A DNA stretch of 63,927 nucleotides, filler included, from Choristocarpus tenellus KU-1152 (lineage: Eukaryota; Protista; Phaeophyceae), in the NCBI GenBank assembly GCA_964200185.2. It is 13 parts of 13 records of this genome, joined end to end, with 100 filler letters (N's around TTAATTAATTAA, not from the genome) between each part and the next. Parts side by side here need not be neighbours in the genome. Positions count along the whole stretch, not along the records: positions 37,769 to 43,336 come from CAXNAD020010397.1; positions 43,437 to 46,942 come from CAXNAD020019564.1; 11 more parts are not named here. The stretch is one strand, 5' to 3'. The translations under genes and the position numbers were made by a program. Below are positions 1 through 63,927 of this stretch, one piece after another. The notes below the pieces were generated by a model. It saw only the letters and a list, made by a program, of their open reading frames with translations, had not been told where the DNA came from and did not search any database. Each line of letters starts with the position of its first letter. Position 1 is the first letter of the stretch.

Positions 1-95
1 AATGCATTGAACCAAATTCCCCCAAAAATCGCAAAATGGAAAAAAGGACCTGAAAAGGACAGCCGCTACCCCCCCCCCCCCAGATACTTTGAGCC
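1..95. mobile_element. MITE family B, right part (cut by window start)
   Basis: Ends CCCCCCAGATACTTTGAGCC; internal AACCAAAT..CCCAAAAATCGC matches the other B copies. Confidence 0.8.
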
Positions 96-226
96 AACTC
101 TTCATCGTATAGGCAGTCATTTTTCCTGATGTGAAAAAAACAACCAGCAGAGAACATTTTGCTAGAACTTTGAGCCGTAACTAGCGTCTATTAAGATGCT
201 CTGCACTTTTCTCCTGCATTTGCCAG

Positions 227-1574
227 GGAATCGAAATCATTGATGGGGAAACATGCGACCACTGGTTGGTTGATGATAGCACATCCAGAGTGCATATGTA
301 CATCAATCGCGATACACAAGGTAACCAGTCTGGATAACATTGCCCACGTTCTCCATAGCCAAATTGTATATCCCAAATAAATACCCTATCTTTCCCCTCA
401 GGTAATTTACATTGGTTCTCAGTACCTGTTAGGGTCTACAATGAAGCTGTGTTATATTTGAAGTAGTGGACAAGTGACTGGCATACTTTGGCACTGATCA
501 GTAAAGGTAGGCACATCTTTGTCTGATTTACCATCAAATTGCAACTTTCAGGCAAAATTATAGGGACCATTGTTGACTCTCTCCAGGTTAGGTAGATCTT
601 GGTTGTCACCATATGTGAAGGTGATTACCAATTAGAATCACCCAGAATAGCAATAATTCAATAACAAATAGTCACCATCCAAATTATGCCTCAACATCAT
701 GGTTTCTTGGTTATATGATCTTTGAACATTTACTGGAAATCTCCTAACAAGAAATTCAAACTTGCACCTTGTGCAGGTATGTTAGCTCATACGAGTATAT
801 GAGTGAAAGTATCTTAGAGGGTACGAGTTTTGCCCTGTTTGTCCATTTGGGGCTTGGCTTCCCAAGGGGTTTTTGTGATATTTTACCTACTCTGAAATGT
901 TTCGGAGTAGGTAATATGTATATGTTATGAAATGGTGTGTCCGGAACAAGGATACTGACACTTCCTAACAAATGCGACGGATAAAATTACGTGGAAATCG
1001 TAACATTGGATTTCGGCCCCCGAATGGACGCGGCCCTACCCTCTAAGATACTTTGACTCTATCTTCCCCCTCTTGGGAAACTGAATTTTGTTGGATACAT
1101 TGCAGAGATTTCAATACTCTCCATATGTTCTCCACTATTTTAGCTACTGGACACCTACACCACAGTCTGAAGGCCAGTTTATCCCACCCCTAATGCTTGA
1201 GGCAGCTCCAAGGCGACTCACAGAAGAAGCTATACTAGGAGGGAATGAGGTTGTTCCAATGATGACATATGACATCGTGGCCTTCAAGATGGGTCCACAG
1301 GTGTGAAGAAAAGCATTGCACTCTAATGAGAAATAGCCCTCAGTTGTAATCCTCATGTTCAAACTTCAGTTTAATAGCCTCTATTGGTTGTTCAACAAAG
1401 AAACATCAACAAGCACTCCATCTCAAATCGCTGACACATTCCCTTCCCAATTCAAAATCCTTTCAGGACCCCAGTATCTTCAGTCTTCCAGAGCCCTACA
1501 CACACAAGAGCTGTGAGTTACATGTTGGGGGCTTCCCATACTTCCATATCTTCCACTACTACCTACGAGTATGA
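227..1574 (+). CDS. 3' part of a conserved hypothetical protein, ependymin/LolA-fold-like (exons 227-320, 1206-1300, 1467-1574)
   Basis: GT-AG exons join in phase to GIEIIDGETCDHWLVDDSTSRVHMYINRDTQ-APRRLTEEAILGGNEVVPMMTYDIVAFKMGPQ-DPSIFSLPEPYTHKSCELHVGGFPYFHIFHYYLRV*. GxExIxGxxCxHW and DPxxFxLPxxC resemble ependymin-related proteins. A CTAAT branch-like motif precedes 1206. Confidence 0.65.
801..1059. mobile_element. MITE family A, full copy (intronic)
   Basis: TIRs GAGTGAAAGTATCTTAGAGGGTA ... TACCCTCTAAGATACTTTGACTC; 3-bp TSD TAT; internal TTACCTACTC..GAGTAGGTAA hairpin. Confidence 0.92.
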
Positions 1575-4180
1575 TTCCCTTGCACAAGAGGAATCCACTC
1601 CAGCACATCTCACAACTACCCATTTTCTTCATGTAGGCTGCAAGAATAAAGGGAAGTAGTATATTTCTACTGATAGATTGGTCTCACCATTTTTCTCTTT
1701 TGTTTTGCTCAATTCTCAAAATTCTCAAAGTGTTCCATATAATGAAATACCTAACTTGGCTCTTAAGGTGTCTCAGGAGTGAAGTGAATATGTGCATATT
1801 GTGCAAGCACCTCAGGTGGCAATGGATTGACATTTACATTATAACAGGGCACCATTCAGGTGGCAGTGAATTCACCTTCGGGGGTGAGTGAGGCAACAGT
1901 GTCATATTTTCGCTGAAAATGCCTCAATCGGCAAGGACTCCGTATCTACACAAAACACATGTTCATGGTTGATCACAAGCTGTACACAAAGTACTGTTTG
2001 AATCTTCTACTGTTTGGGGATAACAGTCTAAAAAGCAAACTAACTAATTAAACTATAATCTAGGAATAAAATTGCTTCTCACAATTCACCCCACACATGC
2101 TGCAGTGTGCCCAGGGAATTGCCCTAAAACAGAGCACTCGCCACAAGAGAAAGAGTATATGCAACCAACTCCATACTACTCTAGTATAGCTGACTTTTAC
2201 CCTCTGTCAACACAGGGCTTCGAAACTGTCAATTCGTGGGTGGGCATGGGGCTTTGGTGTAACCTTCCTTAGCACGGAGGCTGACAATGTCCCCCCGCAC
2301 TTGACTGATGTGTTTATGTTGTGTATTGACCCAAGAGTGGGGCTGACATGGTGTGGATTGTGTTGATACCCTGTCATAGAAGGAATGGAAATTAAGTGCG
2401 GTTCAATAATTAGTCGGTTTTTTACACATGCAAAGCTTCAATCAACAATCAATTAACAAAAGATCCATTGCAGAAATATTATTTGAGTCATAGCTATTAA
2501 TGGCAAAGTGTGTAACTGCTACCATATACCATTCATATATTCCAACAAGTAACACCTAAAGGTCCTACAAAGCCCCAACTGAAAATAGTGTCTTGTAGCA
2601 CACAGTATAGAGGAAATGACCACTGGAGACACTATCACACAAACACGTTGATAATTGTGCAGTGCAGGAAAGGAACTCTAGGTTTCTATTGTGTGTGGCA
2701 CGATACACACAGTCAGTACCAGGTTAGGACGGGGTATGGAAAATGCCTTGCCACCCCTTGTCATATCTGAACATGATAATCTGGTTATATATTGTTTGGT
2801 TACATGTTTCTTCTTGTGAACTATGTCTTGAATGCTGCTGAATGACTTGGTTTGCACTTGTGCAGCCCCCAGAGTACGTGTTAGTTCTTGTACCTGTGTG
2901 TGTTTGGGCTAGATATTCTATCCACACACCCAGCTTTTTCAGGAAAATGGTACTGGTAAGATGTTGATGATGATATCAATTGTTCTGAGGTGTAATAGCA
3001 TGACCTCAGTAACAAATTTGACGGTCAGCTTTTTGATAGGCAAATGAGAGCTTCATGATCTCTAAAAGAATATTTCTTCTTCTTGATAACTACAACTGAA
3101 GAGACCTCACACAATTATTTTTCAACATTGTAGACAAACCACACCATCCAAACATACCTTTGCTTCTCTTTTGTCACCTCTGACCTTAAGGGATACCCTA
3201 CTTGGCCCAGATGGACCAGGCGGCATGCCCTCTTTACATTATCAAATGGGTGCAATGGAGGGTAATGCAAGAACCTCGAGTTACCTTTCACAAAAGAGAT
3301 ACCTCTTCTGGCAAGTAACTGCATCCAGACCCTTTTTAGTTTATGCTGAGATATTAAATTATAGTGTGTTGATTCCAACTCCATGACACCAATTCCTCCC
3401 ATATTCACGGAACACACTTAGAGTCCCACTCGCACCTTATCACTGCCTTGGCACAACCTTTGGGTACAGCATCTTTATTCGGTCTGTGGGGTCGGAATGC
3501 CCAGGAAAGGGGACAGCTCCCCTCCTTGTGCGCTCGCCTGAGATGCACCCTGCTCATCACCAACATCAAAATGACAGTATTATTTTACCAATTGGGGCCC
3601 AACCACTTCGACCAAATAAGCACTTCATCAATGTATGCCATGTGAAGCGAGGAGAGCAGTCCTATTCCTCAAGAATTGACATAGCAATATCAATTGATGG
3701 CATGGGCAACAGAATAAACCAAGGTTCTTGAAAGGTTCACTTTGTTCCATATTTCTCCTATCTCAGTAATTGGAGTAGTTCTGGTCAGCTGAACCATATA
3801 CTCTGGGTGGTGGAACAGAGTACCTTTGTCGACTAGCCCTTCCTGATGTGCGCATGTAGTGGTGGTGGCATCGGAATGTGTGTGGTACCTTGGGAGAAGA
3901 AGAAAAATGTTGTGAGCACCAGTGACAAAAGGTAGTATGGAGTCTCATCACAGCAGTAGGTAGCATTTATTTCCATTCACCTATCAGACTATGGTATGGG
4001 AAAAATAGTTAGGGTAGACTATTCACACTGCATGAAACTTATGCATGTGGCCACTCTCTATTCATACATACATTCCTACTTGAGGGAGTAGCCCTCCAGC
4101 GATCAGAGGAGATTTCATGCTGGGGATGGAGGAGAGTCAAGCTTTGTGACAGGAAAGATCGCTAAAGGGGATGATTAGCT

Positions 4181-7100
4181 TTATCCATAACTCACATGTC
4201 CTGACTCCCATTCCTTGTGTCTCTGTGTGCAGGAACCCTCCTGATCCTGTCTCAAGTATTTGGGAGTATATACAATTCCTGGCTCCCTTGCAGTCAAAGA
4301 TGATTTGGCTGCTGTGTGAGGGGGGGTATGCACATGCCACAAAGTACCTTGTCCTCTATCACCCCATGTACGACAACCTCTTCTTTTGTAGTGTTCCCTT
4401 GATGTCTGAGATAGAACTGGCCTAGGTGTGTGAAGTGGTCTTGAAGCATGAGCTGTTCTAGGACGCCATGGCTGCACTATAGGCATTGCAGTAGGATCAG
4501 CCACCTGACGTGGAACACAAGTTGTTCCTCCATGTAGCTGAAGTTGGGGGACTAAGGGATGATTCCCGGTTGGATTGTTCCTAGCCAATGCAGTTTTAGG
4601 CCTTTGCTGGTCCAGTATGTTGTATGTAATGGTGCCTTTGTTCAAGTTGACATTGGAGGCTGGCCTACTAATTCCTGTGGCCTGATTTATGGAAGTTGTA
4701 GGCACTATAGAATTCATTTTGGAGTCTCCTGCAGACTTCTCTGTGGAGCTAACCTTGCCATAGAGAAGTGCTGACCTTGAATCAACATCTTTCCCCCTCC
4801 TGCTGACAGTGTTGCTGCTATTTTCTGAGTTGCTTTGAGATGTTGTCTGTGGCTCTCTGTGAAACATTGGAAACAGGACAAGCACAAGCAGAGTCAACAC
4901 AATACTTGTCATCACAATCTTCCTTACTCCTTTGAATCACAATTCACTTCCTGAAACAGGCATTCAGATAAGTAATAACACACCAACAGCAAAGGGTCAA
5001 AGTATCTGGGGGGGGGGTGGCGGCATCCATTTTTCACCCTTTTTTCGATTTTCACTTTTTTTGTGTGATTTGGTCGCACGTGTCGGATTTGAAATGCCAG
5101 CTAAAAAGGTTGTTTGACCGAAACGGACGCCCCCTCACAAACCACACACCCCCCCGCGGATACTTTGACCCAAATGACTTCATCCAAAATGCAAAAACAG
5201 GACAATCAAACCCAGCCCTCACATTTCAAGATTGGCAAACACTTTGCAGAGAGGATCACCTATTTGAAAGAGCTTTGCGTTGCTTGTCCCTGTCGTTCCG
5301 CTTCAGAAGGAGGTTGTAGGTGGTTGTAGTGTCATTGTGGCGCTTACTCTGTATGGCAGAAAGGACCACATTCCTGGCAAACCCCATGTCTGACATCTTG
5401 TGCAGAACTGCCTGTGGCCAAAACAAATGTATTTGATTGAGCTCATTTTAGGCAGGCTTCCCAAAAGCAGGCCACTGTGTTCTATCTAAAAATCAATACA
5501 ATGGCCTGCAATACCTTGAATTTGAAGTACTCGCACCTCATCTGCGACCTCAGGTATTCCAATGTTGTTTGTTGCTAGTGTATGCTTCCCTTCAATTCTG
5601 TACCATGAGTGCTTGCGAACATCTTTCAGCGTGTATCGCTTGTCTGGATCAGTATTCAAAATCCTTGCAATTACATCCCTCACATCTGACACAGAAAGGA
5701 AAAACGAAAATAGTTCAAAGTTCTGGTAAAAGGGATTGAGGTTCTCCTAGCACCTTGTGAGTCATCTACTACCTGGTGACAACCAAGCTGGGGTGGTGTA
5801 GTCTCCTGCAATGATCTTTTTGTACAGAAGAGAGGTGTTCTTGTCCTCAAAAGGAAGGTAACCACACACCTGCCAATGTGGGTTGTAAGTATGAAGCCAA
5901 TATCATGCGGTTTGTTCAGATACACAACAACATAACTAACAGATAAGGCAGGGTTGAATAAGTAGTGAAAGAGGGAATCTTGTTTAACTGCATGCAAAGA
6001 GTCAAAGCATTTAAGAGGGTAGGGCAGCATCTGTTTGGGGTTCGAAATCCAATATTGCAATTTTGATGCAATTTTGGCTATCAATTTTGGCTATCGTGTT
6101 TGTTACAATTGTCAACATCCTTGCTCCGGACACACCTTTCATATTCATACACAAAACTGAAAAAGGGCATAAAAAAACATGGAAAGCCAAGCTCCGAATG
6201 GACAAACAGGGCAAAACTCCAACCCTCTTCAATGCTTTGGGTCAAAGACTTCATGCGTAATCACATTCTTGCAAAGCTGCTCTATACTCGAACATCTGAA
6301 GTCTCACTAAAACATACCATGGCAAATAGAACAACACCCAAGCTCCAAATATCAGCAGCAGGTCCAACATACTTTTTCCCAGCTATCATCTCAGGTGCAG
6401 CATAGCATGGAGAACCACATGCAGTTTGGAGCAGCCTTCCGTCCTGAATTGGAAGAGTGCAAGGGTGACGTGGACAAATCACAGAAAGAAGAAAGTCTGT
6501 CCAGGACAAAAGGATGAGAAGGAACCTCCACCAAAGGGAAGGGAAAGTACTTCGCCACCCCACCTGGTGGAGGTTGCTCAGCCCAAAGTCTACTATTTTG
6601 AGTATCCAGCCACAAGCTGATGACTGCAGCAGAATGTTCTCTGGTTTGAGGTCTCTGTGAGTCACGCCCCTCTGATGCAAGTAATCCACACCATCCACAA
6701 CCTGCACAACCCATCAGAAAAATATGCATAACAATGCATAACATAATGATGCCGATGCTGGAATTAGACAACAATATCAATGAAGGGATTCCTAGTTGAG
6801 GGGGTGGCCAACAGCAAACCTCCCACAACAAACCCCATGATCATTCCTGGCTTATTACAGGGGCGATTCATGGTCTGGCACGTCCAAATCCACACTTGCC
6901 TTAGCTCACAACGATCGTATTAGCCAGAGAAAGAACTAAAGAGTGCTGACGGCAGGAATAATATAGCATCTGACACATGATCACAACAAAAATCTCATCA
7001 CGAAAGGGTTGCAAAGAGCAATGAGCTTCCTTTACTATTTATTGTTAAAATTATGCGTCCCCTATAACCAGATGAAGATATGATTATCTCGCTCACCTGG

Positions 7101-7784
7101 TGAAAAAAGTTGCAGGCTTTTCTTTCTTGAAGTCGGTGGTGAGACACTATATAGTCAAAGAGCTCACCTCTGTCAGAGTAAGTAAATATGGACAACATAT
7201 TACATTAGTGTGGTGGTATGCTGACAGCTGAACTGTGTGGTAGTTCTATTGCCAACATTCAGCACCCCACCGTAGCCCAAGGGCTACATTTGATACAGGG
7301 ACTTCTTCGTAGTCAGACAAGAAACAAGGGATACCTACAAACTATATGGCATCATCAGGCAGAACTCCGTCTTTGGTCAAGGTCAAGAATTGATGCTATT
7401 TTCCTCTTGTCCAAACATGCATTACCCGTCAGCAACCTCCATGATGAGGTATACTTTGTCCAGCGAATCGACCACCTCGTAAAGCTCAACCACGTTCTTG
7501 TGGCGATTGAGCTTTAAAATTTTGATCTCTCTGGAGACCCGACGGACATCTGGTATCTCCTGTATCCGACACTTCTCCAAGATCTTTATTGCAACTTTTT
7601 CTCCGGTAGGAAGATGGGTGCCGAGCTTGACCTTCCCAAAAGTTCCTTCCCCTATTGTTTTCCCTATGGAGTATTGCTCTATGTTTGACCTTGTGGTGTG
7701 ATTGGCCAAACGCTGTTGCGCACATGGACTGGCAAGTCGCAATAGCAAACGGTCCCTGTTCGAAGCAGCCATGGACGGCGCCAT
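4181..7784 (-). CDS. SNF1/AMPK/SnRK1-family Ser/Thr kinase with UBA-like domain (exons 7784-7426, 7169-7097, 6701-6564, 6443-6318, 5869-5773, 5685-5537, 5411-5260, 4856 to about 4181; 3' end uncertain)
   Basis: [57 protein letters not shown], then a UBA-like [14 protein letters not shown]. All seven introns are GT-AG and phase-consistent. Confidence 0.93.
4994..5171. mobile_element. MITE family B, degraded copy in kinase intron
   Basis: GGGTCAAAGTATCTGGGG ... CCGCGGATACTTTGACCC; 3-bp TSD AAA. Confidence 0.85.
5999..6243. mobile_element. MITE family A' (variant lacking central hairpin) in kinase intron
   Basis: GAGTCAAAGCATTTAAGAGGGTAG ... ACCCTCTTCAATGCTTTGGGTC; TSD AAA; interior homologous to family A. 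Confidence 0.87.
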
Positions 7785-8460
7785 GGCGCTGGCTACTAGT
7801 CAGGATTTTCGAAGGTCACGGATAAGCTATAGTCTTTCCCAAGCCGATCTCAAGGAGGTAGGCGACATAGTCAACCTTCATCCGCATAGGTATTACGGCA
7901 AGGATAGGCTTCCAACACAAAGATATGTATATGCAGTACGTTCCATGTTGCAGAATGGAAATGAAACCATATTCTGTATTCGAACAGAAACTACTAATAG
8001 ATAGTATCACGATCCTATTTTATTTAAAGATTCCAAGTCACACGTAGTTTGATTCTTGACTACGTGGTAGTGAGTTTTTGCGTTGTGTGTTGAACTTGAC
8101 TGCTATCTATTTCGATCTATTGGATTGATATATTGTAATATTTGTATTGTCGTCATTTGATTACCGATACACTCTGAAAACACCACAAACCAATTCCATC
8201 TCATGACTCTAACACGACTCTAAAAGTTCCAGTCTAGCAGTTTACAGGTATTTGTGGTTGGTTCATCTTCACAATGTGTGGTGTTTGTTGTTGGTGTGGA
8301 TATTTTGCTTGATGGAGCGGATCGCATTATTTAATGTAAAACGTAAAATATGTAACAGCCGATTTCAAAAATTGAGGATGGAGCTTTTCATTGAGGATGG
8401 GCTTGACCCAAAATTAACTAGAAAAAAAAATACAAAAAAAAACATATCGACACTTTATCC

Positions 8461-8560
8461 NNNNNNNNNNNNNNNNNNNNNNNNNNNNNNNNNNNNNNNN
8501 NNNNTTAATTAATTAANNNNNNNNNNNNNNNNNNNNNNNNNNNNNNNNNNNNNNNNNNNN
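8461..8560. other. Artificial contig-joining linker (first of 12)
   Basis: 100-nt block of N-run + TTAATTAATTAA (stops in all six frames) + N-run. Repeated at 14248-14347, 18099-18198, 21620-21719, 26925-27024, 33124-33223, 37669-37768, 43337-43436, 46943-47042, 50808-50907, 54577-54676 and 58500-58599. Confidence 0.98.
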
Positions 8561-9592
8561 GAAAGCATAAAAATCATGGAAAAATGTGGAACTTGATTGC
8601 TGGATTAGTAAATCTTAGATACGGAGATGTGTGGGGGTCATTCCAGAGCCTGGTGAACTGGTTCAATATACTCTGTGGATGAGACGAAACTTTGAACCCT
8701 CTATTATTTCTTCATTTTTTATTTTTATTTTTATTTCACTGCTATTTTTATGTAGTAGGTTCAATGAACGGACAGAAGTGTCCCTTCAATACCGAGATGC
8801 AGTCCAATCATGTTAACATATATATTAATGAATTTACCAACATATATATATATATGCAAGTTGTTGAATTGAGTTGGAGTTTTTGTTTTCTGGTTTTGAG
8901 AAGAAGAGTGTCTCTCATTGATAGAATTTCTCTGCTGTATGTGGAGTCCTGTTAAATCTGTGTCTTCCGAAAAGCTAGCACCAGCCCCGTTTTTTCTTTG
9001 TAGGAAATCAGGTTTTAGATATCCGGAATCTTCATCTTGCACGATTCATTTTTGAGTGTGATCACTTTCTCACTTCTGACAGTGATGGTGTTCAATAGTG
9101 TGCGGACCTACTCAGATGTTTTTTGTTTTTTGTTTAGTTTGGTGGAGATACACCGTGTCCTCAGGTTGGAAAATCGATTATGATCCTATGGTATCCTTCG
9201 AGTGCCATACCATTGTTTACTCCATTCAAAACCTTGCAAGGGTACGAGCAAGGAGATAGATATTTTTTGGGGGGGGGCAGAAAAATTTCCGAATGTGTCG
9301 TTCAGCCACAGTCATTCTTGAACCCTCCATCTCCCGCCCCGTCCTCTCTCCCCCCCAGCAAAAGGTCCCTTGATTCACCATCTTTGGAGTTGGATATATG
9401 TGTTTAAGCTGTAAATATCGAACGTCCCTGAGATGTAATAATGCCTCACAATTGTCCTGTCTCCCCATGCCAGACTGTTCTCTTCCCATAATAATGCATA
9501 CATGTACATATATATATATATATATTTAGGCACCACCTGCTATCTCTCAAAGTGTCACACCTTGGTCATTCAAACAAATAAAAAAATCCAAG

Positions 9593-9709
9593 GTGTCTGT
9601 TGTACGGACTAATGGATTGGGTGGGATGTACCAGGGAATGCGTGTGAAGATACTGCACACTGTGTTAGCTAGTGCACTTCTCTTCCTGGGCTACGAAAAA
9701 CTTGTTGAG
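9593..9709 (+). CDS. Exon of a mitochondrial carrier family protein, peroxisomal PMP34/SLC25A17-like C-terminal repeat
   Basis: AG|VSVVRTNGLGGMYQGMRVKILHTVLASALLFLGYEKLVE|GT matches the carrier third-repeat pattern G.YxG...K..xTVL..A..F..YEKL. Other exons not resolved. Confidence 0.7.
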
Positions 9710-11647
9710 GTTGGTTGTTGGGACTCTTTTTTTGAATTGAAGTGGAGATGAGGCGAAGGGGACAGTTCACTCAGGGTGGGGTGGGGTGGGGTGGGGTTGG
9801 GTTGGTTTGGGTTGTGTACAATGTTGAGGTCAAGAGAGATTTGGAACAAACATCAGTTTTTACTTGGTTGGTGTTGTGGACTATGGATGGGATACGCTCT
9901 GAAGTATATATATATATATATATTGCAAAAAATATATACATGCTTCTTTGTACTTTCAAGGACTATGGTTCAAATCCTGGATGTACTACCATATCTCATT
10001 TTTGTGTGATGGTGAAGTGCTTGCCTTGACTGGTTGCCCTTGAGATAGCTGGGGTTTGATGTATTTTCTCAGGTTGGGTTGGGTGTATCAACTGCTTGTA
10101 TTGGCGATGGTTAATGTGCTCATTCATTTTCTAGTCTGCAGTTTGACAGAGTCAAAAGTAGTTGTCTATGGGCCCTTACATGTGTCTGTTTCCAAAATTA
10201 GTTTTGAAGCCTGTGTGTGTGCTTTTGATATTTCTGGTCTCCAGTATGGTGTGGAAGTGTCTGCTTTGGGTGGACCTATGAGTGACCCACTCATTCAAGT
10301 CAAATTCAAGCTGAATTAATCGTAGTACATACATTATTGTGACCAAGGAGATATTTGATCTAGATTACTTCATGTTTGTGTGGCCTGTTTGCTTCCCTAG
10401 TCCCTAACACAGTAGAGATATAGAGCCTCTATACAGCAGTGGTTGAAATGGAAGTTTCCAATGCATGCTAGTGACAAGCTGCTCATATGCACTCATATGT
10501 CTGTGGCAATGAAATAAAATAGGCCCCACAACCCACCTGCTGACCCTCCCCTCCTACCCACTCACATATGACAGGTTGTGGCTGCTGCCATTGGGGGTTA
10601 TGAAGTGACTAACGTGGTGGACAGTGTTGGTGTCAATAGTGGCAAGGGCATTAAGCAAGTAGCACATACCGCGCCACCCTCTCCTCCAACACCAACGTTC
10701 TTGGCAAAGAGGGAGACCTTGTAGATTGATTGTATAGACCAACTGGGTATTTGAGAGGTTAAGTGTTGTTGGAGGAGGATTGCGGAGTATGGAAGCAGGT
10801 GGGGGAAAGTGCGATCTGTTTCTCTTTCTTGGTAGTTCTGTTAATCCAAGCAATTGTACTTCAGATATCTACATCTGTTTCTATGTGTGGGGTAACTGTG
10901 GTCTATTACTCTTCCTTGGTAGCTTAGCTAATTTGAGCATTGTACTTCAACTATTTTCGTTTGTTTCTTTTGTTAATATACTGTGATGTCCAGCTCTATA
11001 ATGCACTTTGATGTATTGAGCACAATGCACGCATTGTGCTGGTGCTCAACACTCACATAGTTGCCTGCTTGGATTGGGCTGAGTTTTGGAACAACCTATG
11101 CGACTGACTTTGGCGAGAAGCTCAGACTAATTCTTGCTCCATTCACCCTCTCATGACTCAGATCACATTTCTCTTAGCGCCCAAACACTTCTTGCTTGTG
11201 ATATAGCACTATTGACACAGCACAGCCATCAATTTGAACTATTTCTACCCGATACTCTTCTTCTTCTGTCACACCAGTTATGCATCAGTATTTTGCTGCA
11301 CCATTTGTTCTGTAAGAGCTAAAATGCTCTCCTTGTTGCCTATCCAATCTGTTAGTCCAAGGTGTGAGTGTGTGCAGAGAGTAGCATCAAGGTTTATAAC
11401 GAGGTTCACCACAGCATTCTCCACCTGTTGTTCAGATGTGTGCAAGTGTAGCTGCGTTTAGAATTCTGAACTCTTTTTGTCTTGAGCGGCGAATGATATC
11501 CTTGGAATTTGCTACAAGGCATAGGGTTGGTGGACCTCAGCTCGCCTTTGCACCTAAAACGTATTTGTATGGTAAAGGAAACTTAGATGGTATGGACCCA
11601 ATTCATGGGTGAAGAGAAGAGAATTCCATTATCTCAACAAGGGTGTA

Positions 11648-12625
11648 CTCCCTCTGTGTCATAAGTCTGGGCCCTGAAGTTGTAGCTCCTTGATATTACC
11701 TCCGATTACAAAAAAGTAGCTTGCGTTGGATTCCTTGGAATTGTTCTCCATGGCAAAACTAAATTTCAAAGAATTCTCCAAATAATTCTGTTCTGAAATG
11801 GTTCTGAAAGAATGGAACATACCATGACAAATATCATTTTTGAATGTTCCTGTTGCAGCGTGAACCCAAACAACACTCTCACAACTCCCGTGGCAAGCCC
11901 CCACATCCCACCGTCTCGGGGAAAGAACTACAAGCTGACCGAGGAAGGTCGGACCGTACTTGCTCTGCGTTACGCATTGACTCTTCCTCCTTGTCACTAG
12001 AGGCTCTCGAGGGGTGTGGGGTCTAAATAAATTGGCGAAAGAAGTTGGAGTGGGAGAGAGACACCCTAGACGGGTATGGGCACGTGTGAAAGAGCAGTTA
12101 GGCAGGGGGGAATACCGTCCCCCTAAAATAGCAAACATGATCTGGACGCCCGTCGGACTTCATGCCGATGAAACAAGCCAAGGTCCGGGAAATCAATGCC
12201 AGTAATCGCATGCTGACTACCGACCAACTTTCTGCCAAGCTCACCAAAGCGGGCCTCGCAGTTGGCAGCTCAAAGCTTCATTGCTGGCTCGAAACCATGG
12301 GGGGCAACGAGGGCTTAGCAGCGCGTCATCCCTCGCCTTTTGTTTCTCACGAGAACAGGGTGAACTTCATCCTCAACCAGATCTCCCGCAATCGGGACAC
12401 CTCCAGGACTGGCCTCAACATCATTCACATCAATGAGGTGGTTCTACCTCATCTGAGAACAAGAGATAGTGCACATGTTCCCAGCGGAGGAAAGTGTGGA
12501 CTTGACGACAAAGGTGTAGCACAAGCGTCACATTCCCAAAGTGATGTTCATCTCTGCTGTTTCGTGCCCTGATCCTCCCATGATTTTGACAAGGTCGGGG
12601 TCTGGTGGGATCGGGGGAATGGTGC
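11648..12625 (+). mobile_element. Decayed mariner-like (DD39D plant/oomycete type) transposon, 5' TIR and N-terminal transposase
   Basis: TA|CTCCCTCTGTGTCATAAG terminus at 11648. Frameshifted ORF with IIHINE-WFYL (from VHIDEKWFY), HKRHIPKVMFISAVSCPDP and FDKVGVW. Confidence 0.82.
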
Positions 12626-13029
12626 TTACGACCTCCTGTTCGGTGAACATATCTGCTATGGGAGCTTGGCGAAGAACGGTCATCACCCCCTTCAATATGA
12701 GGAATGTGAGGATAATTTCCTTTTCTGCCTAAGCAAACATGACCATGCACAATATTCCTCAACATTCTCCTTGTCCTCCATGAAAGGGGACAAGATTCCA
12801 TAGCATCTGGTAGACATCTTCCGTAGCATCTATGTATGATAATTTGGACATGATAGAAGAATAATGAGAACAATGTATATTTGTGAATGCTGAACCAAAT
12901 ATATCCGAATGTCCAAGAGCATCGTTCCTAACATTTCAAGTCCTTTCCTTCTTGTTGATATCTCTCCTAATGTAGATTTGCACAATGTCGAGTTCTCCTG
13001 GAAATATGTAAATTGTTGCCCATTCCAAT

Positions 13030-13287
13030 GACCCAAATCATTTAATAGGGTAGGACTGCATCCGTTCGGGGTCATAAATCCAATGTTGCGATTTTGATGA
13101 ATTTTGGCTATTGTGTTTGCCAGCAAGTGTCACTATCCTTGTTCCGGACACAACTTTCATTGTCATACATATTTTAGGTAACTGTGTTCACAGAGAATAC
13201 CGAAAAGGGGCATGATAAACCCGTGGAAAGTCAAGCCCCAAACGAACAAACAAGGCAAAACTCCTACCCTCTTACATGTTTTGGGTC
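13030..13287. mobile_element. MITE family A'
   Basis: GACCCAAATCATTTAATAGGGTAGG ... CCTACCCTCTTACATGTTTTGGGTC; flanks CAAT/AAAT. Confidence 0.85.
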
Positions 13288-13894
13288 AAATGTCTTGAGA
13301 AACCTGCAGGTTTCCTTTGTCTCTCTTTCTAGATTCTGAAATTATGGGTTCTAATCGATCGCATCATTCCTTTGCAGGTTTTAGTTGAATTTTGAACCCT
13401 CTATTATTGCTTCCTTACTGCGATGTTCCAGGGACTGCCCTTGAACTGACATGTGAGTTGTTGGTGGGATCATTTACTGTTGATTTGTGAAACATTGAGA
13501 TCACACCGTTTCACTGGGGTAGAGAGTTGCTCAACTACTGGGGTGGCCCATGGATTATACTGGGAAGGTTCCCAGCCTCTGATTCTGTTAAACTTTGAGA
13601 TACCACTGTTGCATGGGATTTCTCTATCCACTGCTATCCCTTCTCACTATTTTCCAAAGCGTAAATATTAGTGAATTCTGTGCAAAGTACCCATTTCCTT
13701 TGTTGGGAATTAAATGTAACATAACTTTGCAGCCCTGACAAAGAACCAAGATTTTTTGAAGATGTTCTAATTTTATGGATATGTTGTGCAGATACTAAAA
13801 GGTTGCCCACCAAAATCTCAAGCAAAATGAGACAGCCTACACCCCTCTATGATTCCACCCCCAAAGCCCTTGTAAAAATCAATTTCAGAATGAC

Positions 13895-14247
13895 ACTTCA
13901 CCGCATCCACCGGGACATTTGTGGGGAGCTTGCCCGCCTTCTCAGTCTTTTCCTTCCTCGCATGGGGAATTTTGAAGACGTTGCCACCCTTGCACCCCAG
14001 CACTTAACGGTCAGCTGCCAATAGGCTCTGCCGGATGTGTTCTAGTGTCTCCCTGGGGTACATGTTGAAAGCCTTCATTTTGGCCTCCACCAGCTCCTCC
14101 ATGTTGGTTACCTCCACGTCTTCCTGCAGTTGCTGGATGGAATGAAAGAATCCCAGGTCGTTGATGTTGAGTTCAGGTGAGTTAGCTGACTGGGTCTCGA
14201 TGGCAATGTGCTTCCCCGCTGCCATTTCAATTGCATACATGATCCCC
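13895..14247 (-). mobile_element. Decayed mariner-like (DD39D type) transposase C-terminus
   Basis: QSANSPELNINDLGFFHSIQQLQ and GGNVFKIPHARKEK match the QPPNSPDLNVLDLGFF and GGNxYKIPH motifs of this clade. Cut by the linker. Confidence 0.85.
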
Positions 14248-14493
14248 NNNNNNNNNNNNNNNNNNNNNNNNNNNNNNNNNNNNNNNNNNNNTTAATTAAT
14301 TAANNNNNNNNNNNNNNNNNNNNNNNNNNNNNNNNNNNNNNNNNNNNAAGATAGGTCACCTTCAGGGTATACCTTCTACATGATGTTCAAGATAGGTTAC
14401 CTTCAGGGTGTACCTTCTGTGGAATATGGCTCTCACAATGTCAAACAAATATAAATAAACATGAATCATCTGAGTATCCCATCAATGCCCATC

Positions 14494-14600
14494 TGACCCA
14501 AAATTGACTGGGTGAAAGTATCGATATGTTTTTTTTTGTAATATCATAATCATTACAAAAAAAAACATATCGATACTTTCACCCAGTCAATTTTGGGTCA
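14494..14600. repeat. Perfect 49-bp-arm inverted repeat (9-nt loop) containing GGGTGAAAGTATC termini
   Basis: 14494-14542 is the exact reverse complement of 14552-14600. The adjoining 14585-14650 is also homologous (reverse complement) to about 8355-8420. Confidence 0.9.
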
Positions 14601-15662
14601 AGCCCATCCTCAGTGAAAAGCTCCATCCTCAATTTTTGAAATCTGCTGTTTAAATTGTTGTGTCTTCGACAGGAAGGGATGGAACGCCGAAGTTGTTTAT
14701 AGAAGAGCTATGTCAAACAAATATAAATATATACACGTGAATCATCTGGGTATCCCATAAATGAAATGTTCATTTGCCCAATTTGGAGGAGGTCCAAAGT
14801 TTGTTCTTGGTGGAAAAGGGAAATATAAAAGAATATGTTTGAAACATTAATCATCTGAGTATCCGATAAATGTTCTTATGGCCAATTTGACTTGAGTCAC
14901 TTGGAAGGTTGCCCTTAACAGACTTGGAACCCAAAAATTATGTCTATGATGCAAAGCATATTACTGAACCATTAATAACCCAGGACATGAAGATAACATC
15001 CCAGTGAAGATGGGTGCTTGGGTCATTCAGTGATAAAGCTAAATGGTCTAGCTAGTGCAAATGTGAGCGGGGGCGACTGTTGTCCCTTATTCTTGATTGT
15101 GGGTTGGGCTAGGCCACAACAGATGTCTCAAGAGGATCTGCACTGAGGCAGAGGTTTTTTAAGGAAATGGATCAGTGGATACTTTTTAATGGGTGCATAA
15201 TGGCCTTGAATTGTTAAAAAATAAGATGTACATTAGATACGACTCGTAACTCTAAAACACCATGACACCTCACTTGACTTGAGGACAGTACCATGGAAAA
15301 AAAGGACAGAATGAGGAAAAGGAAAGCAATCATAACAATCGTAAAAAGAAAAAAACATCACTCCTGTGACCACAAGGGATAATCTGATCACGATTCCCTT
15401 TCTTACCGTTCCTGTCCTTTACCCTTAGAGGTACATCTTTGTCAGTGCACTTCATGTACCTAATACTCTACCAACATCACAAGTGTTAAAAGCCCCACAG
15501 CCACACCCTTTGACTCAGGGGTACAGGGAACACACCCCGTGCGTTTAAGCACTACCTCTCGACATTTATCCCTCTTGAAGTACACTTCAACTGCCCCTTG
15601 AGCACAACATGAGAGAATCTGACTTCCATCTAGGAAGGATGGTCAGGGCTGCAGTTGCATCA

Positions 15663-17690
15663 TCAGTGGTCAGTGAGAACAAGGCGGGATCCATTTCCAG
15701 GGATGATCAGTTGGTCTTCTAGTGGGTCAGAGGCGGAGGAGAAGGGTCGCATCATATGCATAGCTCGTAGCCGGCTCATTGCATCATCAATGTTGATATA
15801 GCAACCCTGCAAGAGGCGGGATCCCTCTCCAGAGAATGCCTGCTTTGGCAAGACAAGAGAGGGTGCATGGCAGCGAGAGGGTTGTTGAACATAGGATCTT
15901 GGAGTGCATCGAAGAAGAGCAACATTGAGAAGAGAATTGTGGGGAAAGAAAACAAATGCAGAGGGAATAAAATATTGTGAGAGTAAAAAATTCAGTCCAC
16001 AGTTGTGCATACACGATGCAGTAGAGTAGTTCAATCTTTTTTCCAGCAGTCAAGCAATAGAGCACGAGGATTTGTCAAAGAGTCGTAACACACAAACACT
16101 ATTTGCTTGTCAGAAAAAATAATCTGAATGATGCAAGGCATACATTAATTATAGTACAAGTGTTGCGTGTAAAGTAGCAAACAAATATATCATGCTCCTT
16201 ACCCATTCTGATAAGTGCCAGCCGAAGAAGCTTCGCTGGAATAGCTTGTAAAAAAGACGACATAGATCAATCGACACTGAATATGAATCAAACCAACTGA
16301 GAGGTAGGCTGGGTTTCATTGTAAGGATATAGAAAAGGGCAAAAATATGTCATACTGTACAATCACAGATTGAGCCTTTGCTGAATTATGTTTGGGGAAT
16401 ACCAATCTTGCATACACTAATGTACACATGAAGGAATGAAATAGAGTGTATCCGCACAAAATGAGAAAGATGGCTTAGAATACAAAGGGTTCAAACCTGC
16501 CAATGTCGCAATTGGTTTGGCCCATATGGTTGTTTTCCAGAAAGTCACAGGAAAAAGTCACAAAAGAACTATGTTGAGTCCACACGGAAAGCAGACCACC
16601 ATCGCAACACCCTCAACCAAATCTTCCCCTTCTTCCAACCCGTTATCGCATCTATCACACCAAACCCCTTCCCTATCAACTGCAAACATGCAATCTGACC
16701 ACCCAAGTTATGGCAAAACAAGCAAGGTGCTTACAATAATAGATACTTGTTTTGGAGTAGGTAAAATGTGATCTAAAACCTATGGGAAGCCAAGCCCCAA
16801 ACGGACAAAAAGGGGAAAACTCATACCCCCTAAGATACTTCCACTCCATCAAAGGCTCAAAAATACAAACATAACACCTATAGGTCCAAAGGTTTCTTAC
16901 TGCCTCTCACCCCACTCCATCCACTGACCGAAGCCTGTATTGACATGAAACATACCTCCCGACCATGCAGCAAACGGCGATTATTGAAGACCAGACATTG
17001 CCCTGGCTTGAGTCTCATTCTGAGCGTGTGTTCTCGGGCAAAGGTACCTTCCTCCAACAAGGCTTGGAAAGCAGTATAAGCCTCGTAGTAAGGTCCCACA
17101 TCCTGCGGGGAGCAGATGAGGGTGCCCTCGAACTGTGGCGCCCATGTTACAGTCAAAATATCACCCTCCTGAGATACCTGCATTGTTGCAGTGGTGTGTG
17201 TGTGTTGTGATGGCAAGGAAAGAGACTTAACAGAGATAGAAGTTTGAGAATTGGATTACAGGACTTCAGTTTGCATTGAGGTAGGGGATGCAGGGAACTT
17301 GATTGGTTAGGAGGGGGAAATAAGGTGTGGTGTGTGCTGCATTAACTGTGGTCAATTTTGGTTGCTTGCCTTCGTACACCTTCTAGTCACTTTATAATGT
17401 AATAGTTTGCCAGATGGGGAAGCAAGGGTGTAGGAGGAGAAGATCTGAGATTCGAGGTATGAAAGAGAGGCCTAGTTGCATCACAACACCATGATAAACA
17501 AAAACACTACTCCCAAGTGGTTCGGAGTATGTGCTATTCAATACAGAATACATACCATGTATTCCAAAGATCAAACACGGAACTTGGTTCGACTAAATGA
17601 TTCTGATTCATGACTCAGATTTAGTAACAAACCTGGAAATGTGGGCGTTGATACACCATGTTTTCTGCGCTTGAATCAGCACGGTTCGTG
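15663..17690 (-). CDS. TauD/TfdA-family Fe(II)/2-oxoglutarate dioxygenase, gamma-butyrobetaine hydroxylase-like, 3' part (exons 17690-17633, 17177-16956, 15839-15663)
   Basis: RLKPGQCLVFNNRRLLHGRE|AFSGEGSRLLQGCYINIDDAMSRLR is the typical BBOX/TMLH C-terminal motif; GT-AG, in phase. Confidence 0.85.
16746..16846. mobile_element. MITE family A, right half (intronic)
   Basis: GGAGTAGGTAAAATG...GGGAAGCCAAGCCCCAAACGGAC...CCTAAGATACTTCCACTC. Confidence 0.8.
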
Positions 17691-18198
17691 CTGCAAGGAA
17701 GATCAATGAGGAAAAACAAGGTGAGTAAGAGGGGGTTAGCAAAGGAAGATGGAGGAATCGCAAGCAGACCAGAGTGATGGGGAGATAAAGATGTAACGAA
17801 CAAGGGTTTGATCCACTGTGTAGAGTGATTTTCCAAACTAAATTTATGTTATTGTTGGGAATTGATGAGAGTTCAGGGTCCAAGCATACAGTACTGAAAT
17901 TCGTTCCAAATAACAGGAAGAAACAGTTGCTCCTTTTGTTATACATCCCTTGCAAAGGACAAACGTAAAACTTACTTACAATGCACTCAGACCACACCAC
18001 ACGCATAAAATTTACAATCAACCACAAGCAAAGAAAAAATCAATGTTTGATGGATTACATGTACTTCCAACTACTGGGGGTCAAAGTATCTTGGGGGGNN
18101 NNNNNNNNNNNNNNNNNNNNNNNNNNNNNNNNNNNNNNNNNNTTAATTAATTAANNNNNNNNNNNNNNNNNNNNNNNNNNNNNNNNNNNNNNNNNNNN

Positions 18199-18450
18199 TA
18201 CTCCTTGACACAGGTGCAGGTCTCATCTATTTTTGTGAAAATTGCTTACCACAGCTCATCATGGCAGGCAAAGGTACCTTAAATGCAGCAAACCTCAGAG
18301 GGTGCAATATTCTACCTGTGCTGGTACTGAGGTCATGCAAACTTCTAATAGCGTTTTCCCCAGAGGAAAAGTACGCAATATGGCTTTTAGGATAATGGTG
18401 GGGCTGCCTTACGAAATTATTTTAGGTACAACATTTTGTAGACAACACTA
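18199..18450 (+). mobile_element. Decayed Ty3/gypsy-type retropepsin (LTR retrotransposon relic)
   Basis: LLDTGAG active-site motif and downstream FRIMVGLPYEIILGTTF (ILG motif); frameshifted and stopped. Confidence 0.7.
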
Positions 18451-19539
18451 GAGTGAACTTCCATTTAGAGAAGGTCAATGTGTTCCCAATCATCACCACT
18501 GCCACCATGGGTACCTTTCGTCAACATTTCAATACCCAGATCAAGCAGTAACAATGTACCCTTGTCAGATCTTAACAAATGGTATTGTAGTACAAAGGAA
18601 AGTTCTAAGATGGATAGTTGTTAGACTAGGTAACTAAACAGAAGAAATGAACAGCTTTAACTTACTACAGTTGGATGTTTATCATGCCTTCTAGGACCTT
18701 CACAACCCTAACACAAGACCATGTCCAACTAATGCTCCGACCCAAGAACAACTCTTGCCTCGATAGGATGTGTTACGTCTCTTCCCTATTGGTACTAGTG
18801 TCAAACATTGTGGAAGGATGGAAGTTGAAGAGACATGTAGGACAGGGTCCAGTTTTTGAGTTCAATTCACCCCACTGGAGGGTATGGTTAAAGGATGGAG
18901 GTAAGGAGGAATTCAGCAGGAGAGAGATGAGTTCCTCCTCCAGAAAACCTTCCAGCAGGTAACAACTGTATGCCTGAGGGACAAGGTGAGGTTCAGCTGG
19001 TACATGCTAGAACAAGAGATTAAAGCTTTGAAAATCATAAGTAACTGAAAGGAATGTGAGACAGCAGAAGTTAAAATGAAGCTGCCCACATTAGAGCACA
19101 CAGTATTATACATTGTATAGGTTGAAGTTCTCGAAAAATATATACACTGAACTCACTACTTTATTTATTTAATTTTTTTTTTGTAACAACTCTCTGTGAT
19201 CTTGAATCCTTATGTCTTTCTAATGTTATTTATTTTTAGTTCTCATCCCATCACCCCCTGATTTTGAATTTCATTTTCTTTTCATAGTTGTTACCCTCCT
19301 AATTTACTGAGTTTTTCTTTTCTTTTTTTCTTCCCTTTTACTTTTTGTACTTTTATTTATTTTATTTACTATTCAGTTTCCACTTTGTTACCCTCATCAT
19401 CCACACATTTTTTTATTATTTATTTTCTATTTATTGCTCATTTTATCTTTATCTCTTCTCTTTATTTATTATTAGTACTGTTTGTTGCTCTCATTGACCC
19501 TTCTTTCTTTATTTTATATTATTTTATGTATTTTTCTTT

Positions 19540-21619
19540 CATTGCCTGTTTTGCACACTAGCAGCCTTGAGTATGCTTTATGCATGGGGGGCATAGGACA
19601 GGCAATAATCAGATGATGTGTAGGTCATGAATGATATAATTCTAATCCTTGATAGCACTTACATTTATATAACGGGGAAGATAGGAAAGGAAGACGCACA
19701 AATTGTATGACCAATCAGAGCTATATACTTTGTAAATTTTGAAGTTATGTTTCAGAAAGAAAAAATGTATACTCAGACTAGGCCAGGGGCAATCTGACTC
19801 TAATGGTATTCTGTGACCCTTTGGAATGTTTTCCCTCGTTAAACAAGGACGTTTGCTGATCTGTTTTGAGGCTAGTTGGAGTTATATATACTTTTAAAAA
19901 TAAAAGTATATACTCTTATCTGGTCAGAAATATATTGATCTTGACTGTGCCTTACGACTTTTGAGGATCCGTTCTCAAAGGAACCGAGGGAATTGTTGAT
20001 CATTGTTGGAATCCATGGGTCAATTTGGAACTGGAGTACCTATGTTGGAGAAAACTGGCAGAGTCTGAACTGAAGCCCCTATGTTACGAAATGGCAATTA
20101 TGCATGCTGCCGCAGCATGATCTAAGGTGATGAATTTATTTTTTTCCAGATAATGATTATTGCCCGTAGAAAGCATGGAACAGGTGATCCCTGCATGGAA
20201 CATAGGATAGCAGAAGTCAGAACTATGAAGTAACCCGTATCAGACCAGGCAGTAACTGTCATAGGATGCTTTTATTTTATTTTATTTTATTTCCTCTTTT
20301 TTTCTTTTTTTTTTTTTCATTTTTCTTCTTTATTTTCATTTTTATTTCATTTTTTATTTCTCCCTTTCTTTCAGACCAGGTACCCCCTTGTGCCCTTAAT
20401 ATGCTCTACCTTCAATTCTTTCTTTTCTGTCCCTTGTATCCTCTATTTTATTTTGTTTATTATTTATTTGGGGCGCTGATGTTGATGTTATTGCCTGTTT
20501 TACGCACTAGCAGTCGTCAGAATGCTTCGTGCTGGGGGGCATGAGGCAGGCCATAATCAGATGATACTCTGCACTTTAAGGAAGCTGTACTTTAGAAAGA
20601 ACAAAGGTATACACATATTAGGCTAGATGCAGACAGATTCCCTCAAGTAAGATAGGGACACATGTTTAGGCCTAGTAGGAGTTGGGCATATTTTCGGCAA
20701 TAAACAGATGATACTTGGCACTCTAGGAAAGCTGTACCTTAGAGAGAATGAATATATCCTCAGAATTAGGCTAGACGCAGACAGATTTCCCCAAGTAGGA
20801 TAAGGATACTTTTTTAGGCCTAGTAGAAGTTTGGCATATTTTTTTGCTCTTCCTTCTCCCTGCTACAGGATGATTTGAGGCGATTAATGACGTCTATTGT
20901 CTTCACCAGTAACAATCACTGTAGTAAACGTTGTTATATAGGATACATTCTTCTTTTCTTTTTTTTTGTATTCTCTTATTTTCTCCATTTTGTTATCCTA
21001 AAGTCCAAGCCCAAAAGAACAGACATATTTAGATTAGGCAGATACAATCGGAATAAGAGTGCATCCTATGACCTTGTGGATGGACCCTCTTCAAAAGAAT
21101 CGTGGAAATGGATCATTTATGATCAAGGTGATCGGAACTGGGGTCCCATTCATTTTTGGCCATGTCAGAGGTGAATACTTTGCAATTATTGAAGATGTTT
21201 TAGAAAGAGCAAGTACATACTCAGACTAGCCGAGATGCACATTATATTCTGTGCCTCTTAGGATAAATTATCCCAAGAAAAACATGGATATGTGTTGATC
21301 GATTCCGGAGCTAGTAGAAGTTATATATTTTTAACAAAAATATATACTCTGATTAGCTCAGACATTTTTTGATTTTGACTGTGTCTTAAGACTTTTGAGG
21401 AAATATTCACAAGAAGAAACTGGGAGATATTTCAAATCATTGGTTGGAACTATCTGGAATTTGGAACCGAGGTCCCTGGGTTGGAAACAGCAGACAAGTT
21501 GGAACTGGAGCCCCTCTTTTGTGTGATGGCAACTAACTCATGCTGCTACAGCGTGATCTGAGGTGACAGGTAATATCTATTGTCTTAACCGGTGACAATC
21601 GCCTGTGGTAAGCGTGAAA
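19540..21619 (+). repeat. Diverged internal direct duplications downstream of the protease relic
   Basis: About 19735-20190 resembles about 21185-21619; about 19540-19617 resembles about 20490-20568; about 20560-20694 is tandemly repeated at about 20707-20843. Confidence 0.75.
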
Positions 21620-24054
21620 NNNNNNNNNNNNNNNNNNNNNNNNNNNNNNNNNNNNNNNNNNNNTTAATTAATTAANNNNNNNNNNNNNNNNNNNNNNNNN
21701 NNNNNNNNNNNNNNNNNNNATGCACCACATTGGTTGCAATGTGGAGAGGCATATTTTCTTAAAGGGGGGGTCAAGCGCCCATTCGGGGCTTGAGTGGCCC
21801 TGTAGTTGCTTTCATAACATAAGAGTAAACGTTTCAGATTTAGAGCCAATTTCCTCCATCTGAACCCTTCTTCCTTTTCTCTACCCCTGCCTGGACCAAA
21901 TTCAAAGAAAACTCACCCACGTTACGAGCATCAAACTGGGGTATTGTAGAACAACCCGTTAAGCCCCGAATGAACGAACTATGTGAAATATTTCCCTCTC
22001 TAGGACACCATGCATAACCTTGGAGTATATTACATAAATCTGTAAGTAAAAAGCACCACCAATTATGTGTTTTTTACATGCATGTTGTATCGTGTTACAT
22101 TATTCTTCGTAATATGTTTCGCACATCAGATGTTCTCGGACATTAGACCCACCCATGGTCAGAGATTTTTTTTTTCCCCACATGTTGATGGGACGAGATG
22201 TCAGTTATCCACATTATATTTACTCATTTTTATGGAAACCCTTTTTTGAGTCTATTTTAAGACACACGCTCCACGGCATAGTATACTCAGTAGTCTTAAA
22301 TAGTTGTTAACCTTGGTGTAACTTTAGTGCGAATAGGTAACACTGGCAGAAAAAAAAAACAAGAAGAAATGAGTAAATCATAGGAAGAAGATCCAATGCA
22401 ATTTGGAGTAGGAAAAAGGGTTCTACCCAGGTGCACCAATCAGTTTCAGGAAGCATCGGCACCAGTACAGAAGGAGTCCAGTATCCCTCCATCCACTCAA
22501 ATACGAAGTGCATATAGTCTCAAAATATGGAAAGAGAAACAACGTTCTTAAGGCGACAACTCGGAGATGACAAACGCACACCACACCAGTGCCAAGAGAA
22601 GTGTGTGGGCTTCCCAATCTCCCATGGTTCGTGACATTGTTGACAAAGTTCTTCACTCCACTTCCGGCAAAGTTGTTGTACCATAAGCGAAGATTCATTT
22701 TCAGCTTCAAGTAGGTAAGTGGTGAAGCCGAATGCCAGCCTACGATTTGCTCTCTCAGCTTAGCTCAATGTAGCTTGGCATTGTCGTTAGATGCAAAAAA
22801 AATGTAGGTCAGCTCATACTTGCCACTGCATGTCCGTCGGGAGGGGTGGCCTGGACACCACTACCTGTCACAATGGAGCTTTTCCTGACTCGTTGATTGA
22901 GAGGTACCGCCCAAAATAATACAATACGTACAAGGGATTCGATTCTAAACTAGGATCAACTTGTTGGTAAGCGGAGTGTATCTATAAGAAATTATCGAAT
23001 GGGCAACTTTTTGAGGTAGTAGGGGACACCAGTGTTTACGGGGTTTTTTTCCTAGCGACCCGTTTCTAGGTTCGCTAGTATGTGTAGAACTGTAACCCAG
23101 GATTATTATACGAAGAAATATATTAATCCTTAATGTACGTTGTTGCCTGGATAATATCTTTTGGTCCACAACGAACTTTTTTTGAGGGGAATGTTGCTTC
23201 AAATACCCGAAGTCCACGTGGCAAGCACCACAGATTGTGTATCCTACTTGTCTCTTGATCGCAGTACGCAATGAACCCAAATGTAGGGGTGAGGCTTTAT
23301 TGGGGAGCACACCCAGGCGTGTCTGGCGCAAGACTCAAGGACAGCTCTCCGCCAGCTAGTAGCTATATGCTACTCCAGCAGCACGAGGAACACAATGGGG
23401 GGATGTATGTGCCTGGGTCAACCCAGGAGCCTGCACTGCAGGGGTCTAATCTGAAATCTAGGAGCTACAGTATGCTCCGGCAACACCAGGAGGAAGACAC
23501 AGGGGGAGGGCTGTGGCAGGCGGGGTTTGTGCTTGCCTGCATATACGTTCTGTTGTTACACTGATTGTCATTAGCTTTATTGTGCCAATTACGTAGTAGT
23601 ACTATTACTACATACTCCGTAGAATTGCAACAATAGTACACTTTAGTGCTGCTCATAGAGGGTAGCGACAAGCAGTATCTCCTCGATATCTACAACAACA
23701 AGACCAGTTTATGCGCTGCCATCATTAGCCATAGCTAGGAATTAAACCTCGCACTACTGATCAGTAGACCTGACAATGTGTCAGTGATTCGTTCTCCCAT
23801 GCTCTGTTTGAATTGTCGCATGGCGGAAATGTGCGATAGAAGTGTCCATGTTATTGTGCTCCCTTATGTTGCAGACCTCAGGTCTCCCCAATCATACAAC
23901 ACAAAATTGTTGCATACCACAATCTTTATCAACTCAATGATCCTCACTACCAAGTTGGTTCAAAGTGGTTACCACTGGTCACAGCAAGTACGTACAGTTG
24001 CTCGTACCTGAGTTTTTCACGAGGGCAATTTCTTTCTTTAATATTTCCAGATGA

Positions 24055-24237
24055 GACCCAAAGTATGTGGGGGGGGGAGGGGTCTACACCAGGATGTCCA
24101 TTTTGGCCAAAACCAGGAAACTTGCATTTACATTATCCATCCGACGTATGGAACCAGATTACCCAAAAATCGCGACAGAAAAAAATTGTCCCCAAATGGA
24201 CAGTCATCAGCCCCCCCCCCCCCAGATACTTTGAGCC
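24055..24237. mobile_element. MITE family B, full copy
   Basis: GACCCAAAGTATGTGGGG ... CCCCAGATACTTTGAGCC; flanks ATGA/ATAA. Confidence 0.9.
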
Positions 24238-24433
24238 ATAAACCGTAGCATCCTAGAGGGGGGGCGATTTAGATCCTTTTGAGTGTAAGGATTTGATTAA
24301 ATCTTTTACCTGACACCCTTATTCCCATGCTCAAAACATAGCTAGCACTAATGAGGAGGCTGTTGGTGTAGAAGAGGAGACAAATGCTCGTCTGCGCGAT
24401 TGTGAATTGCCCTTGAGGTTGCTTGGGGCATAT

Positions 24434-24613
24434 GACCCAAAGTATCTGAGGGCAGGGGGCGGTCTACACCGGAGTGTCCATTTGGGTCAAAACCAGGAAA
24501 AGTGCACTTACATTTTCCATTCGACGTATGCAACCAAATCACCCAAAAATCGTGACATGAAAAAATTGGCTACAAAATGGACAGCCGCCACCCCTCACCA
24601 GATACTTTGACCC
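24434..24613. mobile_element. MITE family B, full copy
   Basis: GACCCAAAGTATCTGAGGG ... CCAGATACTTTGACCC; flanks ATAT/ACAT. Confidence 0.9.
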
Positions 24614-26043
24614 ACATGTACCAGAAGGTAGTCATAGAAACCCCTCATATTCAATGGCATCCCACTCTAGGATACCATGGCTAAGATGATTTTGTGAAGT
24701 TAAATACGTGAGTGCAGAACACGACCACTTACTCATATCCGACTGGGGAGTACAAGTGGAGGAAGCGACATTAGACATGATGTTACCTCTTATGCACGCA
24801 GATCTCTACTGCTTAGGGAGCATCTCATGCAGGACAGATACTGGAAGTGTCTCTTTCCTGTAGAAAAAAAAACCGTTTCTTTCGCAACAAATCTTAGAGG
24901 GAGTATTGATAGTATCAACTGCTGCAGGTCTGCAGTTCAGATTGAAACATGAGCTGGTGTGTCTATTGCTGTTATATTTCTCCAAATAAACTGACACTTG
25001 TTATATTACGGGCATTGTGTATACATATTTGTACTTATCGACTATTTTTTTACTATTTAGTCAATATGAGGCCACACACTCAGAACGAGTAGTTGTTCAC
25101 TCCTATTTTTAAGCCCCAATGATAACCATTAAGTAATTAATCGAATTGTGAGAGATTGAGTATATTCGATAGTATTTACAATACGGAGCCTTCTATGAGC
25201 TTCATGATCCACATTCAGCTTTATGGTTTGGAGCTACATATCCCATCATGGTAAGCTTGCGGAGTGCTTTGTAAAAGTTACAGTAGAAACTACCTGCTTG
25301 AAGATCTTAACACTTAACTTTGTGGTGCACTAAAGGCTTCCAACTCTATTAAGCTTGTCCCACAAAGAACTCTTTCATCCTTCCAACTCAAGGATCTCAT
25401 TTCCTGTGTGGCCAATAGTATCCTAGAGTGGGGGGGTTAGACCAGATCGTCCTTTCGGGAGTGGGTGAGGTGTCGTAAAACATCCCAGTTTGATGCCAGT
25501 TTTTCGGGTAATCTTCCTTCGGATTTGGTCCAGGCAGAGGGATCGAAGAGGAAGGTGCGTCCAGATGAAGGAAGTCACGCTTACATCTGACATGTTCACT
25601 CAAGCAACATACAAATCACCGCAGGGTAACCCCAAACGGACGCCTGACCCCCCCCACTAGGATACTATGGGCCTGTGGTACAGGACCTAAAATTCTGTTG
25701 ATACAGGGTGTGACTATGGCAAGGGAGAGTGTGAGAATGATCATTACATCCTTTTTCCTCCAGGGTTCCCAGAGTCGCTGCTCCTGCTTCGATAAGGTTA
25801 GATTCCATACTGTGTTCAGCATGCTATCATTCAGTTATGCAGAGCATGTGTTGCATTTCCTCTTGTACTCTTACTTGTTGTCGAGGGAGACATGCTGGAT
25901 GCAAAACTCAACAAGTGTACTGCAAGTGTTTCAACACCCTAGAATATATAACGATAACACTTAAGACAATGTTGTTACCCTCCATGTATCCCTTTGAACA
26001 GTGTTCAGCATTGTTAATTTGGAATTATTTATGTTACAGCACA

Positions 26044-26316
26044 GGCTCAGAGTATCTGGGGGGTTGGCGGCTGTCCATTTGGGATCCATTTTTTCATGTC
26101 GCGATTTTTAGGTGATTTGGTTGCATACGTCAGATGGATACTGTAAATGCACTTTTCCTGATTTTGGTCCAATTGGACACCTTGGTGTAGACCCCCCCCC
26201 CCCCCCCGAATCCATGGGTGTGTGGTTCCTTTCCCTCCCTTTCCCTCCCCNNNNNNNNNNTGGTCCAATTGGACACCTTGGTGTAGACCCCCCCCCCCTC
26301 CCAGATACTTTGAGCC
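26044..26316. mobile_element. MITE family B copy (opposite orientation) with scaffold gap and duplicated end
   Basis: GGCTCAGAGTATCTGGGG ... CCCAGATACTTTGAGCC; TGGTCCAATTGGACACCTTGGTGTAGACCCC occurs on both sides of the 10-N gap. Confidence 0.8.
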
Positions 26317-26841
26317 AGTGTGATGTTAGTATTGTACCGTCCATCGTAAAACTTTGTTGGACGGTGGGAGTTCGCAGTATAATGTTGCAGTACGACATAC
26401 TTCAAAAGTTTTAAAGTGGTGATAAGTCGTGTAGTATAACACATGTTGTCTCCTATGATGATGTAGTGATATTACTGTTTGTGTGTCATGATGTATGCTG
26501 GATTGAAATATAACACAGTGTTTTGTATATCTTGGACCTGGGTGTATTAGGCATTAAATAGTGTTACGCGAATTTTCGTTTCTAGTGTTGTGGGCATCAC
26601 ATTGCGTTACACATTTGTCTCTAGTCACATGATGGTTGTAACATAAGTAGGTTTTGAGTGGTAAAATGTCCAACGTGTGAAACTATTCAAAATACATCAT
26701 CACATAGATTCTTATTTATGTCCAGTTCTAGATTTTGTCAAGGATGGAGGACACTACAGTAGTAGTAGTAGTAGTAGTATTGAACGCTTAAGTCAAGACT
26801 AATAGTTCTCCGTTTTAATGGTGAGGATGAATTCAGAGTGA

Positions 26842-26924
26842 GGCTCAAAATATCTGGGGGGGGAGGAGGGGGTCTACACCAGGGTGTCCATTCGGGCCCT
26901 GTCCAGGAGAAGAGCACGTACATT
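26842..26924. mobile_element. MITE family B, truncated at contig end (other truncated B ends: 18078-18098, 27025-27044, 33103-33123, 43437-43553, 46861-46942, 50908-51008, 54524-54576, 58481-58499)
   Basis: GGCTCAAAATATCTGGGGGG..GGTCTACACCAGGGTGTCCATT; the same TIR abuts several linkers. Confidence 0.82.
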
Positions 26925-27269
26925 NNNNNNNNNNNNNNNNNNNNNNNNNNNNNNNNNNNNNNNNNNNNTTAATTAATTAANNNNNNNNNNNNNNNNNNNN
27001 NNNNNNNNNNNNNNNNNNNNNNNNCCCCCCAGAAACTTTGAGCTGGCAATATACTCTGTATTTTATATACCATGAAGATATATTCCGAAATACTACTATT
27101 ACTACTATACATCGATTTATGGTCTTCATTCATTCCCTTTGATGTTGGGTGCCACTTTAGCACAACCTACATCAGCTACCACCACTTTTCTGGTATGCCC
27201 ACTCATCCACAGAGCTCTTTGTTCCATCAAGACACTCATACCACTGGTGTTGATTTGTTGCCCTTGTAT

Positions 27270-27845
27270 TCCATCCTCCTTGACCCCAGGCATTTCTGCC
27301 TTCAGTATTCGAATCTTAAGATCAAGTGATGTACCTGAGGTTCTGTCATTAAACACTTGGCCATGCATGTGGAAACAACTCTAGGCTTCGAACCCACAAT
27401 CTCATCTTGACGGTGAAGTCAGCTTCATCACTGACGTTACTTCCAACGTAAATGTAGTTATCGGTCTACTTGTAGCTCTGACCAAAAGTCCACATAATCT
27501 GTTTGATATTGGCAGCATTGTTGGGAGGTTGAAGGCACGTGGTCTTAGACTTGAACTTAGACACGATCTGCCAGAAAGTCCAAGACACCTTATCAATCAC
27601 TGCTATTATCCTAGTCAGTATGGAGCATAGCCCACAGACCCCACTCAAGTGCTTCACAGTCCTTGATGCTCCTCCCTCCTACCTGGTTCTTGGTTGCAGC
27701 TACCTCGAAGACAAAGTCCTTGGAGATGGTCAGAGTTCAACTCCTTAACCCTTATGCTTAGCACAGTAGTCAACTTCCGAATAGGATAGGGGCAGGACCA
27801 CACCCTCAAAGAAGACCTTGCCTGACCTCAAACCATTTTCACTAC
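27270..27845 (-). mobile_element. Decayed RTE-clade LINE reverse transcriptase
   Basis: WFEVRQGLL*GCGPAPILF (from QGLRQGCVLAPLLF), LWAMLHTD (from YADD), GQSYK*TDNYIYVGSNVSDEAD and TSLDLKIRILKAE; multiple stops and frameshifts. Confidence 0.8.
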
Positions 27846-28673
27846 CCCAGCGCTAACATGTCAGGTAGCTAAAGTAACTTCTTTGGTCCAATTTTTCGTC
27901 TGAACGGCTGCACCATCCACGCGCTTAATCCATCCTTTGCATCGTACAGGTACAGCGTTCGGGGCATTTCCTCCTGCGTTGAGCTTTCTCTGGTTGTTCC
28001 CCCGCTTTTAATATGCGGCCCCCCTGCGGTCTTGTTTTTCGTGTTGTGAGTCAACCCATCTCACAACCCAACAATTCTCCGTCCACCTTCGTATGCAATG
28101 TGTACTTCGTCTTCCACATCTTCTTACCTTTGTTGATTTCTTGTAAGTAATACCATAATAGGATTTGTGCGACCACGCAACTACGTGGCAAAGCATATTA
28201 GTTTATCATTAATTGGTAAGATCTATATATATATATATAGAATATAGTAGAGTGGTTTCCACGCATTGTCTTAAAGTATTCTTATGTTGAGGACATTTTA
28301 TATACACATNNNNNNNNNCATATGTATATAGTTTTCATTGGTTTTCCCCTGACACATCTGCAAAATGTCAGAGGGCATAATAATAAACAATAATATAGTA
28401 GTAAATATTATTTCGTGATATGGAGGTAGGATTGTATCTGACACAGCTGGCAATTCATATTATTTTTTTTCACCAAAAGGCAAGGTGTTCAAGTTGTTCA
28501 AAGTGATGGCATCTTTCCCTTCTCCAGCAACCCAGTCTTGACCTTGCAGGTCGCTGTATATCTCGTCCTGATCCCAACTGGTAGTCCATTTTTGTGTGCA
28601 TGGGTCTACATTGAACTTTTTGCTGGGAGTTCAGTGTGCTACGAAGGATCAAGTCAGAGTTATTTAGTACCTG

Positions 28674-30053
28674 ATGGCGGTGTTCATGCCCCACCTGGCG
28701 TTCATTTTGATATTGACCGTCAGTGTAAGGGGAGCTCTGGCCCTGAGAGCGGCACCCTACCGAAATTTGTCCGGTCTAGAGACAGGGCTATGTAGAAGTC
28801 GGCCTGGGGCGTGCGGTGGTAGGTTTTCTAGGGGTGGGCGAGCAGGAGGAACCGTAGACCTAAGGGTGGATGCTGGCGGGGAGGAGGAGAGGCTCCCCTT
28901 CTCACCAAAGCGAGGGAGGTATAGAGACGTATCTTCCAGGAATCTTAGCCGATTAAGGAAGACATGCAATGGGACACGAAGAGCATCTTCGGCGGCTGTG
29001 GGGACTGGCCCACGACGAACCCCGCGCAACAATGTACAGTTACATGGGAAGGGGGGCACCAGGCTCCAGATGGTGCAAGAGGACACCAGCAATAGCAACG
29101 GCTCGGAGTGGGAGGGGAGAAGGGTGAAGGAGGTTGTGGGTGGGGGGCGGAGAAGGTCGCGCGTGAAGTCGCCTATGGAGATCTTACGCAGCGTGAGTCG
29201 TGTGAAATCTCGATTGATTGTATGGGCACGGTTCGTTCTCTGTTAACATTTCACCAAGGTGCAACATGATGTCCTTAGGCTGCTATGAAATTTATTTGAT
29301 ACCCATCGAGTAAGAATCCTTTAGTATGCTGCGAGTTTTGCTTGGTCCAAGTTTGACATGGGCAACCTAAACCTGCCATTGAACCTTTCCTCCTTACCGG
29401 ACAGAAGAAACATGTTAAAAAACATGAATCTGTCACGTTGATGACATCTTTGTGTCAAAAATGCCCCTGGACGATGTCTTCACAAAATCTTTGCTTCCTT
29501 GAACCCCAGAATTTCTAAATTTATGTCCTCCTTGCTGGGGACATCTTGTCACAAAAACTCGCCCCACCTGTTTACATTTGGAAGGGGGTTAGTCTGAGAA
29601 AGGTTGCCATTGTCTTATCTCGTCGGAGTGCTTGAATCCTAAGCTTGCTTTGGGTGAGCAGCTCTGGCATTGCTATGCAACAATGTATGCCACTCTTGTG
29701 CTCCAAGTTGAGTATAGTCAATGCTAAGTATTGCATACCTTTCGTATATCAGACCATAATCCTTGTATGGAACAATGTTAGTTTCTGTACTCCTGAAAAA
29801 TGTTTTCCTGATCTGTATCCCCCACTTCCCTCCCCCTGTTCCCTCCTTCTCAACAATACCGCGACATGAATCAAATTGCTCATACATATATCTGAAGGGT
29901 GTTATTCACTTCCAAAGGCTTACCAGAGAGCAAGAACTAGGCTTGGGGGAAGAGGTACAGGCTTGGCAGAGTCTTGAGCGGATGAGGGAAAGAATGGGGG
30001 GTGCATCGATGAGGCAGGAGGAATGGGCAGCAGCTGCTGGGATCAGTGTTGAT
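28674..30053 (+). CDS. Nucleus-encoded plastid RNA polymerase sigma-70 factor, 5' part (exons 28674-29192, 29898-30053)
   Basis: Hydrophobic signal peptide and Arg/Ser-rich transit-like region, then RLTREQELGLGEEVQ...LERMRE...EEWAAAAGIS, typical of region 1.2 and the following segment of cyanobacterial/plastid sigmas. Regions 2-4 not found in this contig. Confidence 0.72.
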
Positions 30054-31815
30054 GTGAGGTGGTTTTAGGGGATGGGTAGAGAATGTTAGGGTTAGGGTCA
30101 GGGTACTAGGTACTGTTTCTTCTGTCCTCATTCATTGAAGTTAGGCATTTGACAACCATTCCACCTCGTGCTGCTCATATTTCAAAGAATTGAATATATG
30201 CATATGGTAAATGAAGTATTTGCCTGGGAAGAAACATACCCATACAATTTGTATTTATTTAATCTCTCTTCTCTCTACCATGGTTGTCTATGCTGATGTT
30301 TTTTTACAGTAGTGTTACTGAATATCAATCTCAATAGACTTGTAAAAAATGGGAAAAAAACTGGTTGATATTGTCGTAGTGTTTGCTGTCTGAGATAATT
30401 TGACTAAGGGTCCTTAGTAAAACCATACAGGAATATTGGGCAGTTTGAATGTACTGTGTAACATGCTTTTCAGGAATAGACCTCCAGAGTATGTGTACGA
30501 TATGGTGTTAAACCCTTGCCCTTGCTTGCCCCCAGGTCTGTTCTGCCCTTTGTGGGTTTCTTGGGTGTTGAAGTTATAAATGTCCAGTTGGACATCTATG
30601 ATGTGTGTGAACTACTTTCTCATGCTTCTGTGGCATTTCGTTGTTAATGTCAGTGTATTCCCTTCAATATTGCATTGTGGTACCAATGTGTGATAGCCTG
30701 GCCTTGTGAATGGCTTGTTTGCGATTGTCTTGGATTCGCCTGTGATGGTGCTGGGTTGCTTATAATTATAGGTTTACCTCTGTGAGTCACTATTCCGCCT
30801 TTTGTAATCTTTCACAACAGTGCAGCACTCAATTCCTGCAGTCTGTGTCTTCGATTCATTGTCTTTTTCAGGTGCTGTAGGTTGCGCCTTCCGTTTGTTT
30901 ACCTTAAGGCTAGAGCTTCGTAATGAAATAGCTGTGGAGTCTGACGGTGATTCTACGTGTTTGTTCAACGTGTGTGTGCTTTTCTCATGGAAGGAGTTGC
31001 TAAATCGACCTGTTAATTGTGTAAGAGAATACACCTTGCTCGGATTCGACCCGTAATGTCCACTGTCAGGACCACCTGTGGGATTGTTTGATGTGTAACG
31101 TCCATTGCTCAGGAAAACTCTTGCAGTCCTTGCTTGGCCTATTGTGTCTATTGTGTAGGACAGTGTTAGGATTCATTTGCTCTGTAACGGCTGTTGGCTG
31201 GGCTAAGCCTGGTGTCAGGACAATGCACCGTGCTGCATACTGCAAGGGTTTTGTTATCATTTCTAATGTGGAAACAGTATGGGTTCAAGACCCTGTTGAA
31301 TATATGGGCAACCTCCCCCAGTGCCAGCACACTCCTTGCTTGTTGTTAGTTAGTCTAGTCTGTGTCTCTCTTCCTCCCGTAGCTTGCTTGTTGTTAGTCT
31401 CTCCACCACTTTGGTTGTTATCTCTAGTGGCAAAAGGTAGAGAGAGACAGCGAGAGCGCGCTTCCACATTTTTTTTTTCTGACGTTTTTTTTTTCTTTCT
31501 AAAACGTTTTACAAAGTGGATCCTCTGCCGGTGTGATGTGACTCCCTAGGTTTATATCTTTTTTTGTTGTATTGAGTGATCTGTTCTGAAAGCAGCTTGA
31601 TTTATACGTAAATCGAAATCAATCTACCATTGATAGGTATATTTTGTTGCACTCTTTTGCAACGGATTCCAAGCTCTATATTTGAGTTGACAGAACAATG
31701 TGTTTATGGGCATCTGGCATCTAAATGTTGCTGCTGGTATCATAACTGTCAATGACCACAGTTGTAGAAAATACCCTTGCCTGTGAAACAATAGAGTGGG
31801 AGAGGTGGAACAAGC

Positions 31816-31867
<52 letters not shown>

Positions 31868-32215
31868 TGGCAAGGGATATTTGGTAGCGGGGGGGGTGAG
31901 GTAGGACCGGCTGAAAGGCGTGTTGGAGCCAGATGTGCAGGAGATTGTGAAGTTCAGGATGCAGTATGTCCGCGATGAAAACCTCATCTTTAGGTACACT
32001 GCATGGATTAGAATATTATCCGAACGGGGCTTGATGTTTTTGACGTCAGCGAACCTTGGTTTGGCACGGATTGGATGCTGGGATGGATAATCAAGGTGTT
32101 ACTCCTTGGTGCTTGCAGGCCTTCATTGCAAGGTTGCCCATGTGATGTCCATTGCAAAGGCAACGCCTAGAGCCCTTTAGTCTTCGTCTTCGATGTCGGA
32201 TGTCAGCACAAGTGG

Positions 32216-32251
32216 TTAGGGTTAGGGTTAGGGTTAGGGTTAGGGTTAGGG
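32216..32251 (+). repeat. Interstitial telomeric repeat (TTAGGG)6
   Basis: Six perfect TTAGGG units. Confidence 0.95.
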
Positions 32252-32908
32252 TGTCCGTTGCCCAGGAGTATCGAGCACTGTAGTATGTTTGTGTGCACTG
32301 GATTGATGTGGCGGGATTTTCTTTGGAGGGCGCTACAGCTTCCCGTGCACCTCAGGACTTTGCTTGATATTTGGTGTAGTGATGTAATGAAGCGTACTGC
32401 GATGCTGTGTGCACTAGAATCGATCGAGGTTTGGAAGAAAAAAAAAAGACATCAAAAAACATAGAACACACACACACACACACGCACGCACGCACGCACA
32501 CACACACACACATACACACATACACACGTACACACATAACCCCCCAAAAAAGGAAAAGGAAAGTTATATTATGTGAAAAATGATGTTTTAAACGTGTTCG
32601 GGAGAGTGTGTTTGTTTATTTGTTTATTCATAGTATGTGTACATTTATGTACCTATGTGTGCGTGCCGGCCTTGCAGTGTATTGTAGTTGGTTAGCGACT
32701 CCGCCATCGTAACACCTCTATGGTAGTTTTTCCCTTGACCCTTCTTGTTACACCCCCTCCTGCACCCGGCTTAACCCGCTGTGTGAGGTGTTGATGACTT
32801 TATTCCTCTGCTCACGTCGCTGCACTGTTGCAAAGTTTTTTTTTTTTGTAAGTTTGCGGGGGTTTCAAAGTTGTGCGTTAGTTCTTAGAATGAGGGAGTA
32901 GTCTCTCT

Positions 32909-33100
32909 GTGAATAATAATAATAATAATAAGAGTATTAACAATAATAAGAGTATTAACAGTATGAACAGTAACAGTATTAACAGTAATGATGTTAACAA
33001 TAATAAAAGTATCAACAGTAATGATATTAACAATAATAATAATCGCAACAGTAATAACAATAGCAACAATAGTATCAATATCAACAGTAATATCAATGAA
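32909..33100. repeat. Degenerate AAT/AAC/AGT trinucleotide microsatellite
   Basis: Low-complexity trinucleotide run. Confidence 0.85.
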
Positions 33101-33248
33101 AAGGGTCAAAGTATCTGGGGGGGNNNNNNNNNNNNNNNNNNNNNNNNNNNNNNNNNNNNNNNNNNNNTTAATTAATTAANNNNNNNNNNNNNNNNNNNNN
33201 NNNNNNNNNNNNNNNNNNNNNNNCCCCTCCAAATGCAATTTTTCTCAC

Positions 33249-36200
33249 CGGTGGAGGCCCATCAAAACCAAAATAGAGACAAGTGCTTGAACGCCCGGAT
33301 GAAGGACGCCCCCCTCCCTCCAAGACGCTCTCCCCCAGGAGAGCTACAGCAGCAGGGGCCTCTGTTGCCACCACCACTGCTTGAGACGTGACCTGGGAGA
33401 GAGAGAGAGAGAGAAAGAGAGGACCACAAATCAGGAGGGAGTTTCACAGATACATTGTGAACTCCTCCTCAACAATTCAACAATCTAACCTACACTGCTT
33501 AAACTATATTGATGTCACAATAAACGTCGTTGGCTTGAATACTACCTGAAATAAGTATTCCAAAGATATATATACTGTTCAATCAGTAGCACAAAAAGAT
33601 ACCTATCTTTTAAAATAAAAGTATTGTTGCATTGGAATCTGTGAATGTTAATTAATGTATACTACTACATTTAAAAAAAAGGGGAGCAGTACCGCGCAGA
33701 GTACACTTCCACATATACGTTCTATACAGATACTTTGTATACATATAAAGTTGAGATTTGTACCAGGTCCTTTCCCATCTCTCAATTTCAGTGTGCAACA
33801 TACCTCTCGACCATCCTTGAGGATCATAGTCACCCTCGAGTCGCCAGCACGGCCCCTGCCTTTGTCCAACACTCCAGAGCCTGCTACAGAGGCACTCAAA
33901 GGGTCGACCTGATTGGATGCTGCAAGGCTAGCTGACTCTGCAATAGCAACTTCTGGCGCTGCCCCCCCAGGAAGGGTTATGGATGTCACCGCATTGTTCA
34001 GCAGCACACAATCTTTTTTTTTTTTTTTTGTCATACCAAAAGAGAGCAATGTCATTGTCATTATTATTATTATTAATATTGCAGTCAACAAATAGGACAA
34101 AGTCAGTACAGTGTGGGTGCATACAGTAGGACAGGAAAAAGGGAAGGAGAGTGAGACAACTAAGACTGGTGTTGGAAAGGGGGACAAAGGGTGGGGAAGG
34201 GGGAAGGGTGCACAGAGTACACAGAAGGCGTTTTGCACTATCTCATTGCAGCTATAACATATGATGATAGTGAAACAGGGGCGTGGGTGAGGTTAAGGAA
34301 TGCGGTGGGTTGCTGTTTTTGTTCACAAATCAGAGGTTGTCAAGTGAAACCCTATCTTTAACTACGTATGGGGTGTGTGCAATAGTGAAACCTAAACCCA
34401 ACCTTCAGTCATCAGCTTCCTCATTATTAACTATTAGTATATCATTATTAACTATTAGATAAGTTGCCCATTCCCCCCGCGAACATATTCAACAACGTGT
34501 ATGGGGGAGGGGAAAGGGAACCATTAATAGTTCAAGAAATGTTTTGAGAACCGCACTATTGCCCCTCTTACCCTAACCCTATGAGCATTTCCTCAACCTC
34601 TGTTCCCAACAAGTGCATTACACCCCTTGAACGCCTTTGCATACACTGAGAAACTCATCTATCCTTAAACCTCCACCCACCCACACTCGCTTGTTCAAGA
34701 GCGGGTCTCTTCCTTCCAGATGGCATAATCAATTCTTGTTTTACTCTTCCACCCTTCAAAAAAAAGAAATGTCAAGGTGAACATCAAAATCTTAATACTG
34801 TTAGACAAAACTCCTCCCCTTCCCCCCCCCCAAACCTCAATCTTCCTTTCCCCCCTCTCCCCACCTCCAACCCATCTTAACGTCACATCCACACTCCTCA
34901 TGCTCACATACATCACACTGCCTTCCTGCCAACCAAGTACCCACCCTCGGGCAGGTCCATAGCTATCTGGTTTGGCACTGCCCCAATCCCCCTATCTGGC
35001 AGTGAAGCTGCTCCAATTGCAAACATTTTAAAAACGTAACGAAACATACGAGACGATTGCTCCTCCAGTGGTGACAAAAATATGCCCTATCTCCAAGAAC
35101 AACATGAATCAGGTGGAGGGGGGACATGTGGGATTGTGAATGGGAATTGTGAATAGAATTGGACATACATTCAGAGCCCAACTAAGGCAAAATATGATAG
35201 AATACTTCATTGCTCATATTCAAGTGGAAATCAATATCTTGATAACAAGAATGTCATTGAAGTTGCCTATGTTCACTAAAGTCTCCAAAACGACCAAAAC
35301 ATTTCATCACTCCTGTACTGAAAGTTAAATGCCAAAGTTTCCCACAATCACTCACTCTATTACCCCTCCCCCCCCCGACCTGATTCCCAACCTCCAACGC
35401 CTTTCCAAGGTGCAGAAAATGCAGCTGCTCTTTACAAAAAGGGGATATTAATAACAGCAGCATCACACCTGGTAAAAGGGAGTGAAGAATCGTTCTACCA
35501 TGGAAGACCCAAGGCCAAGGTTTTTTCGAAGGAAATCCAAAGTAGGCACCTCCGGAGACTTGAATATTCTCTGCAAGGTGTGTGCACCCGAGGGGGGGGA
35601 ATAGAAGTTGGAGAGGGGGCGGTGATGTGTGGAGTTCAGGTCATTGGGAAGGTGTTGTGTACTCTGAGGTTCTAGCCAAGTACTTGCTATTGTAGTGTTT
35701 TCCAAAAAGAACGTCATGACTCCAGATTGACAAACAAACCTGTTATTCCTCTATTAACACTGTAGACCACACATCACAAGTAACAGCATGCAACCACACA
35801 CACACACACACACACATACAAAAACTTGTCACACAAAACAATACTCTACCACCTGTCTACTCTTCTGCCCCTCGTGTTGTCATAACATTGCTGTGAATGT
35901 TGAGATACAGCTCTTCCACCATAGATAATAATAAAAAGTTCATTACGTGACTGTCCCGTGATTTATGTCAAATAAAATAAAATAAAACATTCACATACCA
36001 CAGTATCACCAGACCAGTGACATCTCCATAGATAACAGCCGCAAGAACAACTCCACCAACGCCTGTCTGCCAAGAGACATGAATGGACAATCTAACCAGG
36101 GACTCCAACAGCACCAATTATTGATCTATTTACTTTATTATTATTTGGATGTGGAGGTGGCATGCAAACCCCGACTTCACCAAGAGCGAGCCGCTGATGG

Positions 36201-37572
36201 ATATGGACAGCTGTCAGACAAAGCACTACAACTTGAGAATGTACCACCTGAAATTTTTAGAGACTTCACTCTGCATATACACACTAACAGTTGCATACTA
36301 ACAGTTGCATCACCTCAGAGCCTGTCGGTTTCAAAACCAAACAAACAACAGCGGCATTTATTTTGTTGAAATTTTGAATACCAACAGACTACATCTTCCT
36401 CCGTACCCAAATTACTCACAAGGAAGGTGGTTGTTCCCTTCCAAGCACACCAAGCAAGGACAACACCACAAAGAATCAGCACAAGACTGTCCACACCCCT
36501 CAAACCAAAAGAAATTGAATAAACAAATCCATGGTATACACATGACCATGGTAGTAGTTTTCTAGCAGGCATAGGCGCACCTCTTCAGACTCAAAGACAG
36601 CCCTCACACGAAGCATTCCAACCTTGATCTTGTCAATCACTTCACCAACGGGTGACTCCAACGCGGCAATCACGTCTCTTTTTTTTTTTTTGTTAATACA
36701 CACGTTTAAAAAAATGAAAAATAAAAAGAAATTTGATTGAAGTAAGTTATATGCAGGACAGGGACATCACACACACTGTGCAAGTGGAAAATAAACAGAA
36801 AAACAAAAAAAAAACATGTCATCACTGTTGCCTTTTCAACGTCTTTTCACGGAATCAATTCAAATATCAATTCAAATATCAATTCAAATATCAGTTCAAA
36901 TATCAACAAGCGTTTACTCTGCTTTCAATGGAAATTCCTGACGTCTCTGTCATATACCAAGGGCACATACTCCTCTTCTTTTATTCTATTACAGCCAGTA
37001 TAATTAAATTTAAATAAAATGCCAATACATATATATATATATATATATATATTCTGCAACTTCTTCCACGAAGAAACTGAAACCCTGCTACAAGATAGAG
37101 GTTGAAATGCGCACAATAGATCAAGGGTTAGGGGTACTATCCTTATTATAGTTCACATTAACGAAGGGGTAACCTTAATCTAGAAAATAAAAATACAAAA
37201 ACCGCTGCTCGAGGAAACACAACATACCATAGAGAAAAAAAGAAGAAAAAATATCAAGCTAACCCTATAACCCTAACCCTAACACCAACCCCCTCAAAAA
37301 CACCTCGTAGAGCAAAGAGATTGAATACATCAGATGTTATGGAATTTTGAACAGCTAAACAACAAAAAATACTTGGGTAGGCGTCTGTAGGTGGAGGGTG
37401 TGCTTGAGGTTACTTTTTTTTCTTCCTTGTCTTACCCCGGCCTTCTTATTGGATCAGATACCAGATGCAGACCTCCATCACACCGAACAAAAGCACCTGG
37501 ATCAAACTCACACAGACCTAGCCTTCGGTAGTTCAGCTGCCTCCGAGGTTCTGGGTATGCCTCGATGAAAAC
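33249..37572 (-). CDS. Flavin-dependent amine oxidase / protoporphyrinogen-oxidase-like oxidoreductase, internal part (exons 37572-37436, 36677-36581, 35570-35469, 35086-34945, 34012-33804, 33392-33249)
   Basis: VFIEAYPE..LNY..L.L..FDPGA.V..VSDPIRRP, FFTPFYQGIFLSPLEEQSSRMFRYVFKMF..G.ASLP..GIGAVP.QIA, VVVATEAPAA..LL and STCLYF; six GT-AG exons in phase. Confidence 0.88.
36855..36906. repeat. 12-bp tandem repeat (TCAATTCAAATA) about 4 copies, intronic
   Basis: Read directly from the sequence. Confidence 0.85.
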
Positions 37573-37614
37573 CTGCTCTTTTCCCAAGACACACCCGCAA
37601 CCCCCCACAACAAA

Positions 37615-37656
<42 letters not shown>

Positions 37657-37768
37657 GAATTCAAATTTNNNNNNNNNNNNNNNNNNNNNNNNNNNNNNNN
37701 NNNNNNNNNNNNTTAATTAATTAANNNNNNNNNNNNNNNNNNNNNNNNNNNNNNNNNNNNNNNNNNNN

Positions 37769-37971
37769 GTTGCGATTTTGATGTGATTTTGGCTATCGTG
37801 TTTGTTAGGAAGTGTCAATATCCTTGTTCCGGCCAACTTTTTCAGAACGTAAAAATTTTACCTACTCCTAAACATTTTGGAGTCGGAAAATGTCATAAAA
37901 AAACCCATGGGAAGCCAAGCCCCAAATGGACAAACAGCGAAAAACTCGTACCCTCTAAGATACTTTCCCTC
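37769..37971. mobile_element. MITE family A, left end lost at linker
   Basis: Ends CTCGTACCCTCTAAGATACTTTCCCTC; central hairpin present. Confidence 0.88.
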
Positions 37972-39322
37972 TATACGCGTGTGATATGTTTATTTATGCT
38001 TCAACAAAATCATCTCATCCGGCCGTCCCTGCGCTGCTGCAGCAGTTACCACGCGTAAATACCTACAGAATTAGAGATCCGCTGCTGGCATACGATTCCT
38101 CTAGGACTCCATCCCCCGTCCCTTGTATCCACCTCCAACACAACTCCCATCCATTTATATACATACGTGCGCTACTACAACACGAACGGCACGAACATAG
38201 ATAAGGACATGGCTCCGAAGCGAGACCTGGTGATGTCCTGGATAGACTACTGGGTGGATACATACGGGCAGTTCATGCCTCACAAGTCCGCAATTGTGAT
38301 CTATGCCGCGAACAAAGAGGTAAGTTTTGCCCTTGGTTGTGGAGAGATTGGCCGCACCCTGTGTTGGAGTTAGTTGCAAACCGTGTGACCCAGCAGTACG
38401 TAGAAGAAGTGGATCGAAGGAGTATTTCGAGTGGTGGGTGTTACTACTTTGACTGGTCTGAGATTATGGTTTTAATAAATATGAAGATTCGTATGAAGCG
38501 CTATTTTTTTCGTTTGCTATGTCGAGACTACATTGATGATGATGATACTCTTCGTCGCTTTTGCGAAGGAAGGCACAATAACTGTTATTTCACCGTTGTG
38601 TACACCTACTCTGCGGCCCTGGGCCCGGTCTGACATTGGTAGGAAAAGTGTGTACTTCATATGTCTAAAGTGCTTCGCGATGATGATGATGATGATGGTA
38701 GATTCGCCTCCTTTACCGTTTCTGCAAACGGCGGCGAGGCCCGAACAGAATGACACTCTTGGCAGATTTACGAAGATCATTGTATTTGACCTTTCGTAAC
38801 GCACAATGTAAGCTTGCTTGATCCTGCCTTCCGTGTTCTCAGTCAAGTTATTGTTCAGCCCGCCTTCGAGAAATCTTGCAGCGGTGTTCTTCGAGTGTTC
38901 CTTCTCAATAACTCCTCACTTGCCCACACAACCAGCATTATTAATTAGGAGCTATACAAGGATTTTTGCAAAGAGGCAATACGGGTGTATCCTGATGACA
39001 CTTCCAAGCGGGTAAGCAAGGCGCACTTCCTCCGATTGCTCAGAGAGGATAGGCCCAACGTCAGGGTGAGGGTAGGAGGCGAATTTATTAAATGTGATAT
39101 ATGTGTCACGTTTAAAGAGAAGTGGCACGGTGCGCCTGGTGTAAAACCCACGAACGACTCCACCGTCCTCGAGTCCATCGACAAGGAGCTGTCAGACCAT
39201 CGAAAGGTAGGTGCCCAGCGTTAATTTTGCGACAAGCGTACAGTGGCAATATGTCGCCGTCATTGCCCTCCATTGGGAACAACATCTGTTACCTTTTGCG
39301 AATGAAGACTCCGATGCAGGTG

Positions 39323-39582
39323 GAGTGAAAGTATCTTAGAGGGTACGAGTTTTGCCCTGTTTGTCCATGTGGGGCTTGACTTCCCTTGGGTATTTTTTAT
39401 TACATTTTCTAACTCTGAAATGTTTTGGAGTAGGTAAAATGTATACATTATGATATGGTGTGTTTAGAACAAGGCTATTGTCACTTCCTAACAAACACAA
39501 TAGCCAAAATTATATCAAAATCGCAACATTGGAATATGGCCCTCAAATGGACGCAGGTCTACCCTCTAAGATACTTTGGCTC
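39323..39582. mobile_element. MITE family A in transposase intron 2
   Basis: GAGTGAAAGTATCTTAGAGGGTA ... TACCCTCTAAGATACTTTGGCTC; perfect 4-bp TSD GGTG. Confidence 0.93.
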
Positions 39583-40649
39583 GGTGCTTATAGCAGCAGC
39601 AGTAGCCTCACTCAGCGAAAAAATGTTTTGTTATTAGTTGCCCAAACACCTAGTATGATAGACTGCTTCCTGGTCGTCTACAACGGGCTGTGGGAGGGAC
39701 AGGTCATGTAGCGGTCTTCCAGCCCCGTACGTACGTACTTGCTACCATCCCAATAATGCTGTGTTTGCTTTGAATGCAGCAAGAAAAAACAAGACCAAAT
39801 ACAAACATTTTTTGTTACATACACTCGATTTGTGTTACTAACCTGATACGTGTTAACAAGTGGCCATTTTTTACGACTCCAAGCAGCAGGTTTATTTGAT
39901 TTACCTCCGTGATGTTGTTCTCCTCCATTCACCAGATTATCCAAGCTAATCGGCTGGTCATCGCCAACAGCGCCAGCAGCGCCATGCGGGCCAAAGCCGA
40001 TGGCAATCCTCTCGGCTTCGTGTTCATGTCCGTAGATGCGGCGAACCAGACATCACACGCCCTCCCAGCACTTTACCCACCTACCCACGGCGGTGACAGG
40101 TAACCACACGCACACATAGTCCATCTGTCAACAAATTGCAGCCGCACACAGAACAGAATAGACGACCCTGTTTTATTCTACGAATGAGTGCATGAACCAC
40201 AAGAAGTAACCGCCAAAACAGACGCACGTAATTCCACTACCTATTCCGTTCATCATGATGATGATGCACCGTAACACCTTTCTTTACACATTTTTTTGGT
40301 CCATGTCCTTCTTATCAGGGGCTACTCCGAGCGCCAGAAGATCATGGCCGCACATATCGAAGGCCAGTTCGCGGAGGTGTTCTTCACTCCTATCAATCTT
40401 GGAGGAGGTACGCATTGTGGGTTGTGGCTCAACAATCACACAACTGAATAGATGCTGGTTGCGCACGCACCACTTGATTTACCGTCGTGGCGAGTGGACC
40501 CGCCGTAGGTTAGATACCCAAGGACGACTACATCCTTACACGATTTGCCTACAGATACCGTAGGCCTGGTAATTAGTCGATTAACTGATGATGCGCTGTG
40601 CTCACCTGCCCTCGTACGCCTCTGCTTCAGAAGGGCAAGAGGAGCGTAA

Positions 40650-40908
40650 GACCCAAAGTATCTTATAGGGTAGAGCTGCGTCCATTTGTGGGCCAAAATC
40701 CAATGTTGTGATTTTGATGTAATTTTGGCTATGGTGTTTGTTAGGAAGTGTCAATATCTATGTTTCGGTTACACCTATTCATAACATAAACATTTTCCTA
40801 CTCCGAAACATTTCAGAGTAGGAAAATGTCATTAAAAAACCCTGTGGGACGCCAAGCCCCAAATGGACAAACAGGCCAAAACTCGTCCCCTTTAAGATAC
40901 TTTCACTC
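40650..40908. mobile_element. MITE family A in transposase intron 4
   Basis: GACCCAAAGTATCTTATAGGGTA ... TTTAAGATACTTTCACTC; perfect 4-bp TSD GTAA. Confidence 0.93.
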
Positions 40909-43507
40909 GTAAGAGCTAATCAAGGAGGAGGAAAACCCACAGACATGTATATCAGCCAGTCGGGTGTATGTGCTCTACATCGCAAAAACACATTCCATTA
41001 CCCCTCTTTTTAGCTCCAATTAAACAATGCATAAGTAAGCAGAGTACTATTTGCCAACTAACGACGGACATCATCGTTCGCGCAGGTTCTAACCTTGTCT
41101 GCATAACCGCCCACCTTGCCTTCTCAAGGCTTATCGACAAGTACCACAATAACCTCGATCACGCGGGGCATTGCATCATCAAACATGCGCATTGGCAGGT
41201 AAGAAAGTTTCATCTTGACACGACCTACTCAACACATACTCGCCGAATACCAGTCACCAAGTAACTAACTGCACGGTCTTTAGTTTTGGTTTGTGTGTTG
41301 CAACCTGCATATATGATGGCGGTGATGTAGAGGTTGCGCTCTAGCACTACTGGAAACGTACCCTGTTCCTCCACGAAACGTGGTGAAATGGGCTGACATA
41401 TCGGCCTCACGCCTATCCCTCCCTCGCTCCCAACTCCCCAAACTGACCAGGTCGACAACTGCGTCACAATTTCTTTCTCGGATATGCAGGGCTGTTGGTC
41501 GCGGCAAGTGTCATTCGTGTGGTCGAGATAAATTTTATGATGGTAGGGCACACACACATAAAAATCGATCAGATCTTCTCCAGGTAATTAAGGCAAGATA
41601 TATAAATGCAATAGCCACATGGTGTTTTTAGACGGACAGATACTGCCTTGAGGCTTGCAGTTCACGCTTGTTGCGTCTCTGGAAGATTTATGGTCATACA
41701 CTGCAATTGTTTGATTGACGTTTGATTTCCCCACAACAAAATTACACGATAAGAGCAGCTGCCAAACCTGTTTTGTAACCTACTCTCGAAACAAAACAAT
41801 AAAATGTACACATCACCCCTTTTTATATTTATACTTCCATATACATGCATCAGAGCATGTGCCAGCATATATATCTTGCTTCTCCACTTCGCTTCTTTCG
41901 CCCTCGCCTCAAAATTAACTTGCTTTCATTTCACCTTCAGGTTCTCACGTGGTATCAAAGGGAAGAACATATTCACAAGAACACAGCTGGGTGAAGAGCT
42001 GCAGGCCTCTTACACGGAGGTTCCAGTCTACTGCAAGACCCTACGGAACGAGGGAAACTTCAAGGGACTCCTTCGCGGTCACGTCAACCGTGTTCCCAAT
42101 ATCACGAGCTACAGGGCTTTTCGCGTTGAAAAAGGCGGTGATGGGCGGGTTAAGGTTAGCGTAAAGCAATACATGCACAGCACCGAATGGAGTGGGATAG
42201 GCGGAGATGTTGCTATCGACCCCAATAACCCTCCGCACGACCTCTTCATCGGCCACCCGCCTCGTATCCAAGATGCACCACCCTACCAGCTCGTTCCTGA
42301 AGACGTCATCCTGAAGGTGGAGCAGCGGTACCAGGCGTCACACGAGCGCCTCGCTGCTGCGTATCCACTGGGTAAGTCGATTTTTTCGTGAGGGGAGTTG
42401 ATGGCTAATTCTGGTATTCGGTTGCAGCCGAAAAAATCTGGTGCAACTTCTGTACGAGGCAGCCTTTACAGCCTTTACAAAAACAATTTTGAAAAATATT
42501 CCATTCTCATGCGTAGTGATCGTCGCATGTTGCAATAAAAAGTACTATAGATTACCCCCGATAAATGCTTTGAGAGTACCGGTCTTGTACTCAACAGACA
42601 CGAATCCGACGAAATCTACACCCTACCTCTCACTGCATGCTCCCCGAGCGCATCCGTGCAACCTCACACCTGGTTACAAAGTAACATTCATGCTTCCATA
42701 CCGTTGATGTTCTCATGCTCATGGATTCCACCTTCGCAGACGATGAAGCCATTCAGAGAGCGAAACACGAGCAAAGCGAGTCTATGCGGCTTCTCAAAAA
42801 GACAGGGGAACGAGAGTTCGACCTCCCAGTCCATTGGCTTCCCACCGATGACGATGACGCTGGAACTGGTACCAGCAACGTCGAAGACACCGACCAGGGC
42901 GAACGTTCGGGTGGAGGAGGTAATCTCGTCAGCGGTGACAATAATCTCGGCGGGCTCGAGGAAACAGACTCTTCCTCATCGGACAGTGACAAGGAAGAAC
43001 CTGGCTTCCGTCGACAGGGTTGGCCTCGTGCCACCTTGACATTGGCAAACGATGGAAACTTCGTCTCCGTACAGGAAGGCAGGTTTGCCTTTTTTGTGGC
43101 AACGGAGGGGCAGCTCTTGGTCGGCAAGATCCTAGCGGAGCGCGTTGGCGACGACGGGGAGCGTGGGGCGGATCTTCACTGGCTTCGGCCGATCAGTGAC
43201 CACACACGTGACAACACCGCATTTATGACCCTTGATAAGTACGGGAAAAGTAGTTTTGTAGAAGGCTACATACACGCTGGTCATGGATCCGGGCGAACTG
43301 GGAAACAGAAGCGGGTCAAAGACGTAAGCTGGGAACNNNNNNNNNNNNNNNNNNNNNNNNNNNNNNNNNNNNNNNNNNNNTTAATTAATTAANNNNNNNN
43401 NNNNNNNNNNNNNNNNNNNNNNNNNNNNNNNNNNNNTTAATTCACCCCCCCCACAAAAAAAAAAAAAAAAAAAAAAAAAACGAAAAAAAAAAAAATACCC
43501 CAAAAAG

Positions 43508-43539
<32 letters not shown>

Positions 43540-43920
43540 AGATACTTTGAACCGCAATTGGAACGAAGATTATGGCCAAGGTGGGCACATGATGCACTGC
43601 AATATGATGACAAAAATACTATCGTGTCATTTACGCTTACTTGAAGTTGCAAGCAATTTCGTTTCTCTTACCTTTCCTCCAAAAATTCAGAAGTGCAGAA
43701 CTACACTTGTGGAGACATCATATATTGGTACAAGGCTAGGTTGAGGCTCATGGACTACTTTCAAATGCCGATTCATGGACTTCTCAGATGATCTTTGTTT
43801 ATTTTTTTGAGGAAAGTTTTGTTTACAGCCAGGTGTGCAAGCCTAAACCTAGAAAAATAGGTACCCTCTCTGCATTAAAGTTGGAATCGCCTCAGGTCCA
43901 AGCCATTTTGTTTGGTACAA

Positions 43921-44178
43921 AAGTGAAAGTATGTTACAGGGTACGAGTCTTTCCCTGTTTGTCCATTTGGGCCTTGGCTTCCCACGGGTTTTTAATGACA
44001 TATTACCTACTCCAAAATGTTTTGGAGTAGGTAAAATGTGTACGTATGAAAAGGTGTATCCGGAAAAAGGATATGGACATCTCCTAACAAGAAATGTAGC
44101 CAAAATTTCATCAAAATTGCAACATCAGATCTTGACCCCCAAACGGACGCTGTTCTACCCTCTAAGATACTTTGATTC
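43921..44178. mobile_element. MITE family A
   Basis: AAGTGAAAGTATGTTACAGGGTA ... TACCCTCTAAGATACTTTGATTC; perfect 4-bp TSD ACAA. Confidence 0.92.
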
Positions 44179-44228
44179 ACAAGCCGACTTGCCACCAAGA
44201 AGGTAGAATATGTCTCATTCACACTCAC

Positions 44229-46622
44229 CGTTTCAGGTCTGAAGACCTTTGTCCGGACTAGGACACACCCAGATGGTGTAGGGGAAGCCAGTTCCAGAAC
44301 TCCCCTTAGTACGGCATCAATATTACATTGCAGAACCACAACAAAGGATACATCTCCATCTGGAGCTCCACGGACACCGGCTATTGTCATTGGAGTCATG
44401 ATTTTGCGATATTTGTCAGGCGATATAGAGTATGGGTACAACAGATTAAAGATACAGTATGAGACGTGTTCAGTGAGTATAGTCATCAACTTGACACACA
44501 TGAGCCACCTGGCTCTACTCTGTTGGACGGAGTACAGTATGACAGAAAATTGTGCAGGAGGCTATCCTCCCACAGGTGGCCTACAGCTTGATTGTTGGGG
44601 AGGTCTGTTGCTGCTTAACACAGGTGTGTGTTTGGTGTTCATGTGGATTGTGTGAAGTGATTCAATGACATGCTATGGTAATGAATCTCTTAATGGGTAT
44701 CGAGTATACTTGGGATGAGGGGAATGCTGTGCATCAGGGACACATTCTCGATGAATTGGCACGCACAGAGTTCTCTATGTTCAGTAACACACGAAAGTGA
44801 GCTTTCTAGGACACATCCCCCCCCATAGCACACCCAAAACTGTACAAAAAGTCCTTTACTTGGACTGTCACTACTCATATGTGGCCTAGTTAAGTGTTTC
44901 ATTTCCTCCATATTTGACTATTTTGTTCTCACTACAGGGAAGAGGTTCCTCTTTAGCAGAGCTTTGTGACCTGAATGCTTTCTAGCACTCACAGGTGCGA
45001 GGAACAACAGCGTCCTTGGCCTCCTCAGTATATCCCACCCTCTCCCTGTCCTCCTTGGGAAGTCCTACACCGATGTAGTCCCTAGATTCAAAGCAAGGAA
45101 AGAAGTTTTAACACCATTCTGTTAGGCAGTGTTAACATTGAAGAACCTTTGCTAGTACTCTCTGTGCAGAAGACCATCCAGATGTTGCCCCTGCTTGACA
45201 TCCTTGTTGTTAGTATTGTTTGGTCTCTTTGCCTACATTGTACATATGGAGCATGCAGTCGTCACTCTTAACAAGAGGCTGAAAGTATCTGAGGGGGGAG
45301 GGGGGGAGGTCTACACCAAGGTGTCCATTTGGGCCCTAACCAAGAAAAATGCACTTACATTATCCATCCGATGCATGCAACCAAATCACCCAAAAGTTGC
45401 CATATGGAAAAATGACCCCCAAATGGACAGGCGCCACCCCCCCCCTCCACCCCAGATACTTTTAGCCAGAGCATGCATTTTCTTGCAGGGTTACCCTCTC
45501 TTCTAGTTCTAAGGGTACATGTAGGTATAAGACCTACAGTACAGAGCCTGTGCCACAAAATGAAACTATAAGAAATATTTGTAGCTGTGCATGGACCTAC
45601 AATACTCAAGTTGCATGAGATTTTTTATCGTAAAAGCATGAGTCCAAGTATCTTAGAGGGTAGAGTCGCGTCCATTTGGGGTTCAAAATCCAATGCTGCG
45701 ATTTTGATGTATATTTTGGCTATTGTGCTTGTTAGGAAGTGTCAATATCCTTGTTCAGACACACCTTTTCATAACATATATGTTTGACCTACTCCAAAAT
45801 GTTTCGGAGTAGGTAAAATGTCATAAAAGAAGTCATGGGAAGTCAAGTCCCAAACGGACAAACAGGCCAAAAACCGTACCCTAACCCTAAGATACTTTCA
45901 CTTGCAACCCAAAGTATTTTCGTTAAATGTAGAGCAATTTCTCGAGGCAATGATCTAAACGGACATCTAGGTATAGTAGGTTCAAACAAGTTTCCTGTGC
46001 CTATATGTTCTTCTTTGTACTTCTCTATAATGAAGGGGAAAACTTGTGTGAGGACAACCTCTCTGGGAGAGCACAAATCACCTCATCACTAGAGCAATCA
46101 GATATTAACTAATTGCCAACCTCATGTCGAGCACCCTTGCTATCCACTATGTACCATTGGAACAGGAAAATCAGAAGGGATATTGGAAAACTGACATTGG
46201 TGGGCACAACTTTTTCAGTGTATTATTCCTCAAACTGCAAGTATTCTTGTACTGTCACACAGAACGAATTTTAAGAACTGTGGGTACAGTTCTATGCCAT
46301 GGCGTTTTTTCAAAGTATTTGGGATGCCAAGCCCCCCACACAGCAAAATAGAAAAATTAAAAAAAATCTCGATCCGAGTATTATTGCGTTGAAACGATAA
46401 GAAACATACTAAACGTTCTCTGAGAAAACACGCAGTTGTAGCAAACAGCAACACAGACATAAAAACAGACATACATGTATCCTATTACTAGGCTACCGTG
46501 TCGTGCCCACCTGTGGTGTGCATCGAGCGGAAGAGGGAACCAATCTTCAGCTCCTCCTGTGAAATTGTAAATTTCATTCCACTTGTTGTTCCACACCGAT
46601 ATTTTGGCGGCAGAGAAGTGTT
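44229..46622 (-). CDS. RP2: XRP2/RP2 (TBCC-domain ARL3 GAP) homologue, internal part (exons 46622-46511, 45081-44993, 44380-44229)
   Basis: HFSAAKISVWNNKWNEIYNFT..DWFPLP / DYIGV..AVVPRT / SGVRG..SFVVVL..CVLVRTKV parallels RP2 [49 protein letters not shown]. Exons in phase. Confidence 0.78.
45277..45467. mobile_element. MITE family B in RP2 intron
   Basis: GGCTGAAAGTATCTGAGGGG ... CCCCAGATACTTTTAGCC; 3-bp TSD AGA. Confidence 0.9.
45640..45903. mobile_element. MITE family A in RP2 intron
   Basis: GAGTCCAAGTATCTTAGAGGGTA ... TACCCTAACCCTAAGATACTTTCACTT; flanks GCAT/GCAA. Confidence 0.9.
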
Positions 46623-49393
46623 CTGCAAGACTAGTATAGTGAAAAGGTCAGCAGAGAGGTTGGGCAAAGGGGATCAATCAGTAGGCAAAGAAAATGATAG
46701 CATTTGCTGTGTTTGAAGTCATGCTGCAAATTACTCAGAACTATTATAGAACTATTGTAGTGGTTATCTACAAGGAAGCGCTACCGCTGAGTAGGTGTTT
46801 CTCAGCTATCAAGAGCTAGCATGCTACGATTACTGTATGAGACATCTGGAGTTGTTTGATGGCTCAAAGTATCTGGGAGGGGGTGGCAGCTGTCCACTTG
46901 GGGGCAATTTTTTAATGTCGCGATTTTTGGGTGATTTGGTTGNNNNNNNNNNNNNNNNNNNNNNNNNNNNNNNNNNNNNNNNNNNNTTAATTAATTAANN
47001 NNNNNNNNNNNNNNNNNNNNNNNNNNNNNNNNNNNNNNNNNNTCTCCTTGTTACCCCCCCTCCGGTTTCTTCTCCAATTCAATACTGACCATCCCTTCAT
47101 TCCTCGTGCCTCTGCCTGCCACTCAATTCTTTAACCTCCCAACTGTTCCTTAACTCTTCGTACATTCTTTGCTGATTCTTATATTCTTTCTTGTCACCTT
47201 CCTTGCCCCATGCCCGCCCACAAAACTCAGATTACTTCATAAACTTTCATATAGCTGGTTGTGTGGGACAACAGATCGTCAAGGACAGCTTAACATATTT
47301 CCGTCAAAAAAAAGTCTGGCAAATATGGGGTTCAAACCCACGAAATTCATGTGGATAAGTTCCCACCCTGCACCAGGATGAACACTACTTTTTTTAAGTA
47401 TTCAGTATTTTTGAGATCTGGAGGGTGCTTGCAGGCATTCAGATGACCAACAAATAGAAGGTTTCGTGGAGTGGCCCCTACCAAGGTTGTCTATGACATT
47501 TGGAAATTTGGTGCGGTCCCTAGTAAGGATTGGTTAGGAAGAATTCAAGGGAAAATGACTTGGATGGCAAGTAAAATTGGGACAAAAAGGAAAAGAGGAC
47601 AAGGTAGGATGGAGACACGCAACAAGATCCAACATCAACAGCAGCCCGGGTATAAACCGATAAATCTTAACTTCACTACAGAACAGATGGCATTTGGTGT
47701 GATATGTATGGAAGTTGTATGGCCATTCATGATCCTTACGCAGCTCATGACTTGCCCATGGACTGAGGGGTACCCCTGTAGGATCGACCCACACATTTGT
47801 AGTGCTCTGACCAGTGAGAGCAACGACTATTTGTAGTGGTATGTTACATATTTATTTCTATTGAATTAATCGAGGATGACACATAATAACAGCAGGAGCA
47901 GGGGGAAATGAGGGTACAACGGACACAGGTTCCCCCTCAGGGAGTAACATACTATGGGTATTTGAGGGTTGGGGGCTCATGTCCTGCCAAGGCTGTGACC
48001 CCACCGTCTTAGAATCAGAGGATGCAACCTTCCTTGTACCTCGGCCACCCCCTATCATGGAGGAGCACCCAAACTGACGCTTCAAGGTGCAGAATCAATT
48101 TCCTTGGAAGGGAAGGGGCTCAAGGTCGCGATCATTCGGTAAACATGACCAAATAAGGGAGGCCGAGATGGTGAAGAAGGATGAGACTGTCAGGGCTGAG
48201 GTCACACCATTTGCATCGGTGAAGGGGGTTCGCCTCTATGTGGGTGCCAGAAGCACTGTATACTACAAGAGTTCACGCCATCTTGGTTGGTTGTGGGACA
48301 AGCTCAGGCACTCAAGTATTAATGCAGCAGCTTTGGAAATCACACCAGCGGAGACTGTTTGAGTAGTCGCACCCAGAGGAAACTCCTCTGGGAGTCGGCC
48401 AAGCCCAGAGCTATATAGTAGGGCGGGAGGAGTTGATGTGCCGTTTCTTTTGGATTTACCCTTTTTTTTTTCATTATTGTTATTTTTTGTGTGTGTGTAA
48501 GAGAGAGAGAGAGAGAGAGAGGATCCGGTGGTTGGGATGGGAGCATTGGAACGTTGCAGGTGGACGTAGTTACAGTTAGGGTTTAGTCTCCTGCCACCAA
48601 ACAAGTTCCACAGGTACAACAAAAAAGATCATGCCATTCTCTTGACAGTTGTATCACGAAGCTCCACCAAGTTTTAGTCTAGTCTACTGTTGCCTTGGTT
48701 GAGGTGGTAAGTCCCCCATCTCTACAAAATAGACTCGAATGCAATACAAAAAAAAATTGCAGCATGAACCACTTCTATTAGGATGGATAGATCAGAACCA
48801 ACAGAGTACATCCTCAAGCCTCAGAGTTCAAAATGCTCTAGCAACAGGTCGCTACGAAGCAAACCAGGGCAGCACAGAGCTGTTTTTAAGAGGATATACT
48901 TTGGACCTCATTTTCTCGATAGTACGAATTCTCCTGAGAATTGAAAGTAAGTGGCATCTTAGATTAAGTATGATCTTTCCAAAACCAGTCTCAAATAGGA
49001 GATGGATAGCCTGGTTTCCCGCTTTAGAACCTAAGAAGACAGCCTTCCAGTTACCTCAATGGTGACATTTTTTTACATTTTCCTCAGCAAAAATAGTGCG
49101 ATTTTTTTTGGTGACATTTGAGTCTTTGTCGGATAAAATGTAAAGATGGTCCATAACTTCAACCAGAATAACTTATGGAATTAAAAATTAAAAAAACTGT
49201 TTATCCGTAATCCTGCCTGGTTGAGTTAGAGCTCTCTGACGATATGTAGGTCAATGTATGGGTAACATATCAATCTTTCACAATAGTTCAATATGTGTTG
49301 TTTGGTGCAGTGTTGCCTATATCATTCGACCAGACGTGTTTGTCAATATCACAAACAATATACACAACCTGTGTTGATTGCACTACTAGTTAA

Positions 49394-49651
49394 GAACCAG
49401 AGTAATCAAGAGGTAGGCAAGCTTGCATTTTAAGGATCCCGAGAAATTTCAAAAAGACGCCAGTTTGTTCAATTGTATAAATAACCTTAGCTGAATTGTG
49501 GTGTCACTTTGTGTGTGGAAAGGGGGAATATCAATTTTGTGTTCACTACTCTGTACATAAATCAACGAAATAGGGTATATTGCACAGGTTAACAAAGGTG
49601 TCTTGGAATGCAAAAGGGGCCAAACCTGCCTACCTCTTAATTACTTGGCTC
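49394..49651. mobile_element. Diverged MITE related to family A'
   Basis: Imperfect TIRs GAACCAGAGTAATCAAGAGGTAGGC ... GCCTACCTCTTAATTACTTGGCTC; 258 bp long like family A; flanks TTAA/TTAG. Confidence 0.6.
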
Positions 49652-50736
49652 TTAGTAATGGTGCAAAAGAAATGAGACAGAAACAATTGTTGCTTCCAGT
49701 CGATGAAAAACAAAATCATTTTATTTTTTGTCATGCTATAAAATTCTCACTCACCATGTAGATCACCTTGATGAGACTACTTTAGTGCAAGTGCTGTTAC
49801 CCTGCTTCTCATGAGCTCTTGCATGACAAAATCTGATGTTTCTTGGATAGGTCAGGCTGGCTTTTGGTACGTGCAGGAATCACTCAGTAGTATACGAGTT
49901 GATGGGTATCCTGTACTGCTGCAGATCGCACCTCAGAACGGACAGACAAGTAGGGCACTCGCCCATGAGTACTGCTGTTTAAGGGTACAAATACATGATA
50001 CTCGTAAAATTAATACATTTTTTTTAAAGATAGCAATGTGCGCAAATATTTTGTGTCTCGGTCTCTCTTAACATTTGTGCGAAATATTGACTCATTTTCA
50101 AGTAGAGAGATGTATCGTATGTGTCTGTGATGATGTATGTTGTAGGTCTGTGATCTTTTTAACTGATACATTTGTGTGCTGAAATCCAGGAGAGGCGTGC
50201 ACCACTCCTACATGTCCGGTTAATAATGGAGTCATATGTTCAGTAGTAGTGTTTATAAAACTGTTAAAGCCCAATCTGAAGTAATTTTAATGTTTGATAA
50301 AAGGTCAACGGGAAAAAAAAGCCTTGTGGGTAATACTAATTCTTATCGGTAGAACTTGTGGGCGTCCAATTAATTAGTGCGTTATGTTGGTGTAAGATTG
50401 GGACTATCCGTATGAATTTCGTGGGTTCGAACAGATTTCATACTTCTTCTCACGGAAATGTGGTTCAAAATAGATCCAATTCCACATGCCAAGCACTCCA
50501 GATTATAAACTTGGAAGATCTTCTCTCTGCCTGTATTAGGAGAACGCTGATTTAAGGTCAAGGTGGGATATGGAAACTTCGATACAGGGTAGAAGACAAG
50601 ATTTGAGGACGGAGACGTAGGGACGAGTAGCTACACTGGAGCAGTAGGAGTGGAGTGCTGAACCCAACAAGGGAGAAGTATGCCAAGAGTGGAGGTAGTA
50701 CAATTAGTCATAATGAATTATTATGCAACAACGGAG

Positions 50737-50807
50737 GAGTGAAACTATCTTAGAGGGTACGGATTTTTCCCTGTTTGTCCATTATTTGTGGGGCTTGGCT
50801 TCCCATG
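50737..50807. mobile_element. MITE family A, left end, cut by linker
   Basis: GAGTGAAACTATCTTAGAGGGTAC...GGGCTTGGCTTCCCATG. Confidence 0.85.
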
Positions 50808-51574
50808 NNNNNNNNNNNNNNNNNNNNNNNNNNNNNNNNNNNNNNNNNNNNTTAATTAATTAANNNNNNNNNNNNNNNNNNNNNNNNNNNNNNNNNNNNN
50901 NNNNNNNTTCCTCTTGAGATTGCAAAATTTAAGTTCCCCTTTCTCGGTTTTGCCCCAAATGGTCCCCCTTTTTTGACCCCCCCCCCCCCCCCTCAGGTAC
51001 TTTGGGTCTCATTTGCACCTGACTTGGGCACTTACTTGGTGCTCATGTCACTACATCCGGAATGTTATGCCTTTCAGTTTGCAACCAAAACTTTAGTTCA
51101 GAAAAATTTGTAATGTGTGATGGAGAATGGCTCAATGCAACTTCTACATTTTTTTTTTACATTCAAGGAATGTGAAGATATAAATTTATAGCCGATAACA
51201 TTCTCGACATATTTTTGCAGGGGAGAAAGAAATAGCAGACAAGATAACACACCTCAGACGAACAGAGTATGTACTGTTGACAACAAAGACCCTTCCATAA
51301 GCGTGAAGTATCCATGTTTGATGGGAGCTTCTAGACAGTCATTCCCATCATCTATGAAGCTGTCTGTGGCAGCTGAGGGCTACTCCTCTAGCATATTCTA
51401 CTCAATGCCATCTCAGCTGACCATTTCCCCCTCAAGACTCTGGAATGCCTCAGTCCCATCTTTGTCTATCCCCGATAGTCATGTGTATCATTGCTCTATT
51501 CTAACCTTACCTTTGTGTTTATTTTTTTTCCTTGATTGAATGCACTTTTTTTCCGACAAACAACACACCCTTAC

Positions 51575-53476
51575 CCTCAACTCCTCTAGCTCTGGCCCAG
51601 TTCCTTCCCTTGCAGCACAAAGGTCTTTGACTACAGCTTTACTAGCTGAAAGCTCCTCTTCCATCTCAGATATCTCTTCCTCCAGCTCCGCTACATGGTT
51701 TTCTCGGTAGGGATCACCTGCTTGCACCAGAGATCGAACCCCCTCCAGATCTCCCCGGGCTGTGTAAGAATTGAAGTGCATATGTATGCAGAGCTCAGGT
51801 TAGGTAATGTTACATACAACATTACATTGTTGAAACCATGTTAGGTATAACACCTGGTGGCAATGGTTTGAGCATATAGTGGTGGTGCATATGGAATCCC
51901 CCCCTCCAACAGCTTGTTGATGGGCTGGCCACCAAAACAGTTAGTTGTAAAATGTGATGTTAGGCTCCTACTCGCTCCAGCTGTGCTGCAACTCCACCAA
52001 ACTCTGCTCTGCTGCGAGTTGTCAGAACTGTTGGAACTACACTTATACAACATCACACAACACAGGTATTGCAGCAACCCCTGCAATGTCAGGCAATGAT
52101 CATATGGCAAGGAAAATAAGACAACAAGCTTGCAAACTTGTACTCATGGGTGCGCACACACACACAAAAACAAAACATGAACACATAAACGCACAAATAT
52201 ACTTCTTAAGTTCCAAACAAATGAGTGCTGCCAAAGAACTGAACTATATTTACACCTTTTCTACAGCTCTTTTTTTTGTGACAGCGGCTAACATAAAATC
52301 CAAGGTGAACAATAGATTCCGTGCCTCTCCACCTCACAACCAACCATTTCCCACTATACTCATGGTGTGAAGACTCAAATCAGCCTTTTGCATTTCTCAT
52401 CAGTTCTTGGACCTGATCTACCTCAGTACAATGCATCCTTGTTGCTTGACTAGAGCCTCAGGGGTTGTAACTTTGAATACACAGCTCTATAGAGCACAGC
52501 TATTGCATACAGATAGTCTACCCTGTTATCAGCCTTGTGCACTTGGTATTGTTCTTATATGTGTCAGATTTGTTGCATCCTCCCATTCGCATTATATGCT
52601 CCATTTTGGGATAACACACCGATCTTTGTTGGTGTGTTTGTCTCAACCTCAACTATGTATATATGTGGTAAAATTATTGTATAGGCGATTTAGATGCATT
52701 GTGAACAAGTGTTGCACTATATTGATTTGCGTGGAAAGCGTTGGGGGGGCAGAGGGGTCCTGCATTCTGCAACACACTATTAAAAATACCATCCCATTCG
52801 ATATATTGAATAGGGTTCCTAGTGCTACCTGTGAAGCAACACATATTCTATTACTTGGTTCCCTCCCAATTGTGTCACTGCTTGAGTTGGAATAATGTAC
52901 CTATTACCATGACCTTGGTAGCTTCGATTATTGGTCTATTCGTCTAAGTGCACACAGAAGCACTAATCTGCATGGAGAGTAAGAAGTGTAGTTGGCCAAG
53001 CACTTGACACATATACATGTCACATCTCCCCTAACCTCCATACTCCTACTTTGTAAACCCCCACCTTCAGTCATCGAACTCAATGTCTCTCTTTTAAACT
53101 AGTAGTGCACAGTATAGGATACCGGTAGAAAATCGAGAAAAGAGAGCTTTTAAGTCCATGCCCACCCCTTCCTCTCCCTCTCTGCAGTTCACCTATTTGA
53201 TGGTACATGAGTTGGAGGACAGTCTCCGACTTCTGCTTTCTGGCCATCACCTGCAGACAGTCATTGTGCTGCAGCCGCTTGGCCCACCAGGTAGCATCGT
53301 GGCCCTTACGATTTTTGTATGATACAATTGCCTTAAGCTCCATAACCAAGAGCTTAACAACACTCAGGCGGGCATGCCTGACGGCCTCTATCAGTGGTGT
53401 TTTTCCTGAAGATGTCTCATGGTTGATGTCTGCCCGCCCTTTGGTCACAAGCGTCTTCACAATGTCCTTATGTCCC
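51575..53476 (-). CDS. Ankyrin-repeat protein with coiled coil, internal part (exons 53476-53193, 51759-51575)
   Basis: GHKDIVKTLV..GRADINHETSSGKTPLIEAVRHARLSVVKLLV ankyrin consensus; next exon joins in phase (I-ARGDLEGVRSLVQAG) and runs into an E-rich heptad stretch. Confidence 0.8.
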
Positions 53477-54676
53477 CTGCTTAGTGAACCCCATGCATGT
53501 ATCAACGATTTTGTACCAATGCTCAGTCCCCAAGCAGGGGATCAGGCTATGGTGGGTTGAGACATTGCTCACGAAGATATTATGGTGTTTTTCCTTGAGA
53601 AAAAAGAGAGATGAGACTTGCAAGTGTTTGGGTAGGGTTGACTGTACAGTACCTATTTATCATGATGCCAATGTAATTCTGTTTGTGACGAGAAAAATGC
53701 TCTAATCATAATGAATTATCTGGGTCATAGTGGATAGTGATTGCCGGCAAGTAGTGTAGCCATGACGAAATAGGCCTCCTGAGTGGTGAGGGGTTCTACC
53801 AGAGGTGTTTTTTTTTGTGGCTAACATTGCACACATGTAACCACACAAATACAAACAGGAACCTTCCGAGGCGTGTACAAGTGCGGATGGTGTGTGGAAT
53901 AACCAAAGACTACAGAGTACTCGGGCGAAAAATATTTCATCAGTTAATTGTGATTGAGTAAATGCCGGCGAATATGATCAGATTCAAGCCCAAAGTATAC
54001 AAGAGGTACCCAGGGTTGCGCTATAAGTATGTAATGACAATGGTGCAAGTTTTGTCTTTTTGTACAAACAGGATAGGAACTTTTCTGAATTCTCTTCAAC
54101 TCTTCAAATGATAGAGAAACCAGCTCTCTCAAGTTAATCTTAGTACTTCATCAAAAGAAATAAGGGTGAGCTGTAGGGCATGAAAAAGGCAAGATAAAGT
54201 TCAAAATGGTTGAAACTTGTGAACCTCTTGTTTACTCCGGCTCCGATGGCATTTCACAACTGTACATGATTGTGTTGGGCCCAAGTTTGTTGGCTAGTCT
54301 TTGAGAAACAGGCGAGTTTGGTGTTGGGGTCAGGGTTCCAGTCAGTGGAAGCCAGAGGTGGAATGATATCGGATCTGGGACCGATTTTCAAATTATAGGG
54401 GTAAGCATTGTGTAGACAGTTAGAGCTGGCATTCTGTGGAGTGTAGAGGACATGGCTCCTATGATTCTACAGGTCTTGAGGTCCATAGTCTATAGCTGTT
54501 CGTGGTGGCATACAATAATAGTGGACCCAGAGTATCTGGGGGAAGGGGGGGGTCTACACCAGGGTGTGCATTTGGGNNNNNNNNNNNNNNNNNNNNNNNN
54601 NNNNNNNNNNNNNNNNNNNNTTAATTAATTAANNNNNNNNNNNNNNNNNNNNNNNNNNNNNNNNNNNNNNNNNNNN

Positions 54677-56500
54677 TGCTGAGCTGACGTGCGTTAATCT
54701 GTTAATTGGTTTTGACTTGTACATCCTGGAAAGGTGAGCATTGAGGGGCGCCTGTAACATGGAGGTCCTACCAAGACTGTAACAGCTGAGGGTGACGATG
54801 ATGGAGACTTGCGTTCCTATTAGTTCTCAGGGAGGTACCAGCGCCCCACTTCTTGAAGGAAGCGAGGAGGGGTTATGGAAACGCACGGTGTGCAAAAAAT
54901 GTCCAGTGGATTTTAGAGGTGTCCACCTCAGATGTGATGAATTCTGAAGAAGTGACCAAAATGCAATGTCGGATTCCCCATAAAGTGCACACTTACCTTG
55001 GAAGGCGGCTTGTATGGATGATGGGAAAGAAGGTGAATGCTGCTCTGGGGTTGCCTGTCGTGAGTGTACTTAAATTGATTTGGGCTTGTATACAAGTTCA
55101 CGTTCTTTTAGCCTTGGACTTCTTCTTGATGGCAGCAGTGTGAAATAAAAGCAGCAATTAATAACCTGTAGTGACATTAGCCAGGACGGAGATTGCGCTC
55201 TCTACTTCAAAAGCTGGAACCCCCCAAAACACATTGATGATGGTTGACTAACACCTATGCAACACCTCTCTGAAGGGTTTGATCTAGATGGACGCAGAGC
55301 GTGTTGTAGTGGTTTTGTGTATGAAGATGCTATAGCAGGTTAAGCAAAGCAAATTGTGTGTGTCTAATTCAAAAATTGTGCAATTGTTGGCGGTCTGTTT
55401 GATGGGCCCAGCCCCTCAGATATTGTGAAGGTGGCCAGCAAGAGGTGTGCACATTTTCTTAGGATCTTGTCCTGCGAGTAGTAGTGGGCAATGATGTGCT
55501 CCTCTGTCTAGATGTTGGTGTGTGAATTGTGTGTCAGTGAGACAAGTGAGGGATTTTGTACACTGGAGAGATCATGGAGAAGAATCAAATACAGAGAAGG
55601 GGTGCCTGTAACAATGAGGTACACTCCCTGTCAGCGTTGCGGTCCAAGAGATTGGGAAATCGTTTCCCCATAGCTATATACTTCAAAGTATATATACAAT
55701 CCAGTAACAAGCAGCGTAGGGGTTGAAAGTGTGTGAAGCGCGATGTAAAGGACTACGGGGAGTACTGGTACAGGCGAATAGCATGAGCATATCTTCCCAC
55801 GCTTTGACAAGCGCAAGCATTATACATGTATGGGGAACTCCTTAAGGGGGAACCCAATTTGCTCAGAGTTGCAGAGTAAGTGTCACAGGCGAGTAGCACG
55901 AGTATTTCTTCCCGCACTTTAACCAGCGCGAGCTGTATACGCACGGGGGGAACCCCAAGAGGGGGAACTCCGATTTGCCTAAAAGTTGCAGAATAAACTG
56001 TAACTTGGGTAGTTGCAGAGGGTCACGGATGGATGGTCGGAAAGGGTTCTCAGATATATGACAGTATTTGTAAACCCGAATAAACCCCAAACGGTAAATG
56101 ATGATTAGAGTTCCTAAAAACGGCTCAAATCGGCTCAGTTCTTCGGACCTAAAAAGACCCACATAGCTCACTCTCTTAATCTGATACCAAACTTTATATA
56201 CTTTTCTTATACTGATTGATTCATTTGAGAGTACCCCTGTTCTGCTGAGCTCACGTTCGATAATCTTTGAATTGGACTTGACTTGTACATCCTGGGAAGG
56301 TGAGCATTGAGGGGCGCCTGTAACATGGAGGTCCTACCGAGACTTCCACTCTGTAACATAAGATCTGTAACGTATGTATGCAACGGTTTGCAGATTATTT
56401 TAACGTCTGTAAATAATAAAAAAAAGTGGATGGTGTTAATAAAAGAAGTGTTTATTGCCATGTGGCTCACGTTTCTTGATAATTGATTAAGTAACTGTCA
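54677..56500 (+). mobile_element. Nest of decayed Ty1/copia fragments (RT/RNase H relic about 54840-55606; three PPT|TGTAACA junctions)
   Basis: TEIALSTSKA (from VALSSTEAEY) near 55190, YED and HFLR(D)LV remnants. GAGGGGCGCC|TGTAACA at 54753 and 56319, GAAGGGGTGCC|TGTAACA at 55607. 54677-54778 repeats 56241-56345. Confidence 0.6.
56180..56189 (-). mobile_element. tRNA-iMet primer-binding site of an LTR retrotransposon, followed by a leader with about 120-bp tandem repeats (about 55770-56010)
   Basis: TGGTATCAGA on the minus strand is the canonical iMet PBS; the upstream LTR end lacks a clean CA. Confidence 0.45.
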
Positions 56501-57994
56501 CCAATCAGTGACTATCGATTGAGAAAAGTACCTTTACCTACTGACCTGACGTTCATTGGACCTGTTGACTGTCGGAGTATCTTGGAAGGCTTATTACGAG
56601 CGTCAACGTCATCTATAGGCCTGTGGATTGGAGCTATACATCCCGTGGAGGTAAGCTTTGGAGCGTGCTGTAACAGTACATATATGTGCACGGGGAAAGG
56701 CCTGGAGAGGTTGTGTGTAGAGGAGCATGTGGGGTTAATTTACACTGTTACCATGAGTTCAGCGGCGATTTCTCTTCATTTGGTAAATTGTGCAGTGTTG
56801 CAACCATCTTGAAGAAAAGTGCTGTAGAGAACAGTAATGCAAACATTTTTCATTATACTTTATTATACGGACGATGTGTGTGGACCGCACACACCAAGAC
56901 ACATACCAGTTGCAACCGATAGACACAGTTGGAACAGAAGGCACACAAATGCCATTAATACACATGAATCACATACTCACACACACCAATTCCTACAGAG
57001 AGACACACACCGAGCATTACTTGCAACCGATACACATGCACCATTGCGCACAACAGGCACGTCCACAAACAAACAAATCTCCACACAGACACGCACATAT
57101 GCATGCCATCAATACACACACGCATGCACACACACACCGTTAATTCACACACTCACGCACAAAGCTGTCTCTCTTATATGGTGCAGAGTACAGTATATGA
57201 GAGGTTCATGATCGAATGCTTAGGTTTCATTGTCTTCAAGTGGCAGGGTATAGACTGTAGCTTGGATCAGCTACAATTTACAACCCACAACACCCGATAA
57301 ATGACCTTCTGGGGCTCTATCTTATTAAAGTGCAATAAGATTGTAACTATTGATCAACACAGTATTATCAATAGCACATATAATGATCCATCCAACCAAC
57401 CGCCAAGAGAAGTCTCTGGTAACCCCGTATGCAGCACAAAAACGACACAATTGTATGCACACATACATCCAACAGCATGTGACGAGCTATTGAGAAACGT
57501 TCAACACCATATGGCTATCCCTCAATTTGCAACACTAGCTTTGCCATTGAAATGTACCCATGTTCTTTACGTATATTAATTCCGTTAGGCGTCAACTTGC
57601 TCTTCGCTTATTCTGACAACTCCGGGGGGTGTTTCCTGCTGTATGATACCCTGGCAGAGAGTATGACAAAACACAGATTGAAAATCTCGACTTTACTCAT
57701 ACAAACCTATTAGTAGTGCAAAATATGTATATGTACATACAGCCCCTGTCGTCTCCCTTTGTGTGTGCCATTCTTCTTAACACAGAAAATGCTACTTATC
57801 CCTAGAATGCCCTTTGTAGCCTTTTTTCACAACTCCCTCTCCTAGGCGACCAACACATACCCTCATCTAATATGCATGATGCATGATAAAGCCCAAGTGT
57901 GCGCGCAAGTTGTGGATTTGTAACACTCGAAACAGTGTTGAAAGCAATTACTGGTATCGTTTCACATAGCACATCTTTCTTATTGCCACCACCA

Positions 57995-58205
57995 GAGTCA
58001 AAGCATCTTAGAGGGTAGAGCCGCGTCCATTTGGGGGCCAAAAGNNNNNNNNNNCATGTTCCGGACACACCTTTTCATAACGTATACATTTTTACCTACT
58101 CCGAAACATTTTGGAGTAGGAAAATGTCATAAAAAAAAACGTGGTAAGTCAAGGTTTAAATGGGCAAACAGGGAAAAACTCGTACACTCTAAGACGCTTT
58201 CTCTC
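57995..58205. mobile_element. MITE family A (with 10-N gap)
   Basis: GAGTCAAAGCATCTTAGAGGGTAG ... TACACTCTAAGACGCTTTCTCTC; 3-bp TSD CCA. Confidence 0.88.
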
Positions 58206-60479
58206 CCATACGACCTTCATAATACACTGCTCCATCATCCATTAGCGTATCAAGCATGGATACACCGTTCCACACACTACTACTGGGGGTACCCGTATCT
58301 GTGTACTCTTGTTGGCATGTGTGTTGATCATTTAATATGGTACATGTGTGTGTACCCGGGCTTTTCAGAGACTCACACTAACAAACACAGACACATAGAC
58401 TACAACGTGTGCACACACGACAACAATCTCCTCGAACTTCTAATTCATACACATAGCACACCAAATCACAACCTCCTCCCGGCCCAAAGTATCTGGGAGN
58501 NNNNNNNNNNNNNNNNNNNNNNNNNNNNNNNNNNNNNNNNNNNTTAATTAATTAANNNNNNNNNNNNNNNNNNNNNNNNNNNNNNNNNNNNNNNNNNNNC
58601 CACGATTAATCAGTTGCTTCGACGATCGATTTCCCAGCTCACCACGATTAATCAGTTGCTTCGACGATCGATTCCCAGCTAACCCTAACTCTAATTACTA
58701 CGAAACCGATATTGTACCATATAAATTCTGTGCTGCTTTTTTTGGGCATGCCTATGGGTGCACAAAATCGGGGTAGGTACTGTAAGAACAACAAGAAGAG
58801 ACAAACACATTGAAGTTGAAGTAGAATTTGAAATTTTGTATTTGAAGTAGAAAAAGAGGACTCAATTTCCCTCACACATCGTGGAAAATGCAGAATGTTA
58901 AATAATATATATTCCATCGTAGTTTTGTGTTGAACCAAACAAACTGTAGTAGTATTAATACTCCTTACAACCAATAAAGATATCACGAAGCGGAATGAAA
59001 TCCAAAACATTATGTCAAAAAGGTGCAAGGTCATAGTCTCCTATCATAATATGTGGGAACAATCTTGGGGTAACTTTCTCTCAAAAAAATAAGACCAAAA
59101 CGCTCTTTTGAACCAGATTCCCTCCTCCATCAAAAATGGCCTAAACCAAAAACAAGAAACCAAAAACCAAAACATGACATGATCCTCAACTTCAACCTTC
59201 ATCCCCTACATCCTAACATTCAGAACGTCTTTGGTGATTATAGACATCGTCTATGTATTGTGCATGCATGTACAGTAATGTAGTCATGAATGCAGTCTCC
59301 TCCAAATACTTAATTAAACCTCCTAGCAGCCAACAAAGTATTTCCCCCTTCTTTCAAGCCTGTTAAAACACGCCAGCATTCCTCAGTTTGCCTTGCATCT
59401 TTCCTCGACAAATAAAGCTCTCCTCAGAGCATTATCATCACCGTCCTTCCCCAAGAAACAAGTAAGCAAAGTTATTTCATTAGCAGCATCAGCATCATCA
59501 CTGGACTCGATAGCAAGGCCAGTGCAGCATCCATCAAGAGACGACTGGGTCACAATATCTAATTTGTTTTCTCTTCTGATAACCCATCGCCTGTCCACCA
59601 TTGCAAGCCCCTGCCTTCACCAGGGGGCCTCCACACACCATCGCATTTGCAACATCATTGCCCAGCCTCCCACTATACAAAGTGTGACCAGGTTAAGATC
59701 GAACCATCCAACTACCACCATCGGTGTCCCACAGGTGGACATGGAGGGGAAGTGGCGCAGTTCCATCCCCATGCCTCCAAGTAACACTGAAGCCTGGGTG
59801 GGTGCGTGAGGGAAGCAGCACAGCAGTCTCTTCTCGTATAGTAGTGATCTGAGTATCACAGATTATAAGATTGACCTCACCTCAGAGATCAAGCAATCAC
59901 TGCTACTATTTGGAGACCCCTTCAAAGATCTCCCCCAACTCGGACCACTCATCACCTGTCTGGAAACCATCAAACTTGAAGTATGTGACCACATTAGCTC
60001 GATGCGTCCAAGTTTTCTTCTCTTACTAGTTTATTTCCTTCCGTAGTCTCTCGTTTTTGTTCCACACCAAGGCATGCACTGACCCTCACAGTTCAATCAT
60101 TGCAATGATGCCACCACACTACATACTTCACTGTCTGTTTACGAATTGTGTATCCTGTTGTTTCCACTTTTGTTTCTGCATTTGTTTTCTCATTCAATCA
60201 AAATTCAGAATCTGTGACCTCAACTATTCACCAGGTTCCTACAGCAGATGAGAGGAACATACTTGTTACAAGCAATGCTTCTATATGACGGTTTCATCCA
60301 TGTTATTTCGAACTATAGGATGTATGATATTTTCCTGTTGATACTTTGTTCAGCCCTGACTTACCTAACCCCCTTTCTATGTCGTGGATAATCTCGCCTA
60401 TACCCAATGATAATAATGCCCTTTAAAGAAAATCAAAAATAGTTGTACAGTTATCGTAAGCTTGTTACTTTATTCATTA

Positions 60480-60920
60480 ACGTGTCATATATGGCTGGTA
60501 CATTCAAGTATTCAGGCCACTACATCATCCCAACTAGGTTAGCTGACTCAGCGATGCAACACCGAGTTGGATTTATTCTCTCCAGAAAGGAGAGAGCAGT
60601 AGTGGTCTTAAGTCTGCACATTCAATGGGCTTATGTTGTCATCTGTAACTCTATGGGAGGCCTGCTCAACCAATAGTGGCAGGAAGGGACCCAGCATACG
60701 TAGTACACATCAGTGAAATCTGTGGCACCTGCAAGACACCAACCTATCAAACCCAAGCTTTGGGGGTGACTTTGCAACCATGCGTGAAAACATTCGTGCA
60801 TGGTCCCATGAGCAGCTTCAGAGACGCCAGCTCTCCTTTCCATGGTTTGAGAATAGCCCCCCTAACGGAGGCATGTCGTCAACTTTTTGAATGGGAGCGC
60901 TGGCCATTTTGCTTTGTGTC
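60480..60920 (+). mobile_element. Possible highly decayed LINE endonuclease (APE) relic
   Basis: Only QHRVGFILS (resembling HGVGFIL) and a weak N..G..L.EW-like stretch support it. Confidence 0.3.
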
Positions 60921-61126
60921 CTGTTCTATCCTGAGGTTAGCAAAGTAGGTTCCATTTCTGTCATACACATACACTTTTGTGCTGTCTAGTTGTATTATTT
61001 TTGACCATTTGTCTCTCTTGCATTTTGATCAAAGTCTTCTTCAGGTTGTGTCATATGCTTTCACCCACCTGGAATCCTCATCAGTAACAGTCATTACTCC
61101 AGCTTGAGATAACCAGAGCAACATAG

Positions 61127-61313
61127 GACCCAAAGTATCTGGGGGTAGGGGGGATGGTCTACACCAGGGTGTCCATTTTGGGTCAAAATCAGTAAAAGTC
61201 AATTTACATTATCCATCAGAAGTATGCAACCAAATCACCGAAAAATCTCGACATGAAAAAATTGATCCCAAATGGACAGCCGCCATCCCCCCCCCCCCAA
61301 ATACTTTTGAGTC
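61127..61313. mobile_element. MITE family B, full copy
   Basis: GACCCAAAGTATCTGGGGG ... CCCCAAATACTTTTGAGTC; 3-bp TSD TAG. Confidence 0.9.
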
Positions 61314-63927
61314 TAGGGAACCATGGGGCAATCTTTGATTAGAGCAGGAACCAGAATCAGATCACAACCTTCAGGTAGGGTGTAGGTGCCTCAATTCATT
61401 CTTATTTCAACCCATCCCTCCAGCTTTCAACCTTACCCTTGTCAAAAACCTCTCCCAGGTTTGCCTTAATACATGCAGGGGGCCTGCAAACAGCTAGCCA
61501 ATGACCATGGCTCCAAACACAACAGACAAAACCTCAAAGGTCCTCCATGACATGTCACCGCAACTATGTAACTGTGATTCTGGTAAGAGATGTACTCTCT
61601 TCTATCGATAGATGAAAGAATTAGTAGCCAATTGCCAGATCATTTCGTCTTCAAGCAGAAGTGTACCTGAAGGTGTCAAAGGTCACAGAATCACATGTTC
61701 GTCACAATGTGTCAACCACCCACAACTCCACTATGAATGCACATTCATCCACGGCTTATGATTTCGGATCTATTGCTGAGACCTGTGGATTCTTTTGGGG
61801 GGGGTTGCCTCACGGCCCCACACACTACTCAGTGATCCATGTATGTTTCATGCGCATCACCTAATGCACCAACAGCGGATTTTTTTTTTAATGAAAAAAA
61901 AAATCTACCTGATTGAGTTCTAAAACCACAAGTTCTGTTTACAACACTAGCAATAAAAGATACTTTGATTTGGAAGGGGGTGTGGTTTGGCAGCACAGCC
62001 CAAAATTCAAACCGAGAAGCTTGTCGCATGTACGTTTGGGGGGAGGGAAGTGTGTGTACCCGTTGTTCTGACTGGAACCACTGCCCATCGGCTATCAATA
62101 TCGACAAAAACTGCACAGATCCTTGTAAAATAAGGGTAAGCACTACAGTTGCTATTCCTCTGCAAAGGTCCATTGCCCTTCCTCTCCAGGGGATACATGG
62201 AACCTGTTATCAATACCAGAGGGAGAGTACTTCACTCGTATACAAAACGGCGAATTCAAACAGCACACAGTAAGAGTAAAACATCCTCTTTTCTTATTTT
62301 ACTAAGAGGAGAAGGTTTCCTCCTCCTCTTAGTAAAAAGACTTCACCATTATTTAGCTCTTGCAAGAAGAAAGAACTGTGACGACGCATACAGCCCCCCA
62401 AGTCAACAAAGGATACCCCAGACATTGCAGACTGCACAACACCATCACAGGCTTCCCCTGGCGTATACAGTGATAGAGGAACACTTGTTTCAAGGCAAGG
62501 AGAACCACTACAGAAAAATTTGCACAGACGATATTAATAACAAAGGACAAGTCGTAGAACTTAGGCAAACAGCACGCACCACAAACGAAATGCTGACCTT
62601 TCAAAGAACTACTACATTCACACAACAACGAAAACCAACAGATTACACTCCGGCTATAATTTTAATACCATGGAAAATAGTGGCCGATCCCAACACCACA
62701 ATGCAAAGCACCTGTGTCACATCAAAGAAGTAACTGCCACCAAACAAACAAGTACCACACCGAAAAAAAAAATTACTACTAATGATACGTGTATCATTGT
62801 CTGCCAAGCCAATACAAACTCGCAGCGGTGCTGAGAAAAGACTTCCTATAGACTTCTCCGCAGATCTCAACAGCCCTACCACAGACAGAGGAACGAACTA
62901 GACCACACACACATGGAGAGAAACAAACACAAGGAAACATAAGTGCAAAGAAATTTTCACAACATGACCGGGGCTTATCAAATTCCGTCATGTTCCACTC
63001 TTACAGCTCTTGTTCACTACTGACAGCAGCGTTTCCATTTCCAGCACCAGCAACACCTTTGCCCTCCTCAGCAGTTTCCTCACCCATTGCCACCGACACC
63101 TAAGGAGACATGCCGATGTTGTTGAGGAGTTTAAGGGGAAAATGACACCATATGAAAAAAAGCATATCATTAACACACCCGAAAGAAGCAGCCTGCTCAG
63201 TACTCACACCCACCACATCTACCTTCAAGGTGATCTCAACATGCAGTCTCACTGACCACCTGAATCCCATTGGCATTCATCTTGGCACAGTTCACGAGCC
63301 AAACATGTAACTCCTTCGACGGCTTGACACGAGAGCCACTCTACAATGACCTCAGCAAATTTCCACTACTACAAACAACACCATGAATGTCTTCCAGGAC
63401 ATTGTTCCAAGTCCCTTTTCCTCCATAGTCCATGTTGTTCCCTCTAACACTCAGAATCCATGTATTCCATAACCCGCAGCCCCCGAGACAACAACACTCA
63501 GCATTTTTTTGTTTTGACTTGCACAACCTAGGAATTTTTGGGGGCATAAATATATATTTTTTTATTCTTACATTTTCTATTTCTTTTCTGGAAGGAAGGC
63601 TGTCCAGGGCAAAGCTCTGAGTCCATTTCCTAGATGACACTATTTCTTTCCAGGAAAGTATTCTGCGACGATTTCCTCTGTAACAGATGTTCGCAACAAT
63701 GCACAGAAACAATTTCCTATATAACCAATGCCATCCAGATCAGCCCTCAGAGTCCATTTTATCTGAGCTGAGTCCGTTGCCTAGAAATACAACACAGAAA
63801 AGATGTATGTCACTCATGCTACGACTGAGTTCTCCCACCCTCCCCCTCCCCCTCCCCCTCCCCCTCCCCCCCCCCTTTTCCTCTTGCCCGTCCTTTCACT
63901 CATCCTGACTACACTACACTTCCAATC

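Follow-up and report, generated by a model that had tools for sequence, protein, structure and literature searches.

A probable internal fragment of a defective, intron-containing Sola1-type DNA transposon copy from the brown alga Choristocarpus tenellus

Most described Sola elements are 4–7 kb long. They belong to a superfamily that was reportedly introduced by Bao, Jurka and Kapitonov in 2009 for DDD transposons with a 4-bp target duplication (TSD). Where PMC5751038 cites the classification of Majorek et al. (2014), Sola1 appears as class E.10 of the RNase H-like enzymes. The closest described relative of the locus reported here is Sola1-1_Ec32 from Ectocarpus, a 21,549-bp element with 282-bp TIRs and a 4-bp TSD, whose best BLASTP match in Repbase is Sola1-1_PPa (Genome Biol 2025, PMC12477816, supplementary files 2 and 3). 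Transposase genes of the brown-algal giant DNA transposons are frequently pseudogenised, and that of Sola1-1_Ec32 is intact in only 2 of 1,989 copies (PMC12477816). The element family is already known from its 2025 description in Ectocarpus, and its intron-bearing nature has been published as well. Compared with most described Sola elements, those of brown algae are giant and intron-rich; their likeness to the superfamily is judged here by the DDD triad and the predicted order of strands and helices.

The window is the whole stretch of DNA that was presented (63,927 nt), and the part of it treated here is a 5.6-kb piece (37769-43336, CAXNAD020010397.1) from Choristocarpus tenellus KU-1152. Very probably this piece comes from the interior of a single, defective copy of a cut-and-paste DNA transposon of Sola1 type that contains introns and exists in many copies; the piece lacks the 5' exon(s) and the 3' end. 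It is a further member of the known family, from a divergent Sola1 subfamily that is the second one in brown algae beside the Ec32 type, and it leaves the picture of Sola biology unchanged. With Sola1-1_Ec32 it shares the brown-algal host, an intron-containing gene, the prevalence of defective copies and the order of motifs PKRD..MP, (K/L)CxxC, (V/M)D(A/G)ANQ, GYxER.K, G(S/T)NLV, VDN..ENKNN, FMMVGHTHIxIDQIFS and RTLxNxxNFK. It differs in an extra intron (intron 5) and in reading DNC where Ec32 has DNT, and its exon 7 is only 37–42% identical to the Ec32-type proteins P0017, P0065 and P0066. The TIRs, the TSD and the accessory ParB-methyltransferase gene of Sola1-1_Ec32 fall outside the scope of a 5.6-kb fragment.

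The first-pass annotation of this DNA had proposed eight coding segments bounded by GT and AG. They are real: all lie on the plus strand, have canonical AG...GT borders, match Pfam DUF7869, are colinear with full-length brown-algal proteins, and contain the motifs KCDIC, SVDAANQ, GSNL, VDNC and FMMVGHTHIKIDQIFS that had been read in them. Of the two compositional traits ascribed to the segments, richness in GC is evident (53.9% in exons versus 44–45% in introns), whereas richness in CpG is weak (observed/expected 0.96 versus 0.83–0.87). The exon DNA was concatenated solely for base composition; for the searches, each exon of the spliced model served as a separate query. Exon 2 (38949-39206; 86 codons, phase 0/0), which is also 258 nt long in the related locus L002, carries a zinc-finger-like KCDIC...H motif and corresponds to residues 215–304 of the Ectocarpus protein P0069. 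Exon 3 (39936-40099) contains the first catalytic Asp (GAT, 40035-40037) within SVDAANQ and ends in phase 2; exon 4 (40319-40407, 89 nt) ends in phase 1, and exon 5 (41086-41198, 113 nt) encodes GSNLVC...HWQ. After intron 5 (41199-41450) comes exon 6 (41451-41583), with the second Asp (GAC, 41454-41456), the third Asp (GAT, 41567-41569, in HIKID) and the inactivating lesion discussed below. Exon 7 (41941-42371) encodes the C-terminal half of DUF7869, and exon 8 (42740-43336) a conserved FDL..WLP block followed by an acidic tract and a beta-rich C-terminal domain (FAFF..LVGKI..LHWLRP..SWE). Neither an Rfam nor a tRNA scan gave matches in the piece, and its minus-strand ORFs matched no family.

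The model is incomplete on both sides. Exon 8 is cut by the edge of the piece, and its counterparts in relatives run approximately 40–130 residues further. Exon 1 (38201-38319), which maps to residues 180–213 of P0069, has an uncertain 5' border, with a conserved acceptor candidate (catAG/A) at 38199-38200. The ATG at 38209, proposed as the start codon, was probably misread: relatives have at least one further upstream exon (E0, e.g. L002:1-126), which is absent from the piece, L002 has GTC GGG where our copy has GAC ATG, and the homology extends further upstream. Judging from these alignments, this ATG probably encodes an internal Met. The preceding sequence (37972-38200, plus strand) is probably the 3' part of an intron that followed the missing exon. 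It is part of the repeated unit, as contigs at ~92% identity cover 37979-38226, from upstream into exon 1, and its reading frame is open from 38059.

Exon 6 matches Pfam PF25273 (DUF7869) with 47 bits (E 3e-12, profile positions 70–112), and the adjoining match of exon 7 (positions 115–191) scores 26.5 bits (E 5.8e-6), which taken alone is only just over the curated gathering threshold of 26 bits; the two matches together are far more than chance would give. P0065, P0066, P0069 and P0070 match the same profile at E 1e-26 to 1e-37. The Pfam entry itself describes a domain of unknown function and states no link to transposition, and the term "DUF7869" was not found in a literature text search; Atlas DUF7869 clusters come mainly from arthropods and tardigrades. 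A search with exon 7 found 64 relatives among 1.84 billion representatives, while a scan of JGI metagenomes with the same exon found no relative. Full-length relatives occur in Undaria (P0065), Pylaiella (P0066) and Ectocarpus (P0069); all our exons are colinear and contiguous on P0069 and P0065, and the alignment to P0066 is colinear too. The eight exons recur in L002 with AG/GT borders throughout and identical lengths, except for exon 6 (146 nt versus 133 nt here) and exon 7 (437 versus 431 nt), and the dN/dS value between the two loci is 0.155. Among the curated Ectocarpus TE proteins, the 5-mers VGHTH and ENKNN occur once each, both in Sola1-1_Ec32_tpase, whose printed sequence is visibly of the same family as these relatives; the further step from Ec32 to Repbase Sola1 is the published BLASTP classification (PMC12477816) rather than a comparison computed here. 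The Pfam matches and colinear relatives bear out the proposal that the segments form a DDD transposase gene of Sola/DUF7869 type, interrupted by host-style introns. The suggestion that HIKID in place of HEDID may mark an algal clade has also fared well, since an H-I-x-I-D variant is common to the brown-algal relatives (HIKID, HTKID, HIKMD, HIEID, HIQID, HVAID).

As in other Sola transposases, the triad of the family is DDD, with Asp rather than Glu as the third residue, and the predicted order of strands and helices is RNase H-like. In a low-confidence AF2 model of P0065 (residues 215–535, pLDDT 55) the order is b1-b2-b3-a1-b4-a2-b5, with D249, D333 and D375 at the expected places. Among the fold matches the top ranks go to RNase H-like proteins (terminase nuclease, Argonaute PIWI, RuvC, Sleeping Beauty), all below significance: the best Foldseek E was 0.028 and the best VIA Z 6.4, under the noise level. 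A PDB sequence search with P0065 returned nothing, and AF2 modelled the exon 8 domain too poorly (pLDDT 53) for the result to serve as a search query. The piggyBac-type transposases, known from solved structures (e.g. piggyBat, 9c0f), resemble the enzyme predicted here in that they transpose by cut and paste, duplicate 4 bp and have an RNase H-like core with a DDD triad, but neither by sequence nor by fold do they match it significantly (piggyBat rank 32, E 0.51), and they target TTAA, whereas the TSD of brown-algal Sola1 is merely biased towards ending in A. Based on these features, we predict that an intact gene would encode a transposase of ~850–900 residues, with an N-terminal Cys-rich DNA-binding region (encoded outside the piece), a KCxxC..H zinc module, an RNase H-like core with its three Asp residues in SVDAANQ, VDNC and GHTHIKID, and the conserved beta-rich domain at the C-terminus. 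Primary transcripts of intact copies would be spliced by the host spliceosome at the conserved GT/AG introns, and the product, by analogy to the Sola1 family, would bind long imperfect TIRs and generate 4-bp target duplications. The curated Sola1 protein of Ectocarpus has no counterpart of exon 8: its model reads into the intron after the equivalent of exon 7 and stops there, and so lacks the conserved exon 8 domain found here.

The splice model had been described as having consistent phases and no internal stop, which does not hold for exon 6. Here VDNC lies in the frame of 41451, which meets a TAA (..WSR*), while GHTHIKIDQIFS lies in the frame of 41450, with no usable intron between them. 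Relative to close copies (L002, L004 and X2 contigs), this exon has lost 13 nt between 41465 and 41466, and with them S-E-N-K of DNCxSENKN; past 41465, six X2 contigs continue with TCAGAGAACAAGAACAATTT, i.e. an intact DNCVSENKN, which is also present in L004. All three Asp codons persist in our copy, the second and third in different frames owing to the deletion; L002, L004, P0065 and P0066 each have an intact triad. With S-E-N-K gone from beside the second catalytic Asp and the frame running into a stop after the deletion, no transposase can be made from this copy, which could be mobile only in trans, if at all. We also considered a cryptic mini-intron that would rescue exon 6; the only GT..AG pair, 41463..41489, spans 27 nt and gives the wrong frame. 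Intron-rich transposases escape ORF-based scans; such genes can be recovered when exon segments are joined by eye, but each frame then needs to be checked.

Contigs at 90–99% identity to the piece number 39,217 in X1 and 28,054 in X2. They fall on introns as well as exons, and a variant site is covered by as many as 46 different contigs; summed depth does not translate into an exact copy number. Cover of both exons and introns by thousands of similar contigs indicates a family that is multi-copy at the DNA level rather than a domesticated single gene. Run X3 contains a joint 40096->40316 with GT..AG ends, which removes intron 3, and a loose end at 41585 that reads TCTCACGTGG.., i.e. exon 6 joined to exon 7; its exon:intron depth is ~50–100:1. 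From joints at two predicted junctions we infer that X3 samples spliced RNA, processed DNA copies being possible in principle. L003 and L005 agree with our copy in the position and phase of junctions J2, J3, J4, J6 and J7, and L001 does so for J4, J6 and probably J7, so that five intron positions and phases are kept across subfamilies only 35–45% identical. Intron 5 is specific to the subfamily of our copy and L002: in L001, L003 and L005 exons 5 and 6 form one exon, and a single tblastn alignment spans GSNL..VDN..GHTH. This combination of five conserved introns and one subfamily-specific intron marks the introns as old residents of the element and is evidence of intron turnover inside the transposon. 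Of the two alternatives that had been offered, an intron-rich transposon lineage is favoured by the multiple copies, introns included, and by the intron positions kept across deep subfamilies, whereas a recently lost domesticated gene is contradicted by copy number. No TIR or TSD of the element was found in the piece or in L001-L005, and inverted-repeat searches of L001, L002, L003 and L005 returned only low-complexity sequence and local palindromes.

Three other explanations deserve to be weighed against a defective transposon copy. The gap in exon 6 could be an assembly or consensus error in an intact autonomous transposase gene, as all the other exons are stop-free, every splice site is canonical, the dN/dS value against L002 is low and the runs hold only 5–33% of the 31-mers of this exact copy, the deletion being seen in the assembled sequence against close copies. 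However, loss of 13 nt from non-repetitive coding sequence is atypical of sequencing error and pseudogenised transposases are common among the brown-algal giant DNA transposons, with very few intact copies of Sola1-1_Ec32 (PMC12477816), which makes such an error improbable. Less probable still, and in our opinion hardly tenable, is a single-copy host gene, domesticated or recently lost, that descends from a Sola transposase and was retained for some role in the cell. The host-style introns, the strong purifying selection against L002 and the spliced forms in X3 would suit a gene of this kind, but not the tens of thousands of divergent X1 and X2 contigs on exons and introns, with dozens distinct per variable site, nor the broken frame in the catalytic motif, nor the existence of the same family in Ectocarpus as a TIR-bounded mobile element in its 1,989 copies. 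Finally, the protein could be a DUF7869 nuclease or transposase of a separate superfamily, filed under Sola1 by the Ectocarpus curators on a weak BLASTP match. Here it counts that the link to Repbase Sola1, as opposed to Sola2 or Sola3, is the published BLASTP classification, that there is no sequence-related solved structure, and that one Atlas DUF7869 cluster has DDE_Tnp_ISAZ013 in 11% of its members; against this, the curated Ec32 entry combines Sola1-1_PPa as its best BLASTP match with the 4-bp TSD expected of Sola, and the DDD triad follows the RNase H-like order of secondary structure, so we consider a separate superfamily very unlikely. A defective member of a Sola1-type family accordingly remains our preferred identification. 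In the most far-reaching reading, which we regard as unlikely, the copy would represent a still-active, deeply diverged second brown-algal Sola1 lineage, which gained intron 5 after the subfamily split, whose conserved C-terminal beta-rich domain, absent from the published Ectocarpus model, might be chromatin-reader-like and serve in targeting, and which would mobilise the 260-bp MITE described below.

Three copies of this very abundant 260-bp MITE, with the termini GAGTGAAAGTATCTTAGAGGGTA, lie within or beside introns of the piece. Neither the other loci nor the text of the Ectocarpus TE library contain the TIR word of the MITE. Its target duplication is 4 bp, the same length as in Sola1. Copy 1 (37769-37971, plus strand), found by repeat and TIR word searches, is cut on its 5' side by the edge of the piece, its right TIR ending at 37971, and has a summed depth above 1e6 in X1. 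Copy 3 (40642-40908, plus strand, left end approximate) lies inside intron 4. Copy 2 (39323-39582, minus strand) lies inside intron 2, with 23-nt TIRs and the 4-bp TSD GGTG at 39319-39322 and 39583-39586, and other copies of the gene have an empty site at this position (joint 39312->39588).

The piece (positions 37769–43336 of the window) samples the interior of a defective transposon copy, which belongs to an intron-rich Sola1 subfamily of a brown alga. Exon-wise translation of its + strand gives eight coding segments, all with canonical AG|exon|GT borders: E1 (38209–38319), E2 (38949–39206), E3 (39936–40099), E4 (40319–40407), E5 (41086–41198), E6 (41451–41583), E7 (41941–42371) and E8, which runs from 42740 to the edge of the piece. 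The eight GT/AG-bounded segments proposed by the first-pass annotation are thus borne out, and the motifs it named are all present in them. GC content is 53.9% in the exons and 44–45% in the introns, and the contrast in CpG observed/expected ratio is small (0.96 versus 0.83–0.87). Introns 1 and 3 contain short (GAT)n or (ATG)n microsatellites (38678–38697, 40247–40266 and 38528–38547).

We searched the spliced model one exon at a time. Pfam DUF7869 (PF25273) was matched by E6 (E 3e-12, 47 bits, profile positions 70–112) and by E7 (E 5.8e-6, 26.5 bits, profile positions 115–191), i.e. by adjoining parts of one domain split by the predicted intron 6. An exhaustive HMMER search with E7 returned 64 relatives, mostly exon-sized ORFs on short contigs; the longer ones, P0015 and P0017, are continuous through the E6-E7-E8 junctions. 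With P0017 and P0065 as seeds, word searches identified full-length relatives, named by their sources as Undaria pinnatifida (P0065, 850 aa), Pylaiella littoralis (P0066) and Ectocarpus sp. (P0069), all with DUF7869. In BLASTP comparisons, whose E-values refer to a six-protein database, the window exons aligned to these relatives in colinear, abutting order: E1 with residues 180–213, E2 with 215–304, E3 with 306–358, E4 with 362–388, E5 with 391–413 and E6 with 429–467 of P0069, and E7 with 381–526 and E8 with 528–725 of P0065.

Giant DNA transposons, Sola-1 among them, were described in a 2025 study of Ectocarpus transposons (PMC12477816), which used RNA-seq to curate their intron-containing genes. 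The 5-mers VGHTH and ENKNN occur once each in the curated TE protein file of that study, both in Sola1-1_Ec32_tpase, the transposase of the element Sola1-1_Ec32. The printed sequence plainly belongs to the same family as the window gene, as its motifs show all the way from PKRD..MP over (K/L)CxxC, MDGANQ, GYGER, GTNLV, VQVDNTVAENKNN and FMMVGHTHIQIDQIFS to RTLENLANFK. This confirms the Sola/DUF7869 assignment, and since Sola1-1_Ec32 has been curated in Ectocarpus, the family was already known in brown algae. The element is 21,549 bp long, with AACCG..CGGTT termini, a 282-bp imperfect TIR and a 4-bp TSD; its best BLASTP match is Repbase Sola1-1_PPa, and 2 of its 1,989 copies are intact (PMC12477816). 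The curated transposase ends in ..VAHVGGTFSFF.. (PMC12477816, supplementary file 2), apparently because the model reads past the splice donor that follows the exon 7 equivalent. It lacks a further conserved exon that is present in the window (42740–43336), in P0065 (528–765), P0067 and P0068, and that has the order FDL..WLP, acidic tract, FAFF..LVGKV..LHWYTP..SWE..IVATC..GGKKIP. The HIKID variant, suggested earlier as a mark of a distinct algal clade, is not peculiar to the window copy: the brown-algal relatives show HIKID, HTKID, HIKMD, HIEID, HIQID or HVAID, which makes H-I-x-I-D, with its one conserved Asp, a feature of the clade. P0070, a distant and apparently intron-less DUF7869 protein, has HCIAD instead.

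The "consistent phases and no internal stop" of the first-pass annotation fail in E6, where VDNC and GHTHIKIDQIFS lie in different frames. The VDNC frame (41451) closes with ..WSR* after 26 codons, and GHTHIKIDQIFS is read in frame 41450. A rescuing intron was considered, but the sole GT..AG pair between the two motifs spans 27 nt and would not bring back the right frame. A paralog 75–87% identical to the window copy lies on L002, a 4.6-kb contig from a metagenome, and has all eight exons, with equal lengths for five (111, 258, 164, 89 and 113 nt) and different ones for E6 (146 nt versus 133 nt in the window) and E7 (437 versus 431 nt). Its alignment reveals 13 nt absent from the window copy between 41465 and 41466, where L002 reads GTC-TCCGAGAACAAGA-ACAATT, coding for V-SENK-NNF. 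Six contigs of sequencing run X2 part from the window exactly after 41465, reading TCAGAGAACAAGAACAATTT, and the relative locus L004 likewise has KVDNCVSENKNNFF in one frame. Thus, S-E-N-K next to the second catalytic Asp has been deleted from the window copy, with a shift of frame. In the rest of the piece we see neither a further stop nor a defective splice site. At many sites the window copy carries T or A against C or G in every other family contig (e.g. 38255, 38304, 38996, 40355, 42100, 42208 and 42364); in run X1 there are 116 such sites versus 73 for the reverse direction, and several are CpG in relatives. These scattered changes are a GC-to-AT decay signature of the window copy.

An intron-bearing transposase gene could belong to a transposon lineage or be a recently lost domesticated gene, and both had been proposed. 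Contigs of four runs of one study were mapped on the piece; these runs contain just 5–33% of the window 31-mers and are therefore not independent reads of the exact window copy. At 90–99% identity the piece was matched by 39,217 contigs in X1 and 28,054 in X2, covering every bin, introns included, and one variant is carried by up to 46 distinct contigs, although summed depths do not give exact copy numbers. The whole intron-containing unit is multiplied at the DNA level. Neither one host gene nor a collection of retrocopies fits this; the transposon lineage is favored, and the copy number speaks against a domesticated gene. Comparison of the window copy with L002 (424 codons, counted per exon) gave dN/dS 0.155 at dS 0.84, so most of the divergence arose while selection kept the protein functional, a pattern to be expected between transposon lineages that are active. 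The AF2 model of P0065:215–535 was built on 13 aligned rows, and its confidence is low (pLDDT 55, pTM 0.59); its predicted order is RNase H-like (b1-b2-b3-a1-b4-a2-b5), with D249 closing b1, D333 closing b4 and D375 opening the helix that follows b5. A model of the exon 8 domain fell short of the quality needed for a fold search. Structural matches were all below evidence level (best Foldseek E 0.028, best VIA-align Z 6.4), and are mostly RNase H-like: herpesvirus terminase nuclease, Argonaute PIWI, RuvC, Sleeping Beauty and piggyBat.

In run X3, exons are covered ~50–100 times as deeply as introns, versus 3–7 times in X1. Its joint 40096->40316, with GT..AG ends, takes out intron 3, loose ends at 41585 read TCTCACGTGG.., i.e. 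E6 joined to E7, and intron 2 is bridged as well in a divergent copy. From the depth ratio and these intron-less joints, we infer that X3 behaves like an RNA or cDNA-like data set. Junctions J2 (phase 0), J3 (phase 2), J4 (phase 1), J6 (phase 2) and J7 (phase 1) match those of L003 (Pylaiella) and L005 in both residue and phase, and J4, J6 and probably J7 also match those of L001, even though E7 of the subfamilies sharing them is just 35–45% identical to the window. No intron separates E5 from E6 in L001, L003 and L005, hence intron 5 (41199–41450) is specific to the window/L002 subfamily, and was either gained there or lost elsewhere, within a transposon lineage. P0070 (821 aa, from a 2,984-nt ENA contig; 24% identity) is apparently intron-less; it has CxxC, DxxDN, DNCxRENKN and GHTHxxxD in the same layout, and its C-terminal block is similar as well, which suggests that only the brown-algal lineage is intron-rich. 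The Sola1-like gene of L001 has an in-frame stop in the exon 2 equivalent, and at the 3' end of this GCA_964200275.2 contig (L001:8200–9099) short palindromic repeats resembling CATGGGGCCCCATGAG form a dense array.

In relatives, an exon upstream of E1 (L002:1–126, L003:8254–8583, L005:2422–2745 and L001:95–379) encodes a conserved N-terminal region rich in Cys (CCRxxC ... FGVS..LI), for which tblastn found no match within the piece. The E1 reading frame is open as far back as 38059, the likeness to L002 runs on upstream of the ATG at 38209 (GAC ATG in the window is GTC GGG in L002), and both share a candidate acceptor catAG|A (38199–38200); the ATG is therefore probably an internal Met. On the 3' side, relatives extend ~40–130 residues past ..DVSWE. 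The piece itself starts inside a MITE, just 240 nt upstream of E1. MITE copies of ~260 bp with 23-nt TIRs (GAGTGAAAGTATCTTAGAGGGTA) lie at 37769–37971, 39323–39582 and ~40642–40908, and their summed contig depth is 20–40x that of the transposase gene. The copy in intron 2 is flanked by the 4-bp TSD GGTG, the empty site is seen in other gene copies, and the TSD is as long as those of Sola elements.
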